IMG/VR virus record: IMGVR_UViG_3300021963_000040 | Location: 70,799-134,798 of that record | Reading direction: 5' to 3' (one strand) | DNA length: 64,000 nucleotides | Origin: a virus | Part shown: piece after piece, positions 1 through 64,000 of the stretch | How positions within the stretch are numbered: position 1 is the stretch's first letter | Layout: every line of letters begins with the position of its first letter | Notes under the pieces: model-generated | Databases searched by the model: none | What the model saw: the letters and a program-made list of their open reading frames with translations, nothing else | What the model was told of the DNA's origin: nothing | Position numbers and translations under genes: made by a program

Positions 1-111
1 GATACAGTAAACGTTATCCTAAGCGGTAACAGCAAGCTAGCCGCTAGCGATCTACAAACAGCCGCCGCGGCCGCAGTAGCTGGTACAACTGTAGTTGACC
101 TAGCATTCTAA
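1..111 (+). CDS. 3' end of a CDS entering from the left (Ala-rich, possibly virion protein)
   Basis: Open frame 1 DTVNVILSG...VVDLAF-TAA followed by a terminator. Confidence 0.6.
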   Translation, partial: DTVNVILSGNSKLAASDLQTAAAAAVAGTTVVDLAF

Positions 112-130
112 TTTAACCCATTAGAATACA

Positions 131-162
131 AAACATACCCTGCTCTGGCAGGGTATTTTTTT
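131..162 (+). terminator. Intrinsic terminator
   Basis: ATACCCTGC-TCTG-GCAGGGTAT stem followed by a T-run. Confidence 0.8.
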
Positions 163-195
163 GACTAAATACACGTATATAATTATGAGGTACAT

Positions 196-648
196 ATGAT
201 TACACCAAAAGGAACTGCTCGTGGCGCTGAGAATCTCGGCGGAGACATGGACTTCTTTACTGCATATACTTTAGTAGATATTACAGATACAGGAGTCAGT
301 GATCCTGCACCGTCCAAAGGTTACAACCAAGCACAGAATTTAAACGCAATGATACAGATGATAGGATTAAGAACTCAGCCTGTAATGATTAGTGTTGACC
401 GTATAGAAAATGATAGTTTAGCAGACTATGATTTTGGTAGTAATTTTTCAGGAACTGCTGATATCTGGATGTTAAAATTTGCAACAGAAAGAAGCGGATA
501 TACTACTGAAAGCACATTAATATCAGATTCAAATGGACTGCCTGTAGCTACAGGATTAGATGAAACAGTAACTATATCTCCGGCAGTATTAAACAGCACT
601 AGTGCTACTGCTAAGAACATTTATTTTGTACAACATACTACATTATAA
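196..648 (+). CDS. Hypothetical phage protein
   Basis: 150 aa ORF, GAGG SD, upstream TAAATA. Confidence 0.75.
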   Translation: MITPKGTARGAENLGGDMDFFTAYTLVDITDTGVSDPAPSKGYNQAQNLNAMIQMIGLRTQPVMISVDRIENDSLADYDFGSNFSGTADIWMLKFATERSGYTTESTLISDSNGLPVATGLDETVTISPAVLNSTSATAKNIYFVQHTTL

Positions 649-750
649 AATAAATAAAGCATACACAGACTATTTGGCAAACTATCCACATTAAACTCTG
701 GCTCAAAAAAGACACCCGTCGAAATCGAATAACGATAAGGACCATATCAC

Positions 751-1035
751 ATGAGTGAACTAGAAAAACAAAATCTTGAAGCGCACGTTGATTTATGCGC
801 CGAGAGATATAAACGATTAGAAGAAAAATTTATCAATTTAGATCTACGTTTGGACAGTCTTAAAAGCGATGTTGCTGTATTAGAAACCTCCATGGATTCT
901 AAGCACAAAGAGCTGGTACAGATTATCCAAGAAGCACAATCTGGTAAATTTAAAGTTTTAGTTGCAACTTCAGGCACAGTTATTGCGGCTATCCTTTCAG
1001 TATTAGGATACCTTATAGCAAATATCAAGCATTAA
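751..1035 (+). CDS. Coiled-coil protein with C-terminal TM helix
   Basis: Heptad-rich N-terminus, hydrophobic C-terminus, AAGGA SD. Confidence 0.7.
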   Translation: MSELEKQNLEAHVDLCAERYKRLEEKFINLDLRLDSLKSDVAVLETSMDSKHKELVQIIQEAQSGKFKVLVATSGTVIAAILSVLGYLIANIKH

Positions 1036-1036
1036 T

Positions 1037-1408
1037 ATGAGATTATCTGACCTATTAGAAACCAAAGAAAAGTTTTCTATAGATAAGAAAAAAGAATTCC
1101 TCGCCGATGACGAACCATTAGAAATCGAAGTCGACGAGGATCATCTTGACGAACAAACTCGTATAGCTTGGGCACGTAAAGGTCGTAAGTTAGTAAGAAA
1201 AATTCGTTGTGGATCGGGTAGACGCAAGGGTAGAATAGTAAGTAAAGCAAGCCAATGCGGCAAGGCAATTAATTTAAAGCGTCGATTTATGATGCGTAGA
1301 TTGTTAAGACGCAAAGGCGCCGCAATGCGTAGGAAAGCTCTACGCACAAAAAGATTTAACTCAGTAAGTAGACGTTTAAGAGTATTAAACAAAAGAAAGA
1401 AACACTAA
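1037..1408 (+). CDS. Hypothetical protein, acidic N-half and very basic C-half
   Basis: Coupled ORF with K/R-rich C-terminus. Confidence 0.65.
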   Translation: MRLSDLLETKEKFSIDKKKEFLADDEPLEIEVDEDHLDEQTRIAWARKGRKLVRKIRCGSGRRKGRIVSKASQCGKAINLKRRFMMRRLLRRKGAAMRRKALRTKRFNSVSRRLRVLNKRKKH

Positions 1409-1632
1409 TGCGTATTATTGATTTAGGCTCAGTATCTGTAATTGTTAGTAACGAAGAATTTAAATTGTACGAATACATTAAGAAAAAACAACCATGGCCA
1501 AAAAAAGCAGATGTTAGTATGAGAGAAAGAACACAAATGTTAGTTAAGCAATTAGTGGCTAAAGGCTTAATTAAAAGATATAGAGAAGACGGATTCACAT
1601 TTTATAAAGCTGTGGAGAATAAAAGTGATTGA
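1408..1632 (+). CDS. Hypothetical protein (possible wHTH)
   Basis: TAATG coupling; LVAKGLIKR motif. Confidence 0.6.
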   Translation: MRIIDLGSVSVIVSNEEFKLYEYIKKKQPWPKKADVSMRERTQMLVKQLVAKGLIKRYREDGFTFYKAVENKSD

Positions 1633-2269
1633 CCAAAATGAAATCAACGCCATGAAAAAAGTCATGGCTGGTTTAGGTAAAGTAGAAGCTCAAAGTTTAG
1701 GAACCTATGTTAAACAAGAACTAGGTCAAGTTGACGGCCAGCCAGTTACAGAAGGCCGTAAATTTACAGATCCTAATGTAGGAGCAATGCACGATATTTT
1801 ATCTAAGCTAAACAATGTAGCAACATCAACAAAAAGAACAATCACAGAGCAATCTAAATCTAATACTAGACTTCGTCAATTTACAGAAATGGAACAAGAG
1901 GGTACTAGTGTTAAGATTAACAAATATGAGATAACCATTAGAGAAGAACAATTTGGTGCTACAACTAAAAACGTATACGATCTTAAAAATACAGTAACAG
2001 GGCAAACACTTTACGAAGGACTTGCCCTGTTTGAATCTGTAATGACCATAACAAAACATTTATTAAAAAACGAAACTACTAGTTTCTTAGCCTGCGATCG
2101 TATAGCGGGGTTGGACGGCGATTATGCAAGATACTTAAATGAAGCTAGCATATACAAATCTAAAATAAAAAAGGGCGGTTCAGCAGAGTTGCTCGACATA
2201 TACGAGAGTAAGTATTCACGTGCTATAGCAGAAGCTAAGAGCACTAAAACTCATATATTAAAAGGCTAA
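1625..2269 (+). CDS. Hypothetical phage protein
   Basis: 214 aa ORF in operon. Confidence 0.7.
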   Translation: MIDQNEINAMKKVMAGLGKVEAQSLGTYVKQELGQVDGQPVTEGRKFTDPNVGAMHDILSKLNNVATSTKRTITEQSKSNTRLRQFTEMEQEGTSVKINKYEITIREEQFGATTKNVYDLKNTVTGQTLYEGLALFESVMTITKHLLKNETTSFLACDRIAGLDGDYARYLNEASIYKSKIKKGGSAELLDIYESKYSRAIAEAKSTKTHILKG

Positions 2270-2303
2270 CTTAGCTAAATAATACTATAATTGGAAGATT
2301 ACT

Positions 2304-3032
2304 ATGAAAATTACAGATTTTTCCGTAAGACCGCAACAAAAACTAAGCGAGATTAACGGCTATCTCAAAGAAAACTTTGGCTATACGCTAAAGAGCGATA
2401 ACGTTAATGCACAGAAGTTGCATTCTATCTTAGAACAGATCAAGAAGAAACAATGGAACCTTAGCTGTGAAGTTAAGAACTATCAAAATGATCCTCGCTA
2501 TGTAAAGAGTGTACTAATTGCAGAAAGCATTAAGATTATGCTAGCTGAAATTGGTCCTGTTCGTAGCAACCCTAAGGCTAGAGTTAACAAAGCTTCAGTT
2601 AATGAAAGCGTTCAACAACTACGTGTTCTATTAGAACAAGACTTAGATCAAGCAGAAACACAACTTGCGGCCAAGAGCATGGTCAGCGATCTTCAAGATA
2701 TGACCGAAGATATTGCTAAGATGCAAGTTGAAACTTTAATGAGCTTAGTTGAGCGCATGAAGGAAGTTTTTGGACTTGAGCAGGCAACACAATTCAATAC
2801 TACAGTTGAAGGTGTACTACAGGGCGTATTAGACAACCTTAAAGATGCACATACTCAAGTATCAAATGCTATTCTAACACTAACAGGCGAAGCACCTGCA
2901 GAAGCACCAATGGGTGGCGAAGCACCTGCAGAAGCACCAATGGGTGGCGAAGTTCCTCCTGAAGAAGGTATGGGCGGAGCAGAAGCCGCAAGCGGTCCTG
3001 CTGGCGAGCCAGTTGGCCGAGAGATCAAATGA
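2304..3032 (+). CDS. Hypothetical protein (scaffold-like, acidic low-complexity tail)
   Basis: 242 aa, coiled coil plus GEAPAEAPMG repeats; upstream TAAATA. Confidence 0.7.
   Translation: MKITDFSVRPQQKLSEINGYLKENFGYTLKSDNVNAQKLHSILEQIKKKQWNLSCEVKNYQNDPRYVKSVLIAESIKIMLAEIGPVRSNPKARVNKASVNESVQQLRVLLEQDLDQAETQLAAKSMVSDLQDMTEDIAKMQVETLMSLVERMKEVFGLEQATQFNTTVEGVLQGVLDNLKDAHTQVSNAILTLTGEAPAEAPMGGEAPAEAPMGGEVPPEEGMGGAEAASGPAGEPVGREIK
2886..2945 (+). repeat. 30-bp perfect tandem duplication (in-frame)
   Basis: GGCGAAGCACCTGCAGAAGCACCAATGGGT x2. Confidence 0.9.
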
Positions 3033-3376
3033 AGTTATTTGAGCTAAAAAGTAACTACGTTGACGAACTTAAATCCACAGCACTAAACATAGTATATACT
3101 GCTAGTGCTAGTGGTGCTACTAAAATGTCAATGCACGATATGATAGCCGACCTGAGTAAGGAAGGCTATTATGTCACTGCTAAAGATTTAATTGATGTTT
3201 TAGGCGGCACACCTAGTATCAAAAATATTAGCGCAAAAGAATTAGAATTAGATACTGGCATTAATCCTAATGCAGAAGAAGAATTAGGAATGCCAAATAC
3301 TGACAAAGCAGAAGCAGATGCACAAAAAGTATCTAATATGGCTTCTGATCAAGCACTAAAAAATATCACCAAATAA
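3029..3376 (+). CDS. Hypothetical protein
   Basis: ATGA overlap with the previous gene. Confidence 0.7.
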   Translation: MKLFELKSNYVDELKSTALNIVYTASASGATKMSMHDMIADLSKEGYYVTAKDLIDVLGGTPSIKNISAKELELDTGINPNAEEELGMPNTDKAEADAQKVSNMASDQALKNITK

Positions 3377-3412
3377 CTTGACAGCCTATATAACATTCTG
3401 TTACTATAGTGT

Positions 3413-4090
3413 ATGTCTATTCTTATTACCAATCCATTTAACTATCAACCTTTAAACCGTGTATCTGAAAATGGTACGCGGTTTTATGTTGATCCAAATA
3501 ATAAAAAGCTACCTAGTGTAACTACCATTCTAGATAAAACCAAGGATAAAACGTTCCTTAACGAATGGAAAAAACGTGTAGGAGAATCCGAAGCAAAACG
3601 TATTAGTACGGAAGCCGCAGGACTTGGTACTCTAGTACACACACATTTAGAAAAATATGTACTTGGAGAATCTCGTCCTAGCGGAAATAACGTAGTTCAT
3701 CAAATGGCTAAGTCAATGAGTGATGTGGTAATTAATCAAGGACTTAGTAAAGTATCAGAAGTATGGGGCTCTGAAGTGGCATTATACTATCCTGACCTTT
3801 ATGCTGGCACTAGTGACTTGGTAGGCATTTACCAAGGAGAACCGGCAATTATTGACTTCAAAAACACCTCAAAACCTAAGAAAGAGGAGTGGATCGAAGA
3901 CTATTTCCTCCAGTGTTGTGCGTATGCACTCGCACACAATACAGTTTATAATACAGACATTAAAAGAGCCGTTATTTTTATGGTGGCTCGAGATAACACT
4001 TATCAGGAGTTTGATCTACAGGGTGCTAAGTTTGATATGATGTGTGAAAAATGGGGTGATCGAGTAGCACAGTACTACAAACTAAACTAA
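3413..4090 (+). CDS. PD-(D/E)XK exonuclease (MGME1/Cas4-like phage exonuclease)
   Basis: LPSVTTIL, GTLVH, YAGTSD, IIDFKN, QCCAYALA motifs; sigma70-like promoter upstream. Confidence 0.85.
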   Translation: MSILITNPFNYQPLNRVSENGTRFYVDPNNKKLPSVTTILDKTKDKTFLNEWKKRVGESEAKRISTEAAGLGTLVHTHLEKYVLGESRPSGNNVVHQMAKSMSDVVINQGLSKVSEVWGSEVALYYPDLYAGTSDLVGIYQGEPAIIDFKNTSKPKKEEWIEDYFLQCCAYALAHNTVYNTDIKRAVIFMVARDNTYQEFDLQGAKFDMMCEKWGDRVAQYYKLN

Positions 4091-4114
4091 ATATAGCATT
4101 AGGAGTTAGATTAC

Positions 4115-4789
4115 ATGACAACAGAATCGTTTATTTCGCGAATTCAGGTACGTCGTGGTTTGCTAGAGGATTTACCTTTATTAGAACCCGGCGAACTTGC
4201 ATACGCAGTTGACCAAAGACGCTTGTTTATTGGTAACCCACAGCAGACATTTACAGGTAACGGTGAAACAGCAAACTTCACTATCAATCAGAGTCTAGTA
4301 CGTACAAGTACAGTCTTTTTCTCGTTAATAGATGGTGTATTGCAAATTCCGCAATACTCATATCTACCTGACAGAACTGTTATTAGTTTTACTAACCCAC
4401 CACCAGATGGTTCTGTTGTAACTATTGGATACAATAGTGAAATTCGTTTGTACGACGGATTCCAAGGCACAGACCTCATTTACTTAGAAGCTAACAAAAC
4501 TAATTGGACCTCTACTGTAGTTGCATTAGAAGTAGACTATGCAAACACAGGGGTATTTGAATATAGTATTAAATCTAGCCAAGGCATGGTTGTTGGTGAT
4601 TTGAAATTTATCACTGACGGTGTTATACTAGACTATAATGACACGACACAAAACACTAGTTCTATAGAACCTGTTAAGTTAAGATTACAATTAATTAACA
4701 ACGGTCAGTTTGTAGAATTGCAATACATCAATGCCAGTGCAGAAAACGCAAGACTATATTATAGTACAAGAGTGTGGAAAACAGTATAA
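4115..4789 (+). CDS. Putative virion structural protein
   Basis: N-terminal RIQVRRG...GELAYAVD..RLFIG motif typical of phage tail/baseplate proteins; TAAATA upstream. Confidence 0.6.
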   Translation: MTTESFISRIQVRRGLLEDLPLLEPGELAYAVDQRRLFIGNPQQTFTGNGETANFTINQSLVRTSTVFFSLIDGVLQIPQYSYLPDRTVISFTNPPPDGSVVTIGYNSEIRLYDGFQGTDLIYLEANKTNWTSTVVALEVDYANTGVFEYSIKSSQGMVVGDLKFITDGVILDYNDTTQNTSSIEPVKLRLQLINNGQFVELQYINASAENARLYYSTRVWKTV

Positions 4790-5223
4790 CCAACGTATGG
4801 GCGTCCGGCCCAATTACCAGATTTCGAGTTTGGAAAAATTTAAGGTCTGGTTTAGAGAACTCGTCTTTCGATAAGGCATTTAATGATGCCTACAAATGGT
4901 GGACTTCTGCTCCGACTATTAGACGTACATTTGATCCTTGGAAACCAGATCAATGGCCAAACCCCTGGGAACTATTATATAAGGACGACTTTTGTCCTAA
5001 TTCAGTATCTTTGGGCATTTGGTATGTACTCAAATTAACCAACCAAGATCTATCTAGACTTAAACTATGCGTAGTAAGCGATAGAGAACAAAAACATAAT
5101 TGTTTGGGTTTGGTACTAGACAACAAGGAAGTTTACCTGTATAATAAAAAACTGAGTATTAAATCTCCTATGGTGGAGATATTAAATACGTTCTCTATAG
5201 AAGAAATAGAAGCTAACATATAA
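4774..5223 (+). CDS. Hypothetical protein
   Basis: 149 aa; WPNPWEL motif. Confidence 0.65.
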   Translation: MENSITNVWASGPITRFRVWKNLRSGLENSSFDKAFNDAYKWWTSAPTIRRTFDPWKPDQWPNPWELLYKDDFCPNSVSLGIWYVLKLTNQDLSRLKLCVVSDREQKHNCLGLVLDNKEVYLYNKKLSIKSPMVEILNTFSIEEIEANI

Positions 5224-5298
5224 AATAGTTTTTATTCAGATAGAGAGCGAGAGTAAATAGAACACTTAAGAGAGTTGTGGTTCGAGAAAGATAATAAA

Positions 5299-7590
5299 AT
5301 GAGCAGAAATATCCAAGTACAAAAACGAGACGGGCGCAAAGAAGAATTAAACATTAATAAAATTCATAAAATGGTAGAAGAAGCTTGCCTAGGACTAGCA
5401 GGCGTTAACGTAAGTCAAATTGAAATGAATGCAGACTTACAATTCATAGATGGCATTTCAACATCAGACATCCAAGAAATCTTAATTCGTTCAGCTAATG
5501 ATCTAATTAGCTTAGAACACCCAAACTATCAATACGTTGCGGCACGTCTATTGTTATTTGGATTACGTAAAGAAGTATTTGGACAATTCCAACCACTACA
5601 CATCTTAGACTTAGTAAAGCGTAACATTGATAAAGGTATCTATGATCCCGAGCTAGTTACTTACTATTCTGATGACGAGTGGAATCAGATTAACGATATT
5701 GTCAATCACGATCGTGACTTTAACTTTACCTATGCTGGCATTCGCCAAGTTGTAGACAAGTACCTGGTGCAAGATCGTTCAACCGGTAAGGTATTCGAAA
5801 CACCACAATACATGTACATGCTAATTTCCGCAGTACTATTTTCTCGTTATCCTAAGGAGACGAGAATGTCTTATGTTAAGAGGTACTATGATGCAGTCAG
5901 CCAATATAAGATTAATATTCCTACTCCTGTCATGGCTGGTGTACGTACTCCTATGCGGCAGTTTGCTAGTTGTGTTTTGGTTGATGTGGATGATACCCTT
6001 GATAGTATTTTCACTAGCGATATGGCCATTGGTAAGTATGTGGCCCAACGAGCAGGCATCGGCATTAATGCAGGGCGCATCAGAGGAATCAATTCAAAGA
6101 TCAGAGGAGGCGAAGTAGCACACACTGGTGTAGTACCATTCCTTAAGAAGTTTGAATCCACTGTTCGTTGCTGTACACAAAATGGAGTCCGCGGCGGCTC
6201 GGCAACAGTTCACTTCCCAGTGTGGCACAAAGAGATCGAAGACATCCTAGTTCTTAAAAATAACAAAGGCACAGAAGACAACCGTGTACGCAAATTAGAT
6301 TACAGCATCCAACTAAGCAAATTATTTTATGAACGTGCGTTAAGTGGTGGCAATATTACATTATTCAGTCCACACGATGTTCCTGGATTATATGAAGCAT
6401 TTGGCGATAACGAATCATTTGACGCATTATATGTCAAATATGAAAATGATAATAAGATTCCTAAGAAGTCTATTTCAGCAATGGGGTTGATTCAAGACTT
6501 ACTAAAGGAACGTGCAGAAACAGGTCGTGTTTACATCATGAACATTGATCATGCCAACAGTCATAGTAGTTTCTTAGATGCAGTTAAAATGAGTAACCTC
6601 TGCCAAGAGATTACACTACCAACAGATCCTTTACAACACATCGACGGCAAAGGCGAAATTGCACTATGTATTCTAAGTGCTATCAACGTAGGTACACTAC
6701 GTAACCTAGATGAACTAACAAACTTATGTGATCTAGCTGTACGTGGTCTAGAAGAAATCATTGACTATCAGCGTTACCCAGTTATAGCCGCTGAGATTAG
6801 TACTAAAGCTCGTCGTAGCTTAGGTATTGGCTACATTGGCCTAGCACACTATCTAGCACGTAACAAAGTATTCTATGATGATGTAGAAGCCGCACGTTTA
6901 GTAAACCGTCTAACAGAAGCTTTCCAATATAACTTATTAAAAGCAAGTAACCAGTTAGCCAAGGAAAGAGGCGCATGTGAGTATTTCGATCGTACCAAAT
7001 ATTCACAAGGAATTCTGCCCATTGACACTTACAAGCGTGATATCGATGAATTCTTAGGTACAGAGTTGCAGTATGACTGGGAAAGTCTACGTGCTGAAAT
7101 TAAAGAGCACGGCCTACGTCATAGCACACTATCTGCACAGATGCCTAGCGAATCTAGCTCTGTTGCCAGCAACGAAACTAATGGTATCGAACCTCCACGT
7201 GACTTGTTATCAGTTAAGAAGTCAAAGAAAGGTACATTAAAACAAATCGTCCCGTCATATCAAAGTCTAAAAAACTACTATACTTTACTTTGGGATATGA
7301 AGGGCAACGAAGGATATGTTCGTATTGTAGCGGCCATGCAAAAATACTTTGATCAAGCCATTAGCGGAAATTGGAGTTATAATCCCTTACAGTTTGCCAA
7401 TAACGAAGTACCTCTAAGCGTAATGTTAAAAGATCTACTGACTACATACAAGTACGGATGGAAGACCAGTTATTATCAAAATACCTACGACATGAAGAGT
7501 GACGACGAAAGTCCACTACCCATATTAACAGAACAACCAGTAAAACAAGAAGAACAAGGCGAAGAAGTTTGCGACGCTTGCACCATTTAA
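5299..7590 (+). CDS. nrdA: Ribonucleoside-diphosphate reductase class Ia alpha subunit
   Basis: ATP cone (VQKRDG), PTPVMAG, SNLCQEI, C-terminal CDAC. Confidence 0.97.
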   Translation: MSRNIQVQKRDGRKEELNINKIHKMVEEACLGLAGVNVSQIEMNADLQFIDGISTSDIQEILIRSANDLISLEHPNYQYVAARLLLFGLRKEVFGQFQPLHILDLVKRNIDKGIYDPELVTYYSDDEWNQINDIVNHDRDFNFTYAGIRQVVDKYLVQDRSTGKVFETPQYMYMLISAVLFSRYPKETRMSYVKRYYDAVSQYKINIPTPVMAGVRTPMRQFASCVLVDVDDTLDSIFTSDMAIGKYVAQRAGIGINAGRIRGINSKIRGGEVAHTGVVPFLKKFESTVRCCTQNGVRGGSATVHFPVWHKEIEDILVLKNNKGTEDNRVRKLDYSIQLSKLFYERALSGGNITLFSPHDVPGLYEAFGDNESFDALYVKYENDNKIPKKSISAMGLIQDLLKERAETGRVYIMNIDHANSHSSFLDAVKMSNLCQEITLPTDPLQHIDGKGEIALCILSAINVGTLRNLDELTNLCDLAVRGLEEIIDYQRYPVIAAEISTKARRSLGIGYIGLAHYLARNKVFYDDVEAARLVNRLTEAFQYNLLKASNQLAKERGACEYFDRTKYSQGILPIDTYKRDIDEFLGTELQYDWESLRAEIKEHGLRHSTLSAQMPSESSSVASNETNGIEPPRDLLSVKKSKKGTLKQIVPSYQSLKNYYTLLWDMKGNEGYVRIVAAMQKYFDQAISGNWSYNPLQFANNEVPLSVMLKDLLTTYKYGWKTSYYQNTYDMKSDDESPLPILTEQPVKQEEQGEEVCDACTI

Positions 7591-7599
7591 GGAACATAT

Positions 7600-8691
7600 A
7601 TGACCGTTTTTAATAGAGACAAAGTTGACTTTACAAAAGAGCCTATGTTCTTTGGTGCTCAACAAAATACACAACGTTTTGATGTGTTTAAGTATCCTGT
7701 GTTTGATAAACTTACACAAGCACAATTAGGTTACTTTTGGCGACCAGAAGAAGTTAGCCTTCAAAAGGATCGCGCAGACTATCAACAATTCCGCCCAGAG
7801 CAAAAATTCATCTTTACTAGTAACCTAAAGTATCAAACTCTATTAGACTCGGTACAAGGCCGCGGAGTACTTGCGGCCTTTGGCCCTTATTGTAGTTTAC
7901 CTGAATTAGAAAGTTGCATGAACGCATGGCAGTTCTTTGAAAATATTCATAGTCGTTCATATACACACATCATTAAGAATGTTTATAGTAATCCGACAGA
8001 AGTATTTGATACTATTCTTGATGATGAACAAATTATTGCTCGTGCAAAGAGCGTAACAGTAGCATACGATGATTTTATTGATTATGCTAATCGTTATACA
8101 GTCACCGGCGAAGGAGACACGCGAACTCTAAAAAAGAAGTTATACATGGCCATGATTAGCGTGAACGCCCTTGAAGGGATTCGTTTCTTCGTTAGTTTCG
8201 CCTGTTCCTTCGCATTCGGTGAACTAAAGCTAATGGAAGGTTCTGCAAAGATCATTAGTTTAATTGCACGTGACGAAAGTCAACACCTTGCTATCAGTCA
8301 GCATATTATCAAGAACTGGCAGAAAGGTGACGATCCTGAAATGAGTAGTATCATTGAGGAATGCAAGGATGATGTTATCGAAGTTTACAAAAAAGTAGTC
8401 CAGGAAGAAAAAGAATGGGCCAACTATTTGTTTAAGGATGGTAGTATCATAGGTTTAAATGAACGTCTACTACATGAGTACGTAGAATACATTGCTAACA
8501 AAAGAGTACGAGCCATTGGCTTAGATAACTTGTTTACACGCCATGCAGAAAATCCACTGCCATGGACACAGCATTGGTTATCAAGCAAAGGCCTACAAGT
8601 AGCACCACAAGAGACAGAAGTAGAGAGTTACGTAGTGGGTGGTATTAAACAAGACGTTAACTTAAATGACTTCTCAGGATTTAAACTATAA
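7600..8691 (+). CDS. nrdB: Ribonucleoside-diphosphate reductase class Ia beta subunit
   Basis: FWRPEEV, ENIHSRSY, EGIRF, RDESQH, VAPQETE. Confidence 0.97.
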   Translation: MTVFNRDKVDFTKEPMFFGAQQNTQRFDVFKYPVFDKLTQAQLGYFWRPEEVSLQKDRADYQQFRPEQKFIFTSNLKYQTLLDSVQGRGVLAAFGPYCSLPELESCMNAWQFFENIHSRSYTHIIKNVYSNPTEVFDTILDDEQIIARAKSVTVAYDDFIDYANRYTVTGEGDTRTLKKKLYMAMISVNALEGIRFFVSFACSFAFGELKLMEGSAKIISLIARDESQHLAISQHIIKNWQKGDDPEMSSIIEECKDDVIEVYKKVVQEEKEWANYLFKDGSIIGLNERLLHEYVEYIANKRVRAIGLDNLFTRHAENPLPWTQHWLSSKGLQVAPQETEVESYVVGGIKQDVNLNDFSGFKL

Positions 8692-8700
8692 GAGGGTATC

Positions 8701-8949
8701 ATGGTTATAGTTGACAAAGTAGAAATTTATACAAAGGCCGGTTGCCAATATTGCGAGACAGCTAAGAAAGTTGTTAATCGAAGAGAATGGCCTTTAGAAG
8801 TTAAATCGATTGACGAAGAAACTTATATGACAGAAATTACAGATCGTTTAGGCCATACACCTCGTTCTGTACCACAGATCTTTATTAACGGCGAACACAT
8901 TGGCGGTTACCAAAAGATGGTAGAGTGGATTGGCAAGAACATAGACTAA
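8701..8949 (+). CDS. Glutaredoxin
   Basis: CQYC, SVPQIFINGEHIGGY. Confidence 0.9.
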   Translation: MVIVDKVEIYTKAGCQYCETAKKVVNRREWPLEVKSIDEETYMTEITDRLGHTPRSVPQIFINGEHIGGYQKMVEWIGKNID

Positions 8950-8970
8950 ACAACAAAACGGAGACACACA

Positions 8971-9285
8971 ATGTTATTAAAAGTACCTTACCGACCAGGT
9001 GATGTAGTTACTATTAAGTTATCTACAGGCGAAGAAGTTATCGGTAAATACGATGCAGATGAAAATGATGGTATTAGTATTTCTAAGCCGTTAGTACTAA
9101 CAGCAGGCCCGCAAGGCGGCATAGCACTAACTCCTTATATGTTTACTGCTGACAGTTCTGCGGTTATCTTTAAAAACCATCATGTAATTTGTGTAGCGGC
9201 TTCATTAAAGCAAGCAAGCGATCAATACTTCCAGGCAACAACAGGAATCCAAACTGTTGCGGCAGGAGCGATTCAAGGGGTATAA
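8971..9285 (+). CDS. Sm-like fold phage protein
   Basis: VVTIKLSTGEEVIG motif. Confidence 0.6.
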   Translation: MLLKVPYRPGDVVTIKLSTGEEVIGKYDADENDGISISKPLVLTAGPQGGIALTPYMFTADSSAVIFKNHHVICVAASLKQASDQYFQATTGIQTVAAGAIQGV

Positions 9286-10107
9286 ATGCCATACGTAACA
9301 GGCACAGGTGGAATTGACGATGTTTACCATAGTGGTAATGTTTACGTTAACAACGTATTAGTTGCTACATGGCAACCACCTGGCCAAAGTGCTAGCTTCG
9401 CAGGATCAACACCTGATGGTCCGGTTACTATTGATGCCGCCACAGCTTCTGCTAATCAAGCAAAGTACGATTCTTATGCACAGAATCCTAACGCATCAAA
9501 AAACCCTGCCGCGGCCTCCAACGGTGTAAAAGAAAACTATCCCGGTACTCCTGAATCAGAGGAGACTGGCGGTAGTATTCCTCCTAACACTAACGCTAGC
9601 GCCAGCGATGTTAAGTCTTTCTTAGACAAGATATATGAAGAAGCTAAACGAGGCATGTGGCGAGAGTCTGGACAGAATGGCAAACCAAGTAATCCTAATA
9701 TTGTAGGTATTTGGCGAGACCTGGGATATCCTACCACTGCATACTGGTCAACAGACCAAACACCTTGGTGTATGGGATTTGTTAACTTTGCACTAAAGCG
9801 TAGCGGATATCGTTATGTACAAGAAGCAAGCTCATGGGCTATTAGAAATAAACCATCTAGATGGAATGCAACACCTGTAGCAGTTAACCAAGCACAACCA
9901 GGTGATATTGTTCTTTGGGATTTTGGACACGTAAACTTTGTTTATCAAGCTAACAATGGCAAGTTAAGTTTTATAGGCGGCAACCAAACGCCTACAGCAG
10001 GCAAAAACAATAATCCAAACGACGGTGATGTTTCGATCAGTTGGCCAAGTGGTTGGACTTCCAATCGTGGCGGCGTTTCTGGCATCTGGCGGCCGTCCAA
10101 AACTTAA
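9286..10107 (+). CDS. TIGR02594-like CHAP/NlpC-P60 peptidoglycan amidase
   Basis: DQTPWCMGFV, GHVNFV, FIGGNQ. Confidence 0.8.
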   Translation: MPYVTGTGGIDDVYHSGNVYVNNVLVATWQPPGQSASFAGSTPDGPVTIDAATASANQAKYDSYAQNPNASKNPAAASNGVKENYPGTPESEETGGSIPPNTNASASDVKSFLDKIYEEAKRGMWRESGQNGKPSNPNIVGIWRDLGYPTTAYWSTDQTPWCMGFVNFALKRSGYRYVQEASSWAIRNKPSRWNATPVAVNQAQPGDIVLWDFGHVNFVYQANNGKLSFIGGNQTPTAGKNNNPNDGDVSISWPSGWTSNRGGVSGIWRPSKT

Positions 10108-10166
10108 AATAACTATTGACAAATTTGATCTCCTATGCTAAAATACTAGTATAGGAGATTTTCTTT

Positions 10167-10631
10167 ATGTTCCTCAAATTTCTAGATAAGGTAGGTCGCA
10201 AACGTGTTATCCTTGATAGAGAATCAAATGAACCATATCTTGAACGATACTATTTGTTCCTTAAAGACAGAAAGCTATTTCCCTTTAATATCTTTTTACA
10301 CAAGTTTCTTAAGTCAGATCCCGATGACGTGCATGATCATCCATGGCCTTATGCTACTTTGATTCTCAAAGGTGGCTACTATGAATGGGTTCCAGAATTT
10401 AACAGCCTCGGTGAAAAGATTGGCGAGATCCGTTATTGGCGTAGACCCGGTCACTTTCGTACTTGTAGTGCTAACAGCTATCATCGTATTGAGCTTGACC
10501 CTAATATAACAGCATGGACATTGTTTATGCCCGGGCCACAAAAACGAGAATGGGGATTTTTAGTTAATAATAAATGGATTCATAACGACAAATATATAGA
10601 AATGCGTAAACAACATAAAGGAGCAACTTGA
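10167..10631 (+). CDS. Cupin-fold phage protein
   Basis: HDHPW...ILKGGYYE...HRIEL...WGF. Confidence 0.7.
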   Translation: MFLKFLDKVGRKRVILDRESNEPYLERYYLFLKDRKLFPFNIFLHKFLKSDPDDVHDHPWPYATLILKGGYYEWVPEFNSLGEKIGEIRYWRRPGHFRTCSANSYHRIELDPNITAWTLFMPGPQKREWGFLVNNKWIHNDKYIEMRKQHKGAT

Positions 10632-11464
10632 TGCGTAATCACTACTGGACTTGTTCTAAATTTGCAGACTGGCTTCGTGGTACTGCAAAATTACAAGCAG
10701 GTACATCCGAAGAATGGGATGAATGGACTAATACTGCAAAAATGAAACACAACTTCCGCTATTGGTTAGCAGAAGACGGCCTAGACTACCTTCAACGAAT
10801 AGTCTATTACATCCCTGACAAACTAAATGATATCCGTTATTATATTAACAATCGCTGGGTTAGTCGCTCTCATAGTCTTACCGCTCATCCCCGGGATATT
10901 AAGCCTGGCCAGTGGCAAGACGTGGGGAACCGCTTTCTGCCTTGCTTATTCAATGAGCTGGTTGATTTTGTTGAAATAGAACAAGCCTGGCATCACTGTC
11001 TATGGAGTGATGAAATGAAAACCAAATACAATGTACCTTGGTACCGTAGTGGTTGGCTACGCTGGCGTACTTGGCGTTGTCCAGAAGCTGGACTTGAATA
11101 TCTGCGTTGGGCAATGACTTTGACTAACGAAGAATTTCTTGACGAAGATAAGAAGCATCTAGCCGAACCAACTTATCAAGCTAAAGCCGCTAAAGAAATT
11201 GTTGAGCTTTACACTTGGTGGACCGAGACATATCGTAATCGTCCAGACCCATACGAAGCCAGCGGTTGGTCAGCCTACTGCGAAGCTAGCCGTATTGCCA
11301 ATGGCGGCCGCCTAGGCTGGAGTAGTAGTAAAGATACTCCCGAACTTAAAAAGATGTGCAATACTGCACATAAGCTTCTACAAAAGATTGAAAAAGAGTA
11401 TGCTAAAGAAGATGAAGCCATGATGATTCGTCTTATTAAAATTCGTGAAAGTCTTTGGACATGA
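10631..11464 (+). CDS. Hypothetical Trp-rich phage protein
   Basis: 277 aa, AAGGAG SD. Confidence 0.75.
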   Translation: MRNHYWTCSKFADWLRGTAKLQAGTSEEWDEWTNTAKMKHNFRYWLAEDGLDYLQRIVYYIPDKLNDIRYYINNRWVSRSHSLTAHPRDIKPGQWQDVGNRFLPCLFNELVDFVEIEQAWHHCLWSDEMKTKYNVPWYRSGWLRWRTWRCPEAGLEYLRWAMTLTNEEFLDEDKKHLAEPTYQAKAAKEIVELYTWWTETYRNRPDPYEASGWSAYCEASRIANGGRLGWSSSKDTPELKKMCNTAHKLLQKIEKEYAKEDEAMMIRLIKIRESLWT

Positions 11465-11805
11465 CCACCAGTAGATATCATACCAATGATCGTCGTGAGG
11501 AATATTGCTTAAGAGTATTACAACAATTTTTAGAAAGATGCCGCGGACATATTACTGATATTTCTAAAAAAGAAATGTACAAGTCTAACCCTTACCAACT
11601 TCATCCTCTAAACGATACATACTCTGCTTATATAGAATCTCAACGCATACCGTGGGTAAAAATGGAATGCGATTTTATAGAAATAGGAAGAGAACTAGCT
11701 CATTACTATGAATTTCTTGATATAATGCGTGATCATGAAACACGTCATTTAATTGACCAAGCTAGATTTATTAATAGACTTAAAGGAAAAACAAATGAAT
11801 TCTAA
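11455..11805 (+). CDS. Hypothetical protein
   Basis: Coupled ORF (ATG probably at 11461). Confidence 0.6.
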   Translation: MDMTTSRYHTNDRREEYCLRVLQQFLERCRGHITDISKKEMYKSNPYQLHPLNDTYSAYIESQRIPWVKMECDFIEIGRELAHYYEFLDIMRDHETRHLIDQARFINRLKGKTNEF

Positions 11806-11947
11806 ATGCTCTACATGTAATAGCAATATTATCGTAACATGTGACTGGAACCAAGGACGATGCCCACATCGTCCTGCAATGTTAACAGATTATCACTTTA
11901 GATTTTATAATTTAGCCAAATGGATTAAAGGTCTGTTCGCTAAGTAA
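11795..11947 (+). CDS. Small Cys-rich protein
   Basis: CxxC...C...CPH; AAGGA SD. Confidence 0.6.
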   Translation: MNSKCSTCNSNIIVTCDWNQGRCPHRPAMLTDYHFRFYNLAKWIKGLFAK

Positions 11948-11951
11948 TAGC

Positions 11952-12722
11952 ATGTGGGAAAAGACAGTAGACTCAGACATAGCCAACTTTCATATGAACG
12001 GTTTTCGTCGCCGTTTCAATGCCAACGCATATTATAGTCCTAGTGTAGATCGTTTTTTTGCTGTAGATACTTTTGATCCGTATACGGCTTTAGAAGTAGC
12101 GCAGATTCTTAGCAGTAAAATGCCCGGAATAAGTGTTTGTATCCTACAAGCAACAGATGCAACAATGGATAATACTAATTGTATAAACTACACTATAGAA
12201 GAAAAAAATCTAACAGTAGGGCCTGCAAATATATTATATGGTAGACAAACTCCTACATTAGCTAAAATACCAAAAGGTATGAACATAGTTAAACCTGTTA
12301 GTACGCAACATGTAGACTTTAATAATAACGAACGTTATCAACAATTTTTAAAGTTTCATGAATATGCTAAGTTTACAATACAATGCTGGCATGCAATTAA
12401 ATTAACCGATGCGTTACAAAACATTTTGCCAACCGAAACTTACGCAGATGATTTATTAGATGTTCCTGAAGGCATGAGTGTACCTCCTGACAGTACTAAC
12501 GGATACCTAACTATCAGCGTTAAAAAATATGCTAAACGCATATTGTATACTAGCAATAGTCCAGAAGAAGCACTAGACAGAATAAAACAGATATGGATAG
12601 AAAACGACACTGGCGCTATTATTCCTTATCGTAAAACTTTTTATGCTTTACTAGAGCTTCCAGAACCTCCAGAATTTACAGATAAGATTCGCATAGATAG
12701 ACTAACAATAGGATCATTATGA
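11952..12722 (+). CDS. Hypothetical protein, first gene of a 3-gene cassette
   Basis: 256 aa, ATGA-coupled to the next gene. Confidence 0.7.
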   Translation: MWEKTVDSDIANFHMNGFRRRFNANAYYSPSVDRFFAVDTFDPYTALEVAQILSSKMPGISVCILQATDATMDNTNCINYTIEEKNLTVGPANILYGRQTPTLAKIPKGMNIVKPVSTQHVDFNNNERYQQFLKFHEYAKFTIQCWHAIKLTDALQNILPTETYADDLLDVPEGMSVPPDSTNGYLTISVKKYAKRILYTSNSPEEALDRIKQIWIENDTGAIIPYRKTFYALLELPEPPEFTDKIRIDRLTIGSL

Positions 12723-14026
12723 TTTATAATGTCAATAGACCTAAGTTAGAGTTATCTGACAAACTTTATTTTAGTAATATTGCCTTTAACATTTATCAAA
12801 ATGACTATTGGCAAGATGTATATAGTAAAACAAGCCCAGGCGGCAAATTTGCTATTAACATAGCTCGCAGGCTAAATCCTAATAGATATGTAACAAGAGA
12901 TTCTAGTATATGGACTAATCCGTGGCCGCAACCTATCATACCTAAATATAAAATGATAGCCTATGATTCTAACTTTAGATTAGATTTTGCAGAGGTCAGT
13001 AATTTAGTTGCTTTAAAGTATAAAGGTAGAATTAACCAAGGCGAACGTTTTGCTGTAATGTACAGTGGCGGTTTAGATAGCACTACTATTATGACTGCTT
13101 TAATTAAAAATCTTACTCAAGAAGAATTAAAAAATGTAGCGGTATGTACTAGTATTACAGGCATAATGGAGAATCCTGTCTTTTACGATAAGTTCATTAA
13201 GAATAAGTTTAAGATTATAGATTCGATGACCTACAAATACGATACCGTTATGGCCATGGGATATAATCCAATTACTGCCGACGATGGCGATTGTATTTTT
13301 GGTACTGTATTTGGTATAGGACTTTATTATAACTGGGAAAAGTTTGCTAAGAATTTAAGTTCAGATAGTAGAATACACATTAGTAACTTAATAAGCAAAC
13401 ACAACGATCCTGATGTCCACTATACAGAATTCAAAGATTTATTGATAGCTTATTTGGCATTGCCAGCTAAACAAGTCTGGCCACAAGCACCTATACCAGT
13501 AGAGCCAGACTTTGGAAAAGTGTTATTTGAAAAATTTCATCTTAATGCTCAAACAGCGTCGGTACCTGTTAACAGTCTACATGATTTCTTTTGGTGGTTG
13601 ATTTTTAATGTAAAGATGTTAAACTGTGGAGTAAGAGGAGCATTGTATTTTAACGATAGTGTAAATCCTGAAACTGCTATCCATAAGATAGAGAACTGGT
13701 ACTTAGACCCTCTATACCAGAAATGGTCAATGGCGAATAACAATAATGGTCAAAAGATACTGGGTGGTGCGGCAACATATAAACTAGCCGCAAGAGAATA
13801 CATATATAGCTTAGATAATAATGATTGGTATAAGACATTTAAATTAAAGCTCGAAAGTATGGCTCTAGCAGTAGTAAGGCAAGATTTATCAGGACTTGAT
13901 CCTAATCATATACCTAATGCACGATTTGGCATTACAGAGAACTATGATTTGTTAAGCATCAACGATAGTGATGTAAAAGACTATATACAATATCATTTAG
14001 ACAATTTTAAGATAGACTGGATTTAA
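12719..14026 (+). CDS. Asparagine-synthetase-like PP-loop ATP pyrophosphatase (no glutaminase domain)
   Basis: VMYSGGLDST PP-loop and ITADDGDCIFG (AsnB SGEGxDELFG-like). Confidence 0.7.
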   Translation: MIYNVNRPKLELSDKLYFSNIAFNIYQNDYWQDVYSKTSPGGKFAINIARRLNPNRYVTRDSSIWTNPWPQPIIPKYKMIAYDSNFRLDFAEVSNLVALKYKGRINQGERFAVMYSGGLDSTTIMTALIKNLTQEELKNVAVCTSITGIMENPVFYDKFIKNKFKIIDSMTYKYDTVMAMGYNPITADDGDCIFGTVFGIGLYYNWEKFAKNLSSDSRIHISNLISKHNDPDVHYTEFKDLLIAYLALPAKQVWPQAPIPVEPDFGKVLFEKFHLNAQTASVPVNSLHDFFWWLIFNVKMLNCGVRGALYFNDSVNPETAIHKIENWYLDPLYQKWSMANNNNGQKILGGAATYKLAAREYIYSLDNNDWYKTFKLKLESMALAVVRQDLSGLDPNHIPNARFGITENYDLLSINDSDVKDYIQYHLDNFKIDWI

Positions 14027-14027
14027 C

Positions 14028-14537
14028 ATGCCATTACCAAATGTAAAACAGTTACCAAACGGTAAAGATGTAAACGGCAAAGAATACAAAGTATTCAGTA
14101 GCGACCATGCCGCGGCGCACGACAGCCTTATGAGTTCGTATTTTAAAGCATTTGCATATCTTTTAGACAGGGGATGGGCCATCAGTACAGTATATGCAGT
14201 TAAGAATGAATATCGAGGTATCTGGGTAGAAGATGACAACGGCAAATGTATAGCAGGTGTAGTGTGGGAATGGTTGTCATCTATTAAACAAGGATTCATC
14301 ATCTTAATCTTTACAGATGAGGAATATAGAGGAAAGCATTTATATTCTATTGTACAAGAAGCATTTGAAAATGAAACTATCCGTCTAGGCGGCACTAGTA
14401 TAGCAAGTACAGCTCACGTGGATAATGCTCCTCGATTAAAAGCAGGAGTTAGAGACGGCATGTTACCACAGTTCCATAGACTTTACAAAGACCTTACTCC
14501 TAAAATACAAGCTCAAACAAAAAACCAAACCAAATAA
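14028..14537 (+). CDS. GNAT acetyltransferase
   Basis: FTDEEYRGKHLY acetyl-CoA motif A, DN motif. Confidence 0.7.
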   Translation: MPLPNVKQLPNGKDVNGKEYKVFSSDHAAAHDSLMSSYFKAFAYLLDRGWAISTVYAVKNEYRGIWVEDDNGKCIAGVVWEWLSSIKQGFIILIFTDEEYRGKHLYSIVQEAFENETIRLGGTSIASTAHVDNAPRLKAGVRDGMLPQFHRLYKDLTPKIQAQTKNQTK

Positions 14538-14790
14538 TTTGGTAAATATTAGTCTATGTATGAATACATAAAAATAATGTATTCTGACTGGATTTCATCG
14601 CATCAGAATAATTTGCCTTCATCCCTTGATGAGTTTTGCAAGGCTGTTTCTGTTTTGCTTGCTAGGACAGAAGATGAAATACGGGAACATTGCATAAAAC
14701 AAGGATGGTTCAAATGACAGCAGTATTAGTTATTGGAGTCTTAGTATTTGGTATTGTATGGTACATAGACTATAAAAATATAATGAAATA

Positions 14791-15375
14791 ATGATAGTAT
14801 ACATTCACGGTGCAAATGCAACGGCTGGTAGTTTCACACACATAAGACAATACGTAAGAGATTATTTCGACGAGCCAGACGTAATGTTAGAATACAAAAG
14901 TGAAGATGGCTTTGATAACAATTTAAAAGAAATGAAGGGCCGGCTAGATGATGCTGACCGTTTATTTTTTATCAGTCATAGCCTGGGCGGGATCTACGCT
15001 CTACATCTAGCCAATTATTATAACGAAACTACTGTTGGCGGTGTAAGTCTAAGCACACCATACGGAGGTAGCGCAGAAGCAGATTTCGCTCGTTACTTTT
15101 TACCGTTCAACAGGTTAATGAAAGATGTTGGCACAATGAGTCAACCAATGGTTACCGCTAAAAAATTACCCGCACCACCAAATTGGACACAAGTGGTTAC
15201 TACAGTTGGCCAAAGTCCCTGGATAGTAGAAAAAAATGACGGGGTAGTAACATTAGAAAGTATGCGTTATAGAAAAGACTTTGAATTGGTAGAAATGCCG
15301 CTTAACCATTATGAAGTTGTTATAAGCGATCAAATAGTTGAATTAATATTGGATCGGATTAAACGTGCATTCTAA
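14791..15375 (+). CDS. Alpha/beta hydrolase
   Basis: YIHG, SHSLGG, STPYGGS, NDGVV, NHYE. Confidence 0.85.
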   Translation: MIVYIHGANATAGSFTHIRQYVRDYFDEPDVMLEYKSEDGFDNNLKEMKGRLDDADRLFFISHSLGGIYALHLANYYNETTVGGVSLSTPYGGSAEADFARYFLPFNRLMKDVGTMSQPMVTAKKLPAPPNWTQVVTTVGQSPWIVEKNDGVVTLESMRYRKDFELVEMPLNHYEVVISDQIVELILDRIKRAF

Positions 15376-15379
15376 TAGG

Positions 15380-15408
15380 TTGACAACACCTGTAAATAAA
15401 TATATAAT
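15380..15408 (+). promoter_or_regulatory. sigma70 promoter
   Basis: TTGACA-17-TATAAT. Confidence 0.8.
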
Positions 15409-15429
15409 ACGAACACAAAGGAGACAGTC

Positions 15430-15537
15430 ATGCCTAGTCCACGTAGAGTAAGTCAAATCCTAAAAGGTAAAAAACCACCTAAGCCAAAAACTGTAAAGCA
15501 AATGGCCAAACGAGTTGTCCGTAGAAAGAGTAAATAA
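15430..15537 (+). CDS. 35 aa highly basic peptide (not in ORF track)
   Basis: AAGGAG SD; MPSPRRVSQILKGKKPPKPKTVKQMAKRVVRRKSK. Confidence 0.6.
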   Translation: MPSPRRVSQILKGKKPPKPKTVKQMAKRVVRRKSK

Positions 15538-15539
15538 TC

Positions 15540-15605
15540 ATGGCATACAGAGCAAAAACTAAAACTCAAGCCGCAGTTCGTAGACAACTACGTAAGCGTA
15601 AATAA
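15540..15605 (+). CDS. 21 aa highly basic peptide (not in ORF track)
   Basis: ATG 2 nt after the previous stop; MAYRAKTKTQAAVRRQLRKRK. Confidence 0.45.
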   Translation: MAYRAKTKTQAAVRRQLRKRK

Positions 15606-15609
15606 TAAG

Positions 15610-15674
15610 AACAGCGTAAACTGTTATTAAGAAAAGTGTTCTGGACGCCGGTTCGACTCCGGCCAGGTCCACCA
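15610..15674 (+). ncRNA. ssrA: Two-piece tmRNA, acceptor piece (5' end approximate)
   Basis: T-arm GCCGG-TTCGACT-CCGGC, CAGGTCC-A-CCA end; CTGTTATT and GTTCTG pair with the coding piece. Confidence 0.88.
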
Positions 15675-15685
15675 TAAGGGGAACT

Positions 15686-15865
15686 ATGAATACTGCTCTA
15701 GTTTGGGTTTTGTCGATTACTGTTTTAGGACCTGTTCCTGAACATAAAATATACGCCAAATATAAAACCAAACAAGAGTGTGAGCAAGCGTTAGAGCAAT
15801 CTAAAGCAGAGTACAAGTTGCAGAAAAAGAATGTGTCTGCAACTTGTACTGTAACAATGAAATAG
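15686..15865 (+). CDS. 59 aa ORF inside the tmRNA intervening segment
   Basis: AAGGGGA SD; MNTALVWVLSITVLGPVPEHKIYAKYKTKQECEQAL...SATCTVTMK-TAG. Confidence 0.6.
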   Translation: MNTALVWVLSITVLGPVPEHKIYAKYKTKQECEQALEQSKAEYKLQKKNVSATCTVTMK

Positions 15866-15877
15866 TATCCTTATGAT

Positions 15878-16060
15878 GGGCCTGCACTTGGTTTCGACAG
15901 GGCAAAGAGTAAGAATAATGGCGCTCGGGAATGTGAAACCCGTAGGATTGGGGTAACCCGGTCGAAGAAGCAAAAACGTAACTGCAAACGACGAACAGTT
16001 CGCATTAGCGGCCTAAACTCCGCTTAGGGTAGGAAATACCTCGTAACAGAAACAACCAAT
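15878..16060 (+). ncRNA. ssrA: Two-piece tmRNA, coding piece, tag ANDEQFALAA (15984-16016)
   Basis: 5' GGGCCTG pairs with CAGGTCC including G3:U70; GGTTTCGAC D-loop motif; resume codon GCA. Confidence 0.9.
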
Positions 16061-16084
16061 GCCCGCTTCGGCGGGCATTTTTTT
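16058..16084 (+). terminator. Intrinsic terminator after tmRNA
   Basis: AATGCCCGC-TTCG-GCGGGCATT + T-run. Confidence 0.9.
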
Positions 16085-16208
16085 GGTTAATTTGTTCAAA
16101 AAACTGTTATTTTTCAATGGTTACTATTGTATAAATGTGGTTACGTACTATATACTATGTATTCGGTGTAACAGCCGGTATACAAATCTTAATATTAAGG
16201 AAAAATAA

Positions 16209-16745
16209 ATGAAGAAACTTTTAGCAATTTTAGCTATGGCATTCGCCTCTTCTGCTTTTGCAGTTAACTACGTATCTGTTGATGTTGACAGCGTTAAGGG
16301 CCTAAATGGCGCTTCTGACAGCACCGCACAATACGTTCGTGCAGGAACAGAAATTGGTGGTATTCAATGGGGCTTACAAAGCCGTACTGCTCGCGTTGAA
16401 GGCGGCGGCCTATTGAACAGCCTAGAGGTAACTGGCGGTAAGGCAATTGGTGCGATCACTCCATTCGTTGGCGTTGGTCATGACAATGGCTTCAACGGTT
16501 CTACTCCATATAACTATGGTTTAGTTGGCGCAACTGCTGGTGCGAAAATGGGTCCTGGTTTTGCATTGGCTGGTGTTAAAGCTCGAGTTGGTTCTACAGA
16601 AACCAACATGACACATCAGACTGTTGTTTTTGGTACTTATTCTTTACCGATGACAAAAACAGTTAGTTTGAACTTTAACGCAAGCAAGTCCTACCGAGAC
16701 ATTAAAGAAAATGCTTTTGGTCTAGGTCTAGGTTTTAGCTTCTAA
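16209..16745 (+). CDS. Small outer-membrane beta-barrel protein
   Basis: Signal peptide (ASSAFA), alternating beta-strands, C-terminal GLGLGFSF BAM signal. Confidence 0.75.
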   Translation: MKKLLAILAMAFASSAFAVNYVSVDVDSVKGLNGASDSTAQYVRAGTEIGGIQWGLQSRTARVEGGGLLNSLEVTGGKAIGAITPFVGVGHDNGFNGSTPYNYGLVGATAGAKMGPGFALAGVKARVGSTETNMTHQTVVFGTYSLPMTKTVSLNFNASKSYRDIKENAFGLGLGFSF

Positions 16746-16761
16746 TTTAGACGTTAAACTT

Positions 16762-16790
16762 AATAAAAGGGCCTTAGGGCCCTTTTTATT
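16762..16790 (+). terminator. Intrinsic terminator
   Basis: AAAAGGGCC-TTAG-GGCCCTTTT. Confidence 0.8.
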
Positions 16791-16856
16791 TGTGATCTAG
16801 ATATTAAATATTTTTGCTCGTGTTATATACACACATTCACACACAAGGAGAAAAAT

Positions 16857-17084
16857 ATGAGCAAAACACCTTACGAGATTCGTCTCGAACTTTTGAAAAT
16901 GGCTAACGAAATCCTCGCAACGCCAATCTTCCAATCTCGCGATGCGAAGTTACAAGAATATCATTCTAAGTTAACAGATACTAATCGTGATTCTTTGGCA
17001 TTTCCAACTTTACCAGATTTTCCGTCTAGCACAGATATTGTTGCTAAAGCCGAAGAACTGAAAAAGTTTGTCGATATGGCATAA
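16857..17084 (+). CDS. Conserved small phage protein (paralog of 36245-36448)
   Basis: PYEIRLELLKMA...AKAEELKKFV. Confidence 0.8.
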   Translation: MSKTPYEIRLELLKMANEILATPIFQSRDAKLQEYHSKLTDTNRDSLAFPTLPDFPSSTDIVAKAEELKKFVDMA

Positions 17085-17181
17085 TGAACATATAGAGACT
17101 TGACAGTCTCTATATTTTTACATACAATATAGACATGGTTTGGTAGTTTCCCATCATGGACCCCTCCAAAAAACTACCAAT

Positions 17182-17257
17182 GCGTCTGTAGCTAAGTGGA
17201 ACAGCAGAAGCCTCTAAAACTTCAGAAGCGTGGGTTCGATTCCCACCAGACGCACCA
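17182..17257 (+). tRNA. tRNA with CUA anticodon (amber suppressor), Arg-like body
   Basis: Cloverleaf GCGTCTG/CAGACGC, anticodon arm GAAGC-CTCTAAA-ACTTC (C31-A39 mismatch), T-arm GTGGG-TTCGATT-CCCAC, encoded CCA. Confidence 0.82.
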
Positions 17258-17274
17258 ATTTAAAGGTAGTGCAT

Positions 17275-17505
17275 ATGGATATGGACAATGCGGCAGTATT
17301 TTTAGGTGGTACAATCTTGTATGCACTAGCATGTATTATAATTTTAATAGCGATAGTTATAGCAAATAATATTATACACAAGTACTGGAAATCATTTGGA
17401 TGGAAGTTAACCCCTGCTTATTGGGACCATCCTACCCCTCAATTTATGACCAAAGAGGAAGCAGAAAAAATTGCTCCTCACTTAGAAGCAGAAAGTAAAA
17501 AATGA
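17275..17505 (+). CDS. Small membrane protein
   Basis: One long TM segment; start moved downstream of the tRNA. Confidence 0.65.
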   Translation: MDMDNAAVFLGGTILYALACIIILIAIVIANNIIHKYWKSFGWKLTPAYWDHPTPQFMTKEEAEKIAPHLEAESKK

Positions 17506-17663
17506 CTATACGAGAACTAATGGTTGAATACATTCTGTTTGCATTTACAGAGGAAGAACTGTTAACAAAGTTTCATGTGTCCGAGGAAGAACTTCCTGGC
17601 CTTGCAGATGTTGATCTATTAGAAATTTATGATCAAACATTATTGACCCCAATAGAACAATAG
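17502..17663 (+). CDS. 53 aa acidic protein (not in ORF track)
   Basis: ATGA overlap; MTIRELMVEYILFAFTEEELL...PIEQ-TAG. Confidence 0.55.
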   Translation: MTIRELMVEYILFAFTEEELLTKFHVSEEELPGLADVDLLEIYDQTLLTPIEQ

Positions 17664-17700
17664 TACAGAATGCGGTACTGCATTAGAAATATTCGCATAA

Positions 17701-17718
17701 CTGTAATCGAATTGTAAT
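17701..17718 (+). promoter_or_regulatory. Pho box (PhoB site)
   Basis: CTGTAAT-CGAA-TTGTAAT, 11-bp-period direct repeat upstream of pstS. Confidence 0.65.
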
Positions 17719-17779
17719 CTTCTTTTAATTAAATAGATTGTGCAATCGCACAATCACTTAACCCTTAAGGAGATTACAA

Positions 17780-18763
17780 GTGAAAAAATTATTCGTGACA
17801 CTACTGGCGGCTTTGGCCGTTTCAGCACAAGCACAGCAAATAGCCGGTGCAGGAGCAACATTTCCTGCTCCGGTTTATTCTAAGTGGGCTTCAGAATACC
17901 ACAAAGAAACTAAAGTACAAATCAACTACGGCCCATTAGGTTCTGCAGGCGGTATCAAACAATTAGAAGCTAATACAGTTAGCTTTGGCGCCACTGACGA
18001 TCCTATGAGCGTAGAAGATCTTAACAAGAGAGGGTGGCATCAGTTTCCTGCAGTCATAGGCGGGGTGGTACTGGTTGTTAACCTTAAAGGATTCCAACCC
18101 GGAGAAATCGTTCTTGACGGACAGACAGTAGCAGACATCTATGAAGGCAAAATTCTAAATTGGAACGATCCTAAGATTGCAAAACTTAATCCTAAATTAA
18201 AATTACCAGACCAACCTATCACTGCGGTAATTAGAGCAGACGGATCTGGAACTACTGCGGTGTTTACAGACTACTTGTCACAGGTCAGCAAGAGTTTTAA
18301 AGAAAGCACTGGTGTAGGTAAGATGGTTAGTTGGAAACTAAAGCAAGTCAGTGCAGGTAAAGGTAACGCAGGTGTTGCCGCAATGGTACAGAACATGAAC
18401 GGTGCCATTGGTTATGTTGAATATGCCTTTGCCAAACAAGGTAAGATGACACACGTAGCAATGTTAAACAAAGGCAAAGTCATACAGCCCGACGACTTAA
18501 CATTCAAACAAGCCACAAGTTCTGCTAATTGGAACACTCCAGGAATGGCTGTAAACTTAACCAACAAGGATGGTTGGCCAATCACAGCCGCTACCTTTGT
18601 GTTAGTATACAAAGAAGGCAATGCCAAGACACAGGATGTATTAAAATTCTTTGACTGGGCATTTACCAAAGGCGACAAGATGGCAGAAGACCTAGACTAT
18701 GTACCTTTACCTGACAAAGTAAAAGCACAGATCCGAGCAGACTGGGCAAAGAACATCAAATAG
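17780..18763 (+). CDS. pstS: Phosphate ABC transporter substrate-binding protein
   Basis: GAGATFPAP, GSAGG, FGATD, RADGSGTT, GAIGYVE. Confidence 0.95.
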   Translation: MKKLFVTLLAALAVSAQAQQIAGAGATFPAPVYSKWASEYHKETKVQINYGPLGSAGGIKQLEANTVSFGATDDPMSVEDLNKRGWHQFPAVIGGVVLVVNLKGFQPGEIVLDGQTVADIYEGKILNWNDPKIAKLNPKLKLPDQPITAVIRADGSGTTAVFTDYLSQVSKSFKESTGVGKMVSWKLKQVSAGKGNAGVAAMVQNMNGAIGYVEYAFAKQGKMTHVAMLNKGKVIQPDDLTFKQATSSANWNTPGMAVNLTNKDGWPITAATFVLVYKEGNAKTQDVLKFFDWAFTKGDKMAEDLDYVPLPDKVKAQIRADWAKNIK

Positions 18764-18932
18764 TCCTACCCCACTCTACTTTCATCCATAGTCTTTCGTG
18801 AAAATAATAGGCAACCAATAATATAAGTTGGATGCCTATTGCTATTTTTAAACCTACTATAGGTATTGTTATTGCTAATGCTATTAATCTGAATGTGATT
18901 GCTCTTATAATTGTACGTGTTTTTGTTTCCAT
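18756..18932 (-). CDS. DUF2061-like small membrane protein (not in ORF track)
   Basis: METKTRTIIRAITFRL...AYYFHERLWMKVEWG; GGAG SD. Confidence 0.75.
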   Translation of the reverse strand: METKTRTIIRAITFRLIALAITIPIVGLKIAIGIQLILLVAYYFHERLWMKVEWGRTI

Positions 18933-18943
18933 CTATACTCCAA

Positions 18944-18970
18944 AATAAAAGCCCCTTGCGGGGCTTTTTT
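18944..18970. terminator. Bidirectional terminator
   Basis: AAAAGCCCC-TTGC-GGGGCTTTT. Confidence 0.75.
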
Positions 18971-19643
18971 AATTTTTCTTTCTTATTTCTGTTCGGTAAT
19001 ACTGTTTAGCAGTAAGAATGACAGCGCCTATAAACGGCAATATCTTTTCAACAAAATCGTGTAACGGATCGTTCCACTTGTCAATGAATGGTTCGTGTAC
19101 TATCATATTTCCTGCAATGTAATATAAAACAAATGCGCCTACATAAATCGCGCTGGGATATTTATCAAGTATACTTGAAACTAGCGTACTTCCGAACAAG
19201 ATGATAGGAACGCTAATCAACAAACCGGCAATGATTAAAATCCAGTTACCGCTGGCCGCACCTGCGATAGCTAGAGCATTATCTAGGCCCATAACAGCAT
19301 CTGCCATAACGATTGTACCCATTGCTCCCCAGAATGTTGTAGCGGCTTTGACATTGCTGTGATCGTTGTTGTTTGAAGTTAACTTCCATGCAATATAGAC
19401 TAGCATAAGTCCGCCTACTAAACGTAGTCCAGGAATCATTAACAGATAGGTTAATGCGGCAACACAGGCAAAGCGTACACCTACAGCACCAAATGTTCCC
19501 CATAACATGGCTCGCTTGCGTAAATGTTCTGGTAGTTGTTTAGACGCCATTGCTATAACTAGTGCGTTTTCACCGCCTAATACAACGTCTATTAAGATAA
19601 TGGCCAACAAGGCCCACAAGAATTGAATCGAGAGTAGTTCCAT
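18969..19643 (-). CDS. TerC/YjbE-family metal (Mn) transport membrane protein
   Basis: IDVVLGGENALVIA, ADAVMGLDNALAIAGAA. Confidence 0.92.
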   Translation of the reverse strand: MELLSIQFLWALLAIILIDVVLGGENALVIAMASKQLPEHLRKRAMLWGTFGAVGVRFACVAALTYLLMIPGLRLVGGLMLVYIAWKLTSNNNDHSNVKAATTFWGAMGTIVMADAVMGLDNALAIAGAASGNWILIIAGLLISVPIILFGSTLVSSILDKYPSAIYVGAFVLYYIAGNMIVHEPFIDKWNDPLHDFVEKILPFIGAVILTAKQYYRTEIRKKN

Positions 19644-19659
19644 TTTAGTTTCCTTTAAA

Positions 19660-19742
19660 ATGGTCTCGTCTCTTTGTCCATATACCGGGCTAGGCCGTAT
19701 TGACGATATATGGAGCCTTTGCAGGCTAACTACTCCCCGAGA
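19660..19742 (-). ncRNA. yybP-ykoY manganese riboswitch
   Basis: Minus strand GGGGAGTAG...CGTCAATAC...CCGG...GACGAGACC directly 5' of the TerC gene. Confidence 0.85.
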
Positions 19743-19743
19743 G

Positions 19744-19758
19744 TATTTATACTAAATA
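19744..19758. promoter_or_regulatory. Back-to-back T4-like late promoter motifs
   Basis: TATTTA (19744-49) and TAAATA (19753-58) between divergent genes. Confidence 0.6.
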
Positions 19759-19762
19759 CCAG

Positions 19763-20407
19763 ATGAGGGGCCGAATTGCATTATTTTTACATCAACCATA
19801 TTGCTCCGTGCAAAGCGGAAATGGTATTATGCAAGCGTTAGGCGACCATTACAATTTTAAAATTTTTACCCGCCATGATCTAGAGCGGGATTTTTTTGAC
19901 AATGTAGATATGATTTGCTTTCCGGGCGGCCTTGGAGATGCTAGTAATTTTAATTATCTCACAAAAGAACATAAAACTAGGATAAAAAACTTTGTTCGTA
20001 ATGGCGGGGCATATTTAGGAATATGTATGGGTGCATATTGGGCAGGCTCGGAATATTTTAATCTATTACACAATGTCAACGCAGTTCAATATCTTACACG
20101 CCCAGGAACCGATACTCGTCGCCCTCATGCTAAAAATTTAGAAGTTACTTGGAACGGGAAACAAGAAAAAATGTTTTGGTATGACGGATGCGCCTTAGTA
20201 GGAGATGAGTCAAAATTTAAAACTGTTGCCCGTTATGCTAACGGTGATCCAATGGCAATAATACAAGGTCGAGTAGGTCTAATAGGATGCCATCCCGAAA
20301 GCGAGCAACATTGGTATGATATGTACAGCTGGATGAAAGGTAAATTTCATCAAGGGCGTCATTACCCGTTGCTTTTAGATTTTGTAGACAGTATACTTAA
20401 GGTATGA
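19763..20407 (+). CDS. BPL-N-like class I glutamine amidotransferase-fold protein
   Basis: FPGG, YLGICMGAY, GCHPE. Confidence 0.8.
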   Translation: MRGRIALFLHQPYCSVQSGNGIMQALGDHYNFKIFTRHDLERDFFDNVDMICFPGGLGDASNFNYLTKEHKTRIKNFVRNGGAYLGICMGAYWAGSEYFNLLHNVNAVQYLTRPGTDTRRPHAKNLEVTWNGKQEKMFWYDGCALVGDESKFKTVARYANGDPMAIIQGRVGLIGCHPESEQHWYDMYSWMKGKFHQGRHYPLLLDFVDSILKV

Positions 20408-20637
20408 GCAATCTTAAAGACTACTTTGACAAGCAAGAAAGATATCAGCCTAAGTGGGAATATGGTACTCGCGTGTTTGGGCACTGGAACAAGATTCCTT
20501 TTATCGGAATGGTTATTGCTGACAGAGAAAAAGATTATATCTTAGTACAAACAGACTTGCCTATAAAACTGAAAGACAATATACATAATATTGTGATCGT
20601 TAAACACAAAGACATTAAACCACTAAAGGAGTATTGA
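20404..20637 (+). CDS. Hypothetical protein
   Basis: ATGA-coupled 77 aa ORF. Confidence 0.7.
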   Translation: MSNLKDYFDKQERYQPKWEYGTRVFGHWNKIPFIGMVIADREKDYILVQTDLPIKLKDNIHNIVIVKHKDIKPLKEY

Positions 20638-20638
20638 T

Positions 20639-21217
20639 ATGTCATAGATTGAAATTGCATGTGAAGACCTAGTTTTTCACTTTAACAAAAAGCACTTGGA
20701 AGATCCTACAATTCCAATGTGGGTGCTTAAAACACATGGTGAATCCTACTACGTACATCACGTAGATAGCACATTACCGTGGACCACAAAAGAAACTCCC
20801 GACAACCCTCATACTAAAGGTAGCTTAAAGTTTAAGCGATGTTTGCTCACAATTGATGCGGACAATACAGCTAAAATCGAAAAGCTAACCATCTACGATA
20901 AAATCCGCTTACGTAACCAAAAGCTAGGCATTACTCGTATCATGTGGACTAGCCATCAGTTCGAGTTAGCTCTTAAGGAAGAAGGTATCAAACATAGTCC
21001 GTTCAAACGCATTCACGGTGCCTGTAGTACAGCTTATACAGTATGTGATTTACACGACAAACATGATGCAATGATGTTGGGGCTAAAATATCCTGGTAAG
21101 TTTAGAGTTCTTATGCCAAACGAGCCACAGTACCGTGCTTATGACGATAAAAAGTTATGGGAAAAGTTACAGACTGAGTATAACGAGTGGCCTGAGGACG
21201 AAGATGATGACGAGTAA
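20639..21217 (+). CDS. Hypothetical phage protein; probable true start 20639 with in-frame TAG at codon 3
   Basis: AAGGAG SD + ATG TCA TAG ATT GAA..., in frame with track ORF 20696-21217. Confidence 0.6.
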
Positions 21218-21319
21218 TGTTACCAAATAGGTTGCAAAATTATTAAAACGTCTTATAATAGAATGTGATAGACCACTAAATAAAGCATACGATTGCTCTA
21301 AGTTAATACTCTAAACTAT

Positions 21320-21676
21320 ATGACTGATATTTTTGACTGCCTAAACTGTGGAAGGGAGAATCCTGTAAAAGGTGCAAACTACACAAACAAGTATTGCAAC
21401 AACCATTGCCAACAGCAACACAGGAAAAAACTTCTAACGGAAAAACGCATCCAAGAATGGAAGTCGAGTTGTGGATTGTATGTATGGAAAGAAGTTCCTG
21501 ATTACATCCAAGACTATTTAATTAAAGAACGTGGACACAAGTGCGAAGTATGCGGCATCACTGAATGGCAAGGTCACCCTGCGCCATTGACGGTAACGCA
21601 AAAGGATCGCGACACGTACAATAATGTTGAGAGTAACTTAGAAGTCATTTGCTATAACTGCTTATCGCAAAAATAA
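21320..21676 (+). CDS. HNH-like Zn-binding protein, catalytic His apparently lost
   Basis: CLNC, YCNNHC, CEVC, NNVESNLEVICYNC. Confidence 0.7.
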   Translation: MTDIFDCLNCGRENPVKGANYTNKYCNNHCQQQHRKKLLTEKRIQEWKSSCGLYVWKEVPDYIQDYLIKERGHKCEVCGITEWQGHPAPLTVTQKDRDTYNNVESNLEVICYNCLSQK

Positions 21677-21703
21677 TTTCATTTTAACACAAGGAGAACT
21701 TAA

Positions 21704-22243
21704 ATGAAAACCGTAGGTAATAAATTGGATTCGTTCGTCATCACTGGCGTTAAGCCAGGACAACCAGAAGATGCGTTCTTCGACATCACCGAGGAATCAT
21801 TCCCTGGCAAGTGGAAAGTAATTGTTTACTATCCAAAGGACTTTACATTTGTATGTCCTACAGAAATCGTAGCATACGACAAGTTAGCACAAGACTTTGC
21901 TGACCGTGACGCAGTATTGCTAACTGGTTCAACAGACAACGAGTTCTGTAAAGTGGCTTGGCAAAAGGCTCACCCGGATCTACAAAAGATCACTCACACA
22001 CAATTTGCTGACACACAGCGTGGTGAGAAAAGCCTAATTGAGCAACTAGGGGTATTCTATGCTCCAGCAGGCGCGGCTCTTCGTGCAACTTTCATTGTTG
22101 ATCCTAACAACGAAATCCAGCACGTTACAGTCAACAACTTGAACGTTGGTCGTAGCCCAGAAGAAACACTTCGTGTTCTTGATGCGCTACAAACTGGCGA
22201 ACTATGTGCTTGTAACCGTACAGTAGGCGGCGAGACACTATAA
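21704..22243 (+). CDS. ahpC: Peroxiredoxin AhpC
   Basis: YPKDFTFVCPTE, GRSPEETLR, LCAC. Confidence 0.95.
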   Translation: MKTVGNKLDSFVITGVKPGQPEDAFFDITEESFPGKWKVIVYYPKDFTFVCPTEIVAYDKLAQDFADRDAVLLTGSTDNEFCKVAWQKAHPDLQKITHTQFADTQRGEKSLIEQLGVFYAPAGAALRATFIVDPNNEIQHVTVNNLNVGRSPEETLRVLDALQTGELCACNRTVGGETL

Positions 22244-22866
22244 TGTTAGAAACCATCTGCGAAACAATGGTAGATGCATATCGTCGTAACTGGATTACTA
22301 GTCGCGACGGTAACGTTAGCATACGCCACCACGATCGTGATCATTTTTATATCACACCTAGTGGTGTGCGTAAGCAGACACTTCAGCCAGATCAATTTAA
22401 AAAGATTGGTATTTCTAATGATGGGTCTTACTGGACGGATTTGAAGTATACAGACATCAGTAGCAACTTGAACCCCAGCGGAGAGATTCCCTTACACTTT
22501 GGTCTACAACGAGCAATGGGTCAACATAGCAATGATGTACGTGTAGTCATGCACTTTCATCCAACGTATTGTGTTGCGGCCATGCACGCCGGGATAGATC
22601 TAAGCACTATTGTTAATGACTTTCCTGAGCTAAGTCGTTACACTAAAGTGGCACCAAATGTACCCGACGTTCCACCTATCAGTCAAGAGCTTGCAGATTG
22701 TTGTCATGAGAATCTACAGTTAGACGACTTGGGCAATATTGCTTATGATATAGTAGGAATTAAAGGGCACGGTGTTGTTGCCATTGATACTAGTCCATGG
22801 CGAGCGTTTGAACATATCGAACGTCTAGAACATATTTGTAAAATTGTATTAGCATCAAGGAGATAA
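22243..22866 (+). CDS. Class II aldolase/adducin family protein
   Basis: GNVS, ITPSG, PSGEIPLH, HFHP, GHGVV. Confidence 0.9.
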   Translation: MLETICETMVDAYRRNWITSRDGNVSIRHHDRDHFYITPSGVRKQTLQPDQFKKIGISNDGSYWTDLKYTDISSNLNPSGEIPLHFGLQRAMGQHSNDVRVVMHFHPTYCVAAMHAGIDLSTIVNDFPELSRYTKVAPNVPDVPPISQELADCCHENLQLDDLGNIAYDIVGIKGHGVVAIDTSPWRAFEHIERLEHICKIVLASRR

Positions 22867-22868
22867 GA

Positions 22869-23375
22869 ATGAGTTTTATTGAAACAGTAAAAGGGGCATT
22901 GCCCGACTATGCAAAAGATACAAGATTAAATCTTGATGCTGTTCTTTTGCGTAGTACATTAGATGCTGATGTAGCTATTGGTTGTGCTGTAGCCGCACTA
23001 GCCGCAACAGGCAATGGCAAAGTATTAAGTATCTTGTTAGCAGATGCTCCTGTACATGCAGAGTCAGCAATGACAGCCGCAAGTATCATGGCACAAAACA
23101 ACGTTTGGTATCCATATGTTGAGATGGCAGATGATGAACAGCTAAAAGGATTGCCAGCACAGCTACGCATGAACGCTATCGCGAGTCACGGCGGAACTAC
23201 CAAGGCAAACTTTGAAGCATTTAGTCTTGCCGCAAGTATTGTAGGCAAATGTCATTTCTGCGTTAAGGCACACTATGACACACTCAAGAAGGAAGGCTAC
23301 ACCGTAGAACAACTTCGAGACATTGGTCGTATTGCCGCAGTAATGAATAGTGTTGCTAAAGTATTAAACAGTTAA
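22869..23375 (+). CDS. ahpD: Alkyl hydroperoxide reductase AhpD
   Basis: LPDYAKD, MAQNNVWY, GKCHFCVKAH. Confidence 0.92.
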   Translation: MSFIETVKGALPDYAKDTRLNLDAVLLRSTLDADVAIGCAVAALAATGNGKVLSILLADAPVHAESAMTAASIMAQNNVWYPYVEMADDEQLKGLPAQLRMNAIASHGGTTKANFEAFSLAASIVGKCHFCVKAHYDTLKKEGYTVEQLRDIGRIAAVMNSVAKVLNS

Positions 23376-23478
23376 TATTTGAGTTAATTGTCCAAAATAT
23401 ATCTAAAAAGGGGTATTGACGTACCCCTTTTTTTATTGTATAATAAGGCTACATAAACAAACCGTAATTGGATTTTTA

Positions 23479-24558
23479 ATGACTTACTTCCTAAAACAAG
23501 GTAACACCTACAAAGTGGCCAAAAAAGAAGCTCTTGACCTTAAAGAGAAACTTCCGGCTGGTAACTATGTTGTGAAGAAAAATGATATGACAGGTGAGCT
23601 GTACCTTGAAGCTATTGACAAGTTTGAATTCAAAGGTAAAGTATACGGCGACACCATGAAACGTGCCGAACGTATTCTTCATTCTTTTAATGATCGTCCT
23701 GCATCTACCGGTGTAATGCTTACTGGTGAAAAGGGTTCTGGTAAGACCTTACTTGCTAAGATGCTATCAATTGAAGGATACAAGAAAAAAATTCCTACTA
23801 TTGTAATCAATGCCCCATGGTGCGGTGATCAATTTAACGCATTCATTCAAAGCATTGAACAATCTGTAATCATTGTTTTTGACGAATTTGAAAAGGTTTA
23901 CGACGAAGCAGATCAAGAGTCTATGCTTACACTACTTGATGGTGTTTACCCAAGCAAAAAGTTGTTTGTACTTACTTGCAACGATAAGTGGCGTGTCAAC
24001 CAACACATGCGTAACCGCCCTGGCCGTATTTTCTACAGCCTAGAGTACAAAGGTCTAGATGCAGACTTCATTCGTGAATACTGCAACGATAATCTTGTTA
24101 ATAAAGAACACATCGAAAAGATTGTTGGCATTGCAGGTACGTTCGATCAGTTTAACTTTGACATGCTCAAAGCACTAGTCGAGGAAATGAACCGTTTCAA
24201 CGAAACTCCTCAAGAAGCTATGGAGATGCTAAACGCAAAACCAGAGTATGGCGATGAGTCTAACTACAAGATTAAACTTGTAATGAACGGCGAAGAAGTT
24301 TCTGAAACTAACTTCGAAGAAAAAGAATGGTGTGGCAATCCATTACGTAAGCGTGTCCATGTCAACTACAAAGTTACTGATGTTGACGAGGAAACTGGTG
24401 ACGAAGATTGGAGTTGGGAAAGCATTATCTTTGATCCTTCTCAGCTTAAGAAGATTGACGACAGTGGTACTAAGTTTGTTTTTGTTAACAAAGATGGAGC
24501 TCAACTGGTTCTATCTAAAGTTAAACAACAAAATTACAAATACTGGGATGCCTTTTAA
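23479..24558 (+). CDS. AAA+ ATPase
   Basis: GEKGSGKT, IVFDEFEK, NRPGRI. Confidence 0.9.
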   Translation: MTYFLKQGNTYKVAKKEALDLKEKLPAGNYVVKKNDMTGELYLEAIDKFEFKGKVYGDTMKRAERILHSFNDRPASTGVMLTGEKGSGKTLLAKMLSIEGYKKKIPTIVINAPWCGDQFNAFIQSIEQSVIIVFDEFEKVYDEADQESMLTLLDGVYPSKKLFVLTCNDKWRVNQHMRNRPGRIFYSLEYKGLDADFIREYCNDNLVNKEHIEKIVGIAGTFDQFNFDMLKALVEEMNRFNETPQEAMEMLNAKPEYGDESNYKIKLVMNGEEVSETNFEEKEWCGNPLRKRVHVNYKVTDVDEETGDEDWSWESIIFDPSQLKKIDDSGTKFVFVNKDGAQLVLSKVKQQNYKYWDAF

Positions 24559-25496
24559 GCATCAACTTTAATCTTATTAGGTAACTTAACAGTTACTTTG
24601 AAACTGGTACTATCAAAAATTACTCGAGCATCAATCTTGTAGTTAGTTTGATTGATAGTACCAGTTTCTACAAGTACATGTTTTTCTAGCAAATTTGTAA
24701 TATCTACAAATTTTTTCTTGCTTTCTACTACAGTAAAGTTACTGATATCAACATGAGGAGCAACAGTCTTGATTAGACGAAGTGTACTGGCGTTGACAGT
24801 GATCTTAGGCTTATTATTGTGAATAGATTGTAGTTCTTTTAAGTTTCCTGCGGTAACTTGTACATCTTGCGATAGTTTACCTAAGTTATAGTATGTTCTC
24901 TTCCAACGTTCTGCCTTACTGAATTTGACAGCTACCTGAATTCGGCGCACTTTCTTTCTGCGCTTACCGTTGACAATTTCGTATTCTTTAGCAAATGGTA
25001 ATACAAACGGAGCACCCCATGGTCCGTAGTAAATTCCACTGCCTCCAACATTGTCTTCTTTGACATAACTGTTTCCTCGGACAACAACCGTTTGGGTCTG
25101 TGCGGTAGTAATACTGCCAAATGTAGAATTTTCTCTTGTTGTTGCTTCTGCGGCAGTAATCTGAACCTGTGCAGTTGTAATAGCGCATTCTGCATAACCT
25201 GTGCTAAGACGTGAGCTTTGTACCTGTGAGGTATGTATTGCGCCGTCAACAATAAGACTTGCGTCAATAATTACGTTTTGGAATACTTGATATGTTCTGA
25301 GATCTGCTACAGCCTGAATGTAACCACTTACGTCAGTTAATTGAAACTGTGCTGTGGCCGCTGTAGCAGGGTTCTCTAAGAGAGCTTGCAGTAGGGCACT
25401 ACCGCCGAGCTGGGAGGTTCTTATAATGTATGAGCTTAGGCGTTCGCTTGAATCTGCTACCGGCCCTTGCCCAAGTGGTCCGAAGCCTAAAGACAT
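24555..25496 (-). CDS. Putative virion structural protein
   Basis: 313 aa; shares NVGGxGxYYGPxG with 34451-35188. Confidence 0.6.
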   Translation of the reverse strand: MSLGFGPLGQGPVADSSERLSSYIIRTSQLGGSALLQALLENPATAATAQFQLTDVSGYIQAVADLRTYQVFQNVIIDASLIVDGAIHTSQVQSSRLSTGYAECAITTAQVQITAAEATTRENSTFGSITTAQTQTVVVRGNSYVKEDNVGGSGIYYGPWGAPFVLPFAKEYEIVNGKRRKKVRRIQVAVKFSKAERWKRTYYNLGKLSQDVQVTAGNLKELQSIHNNKPKITVNASTLRLIKTVAPHVDISNFTVVESKKKFVDITNLLEKHVLVETGTINQTNYKIDARVIFDSTSFKVTVKLPNKIKVDA

Positions 25497-25515
25497 TTAA
25501 GAACCTTGCTCGATA

Positions 25516-25755
25516 TTACTCTTCTGCGGAAGCTTCATCTGCTGGGGAACCGTCGACTGGACGTAGCCAATCGTTTTCGTTACCCAAATCATGCTGTACA
25601 GCAAATATAGTTTTACCTTGGAAAGCAAAAACTTGGCCTACGCCGCCCGTCATTCGAGCACAACGATCGAGGGCTTCTGCCATTGACAGGCCAACTACTT
25701 CATAAAAATGAGTATGATTTGGGAAAGCCGCATCTAGTTCGGAAAATAGTGACAT
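25516..25755 (-). CDS. Hypothetical protein
   Basis: AGGAG SD, TAAATA upstream on the minus strand. Confidence 0.7.
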   Translation of the reverse strand: MSLFSELDAAFPNHTHFYEVVGLSMAEALDRCARMTGGVGQVFAFQGKTIFAVQHDLGNENDWLRPVDGSPADEASAEE

Positions 25756-25793
25756 TTATGTATCTCCTAAAAAGAAATGTATAGTATATTTAG

Positions 25794-28772
25794 TTAACTC
25801 CAGAACTGTATTGGATCAAAAGACTTAACTGCAGGATCAAATATACCACTGCTTCCTAGTTTAAAGTTGCCTGTTTTAAGTTTTTCTGCTTGACTTAGTT
25901 CGGGGGACTTGGCTACAAATACTGTTGGTATTTTTAGTCTCTCTATACTAAACTTATCAAGCAAGAAGTACTCCTGTGCTAAGCCTTGAACATTTAAGAA
26001 AGGATTGAGTTTGGCTACAGTAGGGGTTTCGGATGATATAGCAGTTAAAAGAGCTTTGTTTGTTGTACGTAAACCTGGTGCTAAATTAAAATAGAATAGA
26101 TTTCCTCTTACTCCAGTTTCCCCTCCAACAGGATAGAAATCAATTTGACTAAAGTAGTTATCGATATTAGTTACTATTTTGTCTTTATTGATGATTTCTA
26201 CAGGTTTAATAGTACCTAATATAAGTTTAGGAGTGTCTAATTTAGGAGAAGAATCTCCTTTAACTTGTTCGAAAGGTTTATTTAATAATTGTACGTTAAG
26301 TGTAGATCCACTGTCTGTTACAGGATAAAGACTTCTATACCTAATGCCCGGACTTATATTAAAGTAGAATAAGTTTTCTCTGGCGTTCGCTGGAGATATA
26401 TTTAGTGAAACATTACTTTGTTGATATAATTCCTCTATTGCTGTTGGGAGGTAACGTCTAGTGTCGCTAGGTCTTACAATCACCGCCGCATTTAGTTTGT
26501 TTACAGATAGTCTAGTAATTTCTGCAGACTTTATCTGTGTTAATTGTTTACTCAAATTACCTTGTTGATTACCAAAATCAAACATCTGTAGATATTGTGG
26601 TCCTAACTTTACCGGCTCAATGAAATTAATATCAAAAAATGACTTCTTAGAAGGAATATCTTTAATGACGGCCATAGACGATACTTTACCATTAGGTAAT
26701 AGTAATGTATCGTTGGTTGCTATTCTTAGAGGAGTGGTTGATTTTATTTTTAATACAGAAGGATCTAATGTAAAGATATAGTTATTAACCGGTATATTAA
26801 CTTTGTTGATGGTAGCAAACAGTAAGTTTTCTAGTGTATTTGCTATCTTTGCGGTAGTAGATACACGACCAGACTCTAGTCTATCTCGTCCTGCTAATAC
26901 TATCTTCTCATTTGGTCTAGAGATTGTTGTTATGTTAAGAATTCCATCAACTTCACTAACAGGATTTAGTTGTTTTTGTAAAACTGATGCACGTTCATTA
27001 AATTCAAATGCCTGTATACTATAATCTGACAGTTTATATTTTAACAACTGACTAATTTCATTTTTGTCGTCTATAGCAGTGAGTATAGCAGTAGAAACTA
27101 ATTTGCCGTTTTTGTATACAACTAATTCGTTTGATAGACCTTTGAGTACTGTACTAGACTGAAGTTTATCGGTACTAGGAACGGTAACGGTCACAAAAGG
27201 AACTGCGATATCTAATCTACCAATTGAACGACGATTAGGTAATAACCTAAATAAGAACAGATTATCGTGCGGTGTATTAGAAGAAAAGATATTAACAGGA
27301 GCCTGATCAAATTGAGACAAGTAGTTAGTAACATTGTAAGTTTCAAACTTTGCAGTATAATCTTGTAATGCAAACATTCTCTTATTGATGTTTCCAGACC
27401 CTAAATTTGCAGTATAATCTTGTAATGCAAACATTCTCTTATTGATGTTTCCAGACCCTAAATCATAATAAGAAAAACCAATATTATTGGTAGAAAAAGT
27501 TTTTAGTTGTGAACTATTTTGAATCTTATCACTGATAGCAATCAAAGGAGAAGTAACCTTGATTACACTAGTCTTAAATGAACTGTTATCGCTCTTAAGT
27601 ATAGTAGTACTAGATACTTTTGCAATTTGTAATGATACTCTCCCGCCAATATCAACTGTAGTTTCAGTAGAATTACGAATAGCAGGACTAATGTTGAAGT
27701 AATAAAGATTTTCTCTAGCATTAGTTGGAGCTACTATAGTAGATACAGTCGACTGGGCAACAAATGTAGTAAGGTTAAGAGCAGAATATCTATTCGGGCT
27801 ATCTTGATTTACTTTTTCAATTTGTTTGGTTAAGGTTTGAACAGTAATAGGCAACGCCCAACTAGCATCAACTGTAGTTTCAGTAGAATTACGAATAGCA
27901 GGACTAATGTTGAAGTAATAAAGATTTTCTCTAGAACTTATTGGGCTAGTAGTTGTAGATACAGTGGACTGGGCAATAAAAGTTTCTAAGCTGTTAGTTG
28001 ATTGAAATATAAAACTTGCAGGACTAATTTGATTCTCACTACCGTTACGGATACCTGGCGCCAAGTTAAAGTAGAATAAGTTCTCTCTTGGATTAGTAGG
28101 AGCAGTTTTCGTTGATACTGTAGACTGTGCAATAAATGAATCAAGTGCAGTAATATTAGTGTATTCGTTTCTCTTGCCGATGTCAACAATATAATCATGC
28201 CCGTTACGGATACCTGGCGCCAAGTTAAAGTAGAATAAGTTCTCTCTTGGATTAGTAGGAGCAGTTTTCGTTGATACTGTAGATTGCGATACTAATGTGT
28301 CTACTACATTAAGGGTATAGTTATAGAATACTGATGTTTTGAAAAAAGGAGTCTTAAAGGTATCAATCTTATTAACAGGTTGAGAGATAACTACACTAGT
28401 TAACGGTCTTGGGATTTTAGATACCGTAGATAGAGGAGACGCATAGAAGAGTTGAGACCGATCAGAACTCCATCTGATCTTATTGACTAGATTTACACCT
28501 GTGGTCACCGGGTTGTTGCTTGTGCCTTTTATAGAAAACAGTTGTTTAACAGCAGTCGATACAGTAGTTGGAAACAGAAATACTTGGGTTTTATCCTTAC
28601 CCCAGCTAATTTTGTTTACTACGCTTGTACTAGTTGAAATAGGGCGTGTTGATCTAACCCTAATACTAGACTGCAATTTTGAAATGCCAGATGGCAAGAT
28701 AAAACTACTAAATGCTGTAGTTTGTTGTGTGCCCGACGTTGATCCTGGCGCTGGAAAGACAGTTTGCGGCAT
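25794..28772 (-). CDS. Large repeat-containing putative structural protein
   Basis: 992 aa, recurring RENL(F/Y)YFN(L/I)xPxIR units. Confidence 0.7.
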   Translation of the reverse strand: MPQTVFPAPGSTSGTQQTTAFSSFILPSGISKLQSSIRVRSTRPISTSTSVVNKISWGKDKTQVFLFPTTVSTAVKQLFSIKGTSNNPVTTGVNLVNKIRWSSDRSQLFYASPLSTVSKIPRPLTSVVISQPVNKIDTFKTPFFKTSVFYNYTLNVVDTLVSQSTVSTKTAPTNPRENLFYFNLAPGIRNGHDYIVDIGKRNEYTNITALDSFIAQSTVSTKTAPTNPRENLFYFNLAPGIRNGSENQISPASFIFQSTNSLETFIAQSTVSTTTSPISSRENLYYFNISPAIRNSTETTVDASWALPITVQTLTKQIEKVNQDSPNRYSALNLTTFVAQSTVSTIVAPTNARENLYYFNISPAIRNSTETTVDIGGRVSLQIAKVSSTTILKSDNSSFKTSVIKVTSPLIAISDKIQNSSQLKTFSTNNIGFSYYDLGSGNINKRMFALQDYTANLGSGNINKRMFALQDYTAKFETYNVTNYLSQFDQAPVNIFSSNTPHDNLFLFRLLPNRRSIGRLDIAVPFVTVTVPSTDKLQSSTVLKGLSNELVVYKNGKLVSTAILTAIDDKNEISQLLKYKLSDYSIQAFEFNERASVLQKQLNPVSEVDGILNITTISRPNEKIVLAGRDRLESGRVSTTAKIANTLENLLFATINKVNIPVNNYIFTLDPSVLKIKSTTPLRIATNDTLLLPNGKVSSMAVIKDIPSKKSFFDINFIEPVKLGPQYLQMFDFGNQQGNLSKQLTQIKSAEITRLSVNKLNAAVIVRPSDTRRYLPTAIEELYQQSNVSLNISPANARENLFYFNISPGIRYRSLYPVTDSGSTLNVQLLNKPFEQVKGDSSPKLDTPKLILGTIKPVEIINKDKIVTNIDNYFSQIDFYPVGGETGVRGNLFYFNLAPGLRTTNKALLTAISSETPTVAKLNPFLNVQGLAQEYFLLDKFSIERLKIPTVFVAKSPELSQAEKLKTGNFKLGSSGIFDPAVKSFDPIQFWS
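27349..27462. repeat. 57-bp perfect tandem duplication (in-frame, 19 aa)
   Basis: LGSGNINKRMFALQDYTA twice. Confidence 0.9.
27651..27934. repeat. 68-bp identical direct repeat pair (27651-27718, 27867-27934)
   Basis: Identical by inspection. Confidence 0.85.
28042..28283. repeat. 83-bp identical direct repeat pair (28042-28124, 28201-28283)
   Basis: Identical by inspection. Confidence 0.85.
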
Positions 28773-28786
28773 AATAATATTTACCT

Positions 28787-28817
28787 AAAAAAATAGCCGC
28801 ACATGGCGGCTATTTTT
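28787..28817 (-). terminator. Intrinsic terminator
   Basis: AAAATAGCCGC-ACATG-GCGGCTATTTT. Confidence 0.8.
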
Positions 28818-28833
28818 GGTTAACATATTTCTA

Positions 28834-31716
28834 TTAAGCTGGAATAGCCCAACGGAAGTTGTTTGTAAAGGTTGCCTGGGCGTTAGCACCTGCTACACCC
28901 GGGTCTTCTAAACTTCTGTAACCTTGTGAAGTTGTTGTACCGCCTAGATAGAATCTATAGGTGTTAACTGGTGCTGGGCTACCAGTTGGAGGTGTAGAAA
29001 TTACCCAGTGATCGTTAGTGCTTGCACTACCACCAGTTGCGTAGAAATCGTCAGTGTCAACTGTAACAGAAACTGTATCCATTAATTGACCTAAACCACT
29101 TGGAATAACCTTTAGACCGTAGAAACGACCGCGGATATCAGGATCATATGTAGGACCTAGTACTACTACCGGACTGAACATGAAACGCTTACTGTTATAT
29201 ATGTTAGTAAAAACAGGAACAATGTTACCCATGTGTGGCTGAATAATCAAGTCAGCGGCCGGTGTTGTTTGACCAGCGGCTGGAGTACCAACGGCGTTGT
29301 ATGCACCAGCGGCTCCCAATTCAAACACGTGGCCCCAGCGACCAGTAGTAATAGTACATGCAGAGTAAACGTGAGCGTTTAGACCTGTTAAGTCACCTGT
29401 GGAGTTACGTATACGTGGTACACTGAATAAGCCACCGTGAACAACACGAGCTTGTGCTATTGGTAGTGTAGGTATCTGACCTGAACCAACTGGGAAACGG
29501 TTACCATGAATGTAAGAGTATGTTGGCCATGGACTTACACCAGGAGAACCAGTTACTGGAGCACCAGTGAAGTATGGAACACCTGTAACACCAGTTGTAC
29601 CGGAACCGGTATCTTCTGGCTGAGCACGTTCAAACTCAACGCAACCTACCCATGGTTGTTGTAAGTTACTAAATGTCTTTCCTTGTACAATGAAGTAACG
29701 TGGCTTAGCAAATAGGTATAAGAAACCACCAGTGGTTAGTGTCATTGGTGTTAAGTCAGTTACACCGCTGATAGCACCAGTCACTGAAGTAGAAGCCAGG
29801 GTTTGTGAACCTGACACGTTGTATGTACCAGTACCACCAGTACCTGTACCGAGGGAAGTAACTGTACCAACTGAGTTAGAAATAACCATACCAACTGTAA
29901 TAGTACCAGCCGGAACAGCAGTAGCAGTGAATACAGTAGTTGATTGTGTACCAACAGCTACAGTACCACCGGATTGGTCAGCTAAGTTAATACCAACACC
30001 ACCGGTTTGTCCAAAAGATGCAGTCCAACGTTCGTAAACTGGAGTTGCATAAGCACCAACGGCAGTTGTAACAACACCAGTGGACCATAATGGCCAAAAA
30101 CGTAGACCCATGTACTTACGATCTAAGCTGGTGTTAGATAGTAATGTGCTAGCTTCTGCGCTCTTATTTGGTGAACTGTACACATATTCAATAAAGTCAG
30201 CGGCACCGTTTAGTGCAGTAGCAGAACCCGGAGTCCAAACCTGCGGAGGGTTAGTACCGGTAGAGTATAGGTTGTTCTTTGTTGGTGTAGCTAGTGTTAA
30301 AGTAGTACCGGAAACAGCGGCTAGGTATGAATAGTGAGGAACAGTTCTGTAATATACTACAGGACCAGTCACTGACATAGAAGCCGATACAGTCATCGAT
30401 GTGTTAGAAGCAATAGCAGTAACAGTGAAATACTGACCTGCAATAGCAATTTCAGCGCCAACATGTAATTCAGTAGTAAACAATGTGTTAGTACCAGTTA
30501 CAGTAGTTGAAGCCGCTACGGTGTTGATTGTACCGGTTAGTTGAACAGCAGGTCCACCTGCACCAGAAATTTTAACGAAGTTGGACTGTACAAAGTTAGT
30601 ACCGGATGCAACGCTGATTACAGTAGTACCTGCAGGGTATGCAGTAGCGGATGCTGGTAGAGTTGTTGCAATACCAAACTTACCACCGGCTGTGTTTGAA
30701 CCGTTACCTTCACGTGTACCTTCTAGTACCCAACCGCGTAGTTTTTTCTTCTTATAAACAGTAGCACCGCTTAATGTAGCCGGTAAATGAATGTTAAGAC
30801 GAACTGACGTATCGCTAACGATCTGTGTAACGGTACATTCTGTACCGTTAACAATGATATCATCGCCTACACGTAGTTCTTGTGTAAAGATTGTACCAGT
30901 ACCAGTTAGATATGATTCTTCACGCATAAAGTACGCACCAGTTACAGCTTGTGTTAGCGCAGTACCTAGTGTTGCGGCAGTTGTTGCACCGCCGGCAAAT
31001 GTGATTGTACGTAGTTCATCGCCGATCCAAATAGTATCACCAGATACTAAGTCAGAGGCAAAGTTAGTACCAGTACCAGTAACAGTAGTAGAGCCGGCAG
31101 TTACAGCAATAGTACCACGTGGCATGACCTTGTAGTTTAAGTTGCTATCTGTGAAATCCATTGGAGCGTTAACTGTAATGGATGTATCACTAGCAATAGC
31201 TGTAATTGTACGTGAGCGTCCGTCAATCATAATTGTACGACCAACAATGCTGGGTGTACCAGTTGCGTTGTTTGTTGCTTCAGTTGTAAACAATGTACCT
31301 ACACCAGTAATTGTTGAACTACCAGTTGTCACAGAAACTGTACCCGTTGTGCTGTTACGTATTGTAGCGGCTACTGTACCAGTAAGTGCGTAGTTAATTG
31401 CTTTTAATGCGCTGGCTACAGTAATAGCCGGGCTAAATGAGCTAGTAACAGTTAAAGATGTATCAGTTGCCGGATTAGAAGCTAGTGTTCTTGCTTGACC
31501 GGCAAGCATAACCACATCACCGGCACGTAGTTGTGTTGTAAAAATAGATCCAGTACCAGTTACAGTAGTACCGGATGCGATGGCAGTACCTTGGAACGTA
31601 TCATTACGTAACCAAGCGTCAACTGCCGCAAAAGTGGTATAAGTATCTGTACCAGAAGCAGGACCATATGAAATAGCGGCGCTATTTCTGCCCAGTTCGT
31701 TCGTCAATGTTGCCAT
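28834..31716 (-). CDS. Tail fibre/virion protein with repeated beta domains
   Basis: Thr/Gly-rich; repeated TGTGTxFTxELxxGDxIxIxG units. Confidence 0.75.
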   Translation of the reverse strand: MATLTNELGRNSAAISYGPASGTDTYTTFAAVDAWLRNDTFQGTAIASGTTVTGTGSIFTTQLRAGDVVMLAGQARTLASNPATDTSLTVTSSFSPAITVASALKAINYALTGTVAATIRNSTTGTVSVTTGSSTITGVGTLFTTEATNNATGTPSIVGRTIMIDGRSRTITAIASDTSITVNAPMDFTDSNLNYKVMPRGTIAVTAGSTTVTGTGTNFASDLVSGDTIWIGDELRTITFAGGATTAATLGTALTQAVTGAYFMREESYLTGTGTIFTQELRVGDDIIVNGTECTVTQIVSDTSVRLNIHLPATLSGATVYKKKKLRGWVLEGTREGNGSNTAGGKFGIATTLPASATAYPAGTTVISVASGTNFVQSNFVKISGAGGPAVQLTGTINTVAASTTVTGTNTLFTTELHVGAEIAIAGQYFTVTAIASNTSMTVSASMSVTGPVVYYRTVPHYSYLAAVSGTTLTLATPTKNNLYSTGTNPPQVWTPGSATALNGAADFIEYVYSSPNKSAEASTLLSNTSLDRKYMGLRFWPLWSTGVVTTAVGAYATPVYERWTASFGQTGGVGINLADQSGGTVAVGTQSTTVFTATAVPAGTITVGMVISNSVGTVTSLGTGTGGTGTYNVSGSQTLASTSVTGAISGVTDLTPMTLTTGGFLYLFAKPRYFIVQGKTFSNLQQPWVGCVEFERAQPEDTGSGTTGVTGVPYFTGAPVTGSPGVSPWPTYSYIHGNRFPVGSGQIPTLPIAQARVVHGGLFSVPRIRNSTGDLTGLNAHVYSACTITTGRWGHVFELGAAGAYNAVGTPAAGQTTPAADLIIQPHMGNIVPVFTNIYNSKRFMFSPVVVLGPTYDPDIRGRFYGLKVIPSGLGQLMDTVSVTVDTDDFYATGGSASTNDHWVISTPPTGSPAPVNTYRFYLGGTTTSQGYRSLEDPGVAGANAQATFTNNFRWAIPA

Positions 31717-31796
31717 AAAATCTCCTTAGTAATATTCAACAATTACCGTTTTTCAATACTGTATTTATTCAAAAAGGCTATAACACCCGTATAACT

Positions 31797-32528
31797 TTAT
31801 AGTAAAGTCATAGTAAAATTGAATCCTGTACCAGAAATTAGATCAACTCTAATATTGGAACTTGTAGTAATTGGTATGTTTAAATCTGTGTATGAAGCTG
31901 TGTAATTTCCAGGGGCTATAGAGTAAGTATCTGATAGTGCATCATCAATGTACAGCCCTACAGTCAGTGGAGTGTTTGCTACTAACGAAGAGTTTGACAG
32001 ATTTATTCTCTTGATAGTGGCGGGGTTTATAGGTCTAAAAATCGCTGTACCTCTTAGAGGTGCATTAGCAGTTCCTATAATGTTAAAGGTTTTGATAGGT
32101 AATTTACCATCCGTAGCAGTATCAACGTAACCTTTGGTAACAAGATCTGTAGGCTGAATTGGCACTTTAACATTAACTGCGCTGAGATTTTTGAAGTCAA
32201 TCTGATCCTGATCGTTGATAGAAACAACATTTTTAGCTAGCAAAGAGATGAATATTTCTTTTGGGCCAACTGGAAATGTTACAATTTGGTTGCTGTTGCT
32301 AGAACTCTGTATTACCGTTCTAGAAATAGTATTTTCTGATATTAAGGTTCCTAATCCTGCTTCCCATTGTCCTAATAAAGTATGAACAGCTACGTAGTGA
32401 AAAGTGTCACCGACGTCGCAAGTTTCTGAAAAAGTTTTGTAACCTATTATAGGATCCGTTAGAGTTATAGGGCTAAGTCCTACAATGTCGCAACTTTGCT
32501 TAACACGATCATCAATAATATATGTCAT
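31797..32528 (-). CDS. Tail-associated protein
   Basis: DRVKQ...WEAGLGT...SRTVIQSS motif and TKGYVD fibre motif. Confidence 0.6.
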   Translation of the reverse strand: MTYIIDDRVKQSCDIVGLSPITLTDPIIGYKTFSETCDVGDTFHYVAVHTLLGQWEAGLGTLISENTISRTVIQSSSNSNQIVTFPVGPKEIFISLLAKNVVSINDQDQIDFKNLSAVNVKVPIQPTDLVTKGYVDTATDGKLPIKTFNIIGTANAPLRGTAIFRPINPATIKRINLSNSSLVANTPLTVGLYIDDALSDTYSIAPGNYTASYTDLNIPITTSSNIRVDLISGTGFNFTMTLL

Positions 32529-32785
32529 TTAGCTGATTCTTGTAAAATTCTTGTCAGCTTAGAATGTAGTCCGCCTATTAGACTAAATTCTTCTACTTTA
32601 AATGAACCGCGAGATGCACAAGTGTCTAAAAGAACTAACATGAGTTCTAAATCACGGGTCGTCAAACTGTCGTCATTTACAACAGATTCAGTCTTTGGTG
32701 CTTCGGGTGGAACATCTTCCCTGCCCGGAATACGTTTAGATTTTGGTTCTCCGATACTACCGGATTTTGGCGCGGTGTCTGACAT
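32525..32785 (-). CDS. Hypothetical protein
   Basis: Coupled ORF; SRGSFKVEEF motif. Confidence 0.65.
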   Translation of the reverse strand: MSDTAPKSGSIGEPKSKRIPGREDVPPEAPKTESVVNDDSLTTRDLELMLVLLDTCASRGSFKVEEFSLIGGLHSKLTRILQESAK

Positions 32786-32789
32786 TTAA

Positions 32790-33209
32790 TTATGTTCCTG
32801 CATAAAATTTGTTTAAAGTATGGATAAATGATGTTACATTAACAATTAATCCTTGGGTAATTGATACACTACCAATAACCAAGTTTGCATCGCTAGTACC
32901 CACACTACCATCAATAACAGCAGTCTGACCGTTAGATGTAAAAGTTCTAAACCATGTAGCTGTACCATCCGCAACAGCTACAGCAGGGCTAATAGTGTTA
33001 GAAATCAAAACACCATTTGATACGGAAGCAAATGCAATGCTAGGAAATCTAAGTTCTGCTAGTACGACTTCACTGCCTGTTGGTGCAGTATCAGCGTTAG
33101 CTGGTTGTGTTCCAGAATAAATTTTAATATAGCCGTTGTTGAGCAATGTCGCTAAAGCCCCGGCTTCAGCTTCTACAGCAACGGTTGAGAGTTGGGTATT
33201 AATAGCCAT
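32790..33209 (-). CDS. Virion structural protein (paralog of 34019-34438)
   Basis: IKIYSGTQP...ADGTATWFR...IDGSVG. Confidence 0.75.
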   Translation of the reverse strand: MAINTQLSTVAVEAEAGALATLLNNGYIKIYSGTQPANADTAPTGSEVVLAELRFPSIAFASVSNGVLISNTISPAVAVADGTATWFRTFTSNGQTAVIDGSVGTSDANLVIGSVSITQGLIVNVTSFIHTLNKFYAGT

Positions 33210-33268
33210 GTTGTCCTTGTTTGCTTAGTAAAAAGCTGATAAATATGTAAAAACAGCTCACTAGTATC

Positions 33269-33284
33269 GATAAATATATTTATC
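33269..33284. promoter_or_regulatory. 16-bp perfect palindrome containing TAAATA on both strands
   Basis: GATAAATATATTTATC in the divergent intergenic region. Confidence 0.55.
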
Positions 33285-33339
33285 TTTGTTTCAGACGTGA
33301 TTCTGCAATAAATATAGCATTAGGAATTCAGGAACCCAT

Positions 33340-33927
33340 ATGAGTGATCAACCAGTAATTAAACTTCACAACGCAAAAGAAACAGAATTCGAGTTTAACG
33401 TAGCAATCAACGGCCCTAGCGACGAATCTACACCAGTAGTACGTTTTGTGTTAGAAAACGTAAAAGGCTACAATGTTGCAGTTGATTGCAATAAAGTAGG
33501 CCCGGATAGCTGGGGAGTTAGAATCCCTGCACTACAGCACCTAAGCGAAAATCACAACTTTCACGTAGAAGTTATTGTAGACGGTTATTTTTTCATCCCA
33601 TCACAGGGTTTAGTAGAAGTAGTACAAGCACCGCAAGTAGCAATTAAAGAAGGCTTATCGCAAGACAAACCAAAAGTTACAGCCCAAATCAAACAAGTTA
33701 CAGAATCAGAAATTCCTAAAAAACTTAAAGAATTTTATGACTTAACTGAATCAGATCAAAATATCTTACAAACAAAAACAAAGCAAGCAGGCTTATTGCT
33801 ACAAAAAGCAGGCAAGATTATGGAAGCAGGCTTTGAATCAAAACAACTAGATACTAGCTCGTTAAACAAGATGATTGTACTAGTAAAAGAAAGTTTAGAC
33901 AGTATCAAGTCAAAATTATTTGAATAA
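33340..33927 (+). CDS. Hypothetical protein
   Basis: 195 aa, TAAATA upstream. Confidence 0.7.
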   Translation: MSDQPVIKLHNAKETEFEFNVAINGPSDESTPVVRFVLENVKGYNVAVDCNKVGPDSWGVRIPALQHLSENHNFHVEVIVDGYFFIPSQGLVEVVQAPQVAIKEGLSQDKPKVTAQIKQVTESEIPKKLKEFYDLTESDQNILQTKTKQAGLLLQKAGKIMEAGFESKQLDTSSLNKMIVLVKESLDSIKSKLFE

Positions 33928-34018
33928 ACAGCAAAGCGCCGGACCTGTTCCGGCGTTCTCACCTTTGCAAAATCAATAAATACACTTATTAAGCTATAAG
34001 CTATTATAAAGGACAATT

Positions 34019-34438
34019 ATGACCACTAGAATAACCACAGCAGTTGCAGAAGCCCAAGCACAAGTAATTGCAAATTTGCTCACCGGCGCAAATATGAAAA
34101 TATACTCCGGCACACAACCGTTAGATGCCAGCAATCCACCTGGACAAAGCGATACGCTATTAGCAACATTAAGTTTTGGTAACCCTGCGGTAGCATCTGT
34201 AACCGGCGGCATTATTACCGCCAATCCATTAACTGGCGGCGTTGCAACAGCAGACGGCACAGCAGGTTGGTACAGAATTTATGCATCTGATAATGTAACT
34301 CCTATTATGGATGGGGGTATTGGAATTTCTAATAACAACTTACAGTTATCTTCAACTACTATCACAACTGGTGTTACTATTGAAATTACCAGCTGGACAC
34401 ACCAAGTAGTTAAGTCTCACTCCTTACAACAGGGTTAA
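34019..34438 (+). CDS. Virion structural protein (paralog of 32790-33209)
   Basis: MKIYSGTQP...ADGTAGWYR...MDGGIG. Confidence 0.75.
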   Translation: MTTRITTAVAEAQAQVIANLLTGANMKIYSGTQPLDASNPPGQSDTLLATLSFGNPAVASVTGGIITANPLTGGVATADGTAGWYRIYASDNVTPIMDGGIGISNNNLQLSSTTITTGVTIEITSWTHQVVKSHSLQQG

Positions 34439-34450
34439 TAGGAGACTATC

Positions 34451-35188
34451 ATTCCTACAGGCTTCTTAAGTAGCGGTCAGCATAATATCACTGACATACA
34501 TGGCATAGTTAAAGACTTTGCTGTATACCAATCTGATCAGGTACAAGATAGTGTTATCTTAGGTAATGTAGTTCCTGCAGGTTTGATTTCGGGTGTATTA
34601 AGTAGCGGTCAGCATAATATTACCGACATACACGGCTATGTAAAATTAGCAAGTGTAGTATGTCAGTCTGATCAAGTACAAGACAGTATAATTTACGGAT
34701 CCGTAACACCTGTTGAACAGCCACCAGAACCAACTGTTAAGAGAAATGTAGGCGGCACGGGAAAATATTATGGCCCACATGGTATTGCAGTTACAGCAGA
34801 TTTACTAAATGGTAACAGACCTGTTACAGAAGAAACCCAGTTTAACTTCTTTGATGAAACAGATAAGAGGCAGATAGAACGTTTCTTAGAAATTGAGTCT
34901 ACGCCTGTAGAAGAAGAGGTTGACACTTCTATGAGCTTTCTAAAAAGTTTACCTGCTCCTAAGGTAGACACTACTATGAGCTTTATCAAAAGTCTTAATC
35001 AACCAAAAGCACTTATCGAAAAAGAAATTGATCCTGCAATGAAAGTTGAATTGGACATTCTAGAAGAAATGAAAAATGCTGTTTTGGACAACACGTTAAC
35101 AGAAGTAATACAGCCAGTAGCAAAGCCGTTAACAGAAGCAGTACAGTCCGATAAGTTTTGGAAAATCATTTCAAAAACAAAGCATTGA
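34451..35188 (+). CDS. Putative structural protein, probable non-ATG (ATT/ATC) start
   Basis: AGGAG SD; frame open from 34442; duplicated LSSGQHNITDIHG...QSDQVQDS unit lies upstream of the track start. Confidence 0.6.
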   Translation: MPTGFLSSGQHNITDIHGIVKDFAVYQSDQVQDSVILGNVVPAGLISGVLSSGQHNITDIHGYVKLASVVCQSDQVQDSIIYGSVTPVEQPPEPTVKRNVGGTGKYYGPHGIAVTADLLNGNRPVTEETQFNFFDETDKRQIERFLEIESTPVEEEVDTSMSFLKSLPAPKVDTTMSFIKSLNQPKALIEKEIDPAMKVELDILEEMKNAVLDNTLTEVIQPVAKPLTEAVQSDKFWKIISKTKH

Positions 35189-35219
35189 CATAAAATCATA
35201 GTCCTTGTATAATAAGGGC

Positions 35220-35516
35220 ATGATCTACTTTAACATCAACATTCGCAATCCTCGGTGGTGGGATCGTTTTGAAAACATTAAATGTTGGACAGGCAAAACA
35301 CCATTCAAGAACAAATATTGGGAAGTGCAGGTCATTAAGAACGATAACCTGTTGCGGTTAGAGTTTGAAATCACTGCTCAACAAGATCATGCCGGAGCTA
35401 ACTTGGAGCTAGGACTGTTTGGCTACGAAATACATTTTACATTCTATGATAATCGTCATTGGAATCACGAAGAAGGGCGTTGGATGATTTATACTAATGA
35501 TGGAGGGTCTCACTGA
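35220..35516 (+). CDS. Hypothetical protein
   Basis: Follows TTGACA...TATAAT promoter. Confidence 0.7.
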   Translation: MIYFNINIRNPRWWDRFENIKCWTGKTPFKNKYWEVQVIKNDNLLRLEFEITAQQDHAGANLELGLFGYEIHFTFYDNRHWNHEEGRWMIYTNDGGSH

Positions 35517-35782
35517 TGCGATTTAATTGGAAATTTGGCCCGAGAGATCTAGACGACCTTAACGAGTCACAGTGGTATCCTGCTTATGCAGTATTACCTA
35601 CTCGTGTTGAAAACAAAATCTTGTTTTTGGAATATTACTTTATGCGTTATGTTCCAGTACGTGACTATAATAGTTTCATCAGTAAGCATTCAGAAAACCA
35701 ATGGACATACAAGTGGGATCCTGAATATAGATTACCTGAAAACATGTCTGAGGAGGATTTAGCAAATGTCTGGCATAGTTGA
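35516..35782 (+). CDS. Hypothetical protein
   Basis: TGATG coupling. Confidence 0.6.
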   Translation: MRFNWKFGPRDLDDLNESQWYPAYAVLPTRVENKILFLEYYFMRYVPVRDYNSFISKHSENQWTYKWDPEYRLPENMSEEDLANVWHS

Positions 35783-36188
35783 TTGTTTAATTTTAGGTGA
35801 CAGTATTGCTGTCGGAGTCGCTCAACAACGACCCGAATGCGTAGCCTATGCTACTGGAGGTTTAAATACCTGGCAATGGAATAAAAAGTACGATAACAAA
35901 GAATTAAATGCTAGGACTGTTATTATCAGTCTCGGTACTAATGATCACAGTGGTGTCAACACATATAAAGAGCTATCAGGTCTGAGAGCAGACATTCCTC
36001 AACATTCTAAAGTGTTTTGGATTATGCCTCCTTGCAATGATAAATTTTGTAAACAATCAGTCAACGACGTTGTTGCTATTTTGGCAAAGAACTATGGAGA
36101 CATCGTGTTAACTACCAAACGTTTACAATCTGATGCTATTCATCCGTCGACAGCTGGTTACAAAGAATTAGCAAACAAAACAAAATAG
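35766..36188 (+). CDS. SGNH/GDSL hydrolase
   Basis: ILGDSIA, SLGTND, DAIHP. Confidence 0.85.
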   Translation: MSGIVDCLILGDSIAVGVAQQRPECVAYATGGLNTWQWNKKYDNKELNARTVIISLGTNDHSGVNTYKELSGLRADIPQHSKVFWIMPPCNDKFCKQSVNDVVAILAKNYGDIVLTTKRLQSDAIHPSTAGYKELANKTK

Positions 36189-36244
36189 CATACTTTAAGT
36201 CCATCCAAATTTTGCTAAATATTTTAACAAGATTGGAGCGGGTC

Positions 36245-36448
36245 GTGAGTAACGGATACGAAATTAGATTAGAACTATTAAAAATGGCAAAAGATTTCCT
36301 AGATAGAGAATACAATGCCAAACTCGATGCGGCCAAACGCATCGCTGAATTAAACGGCACCGAAATCTCCCTGCCAAAAGAATATACAATCGACGATATC
36401 AGTGCCAAGGCAACCGAACTAAACAAGTTTGTCAACCAAAAGAACTAA
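36245..36448 (+). CDS. Conserved small phage protein (paralog of 16857-17084)
   Basis: GYEIRLELLKMA...AKATELNKFV; GTG start after GGAG. Confidence 0.75.
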   Translation: MSNGYEIRLELLKMAKDFLDREYNAKLDAAKRIAELNGTEISLPKEYTIDDISAKATELNKFVNQKN

Positions 36449-36541
36449 TTGGTTAAATTAGTTCTTGCATAATTCGTTTTAGTTTAATATACTAGAGACT
36501 CAAGTTTGCAATATGCAAACAAGACTAATAGGAAAGCTAAA

Positions 36542-36808
36542 ATGGCAATCAATACTTCAACTAAAGCCGGTAAACTACTTACCGCACTTCAAAATGGCGA
36601 AGCTCTAACTGCTAGCCAGATTTCCAAGCGTTTTGGTATCAAGAACCCAACTGCTACTGTTAGCGATCTACGTCATTCAGGTTACGTAGTTTATGCTAAT
36701 CAGCGTCGTGCAGGTAACGGTGTTCGTGTTACTGAATATCGTACTGGCAAAGCTAGCCGTCAAATCGTTGCGGCTGGTTACAAAGCAATGGCAATGGGCC
36801 TAGTTTAA
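36542..36808 (+). CDS. Winged-helix DNA-binding protein
   Basis: GEALTASQISKRFGIKNPTATVSDLR. Confidence 0.7.
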   Translation: MAINTSTKAGKLLTALQNGEALTASQISKRFGIKNPTATVSDLRHSGYVVYANQRRAGNGVRVTEYRTGKASRQIVAAGYKAMAMGLV

Positions 36809-36920
36809 TACTAGTTTAATCCATTTCCATTTAAAAGGGCACCCTAGTGCCCTTTTATTTTGACTATTTGTTTAAATAGTGCTATGCAAACAGACTGTTT
36901 GCCTTAATTAAGGAACAGAC

Positions 36921-37178
36921 ATGAAACAACTTTTAGTAGCATTAATTGCGGCCTTGTTCGCATTAGGTGCCCAAGCAAAAGAAGAACCTAAGAAAGAAGA
37001 AAAGAAACCAGCAGTAGCCGAGAAAAAGGCTGAACCAGCTAAAAAGGCTGAACCAGCTAAAAAAGAAGAAGCTAAAGCTGGAGCCGAAGAAAAGAAGAAC
37101 ATTGGCCCACGTAATCGCCAAACCAAAAAAGAGCAAGAAAAAGGTGACACTGGTCGTCTAGACGCTCAAAAGAAATAA
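36921..37178 (+). CDS. Exported low-complexity Lys/Glu/Ala protein
   Basis: Signal peptide AQA; KKAEPA repeats. Confidence 0.7.
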   Translation: MKQLLVALIAALFALGAQAKEEPKKEEKKPAVAEKKAEPAKKAEPAKKEEAKAGAEEKKNIGPRNRQTKKEQEKGDTGRLDAQKK

Positions 37179-37220
37179 TCAATATTTCAACTAATAGGCC
37201 CATACGGGCCTATTTTTGTC

Positions 37221-37277
37221 TTGACAGGGCCAATAAGTACTAGTATAATATACACTTTAGAAAGACACTTTAGAAAG
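37221..37277 (+). promoter_or_regulatory. sigma70 promoter followed by a 13-bp tandem repeat
   Basis: TTGACA-17-TATAAT then ACACTTTAGAAAG x2. Confidence 0.7.
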
Positions 37278-37289
37278 AAAGGTTTATGA

Positions 37290-37871
37290 GTGAAAAAGGT
37301 AGAAGATAACATTACAGCACCGGACAGGATAGACCTAAGTCTATTAAACTCTCATACTCATATCCTGACAGGCGACATTGACGAAGAAAATATTAACTCA
37401 GCCATTAAATGGTTATTGTACGAAAATTTAGATCAAAACAAAAATAAAACATTAACATTGTACATTAACTCTACAGGCGGAGACTTATATCAGGCATTTG
37501 CTTTAATAGATATAATGAACAGCAGTCATTATCCTGTTAGAGTTATTGGAATTGGCGCTGTGATGTCGGCCGCCTTTCTTATTTTTGTATCTGGTGCTAA
37601 AGGATTGCGTTATGCGGCACCTACTACCAGTTTTATGTGTCATCAATTCAGTTCTAATACAGAAGCCAAGTATCACGACATTAAAGCAGAAATGAAAGAA
37701 AACGAATCTTTAAATGCTAAAATGGTTACTATTCTAAAAGAAGCATCAGGCCTTGCAACAGCTAAAATTAAATCTAAACTATTACCAGCTAGCGATGTTT
37801 ACCTTTCTGCACAAGAGATGGTTGACTTAGGTCTAGCTGATCATATATTATATATTACACAAAAGGATTAA
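37290..37871 (+). CDS. clpP: ClpP-family protease
   Basis: LYINSTGG, GAVMSAA (Ser), FMCHQ (His), SDVYLSAQE (Asp), GLADHI. Confidence 0.85.
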   Translation: MKKVEDNITAPDRIDLSLLNSHTHILTGDIDEENINSAIKWLLYENLDQNKNKTLTLYINSTGGDLYQAFALIDIMNSSHYPVRVIGIGAVMSAAFLIFVSGAKGLRYAAPTTSFMCHQFSSNTEAKYHDIKAEMKENESLNAKMVTILKEASGLATAKIKSKLLPASDVYLSAQEMVDLGLADHILYITQKD

Positions 37872-37872
37872 A

Positions 37873-38532
37873 ATGTTATTCGACAAATCAATTGAAAAGT
37901 GGGACACTATGTACCCGGCCGCGGCCTACTTGATAGAAAAGGATCAACCTTTTGTTGCACCTAAACATGCCAAGTATTGTTCAGCATACGGATATTGTTT
38001 TAGTGACACACAGGTTAAGATTGATAATAAATTACATAAATTAGAAGCAGGACAATATTTTGCTTTCTTTGCCAAAGACAGCATCAAAGTTAAAACTCAA
38101 GGTAGTGCATTTTTAGTAATTAGACTTGGTTACAAAGTAACAAATCAAATTGGCTGGATTGAAGAGCAAGGTCGGTTGACATACATTGACGGTTGTACAG
38201 ATAGTTTATTAGTATACCCGTCACGTCTAGGCGATAGTAGTCTTAACCTACTTTACTTTCCGCCTGGCATTGATCAAACGTTTCATATTCATCCAAGCAT
38301 TCGTTTAGGATGTGTGGCACGTGGAAATGGTTTTAGCAACCACGGCGATGCAGATGTTGTAACAGAATCACCCTTAACAGAAGGAAATATTTTCTGTTTA
38401 GAAGAAAACGAACGCCATCGTTTCCGTACCAAAGGTGAAAGTATGACTGTTATTGCTTTTCATCCAGACGGTGATTGGGGTCCTACAGATCACAATCACA
38501 CTATGTTAAACCGCACATATATTAACAAATAA
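37873..38532 (+). CDS. Cupin-domain protein
   Basis: QTFHIHPSIRLG...HRFRT...FHPD. Confidence 0.75.
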   Translation: MLFDKSIEKWDTMYPAAAYLIEKDQPFVAPKHAKYCSAYGYCFSDTQVKIDNKLHKLEAGQYFAFFAKDSIKVKTQGSAFLVIRLGYKVTNQIGWIEEQGRLTYIDGCTDSLLVYPSRLGDSSLNLLYFPPGIDQTFHIHPSIRLGCVARGNGFSNHGDADVVTESPLTEGNIFCLEENERHRFRTKGESMTVIAFHPDGDWGPTDHNHTMLNRTYINK

Positions 38533-38637
38533 GTCGTTATAACTAACTATAATGACTTGTTTATGTAGTGTAGTTGGGTTCTTCATAAAGAAGATAGTTA
38601 AATATTATACCCACAGTAATACCAACCAGGAGAAAAT

Positions 38638-39276
38638 ATGGTAAAAACAGAAAATATCCTCGGTCTGCCAATTGCAATAACATTAAGCCTTATGCTGATG
38701 TTGTCTGCTAGCTTTATTGGAACTCAAGGTTCTATGTTAGCAGGCTTTGATAGCTTTTTACAGAAAGCAGTAGTATCAATTATAACAAGTGATGCTACCG
38801 TTGCTGACCCTACAAAGCTAGATGCAATAGTTGATTTTAAGGGTGGACGTAAAGTCGACCAACGAGAATTGGCTTGTATGACCGATAACATTTACTATGA
38901 GGCCGCCACACAGAGTACGATGGGTAAGATTGCGGTAGGTCGAGTAGTGTTAAACAGGATTAAAGATCCTCGTTTTCCGAAGACTGTATGCGATGTAGTT
39001 TATCAAGGTACAGACAGAAAAAGTGGTGTACGTTTAAATGCAACAATGGGCTGTCAGTTTAGCTGGACATGCGACAATTCATTGAAGGCAAAAGTATACC
39101 CTGTCCAATATGAGGAAAGCAAGAAAGTTGCATACCAATTATTAGCGTTTAACAGTTTTAGCGACACCTTAAAAGGAGCGTTGTATTATCATGCAGATTA
39201 TATTAATCCCTTTTGGTCCAATAAATTAAAACCAGTTGCTAAGATTGATAATCACATTTTTTATGTAGAACGTTAA
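38638..39276 (+). CDS. Cell wall hydrolase (SleB/Hydrolase_2)
   Basis: NIYYEA, VVLNR, FPKTVCDVVYQ, CQFSW, YYHADY, HIFY. Confidence 0.9.
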   Translation: MVKTENILGLPIAITLSLMLMLSASFIGTQGSMLAGFDSFLQKAVVSIITSDATVADPTKLDAIVDFKGGRKVDQRELACMTDNIYYEAATQSTMGKIAVGRVVLNRIKDPRFPKTVCDVVYQGTDRKSGVRLNATMGCQFSWTCDNSLKAKVYPVQYEESKKVAYQLLAFNSFSDTLKGALYYHADYINPFWSNKLKPVAKIDNHIFYVER

Positions 39277-39286
39277 TGGGACAAAC

Positions 39287-39628
39287 ATGTTTGAATATAG
39301 AGCACGAGTATTACAGGTAGTAGATTCTACCACATTAGATTTAGAAATTGACTTGGGTTTCAAGTGTTACACAAAACAAAGAGTTAAACTGTGGGGTATT
39401 AAGTCAACAGATGAAACCGGCTCTATAGGAGCAGACAGGCTTAGAGATTTGGTTATGGACAAAGATGTTGTAATCCAAACCAAATTTTCTAGGCGCATTA
39501 AATTAGGGAGAGTGTTAGGTGTAATTTGGATATATGACAGTAAGTCAAAAACACTTAAAGGCAGTTGCATCAATGAACAATTGGTTAAAGAAAAACTAGC
39601 CAAAGAGTTTGAAAGTGTTGACCAGTAA
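39287..39628 (+). CDS. Thermonuclease (SNase)-like protein, degenerate active site
   Basis: YRARVLQVVDSTTLD...IDLGF...GRVLG...INEQLVKE. Confidence 0.7.
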   Translation: MFEYRARVLQVVDSTTLDLEIDLGFKCYTKQRVKLWGIKSTDETGSIGADRLRDLVMDKDVVIQTKFSRRIKLGRVLGVIWIYDSKSKTLKGSCINEQLVKEKLAKEFESVDQ

Positions 39629-39659
39629 TGTCATATATGTTATACTATAAATATAATTT

Positions 39660-41243
39660 ATGATTCTAGCTTGGTTACTTTTATTAACAGGTTTAACAAT
39701 CTCAGCGGTTGCAATTTACTATTCTGTAGTAGGTTTAACCGCTATTTTCTCTGCGGCAGTTATACCCATTATCATTATGGGTTCAGCCTTAGAAGTAGGT
39801 AAACTAGTCTGCGCCAGCTGGCTTAAAGCCAATTGGGAACGTGCTCCTCGATTTATAAAGTGGTACATGATAACCGCAGTGATGGTGCTTATGCTGATCA
39901 CCAGCATGGGTATCTTTGGTTTCTTATCAAAGGCACACAACGACCAAAACTTAGTCTCGGGTGATGTTCAAAGTAAGATAGCTATCTACGATGAAAAGAT
40001 TAAAACAGCAAAGGAAAATATCGATGCGAACCGTAAGGCGCTTAAACAGATGGATGAAGCTGTGGACCAAGTCATGGGCCGAAGCACAGATGAAAAAGGT
40101 GCAGACAAAGCGGTTGCGATTCGAAGAGCGCAACAAAGAGAACGTGCTCGTCTCCAATCTGAGATCACCGCCGAACAGAAAATTATTAGCCAACTATCTG
40201 AGGAAAGGGCGCCTATTGCCGCTGAGGTACGTAAGGTTGAAGCAGAAGTTGGTCCCATAAAGTATATTGCCAAATTCATCTATGGTGATAAAGGCGCAGA
40301 CGAGAACATGCTGGAAAAAGCAGTTACTTGGGTTATCATCTTAATTGTTATTGTGTTTGATCCTCTGGCTGTTATTATGTTGCTGGGCGCACAAATGACA
40401 TTTGGTTGGATGCGCGAACAAAAAGAAGAACAACAAGATTTAGATTATGAAATGCAAGAGTTTGAGCGAGAGTTAGAACAAAAACGTAAAGTCGCACAAG
40501 CACTAGATCGCCAAGAAGATATCCCGGGCGCAGATACGTTTGGTCCTGGTTTTATTGCACAAGAAGTTGCAGAAGTAGTACCAGAAGCTGTAGCAGTAGA
40601 CGACGAAATGCCTAGTTGCTATAAGTGCGGTACTACACTAGTTAATGCTCCGGGCATTGGACCATTTTGTCCTAACAAGAACTGTGACGTATTAGACAAG
40701 ACAGATCCAGATGCTGAGCCAATTACATTTACATATACGCCACCTGCAACATCTGCTTGGCCTTTCCCTGCGGCACAAGACCCTGCACCCATTGTTACAG
40801 AAGTAGTTGAAACAGGTAAGGTACTAGATGAAAAACCAAAAAAACAACGCAAGCCTCGCAAACAAAAAGTACAAGGCCCAATTGAAACTCAAACTGTACA
40901 AACAACAGACTCTGCTGGAGATCTAACAATAGAGTCTACAACAAACACACAACAGGCACAGACTACAGACATTTTAACCAAAGTTAAACCTGCTAGAGAT
41001 ATAGAAAAAGAACAACAGCAGGCCGCAGTTCTGGAAGCTATTATTGAATCTACCAGTCGTCAATCAGACGAACGACCAGGCGATTATGTAACACCCCCTG
41101 CCGACAATGTAGATACACCACGTACAGGAACACATGGCGCACCGTTGCCCGGTGATGAAATATATGCAAAACCTGATAGTGATGTTAAGTATCGTAACCG
41201 CCAGCGTACTGTTGGTGGCTGGTTTCCAGAAACTAAAAAATGA
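39660..41243 (+). CDS. Membrane protein with coiled coil and disordered tail
   Basis: N-terminal TMs, EVGPIKYIA, IVFDPLAV, CxxC..CPxxxC. Confidence 0.75.
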   Translation: MILAWLLLLTGLTISAVAIYYSVVGLTAIFSAAVIPIIIMGSALEVGKLVCASWLKANWERAPRFIKWYMITAVMVLMLITSMGIFGFLSKAHNDQNLVSGDVQSKIAIYDEKIKTAKENIDANRKALKQMDEAVDQVMGRSTDEKGADKAVAIRRAQQRERARLQSEITAEQKIISQLSEERAPIAAEVRKVEAEVGPIKYIAKFIYGDKGADENMLEKAVTWVIILIVIVFDPLAVIMLLGAQMTFGWMREQKEEQQDLDYEMQEFERELEQKRKVAQALDRQEDIPGADTFGPGFIAQEVAEVVPEAVAVDDEMPSCYKCGTTLVNAPGIGPFCPNKNCDVLDKTDPDAEPITFTYTPPATSAWPFPAAQDPAPIVTEVVETGKVLDEKPKKQRKPRKQKVQGPIETQTVQTTDSAGDLTIESTTNTQQAQTTDILTKVKPARDIEKEQQQAAVLEAIIESTSRQSDERPGDYVTPPADNVDTPRTGTHGAPLPGDEIYAKPDSDVKYRNRQRTVGGWFPETKK

Positions 41244-41665
41244 GTGACTCTTCATCTTACCTAATTACTCCGCCGAGTATATTTTTACCGCGCCGCGGAT
41301 TAACCTTTTCTTTGATTACTAGAAACTCTAAATGGGTTGAAAACTTTATGGAAATGGCTGAGGATAAATTTCCCGGTACAACTGTAACGTTCTTTTCTTC
41401 TCACGAAGATGCCGATTTAGAAAAATACGTTTGGACATTCCAGCATGCCACAATAGCAGATTTTGTTATTGTAGACATGGATTCAGCATCAGATACTGAT
41501 ATTAACATTGCTCTTATTGTTAGTAAAGGTAAACGTGTTTGGTGGGAATTTTCAGACGAAGATAGTTATGTAACCCTACAAACTATTCTTAATGTTTCAG
41601 GTGCAGGTCTAGTAGACAGCACAGAAGAATTTTTTGAAATGATCAGTGACTTAGACAACGTATGA
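41240..41665 (+). CDS. Hypothetical protein
   Basis: Coupled ORF. Confidence 0.65.
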   Translation: MSDSSSYLITPPSIFLPRRGLTFSLITRNSKWVENFMEMAEDKFPGTTVTFFSSHEDADLEKYVWTFQHATIADFVIVDMDSASDTDINIALIVSKGKRVWWEFSDEDSYVTLQTILNVSGAGLVDSTEEFFEMISDLDNV

Positions 41666-42894
41666 GTAAAAAAGAAGATACTTTAAGCTGTAGCTTTTGC
41701 GCCAAAGACCGCGAACAAGTTAAAAAAATGGTTGCAGGCCAAGATGTTTATATTTGTGACGAATGTATCGAACTTTGTTATCAAATACTAAAAGATGACA
41801 AACACGAAGAAGCCAAAGAACAAGGGCAAGTTAGCACCCCAAGGCAAATGAAAGAATTCTTAGATCAGTATGTTATTGGTCAAGAGTATTCTAAGTTTGT
41901 GCTGGCTGTGGCTGTTTATAATCACTATAAACGCATCAACAACATTAACTCAACTACGGAAATCGACAAGAGCAATGTCCTGTTAATTGGTCCTACTGGA
42001 TCCGGTAAGACACACCTAGCACGTACTATTGCTCGTATGTTAAATGTTCCATTTGCTATTGCAGATGCCACAAGTCTAACAGAATCAGGATATGTAGGCG
42101 ATGATGTAGAGCACGTTATACATCGTTTGTTAACCGCGGCAGGTAACGACATAACCAAAGCAGAACAGGGTATTGTTTACATTGATGAAATTGATAAAAA
42201 GGGTAAAAAAGGAGAAAGCACTTCAATTACTCGTGACGTATCAGGCGAAGGTGTACAACAAGCTCTGCTCAAACTAATTGAAGGTACAGAATGCCGTGTA
42301 CCAACAGGCGGTGGCCGCAGACATCCCGGTCAAGATGGCACTATTGTAAACACTAAAAATATTCTATTCATCTTAGGCGGAGCGTTTGTAGGCTTAGATG
42401 ATATTATTAATCGTCGTATTAACAAAGACAGTACTACTATTGGATTCAATACACGACTAGATACCAAGAAAGAATCTAAACTGAATCAAGTTGAACCGGA
42501 AGATATTGTTAAGTTTGGATTAATCCCAGAACTTGTGGGACGTATTCCGGTTGTTGCTACACTAACAGAACTAACAACAGACGAATTAGTTCGTACGTTA
42601 AGAGAACCAAAACACAGCATAGTAAGCCAGTTTGAAGAACTATTTAAATTAGATGGTGTAGATTTAGAAATTACCGACGACGCCGCACTAGCCATGGCCC
42701 AAGAGTGCATAGATAAAAAATTAGGGGCTCGAGGATTACGTGCTGTTATTGAAAGAACATTGCTTAAAACGCAATTTGAGTTACCAGAACTACGCGAACA
42801 AGGAGTTGTGCGTGTTACAGTAACTCCGGAAAGTGTTGCAGGTGCAACACCGATTTATCTTTACAAAGGAGAAGAGCAGTCTAACCATGTTTAA
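41662..42894 (+). CDS. clpX: ATP-dependent Clp protease ATP-binding subunit ClpX
   Basis: CSFC..ICDEC zinc finger, [31 protein letters not shown] loop, GARGLR. Confidence 0.96.
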
Positions 42895-43465
42895 ACCTAA
42901 CTTTAAACAACGATCCAGAACCAACAGGCCAATGAGCCCCATGGATCAGTTAAAACAAAAATATCAAATCAACGAACAGATCACCAGTCATCAAGTTCGA
43001 GTGATTGATCAAGAAGGTAATCCATTGGGAATTATGAGTCGCAGTCAAGCACTTAATAATGCCCGAGACCAAGAAATGGATTTGGTTATGATTGTCCCTC
43101 AAGCACAACCACCGCTTTGCAAAATTATTGACTTTGGGAAATTTGCTTACAACGAGCAAAAGAAACTAAAAGAACAAGAACGTAAGCAAAGGGAAAGTCG
43201 TGTAGATGTAAAGGAAATGCAGTTCCGCCCTGCTATTGATGATCACGACTTTGAAGTCAAAGTTAAAAAAGTACGTGAGATTCTTGACGACGGAGATAAA
43301 TGTCGTATAGTTATACGTTTCCGTGGCAGGGAAATGCAAGACACTGGTAAGGGCTTTGAAATTATTAAAAAGATTACCGAACTGGTTGAGGGCTCTCAAA
43401 TTGAGGGTCGTGCAGAGCTCGCAGGCAATAGAGTATCAGCAATACTTATGAAAGGTAAAAAATGA
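42887..43465 (+). CDS. infC: Translation initiation factor IF-3
   Basis: INEQI..VRVI, PPLCKIIDFGKFAY, KEMQFRPAIDDHDFEVK, FRGRE. Confidence 0.93.
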   Translation: MFKPNFKQRSRTNRPMSPMDQLKQKYQINEQITSHQVRVIDQEGNPLGIMSRSQALNNARDQEMDLVMIVPQAQPPLCKIIDFGKFAYNEQKKLKEQERKQRESRVDVKEMQFRPAIDDHDFEVKVKKVREILDDGDKCRIVIRFRGREMQDTGKGFEIIKKITELVEGSQIEGRAELAGNRVSAILMKGKK

Positions 43466-43704
43466 AAGACCGTAACAAAGACAGAGCCTGTCGCGGTGTG
43501 CATGTTGTAGTTTGGAACGACAACGTTGAAAAAGCACTAAGAACTTTTAAGAAGAAAGTTGCCGATTTAGGTACATTAAAAACTCTACGTGATAAAGAGT
43601 TTTACGAAAAGCCAACTACTGTTCGTAAACGCAAAGCCGGCGCGGCCAAATCACGTTGGAAAAAATATCTACGCAGTCAACAACTTCCGCCAAAACTTTA
43701 TTAA
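43462..43704 (+). CDS. rpsU: Ribosomal protein bS21
   Basis: VEKALRTFKKKV...EFYEKPTTVRKRK. Confidence 0.92.
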   Translation: MKDRNKDRACRGVHVVVWNDNVEKALRTFKKKVADLGTLKTLRDKEFYEKPTTVRKRKAGAAKSRWKKYLRSQQLPPKLY

Positions 43705-43793
43705 CTATTGACTTAATGATAGAATTCTGTTATAAATATATTTGTAGGACGCCATAAGGGTTCTACTTAAACTCGCTTAATAAGGAGAAATTT

Positions 43794-44234
43794 ATGAACG
43801 CATTAACTCGTTTTGATACAAACGCCCTAGCTCAATTGAACAGAGCACTTGTTGGGTTCGATCGTATGTTTGATAACTTTGAAGTACGACTCGGACAGCA
43901 TACCAACAACTATCCACCTCACAATGTTGTAAAAACAGGCGAAGATACTTACCGTATTGAAGTTGCTGTTGCAGGATTCACTATGGAAGAAATCGATGTA
44001 GAGGTAGACAACAATGAGCTGATCATCAAAGGGCAAATCAAACGTTCCGATGATGCCAGCTACGAATATCTACATCGTGGTCTAGCACGTCGTGACTTTG
44101 AGCGTAGATTTACTTTGGTAGACTACATTGAAGTTAATGGTGCTAGCATTAGCAATGGTATTCTAAACGTTGAACTCAAACGTGTAGTACCAGATGCAAT
44201 GAAACCACGCAAGATTGCAATTTCTGCATCTTGA
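43794..44234 (+). CDS. Small heat-shock protein Hsp20 (IbpA-like)
   Basis: GFDRMF, NYPPHNV, AVAGF, YLHRGLARRDF, NGIL. Confidence 0.93.
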   Translation: MNALTRFDTNALAQLNRALVGFDRMFDNFEVRLGQHTNNYPPHNVVKTGEDTYRIEVAVAGFTMEEIDVEVDNNELIIKGQIKRSDDASYEYLHRGLARRDFERRFTLVDYIEVNGASISNGILNVELKRVVPDAMKPRKIAISAS

Positions 44235-44274
44235 TAAACCAGGGGAGGAAACTCCCCTACTATTAAATAATATT

Positions 44275-44577
44275 ATGGCCAAGACAGAAACCGCAATCAA
44301 AGAACGTTCAGTTACTAAAGTTAAAAAACCTAGTATGTTTAAGGTTATCTTTAATAACGATAACAAGACTCCCATGGACTTTGTTGTAGAAGTTCTAATG
44401 ATAATTTTCCGCCATGACCAAAAATCTGCAGAACATATTACACTAGAAATACACAATAAAGGCAAAGGCGTAGCAGGTGTTTATACTTACGAAATTGCCG
44501 AACAGAAAACCGTTGAAACAACAGCCGCCGCACGTCAGAACGGGTTCCCACTAACAGTTAGTGTCGAACCAGAATAA
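44275..44577 (+). CDS. clpS: Clp protease adaptor ClpS
   Basis: KVIFNNDNKTPMDFVV, IHNKGKGVAGVYTYEIAEQK, GFPL. Confidence 0.92.
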   Translation: MAKTETAIKERSVTKVKKPSMFKVIFNNDNKTPMDFVVEVLMIIFRHDQKSAEHITLEIHNKGKGVAGVYTYEIAEQKTVETTAAARQNGFPLTVSVEPE

Positions 44578-44590
44578 CTCCCAATAAATT

Positions 44591-45715
44591 ATGCGTATCC
44601 TAGAAGATATCAAGTTAGATTTCCGCGACGTTTTAATCTTACCAAAACGTAGCACACTAGCAAGCCGCCGCGAAGTTGATCTTCACAGAAATTTTGTATT
44701 CCGAAACAGCGGAGAAGGCTATCAAGGTATACCAATCATGGCCGCCAATATGGATGGCGTAGGTACATTCGAAATGGCAGAAGCTCTTGCAGAACAAGGT
44801 ATGTTTACTTGTATACGCAAGCAATATACAGTTCAAGAATGGACTGATTGGTACAATTATATTAAAGAAAATAACGCCAACTACCGGGCTATAATTTCCG
44901 ACAATATTGCTATTAGTACAGGAACTAGTGAATCAGACTTTGAAAAATTAAAAGCAATTACAGATAGTATCCCTGGCATTCGATTTATCTGCATCGACAT
45001 CGCCAATGGATATTCGGAACATTTTGGCGATTATGTAGCAAAAGTACGCAGTAAGTTCTTTAATAAAGTTATCATTGCCGGTAATGTAGTAACCGGAGAT
45101 ATGACACAAGAACTAATTTTACGTGGTGCGGATATTGTTAAAGTGGGGATCGGGCCTGGCTCTGTTTGTACTACTCGTGTGCAAACTGGAGTAGGCTATC
45201 CACAACTTAGTGCTATTATTGAATGCGCCGATGCCGCTCACGGGCTTAACGGACAAATCATTGCTGATGGCGGCTGTACTTGTCCCGGTGATGTTGCCAA
45301 GGCTTTTGGCGCCGGCGCAGACTTTGTAATGCTAGGCGGTATGCTAGCAGGACACGTTGAAGGTGGCGGCGAAATTATTCAAAAATTATACGAAACAAAT
45401 GAATTTGGACCAATGGATCAAGGTGACCATGCACCTTCAAAGAAAATTGAAGTTAAAAAGTTTGTGCAGTTTTATGGCATGAGTTCAGATACCGCTATGG
45501 GCAAGCACTCGGGCGGAGTAGCAGAATATCGTAGCAGTGAGGGTCGTACGGTCACAGTACCATATCGTGGTGCAGTAAAGTCTACTGTACTAGACTTTCT
45601 AGGCGGTCTGCGTAGTACCTGCACTTATGTAGGAGCCCCTACCCTAAAACAACTGCCAAAATGTACTACTTTTGTACGGGTAAATCGGCAGATCAATGAC
45701 GTATTTCTTGGTTGA
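44591..45715 (+). CDS. guaC: GMP reductase
   Basis: [34 protein letters not shown]; no CBS domains. Confidence 0.93.
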
Positions 45716-45740
45716 CAAATAATTCAATATTTGCTATAAT
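45712..45740 (+). promoter_or_regulatory. Strong early sigma70 promoter (near-identical copies at about 46398 and 46744)
   Basis: TTGACAAATAATTCAATATTTGCTATAAT with extended -10. Confidence 0.85.
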
Positions 45741-45764
45741 ACACAAATTAGTAAGGAGATCTTA

Positions 45765-46100
45765 ATGGAAGCAATCCGTGAAGTTACAGTTTGGAAAGGC
45801 ACAAAAACCCAACCAAATCATACGTACCTAATGGACGGTAGTCGTGCCGTTGCTTATGTTAAGTGGAATAAGGGCGAGCCATTTTATTTTAAAAATCCCT
45901 TGCCCTTGGACAAGCGAGGACGAAAGTTTGTCGCTGGCGACATCAAGTTGTTTAAAGCCCTAAAAGTAAAAACTAATACTATTCAAGTACAGGGTTCAAA
46001 AGGTAATACTTATACTGTAGACCCTGATGCTAAAACCTGTACTTGCCCTGGCTTTACTTACAGGGGAGCTTGTAAGCATATTTCAGAATTAGTTAAATAA
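45765..46100 (+). CDS. SWIM zinc-finger protein
   Basis: CTCPGF..RGACKH. Confidence 0.8.
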   Translation: MEAIREVTVWKGTKTQPNHTYLMDGSRAVAYVKWNKGEPFYFKNPLPLDKRGRKFVAGDIKLFKALKVKTNTIQVQGSKGNTYTVDPDAKTCTCPGFTYRGACKHISELVK

Positions 46101-46105
46101 TACTA

Positions 46106-46390
46106 ATGTATACGAAGTTAGATCTATTCAGAAAACCGGTCGTTTCGTTCGACCCGGAAAATAAAACCCATAGACGATACTGGGCTATGTTTTTAAAACA
46201 GCAAAGTTGGACAAACATTCCGGTTAGATTTGCAGTTACAGAAAATGTACACGATATAATAGTTATGGTTAATCGTATATTAGCAGAATATTATATAAGC
46301 AAAGAATTCAAAACAATCATGTTCCCCCAGGAACAGCCCGTGGCAAAAAAGCCACAAAAATCATCCAAAAAATCCCCCAAAAAATCCTGA
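46106..46390 (+). CDS. Hypothetical protein
   Basis: 94 aa ORF. Confidence 0.65.
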   Translation: MYTKLDLFRKPVVSFDPENKTHRRYWAMFLKQQSWTNIPVRFAVTENVHDIIVMVNRILAEYYISKEFKTIMFPQEQPVAKKPQKSSKKSPKKS

Positions 46391-46456
46391 AAAACAGTTG
46401 ACCAAAAAATCCAATTTTGCTATAATACTTGTATTGTAATTAAAAAGGAGTTGGCA

Positions 46457-46705
46457 ATGACTACTAACGCAGACCTTTTTGTTAATGCCCTCAAGGGCTG
46501 GCAATTCAATCGCGATCGTCACGGTAGCCTGTTTGATCGCGGTTCAGCCGACAGCTATTACGGCCGAGCCCCTGACCCCCATTATGGTGGTGTCGGCGGT
46601 GATTCGGGCAATCGCGTCGAAGACCTTACTGCCGATGAAGTAGCAGAATACCAAGCGGGCTTTGACTATAACGAGCAATTTGGCAATAAAAAGAGCTGGG
46701 ATTAA
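46457..46705 (+). CDS. Hypothetical early protein
   Basis: FDRGSADSYYGR motif; own promoter. Confidence 0.75.
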   Translation: MTTNADLFVNALKGWQFNRDRHGSLFDRGSADSYYGRAPDPHYGGVGGDSGNRVEDLTADEVAEYQAGFDYNEQFGNKKSWD

Positions 46706-46803
46706 ACTAGTACTTTTGTTGTATTTTTGCAACAATATTTTGGTTGACAAATAATTCAATTTTTGCTATAATATACACATAAGTTAGGAATTCAGGACAA
46801 CAA

Positions 46804-47130
46804 ATGGCACGTATCCGCAAAGCACGTTCAGACCGCAATCATGCAATCTATGTGATCACTTGTGTGACCACTGGAGAGCAGTATATCGGCCTGACTGTGG
46901 TTTCCGGTGGTGTTAAGAAGGCTCTTAAAGTTCGTATCCAAAAGCACGTTCGCCGAGCTGTTACTGAAAACCGTGACTGGACTTTGTGCCGTGCTATTCG
47001 CGAACAAGGTGTTGAGAACTTTACATATGGTTTGATTGATGTTGTGCGTGGCAAACAAGCCGCACACGATCTAGAGCAAGCATTAGTAAAGGCACATCAA
47101 CCGGTGCTGAATACTTTCTACATTCAATAA
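46804..47130 (+). CDS. GIY-YIG-like protein
   Basis: AIYVITC..TGEQYIGLT...R...E...LN. Confidence 0.7.
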   Translation: MARIRKARSDRNHAIYVITCVTTGEQYIGLTVVSGGVKKALKVRIQKHVRRAVTENRDWTLCRAIREQGVENFTYGLIDVVRGKQAAHDLEQALVKAHQPVLNTFYIQ

Positions 47131-47148
47131 GGGCAGTTAAATATATGT

Positions 47149-47379
47149 ATGCGATACGACATTATGGTAGCAGTAAAAACATTCTGCTACACGGGTCTAG
47201 GTTTAATACTTCATTTAACTACCCCTTTAACTTTATTAGATTGGCCTTTTTGGGCAATTATTCTGCTGGCATCAATCATTGATGTCATGTCAGGATGGAT
47301 CGAAATAGACAAAATCATCAACGCTCTCCCCGAGGAACTACATAATGTCGCAACCCACTCGAGTCAAAAAGACAGTTAA
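47149..47379 (+). CDS. Small membrane protein
   Basis: Two hydrophobic segments. Confidence 0.55.
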   Translation: MRYDIMVAVKTFCYTGLGLILHLTTPLTLLDWPFWAIILLASIIDVMSGWIEIDKIINALPEELHNVATHSSQKDS

Positions 47380-48040
47380 TCTAGATCTTGCATTTAGTTC
47401 TGCGGCCGCGGCACACCGTATCAACAACGGTCGTTATATTAACATGGACTCAAAGCGGTCCGAAGACAAAACCAATAAAGAAATTATGACATTGGTTCTC
47501 AAGGGTGAACTTGAGCTAACTGATGCTGACCGCGAGCAAGGCGAAAAAATTCGCGCACATTATAACGGCCTGTTGTTCAAAAAGCTCGTGGGCAAACTAA
47601 ACGGCTTTGAACAAACCATTGCAGAACTTCTAGACAAAGAAGACATTCCTGAATTCAAGCTAGGCGTTATTGCGGCACTTCCCAGCGGCTATGCCCGCGA
47701 AACCAAAAAAGAATCTATTTACGATACTATTATTTCCTGCGCCGGTAATAGTCAGCATCTTACCCGTACACCCAAAGCACAAGAAATGGTAATTCGGGTC
47801 GTTGACTTTGTAGAATTGAAGTTGTATAATTGTTTTACAGTAACAGCAGTAACTGATCAAGGTAACTTGATTGGTTTTTATATGAAAACAAATCCCAAAA
47901 TTTTGGGCACAGAATTTACTCGTATACGTGCTAGGGTAAAAGGGCATAGTCAATATAAAGGCAATGTACCTATCACGTATCTTAATTATGTTAAACCCTT
48001 GGACATTGAAATAAAGGAAGACTTATGTACTGATCAATAA
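47345..48040 (+). CDS. Hypothetical protein
   Basis: 231 aa; GAGG SD. Confidence 0.7.
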   Translation: MSQPTRVKKTVNLDLAFSSAAAAHRINNGRYINMDSKRSEDKTNKEIMTLVLKGELELTDADREQGEKIRAHYNGLLFKKLVGKLNGFEQTIAELLDKEDIPEFKLGVIAALPSGYARETKKESIYDTIISCAGNSQHLTRTPKAQEMVIRVVDFVELKLYNCFTVTAVTDQGNLIGFYMKTNPKILGTEFTRIRARVKGHSQYKGNVPITYLNYVKPLDIEIKEDLCTDQ

Positions 48041-48095
48041 AATAATTTATTTGATTTTTATTCTGAATTTATTTTAATTTTTTAAGGAGAACATA

Positions 48096-48290
48096 ATGTT
48101 CATCATTTATCGTCAAACTAAACAACCTAAAGAAACCTTTACAGCCGAGGACGCTTATCGCGGTCCGGCTTGTGCATACGCCGGTGTAGAGCCCGGGCAG
48201 GTCTATGAAGACCGCAAAGAAGCGGAGGTCGACGCAAGTTGGCTATTCCGTTCTAGCTCTAGCACTTACAAAGTAGTCGAAGTGCAATGA
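48096..48290 (+). CDS. Hypothetical protein
   Basis: AAGGAG SD. Confidence 0.65.
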   Translation: MFIIYRQTKQPKETFTAEDAYRGPACAYAGVEPGQVYEDRKEAEVDASWLFRSSSSTYKVVEVQ

Positions 48291-48688
48291 GTTACTTTTA
48301 CGGCAAAGTCGGGCAAAGTCTGAGCCGTTGTGTCCGGGACATCCTTAAGGGTGAAGTAGACATTAACGATGTCCTGGTCATTATTACTCGCACCCGTATC
48401 CAGGATAAAGCACAGTTGCGCGAAGTGATGGACGAATATCGTTATCGCAGTTCAGAGCATAGCCTAGGCGAGTTTGAACTAGATGATATTATGGTCGTTA
48501 CTGAAGCATTGTGGGATGCCGGTAAAGTACATCAACCTAGACTACAGGGAGCAGATCCTTGGGGTCCTGGTGCAGTACTCAGCGACGAAGTGTGGTTAGA
48601 TGTAGTACCCACACCTAAATTTGCCAGTGCTACAGCACTAGAAGCTTACAAGCATTACGAAATGTTGCGTAAGCTAGCAGGCGATTAA
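48287..48688 (+). CDS. Hypothetical phage protein
   Basis: SLSRCVRDI...GKVHQPR. Confidence 0.7.
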   Translation: MSYFYGKVGQSLSRCVRDILKGEVDINDVLVIITRTRIQDKAQLREVMDEYRYRSSEHSLGEFELDDIMVVTEALWDAGKVHQPRLQGADPWGPGAVLSDEVWLDVVPTPKFASATALEAYKHYEMLRKLAGD

Positions 48689-48693
48689 GATCA

Positions 48694-48770
48694 GGGCCTA
48701 TAGCTCAGTTGGTTAGAGCAGGCGACTCATAATCGCTTGGTCACAGGTTCGAGTCCTGTTGGGCCCACCA
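48694..48770 (+). tRNA. tRNA-Ile2 (CAU, lysidine type) rather than Met
   Basis: GGGCCTA...GGCGA-CTCATAA-TCGCT...GGGCCCACCA; anticodon arm matches the ileX type. Confidence 0.85.
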
Positions 48771-48775
48771 TAATT

Positions 48776-49447
48776 ATGATTAAATATGAACCCGTTCCGT
48801 TAAGCGAACATGATAATTTACTAGGTGCAAATTTTGCTAATAATTTTGCACAAGAGATGAAGGCGTATTATGCGCCTTTTCTCGCCAAAGGACGTAAAAT
48901 ACAGCTGGCCAAAGAAACTTGGGAATATGGAGTAGCGGACAGTATACCCGGAGCAGAATGGATAGGTAGCGGTAATAGCGTAGTAGATGTTCAAGCCCCA
49001 TTATGCGGTCTGGATGTTAAAGGCCTAAGTACCAGCAAGCTAGGAAAAGAAACTACCGAAGCCAGTTTTCTACAGAACTTACAAAAAGGTGCCGACGGAT
49101 ATTCACAAGCATGGCACAATAAAGATTGGCTAACACTAAAGAATATTTTTGTTGATCCCTTAACAGCAAAAACAACTGGTATTAATAATTTACATTTACT
49201 GGTAATTGTTCGCACAAAGAATGATCAGGCGGTGCATTACGGTTTGCTTAAGGCCAGTCCGAGTGTGCTGACCGCCGAAGAATTTGTGGCAAAAATGTTT
49301 CAACATGCAGGCCGTACAGTTAACGTGCCAATCATTGACACAGAATTTGGTAGGACTTATATCTGCATCAGCAAACGTCGATTAGAACTTAGAATCAACA
49401 CCGAAGGCTTTGCGCCCTACTTAAAGTACAGTCATTCTAGTATCTGA
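48776..49447 (+). CDS. Possible restriction-endonuclease-like PD-(D/E)XK protein
   Basis: WE...VVDV...GLDVKGL spacing. Confidence 0.4.
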   Translation: MIKYEPVPLSEHDNLLGANFANNFAQEMKAYYAPFLAKGRKIQLAKETWEYGVADSIPGAEWIGSGNSVVDVQAPLCGLDVKGLSTSKLGKETTEASFLQNLQKGADGYSQAWHNKDWLTLKNIFVDPLTAKTTGINNLHLLVIVRTKNDQAVHYGLLKASPSVLTAEEFVAKMFQHAGRTVNVPIIDTEFGRTYICISKRRLELRINTEGFAPYLKYSHSSI

Positions 49448-49467
49448 CTCATTTGTTAAGTAATGCT

Positions 49468-50184
49468 ATGAATGGTTATATATTAATTCATGGCAAAAAC
49501 TCCGGTCCCAGTAGACCTGACTGTGCAATGGGTGTGCTGGCTAGAAAATTACTTGATCATGGTCTAGTTGATTATCAAATTTACCCTTGGCAATGGAATA
49601 ATTTATATTCGAACACTTACGAAAGTTGTTTAGTGCAGATCAAATCCGCACGTGAACGACTTACAGCACAAGGTGCTACCCGTATACACCTAATAGGTCA
49701 CAGTCTAGGCGGCAATGCAGTTATATATTATGCTAGTTTATATCAAGATTATTCTAGCTTTATTTTACTAGCACCTGCACACAATACTGAAATTCCTTTT
49801 ATTAATTGGTTGACCAATTGGAGTGTGGCACAATGTCATAGGGCTATTAGTGCAGGCCGCGGAGATGAACCTATGAGCCTTATTGATTTTAATGTAGATC
49901 GTGTTTATACCCAATGGGTTACTCCTAATAGATATCTTAATTTTTTTAGTCGAGAAGGTCCGGCTAATATGACACAAAATGCTGGCCGTATCCTAAACCG
50001 ACCACATGTCTATTGTATTGCACCAACAGAAGATACTACACAGACCAGCACTGAAGAATATCTATGGTCAAAACTTAAAGTAAGTGATCAAAGTGTTTTT
50101 GTTAGACCTAACGATACACACAACGGTGCGGCCCGTAACTATCATTTAGACATAGTTAACTGGGTAGATAATCTTCCCAAATAG
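49468..50184 (+). CDS. Alpha/beta hydrolase
   Basis: LIHGK, GHSLGG, LLAPA, late D and H. Confidence 0.8.
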   Translation: MNGYILIHGKNSGPSRPDCAMGVLARKLLDHGLVDYQIYPWQWNNLYSNTYESCLVQIKSARERLTAQGATRIHLIGHSLGGNAVIYYASLYQDYSSFILLAPAHNTEIPFINWLTNWSVAQCHRAISAGRGDEPMSLIDFNVDRVYTQWVTPNRYLNFFSREGPANMTQNAGRILNRPHVYCIAPTEDTTQTSTEEYLWSKLKVSDQSVFVRPNDTHNGAARNYHLDIVNWVDNLPK

Positions 50185-50258
50185 TGTAGTTTAATCCAGA
50201 GCAAATTTGGCGTAAATATCTATATGCCGTCGTGGTCTCTATGGCGGCGGGAGTAGAT

Positions 50259-50699
50259 ATGAAAAAGACGCTATTCATACTTGCCAGTACAATAACTTTA
50301 ACTGCACACACAGCGCCATTGGACTTTGGATTTAAAAATCCTAGTTTTAGCGGAGTAGGTTTTAGCAGTCATGTTCTCACGATTGAGAACCAAGAAGCTA
50401 CTCGCAAGAAGGCTTTAGAAGATAAGATACAGTCTGCTATAGACAAGGCCAAGGCCGATGCAAAGAATACAAATTTGCAGAAATTCTTAAACAATTTAGA
50501 GTCAAGAATTTACGCACAAATATCACAGAATTTAGCTACTGCAATGTTTGCTTCTGGCGGAAGTAACAGCGGCAGTTTAAATTTTGAAGGTAACACAATA
50601 TTTTGGACTAAAGATAGTTCTAATGTTTATCTAACTGTAACTGATACAGTAGGTAATCAAACACAAATTACTGTACCATTGGGTCAGTTCCAATTCTAA
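50259..50699 (+). CDS. csgF: Curli assembly protein CsgF-like
   Basis: Signal peptide; FKNPSFSG; FLNNLESRIYAQIS; TQITVP. Confidence 0.8.
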   Translation: MKKTLFILASTITLTAHTAPLDFGFKNPSFSGVGFSSHVLTIENQEATRKKALEDKIQSAIDKAKADAKNTNLQKFLNNLESRIYAQISQNLATAMFASGGSNSGSLNFEGNTIFWTKDSSNVYLTVTDTVGNQTQITVPLGQFQF

Positions 50700-50700
50700 T

Positions 50701-51648
50701 ATGAAAAAATTATTACTATTAGCGTTGGTAACAACTGTATTAAGCGGATGCGCTGTTTTACATAACGCAGGTTCTTTAGAAACAGATCCGACTGTAACAA
50801 GTCAACGTGAAGCAGTTAAAAAAGAATTTGACACTATTCCTGCACCTAAGGCCGGACGTCCTATATCAGTAGCTGTTTATAGTTTCCAGGACAAAACAGG
50901 TCAACGTAGACCTCAAGCAAATATTGCCAGTCTAAGTACAGCAGTAACACAGGGAGCAGAGTCATTTTTAATTCAGGCCCTACAAAATGTAGGTGGTGGT
51001 AAATGGTTTGAAGTAGTTGAACGTGTTGGTGTTGATAACTTAACAAAAGAACGTTTAATTATTCGTCAAATGCGTGAAGCATACGAAGGCGCTAATGCCA
51101 AACCATTGATGCCTTTGCAATTTGCGGGAATGATTATTGAAGGTGGTATAATTGGTTATGACCAAAGTACATCCAGCGGCGGTGCAGGCATGCGTGTATT
51201 TGGTTTAGGAAAACAAAGTCAATGGAGCCAAGATGTAGTTACCATTAGTCTTAGAGCAGTTAGCGTTAATACAGGTAAAGTACTGTTAACGGTTACAGTA
51301 CAAAAAACTATATTAAGCACATCAGATGGTTTAACTTCAGTTAAATTCTTTGATATGGGAACTAAAGCATTTGAAGCAGAAGCAGGATTAACTATCAATG
51401 AGCCCGGTACTTATGCTGTTAAATCCGCAGTAGAGATGGCCGTTGTAGAATTAATTAAAGAAGGCCGAAAGAAGGATATTTGGGCCTTCAAAGAGGGGGA
51501 AGCAGATGACATGGTTCAAAAGAAGTCCGAGAGCAAAACCACTGGCGAAACAAAGCCATCACTTTCACAGTCCAATGAGTCAGCAGATACTGGCTCAAAC
51601 AACAGAAGAACAGAGAACAACAACAACCCACACCCAGAAAACAGATAA
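50701..51648 (+). CDS. csgG: Curli secretion channel CsgG
   Basis: Lipobox LSGC; VAVYSFQDKTGQ, STAVTQG, WFEVVER, LTKERLIIR, EGGIIGYD. Confidence 0.92.
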   Translation: MKKLLLLALVTTVLSGCAVLHNAGSLETDPTVTSQREAVKKEFDTIPAPKAGRPISVAVYSFQDKTGQRRPQANIASLSTAVTQGAESFLIQALQNVGGGKWFEVVERVGVDNLTKERLIIRQMREAYEGANAKPLMPLQFAGMIIEGGIIGYDQSTSSGGAGMRVFGLGKQSQWSQDVVTISLRAVSVNTGKVLLTVTVQKTILSTSDGLTSVKFFDMGTKAFEAEAGLTINEPGTYAVKSAVEMAVVELIKEGRKKDIWAFKEGEADDMVQKKSESKTTGETKPSLSQSNESADTGSNNRRTENNNNPHPENR

Positions 51649-51667
51649 AAAGAAAAAGAAAGAATAA
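51506..51667 (+). CDS. 53 aa ORF overlapping the csgG 3' end in another frame
   Basis: GAGGGGG SD; MTWFKRSPRAKPL...KKKKKE. Confidence 0.35.
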   Translation: MTWFKRSPRAKPLAKQSHHFHSPMSQQILAQTTEEQRTTTTHTQKTDKKKKKE

Positions 51668-51738
51668 CCTAAGTGCAGTACCGGCTTTGGTTGTTTAAAA
51701 TATATATGGAGCTCGTTCAATAAACGATGTAAAATGAA

Positions 51739-52545
51739 ATGAAGAAAACTAAAAGTCCAAGTAAAACAATACTAGCTGGTCTATTGTTTAGTTTAATTGG
51801 TACAAGTGCGTTAGCTGTTGATAACAGTATTTTTATCGACCAAGCGGGAGATAACGCACAAATTACCGTACTACAAGACGGAGCGGGTAATAGAATTAAA
51901 GGTATATTACCAAGCGGTAATGTCGGCCAGCAAACTGATCCTGCAAAAATAACAGGGGACGGTATCCAATTGGCTATATCACAGGTTGGTGCAGGCAATA
52001 TACTATCTCTGGGTATTAATTCATCTACTGCGGCAGGTGGATCAGCTACGAATGTTACTTTAAACGCCACTGGCGATAACAATACAGCAAAAATTAATTT
52101 AAACAATGCCGGCACCGCAGGAGCTAACCAAAGCACTACGTTAACATTAACACAAACTGGCGATGGTAATGATGCTGATATTAATATCCTAGGCACCAGC
52201 AACTTGGTTAACGTAAGCCAAGCTGGAGGAAATGGTATTCTTGTAGCAACTATTAACGCAAATAACACTACTTCTACTGTTACACAAACAGGAACTGGTG
52301 GAGACAGTACAACACTTAATTTGTCAAGTTCTAAAGGTACAGTTGACATTACTACTGCCGGTGGTACAAACACCACAAGCGTAACACAAACTGGTACAGC
52401 CGGAACGCTTGGTCATTATACTAAGGTCGATATTTCTGGTGCTGGTAATAATACTACAATTCAGCAAGGTGGTAGTATTGATACTACAGTCAACTTAAAG
52501 AGTGTAGGATCCGGCAATACCTTTAACATTAACACACACAATTAA
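51739..52545 (+). CDS. Curlin-repeat secreted protein (CsgA/CsgB-like)
   Basis: Signal peptide; many Q-x-G-x-x-N repeats. Confidence 0.75.
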   Translation: MKKTKSPSKTILAGLLFSLIGTSALAVDNSIFIDQAGDNAQITVLQDGAGNRIKGILPSGNVGQQTDPAKITGDGIQLAISQVGAGNILSLGINSSTAAGGSATNVTLNATGDNNTAKINLNNAGTAGANQSTTLTLTQTGDGNDADINILGTSNLVNVSQAGGNGILVATINANNTTSTVTQTGTGGDSTTLNLSSSKGTVDITTAGGTNTTSVTQTGTAGTLGHYTKVDISGAGNNTTIQQGGSIDTTVNLKSVGSGNTFNINTHN

Positions 52546-52546
52546 A

Positions 52547-53674
52547 ATGCGAGTTCTTACTTTGACATTGATTTGTATTGCCTTGAGTACCGGGGCAGGA
52601 GCAAGTCCTGTAGGCAAAGTAACTGAACAAACAAATGCTATTTCTAATATTATTAGAGAAAAACAAACGTTGTCTGCTCCTAAAGGAACAGGCGTTGAAA
52701 TGAATGATGCTATCAAAACAGCACAGGGTAAAGTTGGTATTACATTTGAAGATGATACAAAAGTTCAGATCACTGAAAATAGCAAATTAATAATAGATGA
52801 CTTTGTATATGACCCAAAAAGTAAAAGCGGGGGCAAGTTGGCCGTTAAAGTAGCATTAGGAACAGTACGTTATGCTTCAGGACAGATCGCTAAAACTAAT
52901 CCGCAAAGTGTTGCTGTCAATACGCCTACTGCTACTATTGGGGTACGTGGGACTGATTTTACGGCTACTGTGGACGAAGTAGGGGCTAGCACAATTATTT
53001 TGTTACCTAGTTGTCCCGACAATTATAGAAACAAAATAGGATTTGATATTGCCAAAGATTGTAAAACAGGAACTATTGAAGTCAGCACTGACGTGGGTAC
53101 TGTTATTTTAAATCAACCATTTCAGGCAACAAAGGTATCCAGCAGAAGTGCGCCTCCTCCTGCTCCAGTTTTATTAAAGTTAACCGAAGATGCAATTGGT
53201 AACATTCTTATTTTAGCACCACCTAAAGAATTCAAGCAAGAACAGCATCAAACTAAAATAGATATGCGAGGAGCACTAGATGTAGACTTTCTTAAAGAAA
53301 CAGGACTGGTAAACATATTAGATAAACAAAGCGCAGAAATATTTCAGGACAGCTTATCTCGTAACTTTTTAGACAATACATTTTTATTGAACATTTTAGA
53401 TATTGTCAACGCACAATTAGCGGCCCAGCTAGATTTACTCAATAGCACTAAGAGTGGACTATTACCAGACTATTTTGCATTAAGCGGTATTATTGCTACA
53501 GTTGACGAAGGCAGTTCAGTCACTCTCAGTAGAGACGATGGTAGCAACGTAATGAGCGTTACAGTTCCATATCATCAAAATAGTTTGATAATTATGAATC
53601 AAGCCAACATGGAATTTAAGAATAGAGTTAATACAGGGAATACTAGTACAACTATTAGTATAACACAAAAATGA
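52547..53674 (+). CDS. FecR-domain protein
   Basis: DAIKT, ITFEDDT, NTPTATIGVRGTDF. Confidence 0.85.
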   Translation: MRVLTLTLICIALSTGAGASPVGKVTEQTNAISNIIREKQTLSAPKGTGVEMNDAIKTAQGKVGITFEDDTKVQITENSKLIIDDFVYDPKSKSGGKLAVKVALGTVRYASGQIAKTNPQSVAVNTPTATIGVRGTDFTATVDEVGASTIILLPSCPDNYRNKIGFDIAKDCKTGTIEVSTDVGTVILNQPFQATKVSSRSAPPPAPVLLKLTEDAIGNILILAPPKEFKQEQHQTKIDMRGALDVDFLKETGLVNILDKQSAEIFQDSLSRNFLDNTFLLNILDIVNAQLAAQLDLLNSTKSGLLPDYFALSGIIATVDEGSSVTLSRDDGSNVMSVTVPYHQNSLIIMNQANMEFKNRVNTGNTSTTISITQK

Positions 53675-54264
53675 TGAGATTACCTGTTGTTATATTTTTA
53701 TTACTTTGTATGATAGTAAGTTGTACGGCAACTGTTTTTGCTGACAATACAATTATTGTTGATCAAATCGGTGACAACAATTCTTTTACTTTAGAACAAA
53801 AAGATGCTACTAACAATTATATTCGCATTAGAACAGGTACTATTAGCAATGTTGACTATACATTATTTTCAGTATTACAACAAGGTACAGGAAATAAAAT
53901 TGCAGACTTTGAAATCAAAAGCGGTATAAACAATAATGTTACAACAATTCAAGATGGCACAGGTAATCATAAAGCCAGTATCATTGCATTTAACGGATCC
54001 GGTAATAACATATCTGTTAATCAGTCCGGCGCAGGCAATCATGAATTTAAAGTTGATAACTGGAATAATTCTGTTAACAACGGTAACACAATCACAGCTA
54101 CACAATCAGGAGGCGTTGGTGCCGACAAATGGTTTGCTGTAAACCTAAATGGTGCTACAGGTGCTAGCGTATCTGTAATACAAAACAATCCTACTACCCC
54201 AGATCAAGCAAGTATGTTAATACAATGTAACCCTTGCGGATCATATAGTTATGTTAGAAATTAA
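53671..54264 (+). CDS. Second curlin-repeat secreted protein
   Basis: DQIGDNN, QQGTGNK, QDGTGNH, QSGAGNH. Confidence 0.7.
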   Translation: MMRLPVVIFLLLCMIVSCTATVFADNTIIVDQIGDNNSFTLEQKDATNNYIRIRTGTISNVDYTLFSVLQQGTGNKIADFEIKSGINNNVTTIQDGTGNHKASIIAFNGSGNNISVNQSGAGNHEFKVDNWNNSVNNGNTITATQSGGVGADKWFAVNLNGATGASVSVIQNNPTTPDQASMLIQCNPCGSYSYVRN

Positions 54265-54341
54265 CAGTAACTATTAAACTCTGTGGTTAATTTGCGATGC
54301 AGTACACGTAAATACTAGTACAGTAGTTTTTGGAGGGGTCC

Positions 54342-56402
54342 ATGAATAAACTAATTAAGGCTCTAATAGCCTCTTTTGTCTTGTCTGCAGGTATTTCGCA
54401 GGCACAAACCTTAGACCTAAGTCTAAGTTCATCTGGTTGGGTATCAGGTGGTAACACCGGGCAAACACAAACCGGCAACTATATGGATACTGGTGTAGGT
54501 GTACAATCTGCAACAGGAGCACAAACTATCGCATGTTGCGGTCCTAACACATGGGTAATTAGTCCATATACCGGCAGTACCATGCTAGGTATGCAACCAG
54601 GAAATACACAGAACTATTCTACAATGACATCTTCATTGGGTCTAAGTTCTGCTAGCGTATCAGCGTTAAACGCACAAGTTGCTTCCCAAGGTGGTAGCAT
54701 TACTAGCACGGCATGGATCAGTAAAGATTTTACATTCCAGGCCAATACACAATTTAAAATGGCATGGAACTATATCAGTACAGACTACGTTCCATTTAAT
54801 GATGGTAGCTTGACCAGTTTAGTTAACACTGGTTCTGCATCTACACTAGGTAAGATTAACGGCGTAACAGCTGAGTACTTACTGTTAGGCGCAACCAATC
54901 CAGGCACAGGTAACTACTCTACAGGTAGCTACGGTTCAACTGGCTGGCAATGGGTCAACTATGATATTACAACAGCGGGTACTTATAAATTAGGCTTTGC
55001 AATTTTTAATCAAGGCGATACAGCACTAAGTCCTGTATTATTTGTTAACGATGGTTTAGGAACTACAACAAAGAACGGAACAGCATTTAACCCTGTTGCA
55101 CCAAACGATCCTAATATGCCGACTACTAATCCAGATGGTACAGTAAGTGGAGGTGGTGGTTCAACACCTAGTGCTCCTACAGTAGTAAGCACGGCCAATG
55201 GTACTCCTATTGTTACATCTTCTTCTAGCAATGGTACAACAGTAACAACTCCCACAGTTGCTTGGGGTGTTACCGCAGTAGCAGTAGACAATGTAAACAG
55301 CAAAGGTGCAGTTACTCCTAAAGCATTGACTGTTACTCAAACTACAACAACTACAGCAACAACTCCATTTACAGTTACATATACTAGTGTAACTCCTGTA
55401 ACTACAACAACAGTAACAACTCCTACAGTCGTTAAGACATGGAGTGATGGAACTACTACAACAGAAAATGGTACACCTGTAACAACTACATCAACAACCA
55501 ATCAAGTTACTACACAAACAGTAACAGGTAACGAAGTAGAACAAATTACAACAGCACAGGACTATCAAACTCGCATTGACCAATATGCAAAGTTATCTGG
55601 AGCAAACAACAAGATGAACCAAAGTTTCGAAAGTGATCCTTTGAGTCGTGTTCGCATTACAGAAGATGGTGTTAAGCAACGTGACCTAAGTGGTCGTGAT
55701 TATAACTTCTACATCAGCGGAACAAACTTAAACAGCAATCGCTCTGACAGTTACAAATACGATGGCAGTTCATACAACATCGGTATTGAGAAAGTTGTTG
55801 ATCCTACAACATTAGTTGGTTTAATGTACAATAGGGGCACCGCAACAATGAACGGCGAAAATGCAGGCGGTTCATTAGCCAAAGATGCAGTCAGCATCTA
55901 TGGTATCAAAACTTTTGATAACTGGATTGTTAAGGGTGACGCAGGTTATGCAATGAACAACTATGCAACAGCACACACATTACCAGAACTAGGCCTTGCT
56001 AATGCCAGTGCAACCAAAGGTACTGACAAGTGGGTACAGGCTAAACTATATGCTCCTGACTATAACGGCATTCGTCCATTAGTTGGTGTTCGTGTAGAAA
56101 ACAATCGTATAAACGCTGTCACTGAATCTGGTAGCGAAGTAAGTGCTATGTCATATGACGCAGTCAACCAAACCAAAACACTTGGTCTAGCTGGCGCACG
56201 TTTTGATCATAACTTTACAGATAATTGGGCAGTTAACGCAGAAGCAACTCGTAACACAGCTAACCAAAACAATTTGAGTTTAGGTCTAACATATCATGAT
56301 GACAAAAACAGTAGCGTTCAATTTAAATTAGCTAGCCAAGAGCTAAATGGTGTACGTGCAACTACAGCCACAGTACAAGCCAGAATTAACTTTAATTTCT
56401 AA
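54342..56402 (+). CDS. Autotransporter-like outer-membrane protein with Thr-rich stalk
   Basis: Signal peptide, passenger domain, T-rich linker, C-terminal beta-barrel ending in F. Confidence 0.75.
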   Translation: MNKLIKALIASFVLSAGISQAQTLDLSLSSSGWVSGGNTGQTQTGNYMDTGVGVQSATGAQTIACCGPNTWVISPYTGSTMLGMQPGNTQNYSTMTSSLGLSSASVSALNAQVASQGGSITSTAWISKDFTFQANTQFKMAWNYISTDYVPFNDGSLTSLVNTGSASTLGKINGVTAEYLLLGATNPGTGNYSTGSYGSTGWQWVNYDITTAGTYKLGFAIFNQGDTALSPVLFVNDGLGTTTKNGTAFNPVAPNDPNMPTTNPDGTVSGGGGSTPSAPTVVSTANGTPIVTSSSSNGTTVTTPTVAWGVTAVAVDNVNSKGAVTPKALTVTQTTTTTATTPFTVTYTSVTPVTTTTVTTPTVVKTWSDGTTTTENGTPVTTTSTTNQVTTQTVTGNEVEQITTAQDYQTRIDQYAKLSGANNKMNQSFESDPLSRVRITEDGVKQRDLSGRDYNFYISGTNLNSNRSDSYKYDGSSYNIGIEKVVDPTTLVGLMYNRGTATMNGENAGGSLAKDAVSIYGIKTFDNWIVKGDAGYAMNNYATAHTLPELGLANASATKGTDKWVQAKLYAPDYNGIRPLVGVRVENNRINAVTESGSEVSAMSYDAVNQTKTLGLAGARFDHNFTDNWAVNAEATRNTANQNNLSLGLTYHDDKNSSVQFKLASQELNGVRATTATVQARINFNF

Positions 56403-56417
56403 TACATAGCTCAATCC

Positions 56418-56441
56418 AAAAAGGGCCTTTGGGCCCTTTTT
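56418..56441 (+). terminator. Intrinsic terminator
   Basis: AAAAGGGCC-TTTG-GGCCCTTTT. Confidence 0.8.
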
Positions 56442-56487
56442 CTTTGGATTTGACTTTAGTAAATATACGTGTTATACTTTAAGGACT

Positions 56488-58575
56488 ATGATGAAAGAAA
56501 AACTACTCAACTTAGCAAAAAAGTTCTTTACGGGCAATAGTGTGGTACTACTAATCTTAGCGGCAATGCTGATGATTCGTGTAGTAGATCCATGGCCTAC
56601 TCAAGTTTTAAGACTTAAGAGCTTTGACTATATGCAACGAAGTGCAGAAGTCGTTAATGCCGAAGATGTTATTATTGTTGACATCGATGAAAAGGCTGTA
56701 GAAAAATACGGACAATGGCCATTTGATCGTAGAGATCTTGCCGGCATTATTGACAAACTACGTGCTAACGGCGCAGGTATTATTGTTATCCCTGCATTGT
56801 TCAGTGAACCCGATCGTGCCAAAGGCGATGAAGAGTTTGCTAAAAAATTAAATCGTAACGGTGTTGTTATTGCTCAACAGGTTACTACTCAAAATAAAAA
56901 GCCCGATGCAGTTCGTAGGGGTGTAGCTAAAGTAGGCGAAGATCCTACTCCATTCCTATATTCTTGGCCGGGTGCATTAAAGCCACTGGACAAGTTAGCT
57001 AATAGCGCAGACGGTGTGGGTGTAATTGCATCGGCCCCAGAACCTGACGGTGTTGTTCGTCGTATGCCAATGTTAGTTAATATTCAAAATGACATTTATC
57101 CATCATTGGTTCTAGAAGCATTGCGTGTTAGTACAGGTGATCCTAGCTATCAAGTTAAGTCAAATGTAAACGGAGTCGAAGCAGTTCGTGTACCTCAGTA
57201 TGGTGCTGTTCGCACAGATGAAACAGGTTCAGTTTGGCTAAGTTGGAATTATAATACTCCCCGTGTAAGCATCACAGGCGACCTAAAGAAAGTTAAAGAT
57301 AAAGTTGTAGTGTTAGGTCTAACAATCGAGGGCGTAGGCGGCATCATTTCTACTCCAGTTGGTAGTCGTTGGGCACATGATATGCAGGCCAATGCTATTC
57401 AAACGGTAGTAGACAAAACGGTCATTCAACGTTTTGATTGGGCTAGCGTGATCGAACTAGCAACTATCGTTATTGTTGGTTTGGCATTTGTTTATTTTAT
57501 GCCCAAGATTCCTTTAATGTATACTGTACCAGTAATTATTGTATATGTACTAGCAGAGTACAATATAACCACATGGTTGTTTACGGCACAACGACAGCTA
57601 TGGGATTGGTCGTGGCCTGTGCTGACTATATTCCTAATGTGGTCTTATACCGTGTTTAATAAGTTTGCCAAAGAAAACGAATTGAAGAAACAGATTAAGA
57701 AACAGTTCGAGCATTACCTAAGTCCAGAGTTTATCAAAGAGCTACAAAAGAATCCTGGTATGCTTAAACTAGGCGGCGATACTCGCAAGCTATCTATTTT
57801 GTTTAGTGACATTCGTGGATTTACAACTATCAGCGAATACTATAAGACAAATCCACAAGGTCTTACTACGTTGATTAATCGTTACATGACACCTATGACT
57901 GCAACAATTATGGAGCGTAAAGGTACCATCGACAAGTACATCGGTGATGCTATTATGGCATTCTGGGGTGCTCCGTTAGATGTGCCGGATCAAGCAGACT
58001 TGGCTGTTGAGGCAAGTATGGACATGGTAAAACGACTAGATGCGTTAAATGAACAATTACGTAAAGAAGGTATTCCTGAACTAGGTATGGGTGTAGGTAT
58101 TAACACCGGTGAAGTTGTTGTAGGTAACATGGGTAGTGACCAACGCTTTGATTATACCTGTCTAGGTGATGCTGTTAATTTGTCTAGTCGACTCGAAGGA
58201 CAAAGCAAGCCATATGGCGTACAATTAGTAGTAGGACAAGAAACAGAAAAGCTATTAAGCAGACTGTGGGCTATTCTTGAACTAGACTGTATTGCTGTTA
58301 AAGGCAAGGCTGAAGGTGTTAATATCTTTACAGTTATAGGTAAGGTTATGGACATTAACGGTTTTGATCGAGATAAAGAAACTCATGACGAAATGTTAAA
58401 AGCATATCGTAAACAGCAATGGGCCAAGGCAATCAAACTATGCAAATCGTCAGAAGGCAAGTTCGATGGCAAGATGGACAAGTATTATCATGCTATGTTA
58501 GAACGTATCGAAGAATTGAAGACTCACGATCTTCCTGCTGATTGGGATGGCGTGTATAGAGCCACAAGCAAGTAA
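56488..58575 (+). CDS. CHASE2-domain class III adenylate/guanylate cyclase
   Basis: IVDIDE..GQWP, DGVVRR, 3 TMs, FSDIRGFT, DKYIGDAIMAFW, GDAVNLSSRLEG. Confidence 0.95.
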   Translation: MMKEKLLNLAKKFFTGNSVVLLILAAMLMIRVVDPWPTQVLRLKSFDYMQRSAEVVNAEDVIIVDIDEKAVEKYGQWPFDRRDLAGIIDKLRANGAGIIVIPALFSEPDRAKGDEEFAKKLNRNGVVIAQQVTTQNKKPDAVRRGVAKVGEDPTPFLYSWPGALKPLDKLANSADGVGVIASAPEPDGVVRRMPMLVNIQNDIYPSLVLEALRVSTGDPSYQVKSNVNGVEAVRVPQYGAVRTDETGSVWLSWNYNTPRVSITGDLKKVKDKVVVLGLTIEGVGGIISTPVGSRWAHDMQANAIQTVVDKTVIQRFDWASVIELATIVIVGLAFVYFMPKIPLMYTVPVIIVYVLAEYNITTWLFTAQRQLWDWSWPVLTIFLMWSYTVFNKFAKENELKKQIKKQFEHYLSPEFIKELQKNPGMLKLGGDTRKLSILFSDIRGFTTISEYYKTNPQGLTTLINRYMTPMTATIMERKGTIDKYIGDAIMAFWGAPLDVPDQADLAVEASMDMVKRLDALNEQLRKEGIPELGMGVGINTGEVVVGNMGSDQRFDYTCLGDAVNLSSRLEGQSKPYGVQLVVGQETEKLLSRLWAILELDCIAVKGKAEGVNIFTVIGKVMDINGFDRDKETHDEMLKAYRKQQWAKAIKLCKSSEGKFDGKMDKYYHAMLERIEELKTHDLPADWDGVYRATSK

Positions 58576-59417
58576 TGAAAGCACTTATAGCGTTGCTACT
58601 AGCCCTAGCAACGGCTTGCTCATTTGCCAAGCCGAATAAACAACAAGCACCATTGGCTCAAAGTTGGATGATATGGGACGTTAATAACAATCGTTCTATA
58701 TCATCTGACAATACTGATCAAGTTAGAAGCATTGCTAGCATTACTAAGTTAATGACGGCAATGGTTACTATAGATAACGGTCGCCTAGATGAAATGGTTC
58801 AGATTATTAGATATAAAGGTTACAGTACTCATATTCCTTCGTCTGTGAATATGATGTCTAGACTAGAGCTAGTTAACCTTTCTATGATTACCAGCGACAA
58901 CTTAGCCGCACATCTTTTAGCAATGTCACATAAAGATGGATTTGATGCTTTTGTTGCACAAATGAATAAGAAAGCAGAATCACTGGGCATGACAAATACC
59001 AAGTATGTTGAAGCAACAGGACTACTGCCTGGTAACGTAAGTACAGTATTAGATCTTAACAAACAGGTTAAGGCCGCAATGGACTATAATATAATCACAG
59101 AAGCAAGTAAAACCGGGGCCAGCGAGATTAGAGCTAAGAAAAAAATTTTGTTTTTTAGAAATACTAATCCTTTAGTAGGTAGTCCTAGAAAAATATTAGT
59201 AAGTAAAACAGGTTGGATTAATGCCAGCGGAGGATGTTTAGTTATGGCTGTAGAGACATCGCATGGTCTGCGTACAGTTATTATTCTTGGAAGTAAAAGC
59301 ACAAGGACTAGGATTGCAGATGCATTGTTTATTATGGATAAACTTGATGCTACTACCCCTAGTCCTAGTTTTGTTGATAGAATTCTAGTGCCTATAGATT
59401 CTATAATCTACGATTAA
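58575..59417 (+). CDS. Peptidase S11 D-Ala-D-Ala carboxy/endopeptidase (PBP7-like)
   Basis: SIASITKLM (SxxK), SDN, KTG. Confidence 0.9.
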   Translation: MKALIALLLALATACSFAKPNKQQAPLAQSWMIWDVNNNRSISSDNTDQVRSIASITKLMTAMVTIDNGRLDEMVQIIRYKGYSTHIPSSVNMMSRLELVNLSMITSDNLAAHLLAMSHKDGFDAFVAQMNKKAESLGMTNTKYVEATGLLPGNVSTVLDLNKQVKAAMDYNIITEASKTGASEIRAKKKILFFRNTNPLVGSPRKILVSKTGWINASGGCLVMAVETSHGLRTVIILGSKSTRTRIADALFIMDKLDATTPSPSFVDRILVPIDSIIYD

Positions 59418-60229
59418 TCAGCTTTGCCGCACTTAGCACGTTTAGCATTTGTCAACGCACCGTAGTCAACTGGCCATTCTTGTCCTGGTGCCAGTTCTCT
59501 AGCATTAGCAGGGAAAGCAAATCTAACACCTGCATACTCTTGAATTTGTGCTACCGGAGCACGGAACTTTGTTAAATCGTTACCTAAATTAACATATGGC
59601 TTGGTATGCGGGAATTGCCATCCGGCAACTGCACCGGTTTGTTGATCAATAACAATTTTATAATAACCATGTGGAACTACAACTCCACTGCCTATCTTTT
59701 CATTTCCAGCGCCATAGAATGCCCCCACGTAGATCGTAAACGGACGATTCTGCTGTACCGCCCACCCACGCACTGATGTTTCTAGCAATTTCCATATTCC
59801 ACGGTTTAAACTTCCGTGCTGTGGATACATATTTGTCATTAAGAAACTCTCATACTCCACGATGGCTGACCATGAAAGATCGCCATCGGGAGCGGCATGT
59901 CCTTTGTCGTAACCTGTGCCAGCGTAATCACTTGGTGTCGGTCCTCCCGGTACTGACTGATCCGCAACGAATGCGTTCGTACGTGGAAAGCATCCTAAAG
60001 CATTTTGTGGTAATAGTGTGTATGCAACATAAACAGGAATTTTAGCAGGAGCATCATATGCTACTAGATATGCCTCTCTGCAAATAGGTTGTGCTGTACG
60101 AGCTGTTTGGGCGAATCCGTACGGGCTATGCACAGCACATGATTGTACAGGTAACGGAGCTCTTTGTTCCCATGCAAAGGCTGTTATACTAACAACTGCC
60201 AGTAATGCAGTTAATAAATGTTTTTTCAT
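59414..60229 (-). CDS. DNA/RNA non-specific endonuclease (secreted)
   Basis: YDKGHAAP, TNMYPQ...NRGIW..LE. Confidence 0.92.
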   Translation of the reverse strand: MKKHLLTALLAVVSITAFAWEQRAPLPVQSCAVHSPYGFAQTARTAQPICREAYLVAYDAPAKIPVYVAYTLLPQNALGCFPRTNAFVADQSVPGGPTPSDYAGTGYDKGHAAPDGDLSWSAIVEYESFLMTNMYPQHGSLNRGIWKLLETSVRGWAVQQNRPFTIYVGAFYGAGNEKIGSGVVVPHGYYKIVIDQQTGAVAGWQFPHTKPYVNLGNDLTKFRAPVAQIQEYAGVRFAFPANARELAPGQEWPVDYGALTNAKRAKCGKAD

Positions 60230-60338
60230 ACTACTCCTTAATTTAAAATAAGCATTAATATCAGAGCTATACTGATACCAACTATCAACTGACGGAGAGA
60301 TGATTTAAAACAAACCTTTTTTCTATCGCATAAAATTA

Positions 60339-60653
60339 TCAAGATGACCCACCACTTGCTTCTTTATCGTCTTCTGACAAACTTTTTTTATTAGATATTT
60401 GTCTCTCTGCCTCTATCTCTTTGCCTCTAAGCATTAAAACTATATTTACTTTTTGATTCAAACGAATTAAGTCGTTATCTAACATTCTAATGCGATCAAT
60501 TAGGGCAATGAGCGTAGTGTTAGCGTTACCCATAACAGGTTTGATTTCCTTAGTTACCCAAGTCCATACATAGTACACAAAGTACCCCATACCCCCGGCC
60601 GCCACAATAGGAAAGCCATACTTGTTAACTAGATCTACTATCTCATTACCCAT
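60339..60653 (-). CDS. Small membrane/coiled-coil protein (paralog of 61804-62082)
   Basis: GFPIVAAGGMGYFV. Confidence 0.75.
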   Translation of the reverse strand: MGNEIVDLVNKYGFPIVAAGGMGYFVYYVWTWVTKEIKPVMGNANTTLIALIDRIRMLDNDLIRLNQKVNIVLMLRGKEIEAERQISNKKSLSEDDKEASGGSS

Positions 60654-60712
60654 ATTATATCCTTACTTCTTAGGGTGTTTGCCACCGCATACAGGGCAAC
60701 CCTCGTCGTTAT

Positions 60713-61279
60713 TTAAAACCATAATAATACTCCTTGAGCACTTAATGCCAACCCTACACCTGCTACAACAAAACTGCCCCAGAACATTGGCATACTAACT
60801 GCTAGAATACTTGCAGATAGAACAACAATGGCTAACTGATATGCTGTTGATGCGTATCCAATCCATGGACTAGATTTCTTTGCTAGCTCACGATCTGCTT
60901 CCATCTTGCGAGCATTGACGGCAATTTCTTTTTTGTCGGCATCCATGCGCTCTGCTTCTGCCTTAAACTCTGCCTTAAGTTTAGGATCGCTGGTTGTTTT
61001 ACTAGCAATTTCATAACTAACTAAACGATTATTCTTTGCTTGATATTGTGCCCATGCGTTATTGGCGCCTAATGTATTATTAAGAACTGTAGAACTTAAC
61101 TTGCCACCGTACCAGCTATTAACTGCCAAGAATAATGCAAATACGGAAATGACCATACCTGCTTTGTCTTTGATCTTTGCTTCACGCTCGCTACGTGAGC
61201 CTACCGGTGCTTTTGGTGCGTCCGGATCCTTTGGTTGTTTGTTGATTAAATTTAGTATTGATTCTACTAGACTTGCCAT
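60713..61279 (-). CDS. DUF4337-like membrane protein
   Basis: WAQYQAK; QLAIVVLSASIL. Confidence 0.7.
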   Translation of the reverse strand: MASLVESILNLINKQPKDPDAPKAPVGSRSEREAKIKDKAGMVISVFALFLAVNSWYGGKLSSTVLNNTLGANNAWAQYQAKNNRLVSYEIASKTTSDPKLKAEFKAEAERMDADKKEIAVNARKMEADRELAKKSSPWIGYASTAYQLAIVVLSASILAVSMPMFWGSFVVAGVGLALSAQGVLLWF

Positions 61280-61289
61280 ATATTTTTCC

Positions 61290-61451
61290 TTATAAACATA
61301 GACCTACTAAAAACCCAAAGAACAAACCCCAAGCAAATGCTTTTGCCATATCATTGTCGTGCCATAGCGGTTGATTCTTGAGATACTCTTTAGTATGGTC
61401 TGGTAAACTATTGTACCACTTATCCCACTTACTTGGTTCAAACAGCTTCAT
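61290..61451 (-). CDS. 53 aa membrane protein (not in ORF track)
   Basis: MKLFEPSKWDKWYNSLP...AFAWGLFFGFLVGLCL. Confidence 0.55.
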   Translation of the reverse strand: MKLFEPSKWDKWYNSLPDHTKEYLKNQPLWHDNDMAKAFAWGLFFGFLVGLCL

Positions 61452-61632
61452 TGCCATATCCCCTTACAAATTTTTCTATGGGTTCTACTTTTTGTAGACC
61501 ATATGTATTACCCATCTTTACTATCTTAAACAAGTCGCCTTCTTGCCATTGCAAGTTTTTTTCTATGTTTAATTCTTCGTCAAATTTAATTCCGTTTGGG
61601 CTTAAATCCCAGTGGTAGTCTAAATATAGCAT
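61438..61632 (-). CDS. Hypothetical protein
   Basis: 64 aa coupled ORF. Confidence 0.65.
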   Translation of the reverse strand: MLYLDYHWDLSPNGIKFDEELNIEKNLQWQEGDLFKIVKMGNTYGLQKVEPIEKFVRGYGNEAV

Positions 61633-61639
61633 AATGTTC

Positions 61640-61804
61640 TTAACCGTGTAATATATAAACGATAGTTACTATTGTACCTAATATCATCGCAACTACAAGG
61701 ACTGATTTCCAGTCCATATCATCTAATTTCATTTTGAACCAGGGACTCGAAACTTCAACTGATCTTTCAAGTAATTGTTCTTGTTGTGTGTTAGGATCCA
61801 TCAT
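61640..61804 (-). CDS. 54 aa membrane protein (not in ORF track)
   Basis: TGATG coupling; C-terminal TM. Confidence 0.5.
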   Translation of the reverse strand: MMDPNTQQEQLLERSVEVSSPWFKMKLDDMDWKSVLVVAMILGTIVTIVYILHG

Positions 61805-62082
61805 CAGTCTCTCCTTGCGTCTGATTGCTCGGAACGAGCAATTCTATCAATATCGGGTTTAACTCCTAAAGCATTTGATACCAATGTGTCGATGCGAATT
61901 ACATCGTGATTCATTGTTGCTACACGTTTATCTAATGCTTGAATGATGCCGCTCATTCCGTTTACGCCCGATGTTACACCGGCTAGAATGAATTTTAGTG
62001 TTAAGAATACAAAGTACCCTGCGGCCATAGCGGCCGCAATTGGAAACCCAAGCTCCGCTACTAATTTAAAGAATTCCCCCAT
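61804..62082 (-). CDS. Small membrane/coiled-coil protein (paralog of 60339-60653)
   Basis: GFPIAAAMAAGYFV. Confidence 0.75.
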   Translation of the reverse strand: MGEFFKLVAELGFPIAAAMAAGYFVFLTLKFILAGVTSGVNGMSGIIQALDKRVATMNHDVIRIDTLVSNALGVKPDIDRIARSEQSDARRD

Positions 62083-62142
62083 ATTGCGCTCCCTCTGTTA
62101 TAGTTGTTTTTTATATTTAGTGCATTTTGGACAAAAAAATCG

Positions 62143-62245
62143 TTGACGACATAAATAAACTTAGCTACAATACAGAAAGTGATTGTAGCCGTAATTGTTG
62201 TAAATATACAACACGGTTGACAAGAAATTATTTTTGTCGTACAAT
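62143..62245 (+). promoter_or_regulatory. Tandem sigma70 promoters
   Basis: TTGACG...TACAAT and TTGACA...TACAAT. Confidence 0.7.
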
Positions 62246-62252
62246 AGAGACT

Positions 62253-62414
62253 ATGAAAACTTCAACTTCATTATCGTTAAGATCAGTCAAGCATATAGCC
62301 CGTAATGGCGGCTTTATGCCCACCTATTGGTCTGCGAAAAATGGAACAAGTAATCTGTCTATTGATCGCACACCAGAGCAGATCGTAGGGTCTTCGGAGA
62401 CCGTGTATAGTTAA
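62253..62414 (+). CDS. Putative leader peptide (53 aa)
   Basis: ATG just after the promoter; ends before the attenuator-like terminator. Confidence 0.45.
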   Translation: MKTSTSLSLRSVKHIARNGGFMPTYWSAKNGTSNLSIDRTPEQIVGSSETVYS

Positions 62415-62468
62415 CAACAACTAAACCAAATTCTAAAGACCCTAGGACTAAAAACCCTAGGGTTTTTT
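62386..62468 (+). terminator. Attenuator: terminator with alternative antiterminator
   Basis: GACCCTAGG/CCTAGGGTT + T-run; upstream TAGGGTCTT pairs perfectly with AAGACCCTA. Confidence 0.6.
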
Positions 62469-62486
62469 GCTTTGTAAGTGGTCAAA

Positions 62487-62711
62487 AGTGTGTATAGGCA
62501 ACGCGAGCCTGTCCTGCACTTAAAACATGGGACTATTAATGAGGGCGGCCTACCGGATGATAAGTTCCTGGCGATAACAGGAATGCGTAAAATGGTAGCG
62601 TATTAAAGTACATTCACTGGTACCATCGGGGGACCAGTCCTGTTAAACCGTGCTAGCCGCTGGGATATTGACAACGAGTGTACTTCAATACACACTTTCG
62701 AAAGAGAGTGT
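62487..62711 (+). ncRNA. Unknown structured RNA region including a stem-bracketed element at 62600-62691
   Basis: Several hairpins; 16-bp closing stem; GAAA-loop hairpin after it. Confidence 0.5.
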
Positions 62712-62721
62712 AAATATCAAG

Positions 62722-63633
62722 ATGTACTACGATGCCAGTTCTTTTCGTTTCACTAAACGAATAAATTCTAATCTAGAAATAAACTTGTTCAAATGGTATG
62801 AACTAGGTGTGCTGGGTCTAGGCCCACAATCTGCTCCTTACTTAAACTTTGACCGTTACTTTACAGAAGCTCCTTGGAGCCAAATGGATCTAGAGCTAAA
62901 GAATATATTTGACAGTAGACGGGGCAAAGTTAACATGATGCCGGGACATGCCTGCATGATACCTGAACACGTTAACAACAAGAAATGGCTGAATCATTAC
63001 ATCTATCATGCAGAAAAGTATCTCCCTGAACAACTGTTAGCTACAGTCACAGACAAGGGAGTACTACATGATTGGATCTATAAAAATAGTCTTGCAGTTC
63101 CGGACTGGTCTGACAGATTACTAATTAGTATGAATGCAACAAATCCTACTGACTGGTATCTTAAGCATGTCAATGGCAAGATTCACGAACTATTCGCAGA
63201 ACAGGCTCCTGTGTTTGCTAATTGGTTACGCACTAGCGTACAGCATGTCTTTAAAGACATTGGTCGTGTTATAGTGTTTCAGAATGTCAAGGACAATCCT
63301 GTAGGCATTCATAGAGATCATCACGTATTGTCTAAGGGACTAAGACTGCATAGTGTAAACTTTCAGTTTGGTCCTATTAACAGACCCTTCTTTGTCTATG
63401 ACGAAGTAACAAAAGAAAGACATTACGTATCTAACATGAGAGCCTACAGTTTTAACGACTTAGACCTTCATGGTGTAGACGCAGAAGACCAGTATCTGTA
63501 TACAGTACGCATAGACGGCGTGTTTACAGATCAGGTCTGCGATGATCTAGGACTAGCAGGCGGCTACACATGGGGGCCGCTGAGCCCTAGCTACAAGAAG
63601 CTAGACACTATAAAGATCTATAATCCCGAGTAA
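62722..63633 (+). CDS. Putative Fe(II)/2OG-type dioxygenase (DSBH)
   Basis: IHRD...FNDLDLHGV...VRIDG; TAAATA just upstream of ATG 62722. Confidence 0.55.
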   Translation: MYYDASSFRFTKRINSNLEINLFKWYELGVLGLGPQSAPYLNFDRYFTEAPWSQMDLELKNIFDSRRGKVNMMPGHACMIPEHVNNKKWLNHYIYHAEKYLPEQLLATVTDKGVLHDWIYKNSLAVPDWSDRLLISMNATNPTDWYLKHVNGKIHELFAEQAPVFANWLRTSVQHVFKDIGRVIVFQNVKDNPVGIHRDHHVLSKGLRLHSVNFQFGPINRPFFVYDEVTKERHYVSNMRAYSFNDLDLHGVDAEDQYLYTVRIDGVFTDQVCDDLGLAGGYTWGPLSPSYKKLDTIKIYNPE

Positions 63634-63658
63634 TTTACTCAACTATTAAAAATGGTAG

Positions 63659-63730
63659 TTGACAAGAAAATTGAGTTAAGCTACAATAGAGGCATACGTT
63701 AACAAAACAAGTTAACATTGTTCTTTAAAA
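63659..63730 (+). promoter_or_regulatory. sigma70 promoter plus boxB-like hairpin and boxA antitermination motif
   Basis: TTGACA-17-TACAAT; GTTAAC-7-GTTAAC; TGTTCTTTAAAA. Confidence 0.6.
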
Positions 63731-63760
63731 AGTTGTAGCTTTTGTAGCACTAAAGTGCTA

Positions 63761-63987
63761 CTATATTAAAGCATTCTACAGGGTTACCTAATCCGTTAGG
63801 GGACTGGTTGGGATAACGGGGCGGCGGCCTCCGGTCCGGCAACCACTCATGAAGCGTATGAACGATAGCGTAAAGCTATGCAGTTGAACGTGACGGGTAG
63901 TTAGGCTGTAATGACAGCATACAACGTAGGCTCGCTACCTACGAAAAGGACGTATGCACGTTCCCTTAGCAGAATGTTTTAATATAG
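63761..63987 (+). ncRNA. Unknown structured RNA closed by a 17-bp stem
   Basis: CTATATTAAAGCATTCT / AGAATGTTTTAATATAG; GC-rich interior with many hairpins; no ORF. Confidence 0.6.
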
Positions 63988-64000
63988 TTTGGATCCTGTT

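What the first reader, a model, noticed from the sequence alone, without database searches (positions are those of the whole stretch)
15673..15877. A protein-coding gene nested in the excised intervening segment of the tmRNA
Seen: the ~200-nt spacer between the pieces is almost filled by a 59-codon ORF (hydrophobic N-terminus, two Cys) with its own SD. The SD region (CATAAGG 15673-79) pairs with CCTTATG (15869-75), closing the spacer next to the acceptor stem. Established: intervening segments of two-piece tmRNAs are normally short, non-coding and discarded. Inference: tmRNA maturation would release or gate a mini-mRNA, coupling a small exported protein to tmRNA processing, or the spacer is a safe-harbour cargo slot.
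Basis: partly seen in the sequence, partly recalled or inferred. Interest (0 to 1): 0.75.

Follow-up and report, generated by a model that had tools for sequence, protein, structure and literature searches.

The report
Protein gene inside phage tmRNA spacer
The stretch that is cut out when this large phage's two-piece ribosome-rescue RNA (tmRNA) matures carries a real, selected 59-codon protein gene, and related phages use the same stem-closed spacer as a swappable slot for many other small genes.

Summary
Observation confirmed. A permuted (two-piece) tmRNA gene lies at 15613-16016 (Rfam RF04321, 114.7 bits). Its 203-nt intervening segment (IVS, 15675-15877) is almost filled by a 59-codon ORF (15686-15865), with a Shine-Dalgarno site 2 nt after the CCA end.

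- **The ORF is a real gene.** Six other full-length loci keep exactly 59 codons inside the same IVS. dN/dS is 0.12-0.30 in 15 of 15 pairs.
- **The stem is real but not specific to this ORF.** It is a closing helix of the IVS in the whole phage tmRNA family: 0.90 paired in register against 0.43-0.59 when shifted, over 114 IVSs, with many compensatory pairs. Here it is 8+5 bp and covers the SD and the AU of AUG.
- **The "cargo slot" reading is supported.** 44 of 117 unique IVSs hold a filling ORF, in 24 sequence clusters. Two hit Pfam families. Flanks are up to 85/85 identical around different cargo.
- **"Exported protein" is not supported.** AlphaFold predicts a soluble beta-beta-alpha-beta fold.
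- **Family context.** In other phages this protein family is a free-standing gene just upstream of the tmRNA.

Translation and processing are untested. Earlier follow-ups of this scan reached the same slot reading on other DNA. My five literature searches found no paper that describes it.

The parts
15380..15408 (+). Consensus sigma-70-type promoter (TTGACA, 17 nt spacer, TATAAT) of the transcription unit
   Evidence: 12 of 12 hexamer matches. No + strand promoter-like site lies between it and the terminator.
15430..15605 (+). Two Lys/Arg-rich micro-ORFs (35 aa at 15430-15537, 21 aa at 15540-15605) between the promoter and the tmRNA
   Evidence: ORF list. Not analysed further. Relatives place the promoter directly before the tmRNA (L003, L005, L007) or have a different micro-ORF (L006).
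15613..15674 (+). tmRNA acceptor piece: T arm, acceptor 3' strand CAGGTCC (15664-15670) and the encoded ACCA end (15671-15674)
   Evidence: RF04321 alignment, ARAGORN. Compensatory changes in the T arm and acceptor stem among relatives.
15675..15877 (+). Intervening segment (IVS), 203 nt, absent from mature two-piece tmRNA by the family's known processing
   Evidence: Bounded by the CCA end and G1 of the coding piece. Same length in L002, L003, L005, L006, L007 and L362.
15676..15681 (+). Shine-Dalgarno core AAGGGG (TAAGGAG in 3 of 7 aligned relatives), 4 nt before the ATG and 2 nt after the CCA
15686..15865 (+). 59-codon protein gene (ATG to TAG). Predicted beta-beta-alpha-beta mini-protein with invariant W7, C32 and C54
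   Evidence: dN/dS 0.12-0.30 in 15 of 15 pairs. Seven other 59-aa protein clusters at 64-88% identity. 24 representatives in the HMM search. AF2 pLDDT 86.7.
15673..15687 (+). 5' strand of the IVS-closing helix (15673-15680 and 15683-15687). Covers the CA of CCA, the SD and the AU of AUG
   Evidence: RNAalifold: 13 pairs, 0 broken in 7 sequences, only wobble changes. Family-wide covariation.
15862..15875 (+). 3' strand of the IVS-closing helix (15862-15866 and 15868-15875). Covers the TAG stop and CCTTATG. It is followed by AT and then G1
15878..16056 (+). tmRNA coding piece: acceptor 5' strand GGGCCTG (15878-15884) and tag reading frame 15984-16016 (ANDEQFALAA*)
16058..16086 (+). Intrinsic terminator (9-bp stem with 6 G-C pairs, then a T run)

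Best explanation
This is a real protein-coding gene housed in the intervening segment of a phage two-piece tmRNA gene.

Shown:
- The tmRNA gene is intact and conserved.
- The 59-codon frame is under purifying selection.
- Its SD abuts the CCA end and its stop lies 12 nt before the RNase P site (G1).
- The two ends of the IVS pair in a helix that stacks on the acceptor stem.
- The same slot holds many unrelated small genes in related phages, between near-identical tmRNA halves.

Inferred:
- One transcript runs from the consensus promoter (15380-15408) to the terminator (16058-16086) and carries both the tmRNA halves and the ORF.
- Ribosomes load on the SD while the transcript is nascent, during the roughly 190 nt before the 3' strand of the closing helix is made.
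- Once translation ceases, the helix and acceptor stem form. The SD and AUG are then locked away. RNase P cuts before G1, the CCA end is trimmed, and the IVS is discarded.
- The tmRNA's strong promoter and the tolerance of the discarded spacer make it a safe place for small genes. The conserved tmRNA halves act as homology arms that let such genes be exchanged between co-infecting phages.

What the 59-aa protein does is not known. Its family normally sits just upstream of phage tmRNA genes, so a role connected with tmRNA or translation is possible but unshown.
For: The gene is real:
- 7 other 59-aa protein clusters at 64-88% identity.
- 6 other full-length loci (L002, L003, L005, L006, L007, L362) and one 5'-cut locus (L009) have the ORF inside a permuted tmRNA.
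- dN/dS is 0.12-0.30 in 15 of 15 pairs, with a third-position excess.
- The SD is conserved (TAAGGAG, TAAGGGG, TAAGGAT or TAAGGAA).

One transcription unit:
- 12/12 promoter, no + strand promoter-like site inside the IVS, and a terminator after the coding piece.
- An exact-match 227-nt contig of an RNA library spans 15524-15750.

Helix:
- for this subfamily.
- Over 114 unique IVSs, C75-G, A76-U and IVS positions 1-11 are paired at 0.90, against 0.43-0.59 for the five shifted registers scored. Several pair types occur per position, for example position 5 with GC 41, CG 26, GU 20, AU 10, UA 10.

Slot:
- 17 of 82 unique IVSs in the sample blind to IVS content have a filling ATG-ORF, against 1.58 +/- 1.18 in shuffles and 0 on the reverse strand.
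- 44 of 117 unique IVSs overall, in 24 blastp clusters of 21-122 aa.
- 23 of 25 IVSs of 130 nt or more are at least 80% ORF.
- Other cargo families also show dN/dS mostly below 0.4.
- Two cargo proteins pass Pfam cut-offs: PF03692 at 29.4 bits (cut-off 23) and PF14083 at 27.8 bits (cut-off 27).
- Flanks of 45+40 nt are 85/85 identical between loci with different cargo (L130 and L194; L005 and L237), and 83/85 between L002 (ORF59) and L046 (86-aa CxxCxxCC protein).
- DNA contigs of relatives replace the segment at 15674->15862 and 15677->15860.
Against: - There is no direct evidence of translation, no mapped RNA ends and no proof of processing. The RNA contig could be DNA carry-over, and contigs cannot show ends.
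- In the ORF59 subfamily the closing helix shows only wobble changes and no compensatory pair. Its conservation there could partly reflect the SD, the stop codon and the RNase P leader.
- A 13-bp helix over the SD would strongly inhibit initiation once formed. Expression therefore depends on an untested kinetic window.
- The second collection scan selected for SD-like IVS starts, so 44 of 117 overstates the frequency. 17 of 82 is the fair figure.
- Some of the 24 clusters (for example L068 and L089, which start at nt 22 without an SD) may be chance frames.
Confidence: 0.72

Rival explanations
1. Excised-spacer messenger. The ORF is translated mainly after processing, from the released ~203-nt IVS RNA (5' end just after the CCA, 3' end at the RNase P cut). 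tmRNA maturation would then produce the mRNA.
For: The SD lies 2 nt after the CCA end, and the stop lies 12 nt (other families: 1 nt) before G1. The excised RNA would therefore be a compact mRNA. Paired ends could protect it from exonucleases.
Against: In the excised RNA the SD and the AU of AUG would stay locked in about 11 of the 13 pairs. If the CCA end is made by 3'-to-5' trimming after the RNase P cut, as is usual for tRNA trailers (recalled knowledge), the IVS is destroyed rather than released. No RNA ends are available.
Confidence: 0.18
2. Independent gene between two separately transcribed tmRNA halves. The ORF and the coding piece have their own promoter, so the arrangement is a split gene rather than a nested one.
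For: The promoter scan covers only sigma-70-type sites. Phage-specific promoters would be missed.
Against: No + strand promoter-like site lies in 15675-15877. The SD abuts the CCA with no room for a terminator. The conserved closing helix that joins the two IVS ends, stacked on the acceptor stem, makes sense only within one RNA. An RNA-library contig bridges the acceptor piece and the ORF.
Confidence: 0.06
3. tmRNA-linked function. The 59-aa protein acts on trans-translation or on the host's ribosome-rescue system, and its placement in the IVS ensures co-expression with the phage tmRNA. This is compatible with the best explanation. It concerns function, not anatomy.
For: Of 22 loci with a family member, 8 have it inside the IVS. 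Six have it directly upstream of the tmRNA promoter (L008, L364, L366, L367, L369, L370). Four have the tmRNA 0.76-1.3 kb downstream. No smpB was found in the record, which is 38% complete.
Against: The loci come from related phages, so the shared gene order may be inherited rather than selected. The other cargo families are unrelated to each other, which argues for an opportunistic slot. No Pfam or PHROG match, and no fold match above the background level.
Confidence: 0.15
4. Not a gene. The spacer is just a long structured loop and the open frame is chance.
For: The region folds well (z = -4.43).
Against: The 59 codons are kept across 24-60 nt differences, with dN/dS 0.12-0.30. Free-standing homologues exist outside any tmRNA. 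The HMM family has 24 representatives.
Confidence: 0.02

Closest known systems
Circularly permuted (two-piece) tmRNA genes of Alphaproteobacteria, some Betaproteobacteria and Cyanobacteria (Rfam RF04321, RF01849-51). For PMC11915505 I read passages. Keiler 2000 and Sharkady & Williams 2004 I saw only as references in PMC9004378.
   Same: Same gene order (acceptor piece, IVS, coding piece). Same tRNA-like domain with G3:U70 and an encoded CCA. Has a tag reading frame. Relatives also score on the betaproteobacterial model RF01850.
   Different: The IVS here is 203 nt and encodes a selected protein with its own SD. The passages of PMC11915505 that I read mention only a tRNA-Ala and a repetitive element inside IVSs, and the word ORF occurs 0 times in its main text.
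Phage-encoded two-piece tmRNA, e.g. OM43 phage Melnitz (PMC9004378, passages read)
   Same: A phage-borne permuted ssrA in aquatic phages, behind an early-type promoter.
   Different: That paper describes a glutamine riboswitch with the gene and says nothing about the IVS ('intervening' occurs 0 times). Here the IVS is a gene slot.
tmRNA genes interrupted by group I introns, some with homing-endonuclease genes (PMC11915505, passages read)
   Same: A protein gene sits inside a segment that is removed from a tmRNA precursor.
   Different: Here there is no self-splicing intron (no intron family in Rfam) and no endonuclease domain. Removal is by tRNA-type end processing, and the cargo is diverse small proteins.
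tRNA-mRNA co-transcripts separated by RNase P (E. coli tRNA-tufB operon, T4 tRNA cluster, mitochondrial tRNA punctuation).
   Same: An mRNA is bounded by tRNA-like processing sites on one precursor.
   Different: Here the mRNA lies inside one functional RNA, between its two halves. Its ends pair to help form that RNA's acceptor stem.
Long-range pairing that limits translation to nascent RNA (MS2 maturation gene; hok mRNA 5'-3' pairing).
   Same: The SD and start are sequestered by a distant complementary segment, which suggests a kinetic window.
   Different: No experimental evidence here. The helix also serves tmRNA precursor folding.

Membership tests
Permuted (two-piece) tmRNA, Rfam RF04321 | Covariance-model score above the gathering threshold | tested here: met
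   114.7 bits against 47, model positions 1-213 of 213. Own-genome search gives the same result.
Permuted (two-piece) tmRNA, Rfam RF04321 | tRNA-like domain: T arm, 7-bp acceptor stem with G3:U70, discriminator A and CCA. The acceptor piece is encoded upstream of the coding piece. | tested here: met
   Sequence. RNAalifold pairs with a compensatory A-U/U-A change. ARAGORN flags it as 'permuted'.
Permuted (two-piece) tmRNA, Rfam RF04321 | Tag reading frame ending in hydrophobic ...LAA plus a stop | tested here: met
   ANDEQFALAA* at 15984-16016. Similar tags in relatives.
Permuted (two-piece) tmRNA, Rfam RF04321 | Precursor cleaved into two pieces with loss of the IVS | not testable with these tools
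   Only contigs were available. No RNA ends could be mapped.
Permuted (two-piece) tmRNA, Rfam RF04321 | SmpB partner available | tested here: inconclusive
   No PF01668 match in the 134.8-kb record, which is only 38% complete. The host may supply it.
Genuine protein-coding gene | Frame conserved under purifying selection, with a ribosome-binding site and with homologues elsewhere | tested here: met
Genuine protein-coding gene | Translated product observed | not testable with these tools
   No Ribo-seq or proteome data were available.
   The window's protein begins MNT, with no charge. Hydrophobic stretch of about 12-13 residues. This segment is unusually conserved. AF2 models it as a beta strand. 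No dedicated signal-peptide predictor was available.
Group I intron with nested homing-endonuclease gene | Intron RNA fold and an endonuclease domain | tested here: not met
   Rfam gives only the tmRNA and two tRNAs in the window. No Pfam family for the ORF.
IVS cargo slot of the phage tmRNA family (defined here) | SD directly after the CCA, a start 9-15 nt after the CCA, a stop 1 or 12-13 nt before G1, and IVS ends paired | tested here: met
   Window: start 12 nt after the CCA and TAG 12 nt before G1. Stop register counts: TGA at 1 nt in 24 IVSs, TAG or TAA at 12-13 nt in 20 IVSs.

The most novel reading that the evidence does not exclude
The IVS of this phage tmRNA family works as an integrase-free gene-cassette site.
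- The conserved tmRNA halves serve as portable homology arms.
- The closing helix supplies a ready-made SD on one strand and a stop codon on the other.
- tRNA-type processing plus the helix limit translation to a short window on each nascent pre-tmRNA.

Every tmRNA made would then deliver a measured pulse of a small accessory protein. In this subfamily that protein is a former upstream neighbour that acts on ribosome rescue.
Probability: 0.3. Interest if true: 0.85.

Novelty: new variant of a known kind. Interest (0 to 1): 0.7.

Why it matters
- The IVS of two-piece tmRNA has been treated as disposable linker. Showing that phages use it routinely as an expressed, exchangeable gene slot would add a new way of nesting protein genes inside a stable-RNA gene.
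- It would explain why these IVSs are long.
- It gives annotators a reason to look for small genes that are at present hidden under tmRNA calls.
- It offers a compact natural system for studying the competition between translation and RNA folding and processing on one transcript. The system has a promoter, two RNA halves, a helix, an SD and a stop within about 700 nt.
- It defines a set of about two dozen small phage proteins, many of them membrane peptides, whose co-expression with tmRNA can be tested.

Tried and rejected
Searches and tools that led nowhere:
- **Cultured phages.** blastn of 15400-16300 found no match. tblastn of the ORF found no match. The acceptor piece matched only T-arm-sized fragments in 8 records.
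- **Bacterial genomes.** ARAGORN found no tmRNA in any of them, so they are chance hits. This says nothing about bacterial IVSs.
- **Function of ORF59.** No Pfam or PHROG family. The Atlas's nearest cluster is an unnamed viral 59-aa cluster of 213 members at score 0.89, which may be its own cluster. Foldseek against the PDB gave no match with E <= 0.001. VIA-align's best Z was 6.4 (PII-like SbtB), below the level that the tool says unrelated models reach. No functional inference was drawn.

Ideas that I tested and dropped:
- **Remnant acceptor piece upstream of the free-standing copy in L008.** Best local alignment score was 19, against a shuffle mean of 19.2. Rejected.
- **My guess that the 122-aa cargo of L370 is GNAT-like.** The only Pfam row is below cut-off (HTH_45, 15.5 bits against 25.5). 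Dropped.
- **Perfect 15-bp hairpin inside the ORF (15810-15824 with 15836-15850).** Only partly kept in relatives. Two of its pairs are broken in 2 of 7 sequences, and there is one compensatory change. Not claimed as an element.
- **Direction of the move into or out of the IVS.** In the protein tree the 7 IVS copies and L008 group together (support 85/92). Monophyly of the IVS copies alone is not rejected (p-AU 0.365). The tree is unrooted and rests on 59 columns. No direction is claimed.

RNA data:
- RNA run X5 has no contig over 15755-15929. Depth peaks over 15980-16029 in X5 and X23 come from summed contigs of many organisms. Neither is used as evidence.

Literature:
- Five searches and passages of PMC11915505, PMC9004378 and PMC4131195 gave no description of protein genes in tmRNA IVSs.
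- PMC516066 is not held.
- Supplements are closed and might list IVS contents.

Full report
**What is there**

The window is part of a 134.8-kb viral record that CheckV rates as 38% complete. Relatives of its tmRNA lie on viral contigs of up to 364 kb.

Rfam's permuted-tmRNA model matches 15613-16016 at 114.7 bits, against a gathering score of 47. ARAGORN calls a permuted tmRNA with tag ANDEQFALAA*.

Read directly from the sequence:
- The acceptor 3' strand CAGGTCC is 15664-15670, and ACCA is 15671-15674.
- The acceptor 5' strand GGGCCTG is 15878-15884, with G3:U70.
- The intervening segment (IVS) is therefore 15675-15877, 203 nt.
- The ORF is 15686-15865 (59 aa).
- AAGGGG at 15676-15681 is a Shine-Dalgarno core. 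It lies 2 nt after the CCA and 4 nt before the ATG.

A perfect 12/12 promoter lies at 15380-15408 and a terminator at 16058-16079. No + strand promoter-like site lies in between. The simplest reading is a single transcript that carries two basic micro-ORFs, the acceptor piece, the ORF and the coding piece.

**The ORF is a gene**

- The protein search found 8 clusters among 8 candidates: the window's own and 7 others. All are 59 aa, at 64-88% identity.
- Collection scans gave L002 from the viral set and 7 metagenome loci, one of which (L004) duplicates L002.
- In L002, L003, L005, L006 and L007 the ORF lies inside the IVS of a permuted tmRNA that scores 105.6-140.7 bits. L362 was found later and has the same arrangement.
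- L009 is cut at its 5' end, but the ORF's end runs into ...TATGAT followed by a coding piece.
- Among the window and five of these loci, all 15 pairs give dN/dS 0.12-0.30, with 24-60 differences in 177 nt, mostly at third positions.
- A profile search of 1.84 billion representatives found 24 proteins at E <= 0.001, 15 of them at E <= 1e-10. Twenty-three are 44-71 aa.
- W, C32 and C54 are invariant across the wider family.

**The protein**

- There is no Pfam or PHROG family.
- AlphaFold2 on the 8-sequence alignment gives pLDDT 86.7 and a beta-beta-alpha-beta fold: strands 5-14 and 19-26, helix 29-45, strand 49-58. The hydrophobic N-terminus is modelled as a strand, not as a signal peptide or membrane helix.
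- Fold searches gave nothing above background.
- The 'exported' reading is thus unsupported, though not excluded.

**Where the family sits elsewhere**

Fourteen further viral loci hold family members.

| Position of the family gene | Loci |
|---|---|
| Inside the IVS | L362 |
| Ends at or just before the tmRNA promoter | L364, L366, L367, L369, L370, and L008 from the metagenome set |
| tmRNA lies 0.76-1.3 kb downstream | L363, L371, L365, L361 |
| No tmRNA in the sequence held | L372 (1.5 kb downstream held); L373, L368, L360 (less than 0.75 kb held) |

For L366 and L367, the placement rests on a downstream sequence identical to L364. They were not sent to Rfam.

L008 and L364 have short IVSs of 28 and about 25 nt. 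The ORF59 family is therefore a usual upstream neighbour of the phage tmRNA, and in one subfamily it lies inside the IVS.

In the protein tree the IVS copies and L008 group together (support 85/92). One origin of the IVS position is not rejected (p-AU 0.365), and the tree is unrooted.

**The stem**

RNAalifold on 7 loci gives the acceptor stem with a compensatory A-U/U-A pair. Stacked on it is an 8-bp helix (15673-15680 with 15868-15875) plus a 5-bp helix (15683-15687 with 15862-15866). Together these cover the SD, the AU of AUG and the TAG stop. No pair is broken, and the only changes are wobble changes. The MFE fold recovers the same structure (z = -4.43).

The helix is not special to this ORF. 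I detected permuted tmRNAs in 124 of the 237 loci then held and examined 114 unique IVSs of 50 nt or more. In these, C75-G, A76-U and IVS positions 1-11 pair with the mirror positions before the final TGAT at a mean of 0.90. The five shifted registers that were scored give 0.43-0.59. Most positions show several canonical pair types. This is the closing helix of the IVS in coding and non-coding members alike. In coding members the 5' strand reads (T/A)AAGGAG or a similar SD.

**The slot**

- 87 of these loci had a detectable permuted tmRNA, giving 82 unique IVSs.
- 17 of the 82 have an ATG 6-25 nt after the CCA that opens 20 or more codons and ends within 15 nt of G1.
- Shuffles give 1.58 +/- 1.18 (maximum 6 of 500). 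The reverse strand gives 0.

A second scan, biased towards SD-like IVS starts, was added, together with L362 and L370.

- 44 of 117 unique IVSs then hold such an ORF, in 24 blastp clusters of 21-122 aa.
- The stop is the TGA of the conserved TGAT just before G1 in 24 IVSs. It is a TAG or TAA 12-13 nt before G1 in 20.
- 23 of 25 IVSs of 130 nt or more are at least 80% ORF.
- Other families with diverged members also show selection:

| Cargo family | dN/dS |
|---|---|
| 24-aa hydrophobic peptide | 0.01-0.79 |
| 49/50-aa family | 0.12-0.40 |
| 52-aa pair | 0.24 |
| 86-aa pair | 0.06 |

- For the 24-aa peptide, 20 of 21 pairs could be computed and 11 of those 20 are below 0.4.
- The 86-aa cargo passes the cut-off of Pfam PF03692 (CxxCxxCC). 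A 73-aa cargo passes PF14083 (PGDYG) and matches phrog_419 at 9.7e-12.
- L370 has the ORF59-family gene upstream and, in addition, a 122-codon ORF in a 382-nt IVS. That ORF has no Pfam family.
- Several unrelated cargos (L025, L056, L193, L130, L370) share the IVS ends TAAGGAAGTTT...GTTTCTTTATGAT, and therefore a C-terminal ...VSL.
- tmRNA flanks of 45+40 nt are 85/85 identical between loci with different cargo, and 83/85 between L002 (ORF59) and L046.
- DNA contigs of relatives in one metagenome replace the window's IVS at 15674->15862 and 15677->15860.

This is the pattern expected if cargo is exchanged by recombination within the conserved tmRNA halves.

**Expression**

The only RNA datum is one 227-nt contig with no differences, from a metatranscriptome library. 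It spans 15524-15750 and so bridges the micro-ORF, the acceptor piece, the CCA and 65 nt of the ORF. It is compatible with a precursor, but DNA carry-over cannot be excluded and contigs show no ends.

**Mechanism**

The steps below are inferred. Shown are the anatomy, the selection on the ORF, the conserved helix and the slot pattern.

- One precursor is made.
- Ribosomes can load while the 3' strand of the closing helix is still unmade.
- When translation stops, the helix and acceptor stem form and hide the SD and AUG.
- RNase P and CCA-end processing then yield the two tmRNA pieces, and the IVS is lost.

The alternative, in which the excised IVS is the working mRNA, is less likely because its SD would stay paired. 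It is not excluded.

**Comparison with the literature and with this scan**

Two-piece tmRNAs, phage-borne two-piece tmRNAs and intron-borne endonuclease genes in tmRNA are all known (PMC11915505 and PMC9004378, passages read). The passages I read mention only a tRNA-Ala and a repeat inside IVSs. Five literature searches found no description of protein genes in IVSs. Supplements were closed.

Within this scan the same phenomenon has been noted before on other DNA: 291 notes hold the search words, and several follow-ups reached the same slot reading. Those are unchecked AI notes. I reached my reading before I saw them, and I tested the shared claims here.

**Verdict**

This is a real nested gene and a new variant of a known kind. 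It would interest tmRNA and phage biologists. Translation, processing and the protein's function remain to be shown.

Noticed in passing
window 15430-15605: Two Lys/Arg-rich micro-ORFs (35 and 21 aa) lie between the consensus promoter and the tmRNA acceptor piece. Relatives have no ORF there (L003, L005, L007) or a different, hydrophobic 34-aa ORF (L006). The leader of the pre-tmRNA may therefore be a second small-gene site.
   Followed up: partly
window 17182-17257: A tRNA with anticodon CUA (ARAGORN labels it tRNA-Pyl; Rfam tRNA 61 bits). This is an amber-suppressor-type tRNA 1.1 kb downstream of the tmRNA.
   Followed up: no
window 15810-15850: A perfect 15-bp inverted repeat (15810-15824 with 15836-15850, 11-nt loop) lies inside the 3' part of the ORF. 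It is only partly conserved in relatives.
   Followed up: partly
L370 1776-2157: A 382-nt IVS holds a 122-codon ORF (no Pfam family), while the ORF59-family gene sits directly upstream of the same tmRNA's promoter.
   Followed up: partly
L046 2967-3224 (- strand); L184 329-547: These IVS cargo proteins belong to known families: an 86-aa Cys-rich protein (PF03692 CxxCxxCC) and a 73-aa PGDYG protein (PF14083, phrog_419).
   Followed up: partly
L108, L164, L181, L185, L194, L127 (89-nt IVS): A 24-aa hydrophobic peptide family (MNDDL...VFALVLL) fills an 88-89-nt IVS. Its last codons and the TGA stop are encoded by the 3' strand of the closing helix.
   Followed up: partly
L007 around 3280-3360; L037, L100, L068: Some phage tmRNAs of this family encode unusually long tags of 26-27 residues, for example ANEDAFDFAALSFTGNTVGGRVALAA.
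   Followed up: no
L005, L007, L008 tmRNA genes: The tmRNA sequences are mosaic. L008 matches L005 in the promoter and 5' region, and matches L007 in the pseudoknot region. This points to frequent recombination within the gene.
   Followed up: no

What the first reader, a model, noticed from the sequence alone, without database searches (positions are those of the whole stretch)
62600..63987. Family of unknown RNAs bracketed by a shared long closing stem
Seen: two unrelated interiors (about 60 nt at 62616-62675; about 190 nt at 63778-63970, with hairpins CCTAA/TTAGG, GGTTG/CAACC, ATAGC-GTAAA-GCTAT, GAACGTG/CACGTTC, GCTGT/ACAGC, GTAGG/CCTAC). Each is enclosed by a 16-17 bp stem with the same sequence signature, TATTAAAG(TA)CATTC ... 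GA(G/A)TG(TAC/T)TT(C/T)AATA. Inference: a standard processing handle (RNase III-like or a phage nuclease site) that releases different small RNA cargoes from a stable-RNA operon, i.e. a modular phage ncRNA cassette system.
Basis: partly seen in the sequence, partly recalled or inferred. Interest (0 to 1): 0.75.

Follow-up and report, generated by a model that had tools for sequence, protein, structure and literature searches.

The report
Phage RNA cassettes with shared closing stem
Two structured non-coding RNA cassettes in a giant-phage fragment share one conserved closing stem, and a river/lake RNA data set suggests that the larger one is cut out at that stem and joined into a very abundant circle of about 190 nucleotides.

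Summary
RNA1 (62600-62691) and RNA2 (63760-63988) are each closed by a long AU-rich stem with the same signature. This occurs twice in the 134.8-kb record, against none expected by chance.

Neither RNA matches any Rfam family. I found no further copy in IMG/VR, in GTDB species genomes or in three distant cultured jumbo phages.

New evidence comes from laying public runs on the stretch. In one metatranscriptome, a 222-nt contig at word depth 249.5 covers only the inside of RNA2; neighbouring phage mRNA contigs have depth 2.4-3.6. Its first and last 30 letters are identical, so the path is a 192-nt circle or a tandem array. That length equals the segment enclosed by the 18-bp stem (193 nt) minus one deleted letter.

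This copy is an 89% identical allele. Its changes include one compensatory pair and two G-C to G-U changes that fit the + strand only.

A DNA run shows the same locus and the same 5' arm followed by a different interior. It also shows arm changes that keep pairing.

Best reading: the stem is a modular handle for excision, probably followed by end-joining, of stable phage ncRNAs. The enzymes and the function are unknown. The circle rests on one contig in one run.

The parts
62513..62599 (+). Block upstream of RNA1 that is kept (about 80% alike) in front of a different cargo in a related strain. It may hold RNA1's promoter: TAAAAT at 62581-62586 (my reading, weak -35).
   Evidence: X2 record 10 (811 nt) lies on 62513-62608 with 8 other letters and 11 gaps, then runs on unlike. 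The promoter reading comes from the sequence; the scan did not list it.
62600..62615 (+). RNA1 5' arm of the closing stem (G + TATTAAAGTACATTC)
62616..62675 (+). RNA1 interior (60 nt): two hairpins on a three-way junction in the predicted fold
   Evidence: No Rfam match. No RNA cover in run X12.
62676..62691 (+). RNA1 3' arm (GAGTGTACTTCAATA + C)
63659..63687 (+). Sigma-70-type promoter for RNA2: TTGACA, 17 nt, TACAAT (11 of 12)
   Evidence: It is one of 17 such promoters in the record, all on the + strand.
63760..63777 (+). RNA2 5' arm of the 18-bp closing stem (shared signature 63764-63776)
   Evidence: (I4)
63778..63970 (+). RNA2 segment enclosed by the stem (193 nt), proposed to be the excised and end-joined RNA. 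63780-63966 is the part matched by the circular metatranscriptome contig.
   Evidence: record 7, joint 63966 to 63780 with 6 letters between. Lengths: 187 - 1 + 6 = 192 and 193 - 1 = 192.
63844..63917 (+). Core of RNA2 in which the table lists no difference between the window copy and the 89% identical RNA allele. At most 2 unlisted differences can lie in 63861-63890.
   Evidence: tables 3 and 8
63971..63988 (+). RNA2 3' arm (shared signature 63972-63984). The record ends 12 nt later.
62722..63633 (+). Gene between the two cassettes (303 aa). It has a double-stranded beta-helix / 2OG-Fe(II)-oxygenase-like fold with invariant H197-x-D199...H250. It is probably not part of the RNA system.
   Evidence: (no Pfam). 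In the 348-kb relative L024 its homologue sits directly between a CHASE2-cyclase gene and another ORF, with no cassette.

Best explanation
RNA1 and RNA2 are non-coding RNA cassettes of a jumbo myophage. Each cargo is clamped by a conserved AU-rich closing stem of 16-18 bp. The stem brings the two ends of the cargo together and marks where it is cut out of the precursor.

For RNA2, the precursor starts at its own sigma-70 promoter, about 65 nt upstream. It is cut on both strands at the inner end of the stem and the two ends are joined. The product is an exonuclease-resistant circle of about 193 nt that accumulates far above phage mRNA levels.

Shown: the stems, their recurrence, signs of pairing-preserving change, no known family, and a very abundant arm-less RNA2 species with circular or tandem topology.

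Inferred: the RNA is a covalent circle; the cuts are flush with the stem; RNA1 and the allelic cargoes are treated the same way; unidentified host or phage enzymes do the cutting and joining (a nuclease plus an RtcB- or Rnl-type ligase). The cargo's function is unknown. My guess is a stable decoy or sponge for a host factor.
For: RNA run X12: record 7 (222 nt, word depth 249.5) lies on 63861-63966, then 6 letters, then 63780-63890. Its first and last 30 letters are therefore the same stretch (k-1 for 31-letter words; that Logan uses k = 31 is recalled). That is a closed path of 192 nt. Other contigs of the same phage stretch in that run have depth 2.4-3.6. No X12 contig covers the leader, either arm or the promoter.

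Length fit: the segment enclosed by the 18-bp stem is 193 nt (63778-63970). Minus the one deleted letter (63804) this gives 192. The 6 linking letters can replace 63967-63970 plus 63778-63779 without any indel.

Structure is kept in that allele. Of 12 listed substitutions checked against the MFE:
- 2 form one compensatory pair (63820 G>A with 63829 C>T).
- 2 turn G-C into G.U on the + strand (63843, 63918); on the - strand they would break the pairs.
- 6, plus the deletion, lie in unpaired positions.
- 2 (63927, 63930) have partners in a zone where differences are not listed.

Handle: two copies in 134.8 kb against none expected. Relative to RNA2, RNA1's stem carries 2 extra base pairs, present in both arms.

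DNA run X2: an 811-nt contig follows the window through 62608, the first 8 letters of the 5' arm. It then reads the rest of an arm, then TACAGG as in RNA2, then an unlike interior. Two other loose ends show C62611>T with G62680>A, and C62686>T opposite A62605.

Promoter. No Rfam family even at E up to 10 on short stretches.
Against: The circle rests on one contig of one run. Contigs cannot show strand, ends or covalent closure.

The contig is an 89% allele (21 differences), while ORF303 contigs of the same run are identical to the window. So its DNA template was not seen here. That template could be a tandem array, or lie elsewhere.

The six linking letters differ from the window, so the exact junction is assigned by length only. 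They could also be read as the inner 5 letters of the 5' arm plus one letter.

RNA1 has no RNA cover in X12. The second RNA run, X23, holds only an ORF303 contig. DNA runs X2 and X4 have no cover of 63700-64000.

No RtcB, Rnl (PF09414; for PF09511 the control did not ring), RNase III, splicing endonuclease, TROVE or reverse transcriptase was found in the record. The record is only about 38% of the genome.

No further member was found in IMG/VR, GTDB species genomes or three cultured relatives.

The two X2 loose ends that give the arm covariation cannot be shown to come from one molecule.
Confidence: 0.5

Rival explanations
1. Linear stable small RNAs released by double-strand-specific processing of the stem (RNase III-like). 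On this reading the circular contig comes from a tandemly duplicated DNA copy in another strain, or from an assembly or library effect.
For: Long perfect stems are classic RNase III substrates (established knowledge, recalled). The circular path is one contig. Its allele's DNA was not seen. Depth of contigs is a poor measure of expression (tool note).
Against: The abundant species holds none of the 3' arm's letters, whereas a staggered cut inside the stem would leave stubs of both arms. Ends identical over exactly 30 letters point to a closed path, not a linear RNA. The arms are 13-18 nt, shorter than the 31-letter words, so they cannot fold the assembly graph back. No RNase III gene is in the fragment; the host's own RNase III remains possible.
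Confidence: 0.22
2. The arms act at the DNA level, as terminal inverted repeats or recombination sites of small mobile or exchangeable cassettes (MITE-like, TA-flanked). Transcription of the inside would be secondary.
For: Both elements start and end with TA next to the inverted repeat. Cassette content differs between strains at the same locus, and RNA2 is missing from the contigs of DNA runs X2 and X4. The relative L024 has no cassette beside the ORF303 homologue.
Against: The interiors are unrelated, unlike copies of one MITE. There are only 2 copies in 134.8 kb. RNA2 has its own promoter. Its inner helices keep pairing through G.U and a compensatory change that fits one strand only. The arm-less inside is the abundant RNA. 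No transposase was seen beside them.
Confidence: 0.1
3. Cis-acting leader structures (riboswitch-like or attenuator-like): RNA1 would control the ORF303 gene 31 nt downstream, and RNA2 a gene beyond the end of the record.
For: RNA1 ends 31 nt before the ATG at 62722. A closing P1-like stem around a multi-helix junction is the usual aptamer layout (recalled). What follows RNA2 is unknown because the record ends.
Against: The ORF303 homologue of L024 has no leader at all. Two leaders of unrelated inside sharing one stem sequence is not expected of aptamers. In X12 the inside of RNA2 is about 100 times deeper than any mRNA contig and is not joined to flanks. No Rfam riboswitch matched.
Confidence: 0.08
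4. The circle is a small RNA replicon (viroid- or satellite-like), and the phage carries DNA copies of it bracketed by a launch stem.
For: Circular or multimeric topology, very high RNA depth, an allele whose DNA was not seen, and small size. Large sets of predicted circular RNAs without known ribozymes exist in metatranscriptomes (passages of bioRxiv 10.1101/2022.07.19.500677).
Against: A DNA copy with its own promoter explains the RNA without replication. No known ribozyme. The predicted fold is branched with an 18-bp DNA-encoded clamp. There are no data on the complementary strand.
Confidence: 0.04

Closest known systems
Archaeal circular RNAs cut out of long processing stems at bulge-helix-bulge motifs (pre-rRNA, tRNA introns, C/D box sRNAs) and joined by RtcB (recalled knowledge; an archaeal example of circular small RNAs was seen in a search listing: PMC12558985)
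   Same: A long stem formed by flanking sequences brings the ends of a stable RNA together. The excised inside is circular.
   Different: There is no bulge-helix-bulge: both arms are continuously paired. The host is bacterial by its promoters, tmRNA and peptidoglycan enzyme gene. No splicing endonuclease or RtcB is in the fragment.
Ribozyme-flanked circular RNAs (viroid-like RNAs, retrozymes; the engineered Tornado design) (recalled, and passages of bioRxiv 10.1101/2022.07.19.500677)
   Same: A small, highly structured, abundant circular RNA. In Tornado a stem holds the ends for RtcB.
   Different: No hammerhead, twister, hairpin, HDV-like, pistol or hatchet match in or beside the cassettes, even at E up to 10.
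RNase III processing stems of rRNA operons and phage T7 early transcripts (recalled)
   Same: Conserved long stems flank different stable RNAs or messages and serve as a common processing signal.
   Different: The RNA species seen lacks the 3' arm altogether and has a closed topology. RNase III products keep stubs of both strands.
DucS and other bacterial circular RNA candidates (PMC10504365; abstract and outline read)
   Same: A bacterial-world non-coding RNA with a circular form detected through permuted reads. The mechanism is unknown.
   Different: DucS is chromosomal, and by its abstract it depends on 3'-end sequences of linear forms. Here a phage-borne cassette with a shared clamp stem is involved, and the arm-less circular path is the only form seen in the contigs.
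Circular exons from circularly permuted group II introns in bacteria (PMC8637638; title and start of abstract in a search listing)
   Same: Natural DNA-encoded RNA circles in bacteria.
   Different: That route needs several hundred nt of intron halves on both sides. RNA2 has about 65 nt of leader after its promoter, and no intron family matched.

Membership tests
RNase III processing stem | Cuts inside the double strand, staggered by 2 nt, so that the product keeps stubs of both arms | tested here: not met
   The abundant species ends at 63780 and 63966 plus 6 letters. It holds none of the 3' arm letters GAATG....
RNase III processing stem | About two turns of uninterrupted double-stranded RNA | tested here: met
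   18 bp (RNA2) and 16 positions with one mismatch (RNA1)
Bulge-helix-bulge (archaeal-type) excision and circularisation | Two 3-nt bulges on opposite strands, separated by a 4-bp helix | tested here: not met
   The arms are paired without bulges. The 5' strand has a 3-nt linker at the junction, and the 3' strand runs on without a break into the next helix.
Bulge-helix-bulge (archaeal-type) excision and circularisation | Splicing endonuclease (PF01974) and RtcB (PF01139) available | tested here: inconclusive
   0 matches in the 134.8-kb record while the controls rang. The record is about 38% of the genome and the host is unknown.
Ribozyme-processed circular RNA (viroid-like, retrozyme-like) | A known self-cleaving ribozyme within or flanking the unit | tested here: not met
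   There are no ribozyme matches at E up to 10 on 241- and 256-nt stretches and on 1.9 kb. A motif spanning the junction could be missed.
Ribozyme-processed circular RNA (viroid-like, retrozyme-like) | Circular or multimeric RNA | tested here: met
   Contig ends identical over 30 letters; joint 63966 to 63780. This shows topology only, not covalent closure.
Group I intron (full-length circles) | Match to the conserved core (Rfam RF00028) and interruption of a host gene | tested here: not met
   No match at E up to 1 in the whole record or at E up to 10 locally. The flanks pair with each other and are not exons of a gene.
Y RNA / YrlA | Conserved bulged Ro-binding stem, tRNA-like module, and a Ro (TROVE) gene nearby | tested here: not met
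   No Rfam match. ARAGORN finds no tRNA-like gene there. No TROVE in the record.
Retron msr-msd | Inverted repeats a1/a2 around the RNA, with a reverse transcriptase gene directly downstream | tested here: not met
   Inverted repeats are present. The downstream gene has an oxygenase-like fold. There is no RVT_1 in the record.
MITE | Terminal inverted repeats, a target-site duplication, and many copies with related insides | tested here: inconclusive
   Inverted repeats are present. TA at both ends could be a duplication or just part of the repeat. There are only 2 copies, with unrelated insides.

The most novel reading that the evidence does not exclude
The conserved stem, together with the 74-nt invariant core, is a new self-processing RNA: a ribozyme class, or an RNA that recruits a ligase. 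It cuts itself out flush with the clamp and closes into a circle. That would make these cassettes a natural, modular circular-RNA expression system of phages, possibly able to persist or spread as RNA.
Probability: 0.1. Interest if true: 0.95.

Novelty: new variant of a known kind. Interest (0 to 1): 0.7.

Why it matters
DNA-encoded small circular RNAs are well documented in archaea and eukaryotes. In bacteria they are few and poorly understood. My four literature searches on circular RNAs in bacteria and phages found none described for a phage.

If the circle is real, three things follow:
- It is a new route of RNA excision and joining in the bacterial world that fits none of the known signals (no ribozyme, no bulge-helix-bulge, no intron).
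- It is a portable stem 'handle' that could be tested at once as a tool to make circular RNAs in bacteria.
- It is a new class of very abundant phage ncRNA whose target in the host is open.

It would also show that some ribozyme-less 'circular RNAs' in metatranscriptomes are phage gene products and not RNA replicons.

Tried and rejected
Rfam: the whole window at gathering score gave only the tmRNA and 2 tRNAs. Searches at E up to 10 on 1.9 kb, 241 nt and 256 nt gave only noise: mir-589, BTnc049, snR63.

More copies in IMG/VR (all 8 scans used):
- The 5'-arm pattern gave 21 loci. None had a convincing partner arm. The best, L021, is the start of a reading frame.
- An arm+TACAGG pattern gave 14 loci with 15 sites. 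The best partner was 13 of 15 with G.U allowed; none is convincing.
- Three interior patterns gave 0 hits.

GTDB species genomes: 1 hit of a 20-mer, inside a GC-rich reading frame of an Acidimicrobiaceae MAG. About 1 hit is expected by chance by my estimate.

GenBank phages: blastn of 62400-64000 found no match.

Relatives through proteins:
- ORF303 and a 992-aa protein found nothing in IMG/VR.
- tblastn of the 992-aa protein found nothing in GenBank phages.
- ORF303's alignment found one metagenome locus, L024, which has no cassette.
- The record behind L024 is not held, so it could not be searched whole.

Nearest cultured phages by tail sheath are PA5oct-like (45.9% identity), Atu_ph07 and XbC2. 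The arm pattern with 1 mismatch occurs there at the rate of the reversed control (9 vs 9, 13 vs 9, 6 vs 3). There is no RNA2-like DNA.

No paralogues of either RNA or of their leaders exist in the record.

An endless reading frame on the circle (DRT2/Neo-like) is rejected: all six frames of 63780-63966 have 2-6 stops and there is no RT.

My first idea of a 4-bp helix AGGG/CCCU at the ends of the matched part is rejected: pair probability 0.02-0.05.

Parts of the stretch without cover in runs X23, X2 and X4 are not used as evidence.

Earlier notes of this scan returned nothing.

The paper PMC9911046 is not held, so I read passages of its preprint instead. Supplements were not opened.
Full report
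Setting. The window is the last 64 kb of a 134,798-bp IMG/VR virus record that ends 12 nt after RNA2. CheckV puts the record at about 38% of a genome. It is a jumbo myophage: tail sheath, tail tube, large terminase and helicase were found by PHROGs. Its nearest cultured relatives by tail sheath are PA5oct-like Pseudomonas phages (45.9% identity) and Agrobacterium phage Atu_ph07. The host is bacterial: 17 near-consensus sigma-70 promoters, all on the + strand, a permuted tmRNA and two tRNAs.

The observation. The stems are 16 positions with one A.C mismatch and one U.G pair (RNA1), and 18 bp with one G.U pair (RNA2). Pair probabilities are near 1. Both RNAs fold better than all 200 shuffles (z -3.44 and -4.59). 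The opposite strands fold about as well.

Two lose to an 8-bp helix, 63795-63802 / 63963-63970.

The shared signature occurs exactly twice in the record as arm pairs. None occurred in 60 simulated genomes. A relaxed scan added only chance sites inside reading frames. RNA1's stem differs from RNA2's by two extra base pairs, present in both arms, so the arms are related and have changed together.

Not a known family. Rfam gives nothing for either RNA at any threshold tried. There is no group I intron in the record and no tRNA-like gene there. All six frames of the inside have stops.

Surroundings. RNA2 has its own promoter: TTGACA, 17 nt, TACAAT at 63659-63687. RNA1 follows a terminator-like hairpin (62440-62470, my reading) and a block that may hold a weak promoter.

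The 303-aa gene between the two RNAs has no Pfam family. It has 11 homologues and an invariant H-x-D...H. Its model has mean pLDDT 79, and its best fold matches, all weak (TM 0.2-0.37), are 2OG-Fe(II) oxygenases and cupins.

In a 348-kb relative (L024, 47% identity) this gene lies directly between a CHASE2-cyclase gene and another ORF, with no cassette and no such inverted repeat. In the window, the matching cyclase gene (56488-58575) is separated from it by about 4 kb that includes RNA1. So the cassettes sit in variable DNA and are not tied to this gene.

Public runs. 24 runs of 15 studies hold part of the stretch; 2 are RNA libraries. I laid 4 of the 24: the two RNA runs and two DNA runs.

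In RNA run X12, seven contigs were laid. Contigs on the small ORF upstream and on ORF303 have depth 2.4-3.6 and 0-1 differences. One contig of 222 nt has depth 249.5. It lies on 63861-63966, then six letters, then 63780-63890. The tool reports the joint as '63966 to 63780, goes back 187'. The first and last 30 letters of the contig are thus the same stretch. That is how a closed path appears in an assembly with 31-letter words (the word length of Logan is recalled). The closed path is 192 nt.

The stem encloses 63778-63970, which is 193 nt, and the allele lacks one letter (63804). So the path has exactly the length of what lies inside the 18-bp stem. The six letters can stand for 63967-63970 plus 63778-63779 without any indel. 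Other readings of the six letters are possible: five of them equal the inner end of the 5' arm. In no reading does the contig hold letters of the 3' arm.

No X12 contig covers the promoter, the leader or the arms.

The allele. The contig differs from the window at 21 positions plus one deletion; 12 substitutions are listed. Against the predicted structure:
- 63820 G>A and 63829 C>T are partners, a compensatory change.
- 63843 and 63918 C>T lie opposite G. Pairing is kept on the + strand only.
- Six substitutions and the deletion are in unpaired positions.
- Two (63927, 63930) have partners in the zone near the contig piece's end, where differences are not listed. That zone holds at least 5 unlisted differences.
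- No difference is listed in 63844-63917.

This is what a functional, + strand RNA with a conserved core would show. But it is one allele, and the structure was derived from the window copy.

The handle in other strains (DNA run X2). An 811-nt contig follows the window from 62513 to 62608 (8 substitutions, 11 gaps), that is, into the 5' arm. It then runs on for about 180 nt of unlike sequence. The first letters of that sequence read as the rest of an arm, then TACAGG as in RNA2, then a new interior. The consensus is of 2 records with agreement 0.68.

Two further loose ends flank 62637-62674. The 5' one has T for C62611. The 3' one has A for G62680, and T for C62686, which would mend the A.C mismatch. 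If both come from one molecule, which cannot be shown, the arm pairing is kept by compensatory change.

DNA runs X2 and X4 have no cover of 63700-64000. An X4 contig leaves the window after 63648, just before RNA2's promoter. This hints that the RNA2 cassette is absent or different there. The lack of cover itself is not evidence.

What it most likely is. It is a phage ncRNA cassette system in which a conserved stem clamps the ends of different cargoes. At least the RNA2 type is cut out at the inner end of the stem and accumulates as a closed molecule.

Shown: stems, recurrence, no known family, own promoter, an arm-less abundant species with closed topology, and pairing-preserving differences.

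Inferred: covalent circle, flush cuts, the same fate for RNA1, and the enzymes.

None of the known routes fits. There is no ribozyme and no bulge-helix-bulge. RNase III would leave arm stubs, and there are no intron halves. No RtcB, Rnl-type ligase, RNase III, splicing endonuclease, Ro or RT gene is in the 38% of the genome at hand (for PF09511 the control did not ring, so that answer is void).

Weak points. There is one contig in one run, and contigs show neither strand nor covalent closure. The allele's DNA was not seen, so a tandem DNA array or another locus is not excluded. RNA1 has no expression evidence.

I found no member outside this phage lineage in IMG/VR, in GTDB species genomes or in three cultured relatives. 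Those searches need exact words or close similarity, and near relatives of the record are left out of some collections by design.

Literature. Four searches brought up no phage-encoded small circular RNA. I saw the abstract and outline of PMC10504365 (bacterial DucS; mechanism unclear) and the listing of PMC8637638 (permuted group II introns make circles) and PMC12558985 (archaeal circular omega RNAs). I read passages of PMC12571901, which were not relevant, and passages of bioRxiv 10.1101/2022.07.19.500677. That preprint notes a large unexplored set of predicted circular RNAs without known ribozymes, and names DNA-encoded sequences as a source of error. Supplements were not seen.

Verdict. 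This is a new variant of stem-guided RNA excision and circularisation, in a phage. Interest 0.7. Confidence is 0.5 in the circle model and about 0.7 that these are processed ncRNA cassettes with a functional handle.

Noticed in passing
window 15582-16107 and 17182-17257: The phage carries a permuted (two-piece) tmRNA gene with tag ANDEQFALAA and a tRNA with anticodon CUA (amber suppressor; ARAGORN calls it tRNA-Pyl). TAG ends only 4 of 103 ORFs of 150 aa or more in the record.
   Followed up: partly
window 56488-58575; L024 2869-4971: A CHASE2 sensor fused to a class III adenylate/guanylate cyclase domain is encoded by this phage and by its 348-kb relative, next to the oxygenase-like gene in the relative. 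It is a conserved phage-borne signalling gene.
   Followed up: partly
window 62722-63633: A 303-aa protein family with 11 homologues found (one of them weak), no Pfam family and no PDB sequence match. The predicted fold is a double-stranded beta-helix with invariant H-x-D...H, so it is probably a 2OG-Fe(II) oxygenase of unknown substrate.
   Followed up: partly
window 62425-62473: In runs X12, X2 and X4 the terminator-like hairpin is joined to many different flanks (several loose ends on both sides). It therefore looks like a repeated or shared terminator module in this phage population.
   Followed up: no
window 58575-62082: Between the cyclase gene and RNA1 lies a block absent from the relative L024. 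It holds a D-Ala-D-Ala carboxypeptidase (S11), a non-specific DNA/RNA endonuclease (Endonuclease_NS, - strand), a DUF4337 protein and several small ORFs on the - strand.
   Followed up: partly
window 62485-62495 and 62688-62698: A perfect 11-nt complementarity could form a second, outer helix around the upstream block plus RNA1. The blastn E-value is 3, and the 5' half lies in the 45 nt missing from the X2 variant, so this is probably chance.
   Followed up: partly
window 5299-8691, 41662-42894, 44591-45715: Host-like auxiliary genes: class I ribonucleotide reductase large and small subunits, a ClpX-like ATPase, and an IMP dehydrogenase/GMP reductase family gene.
   Followed up: no
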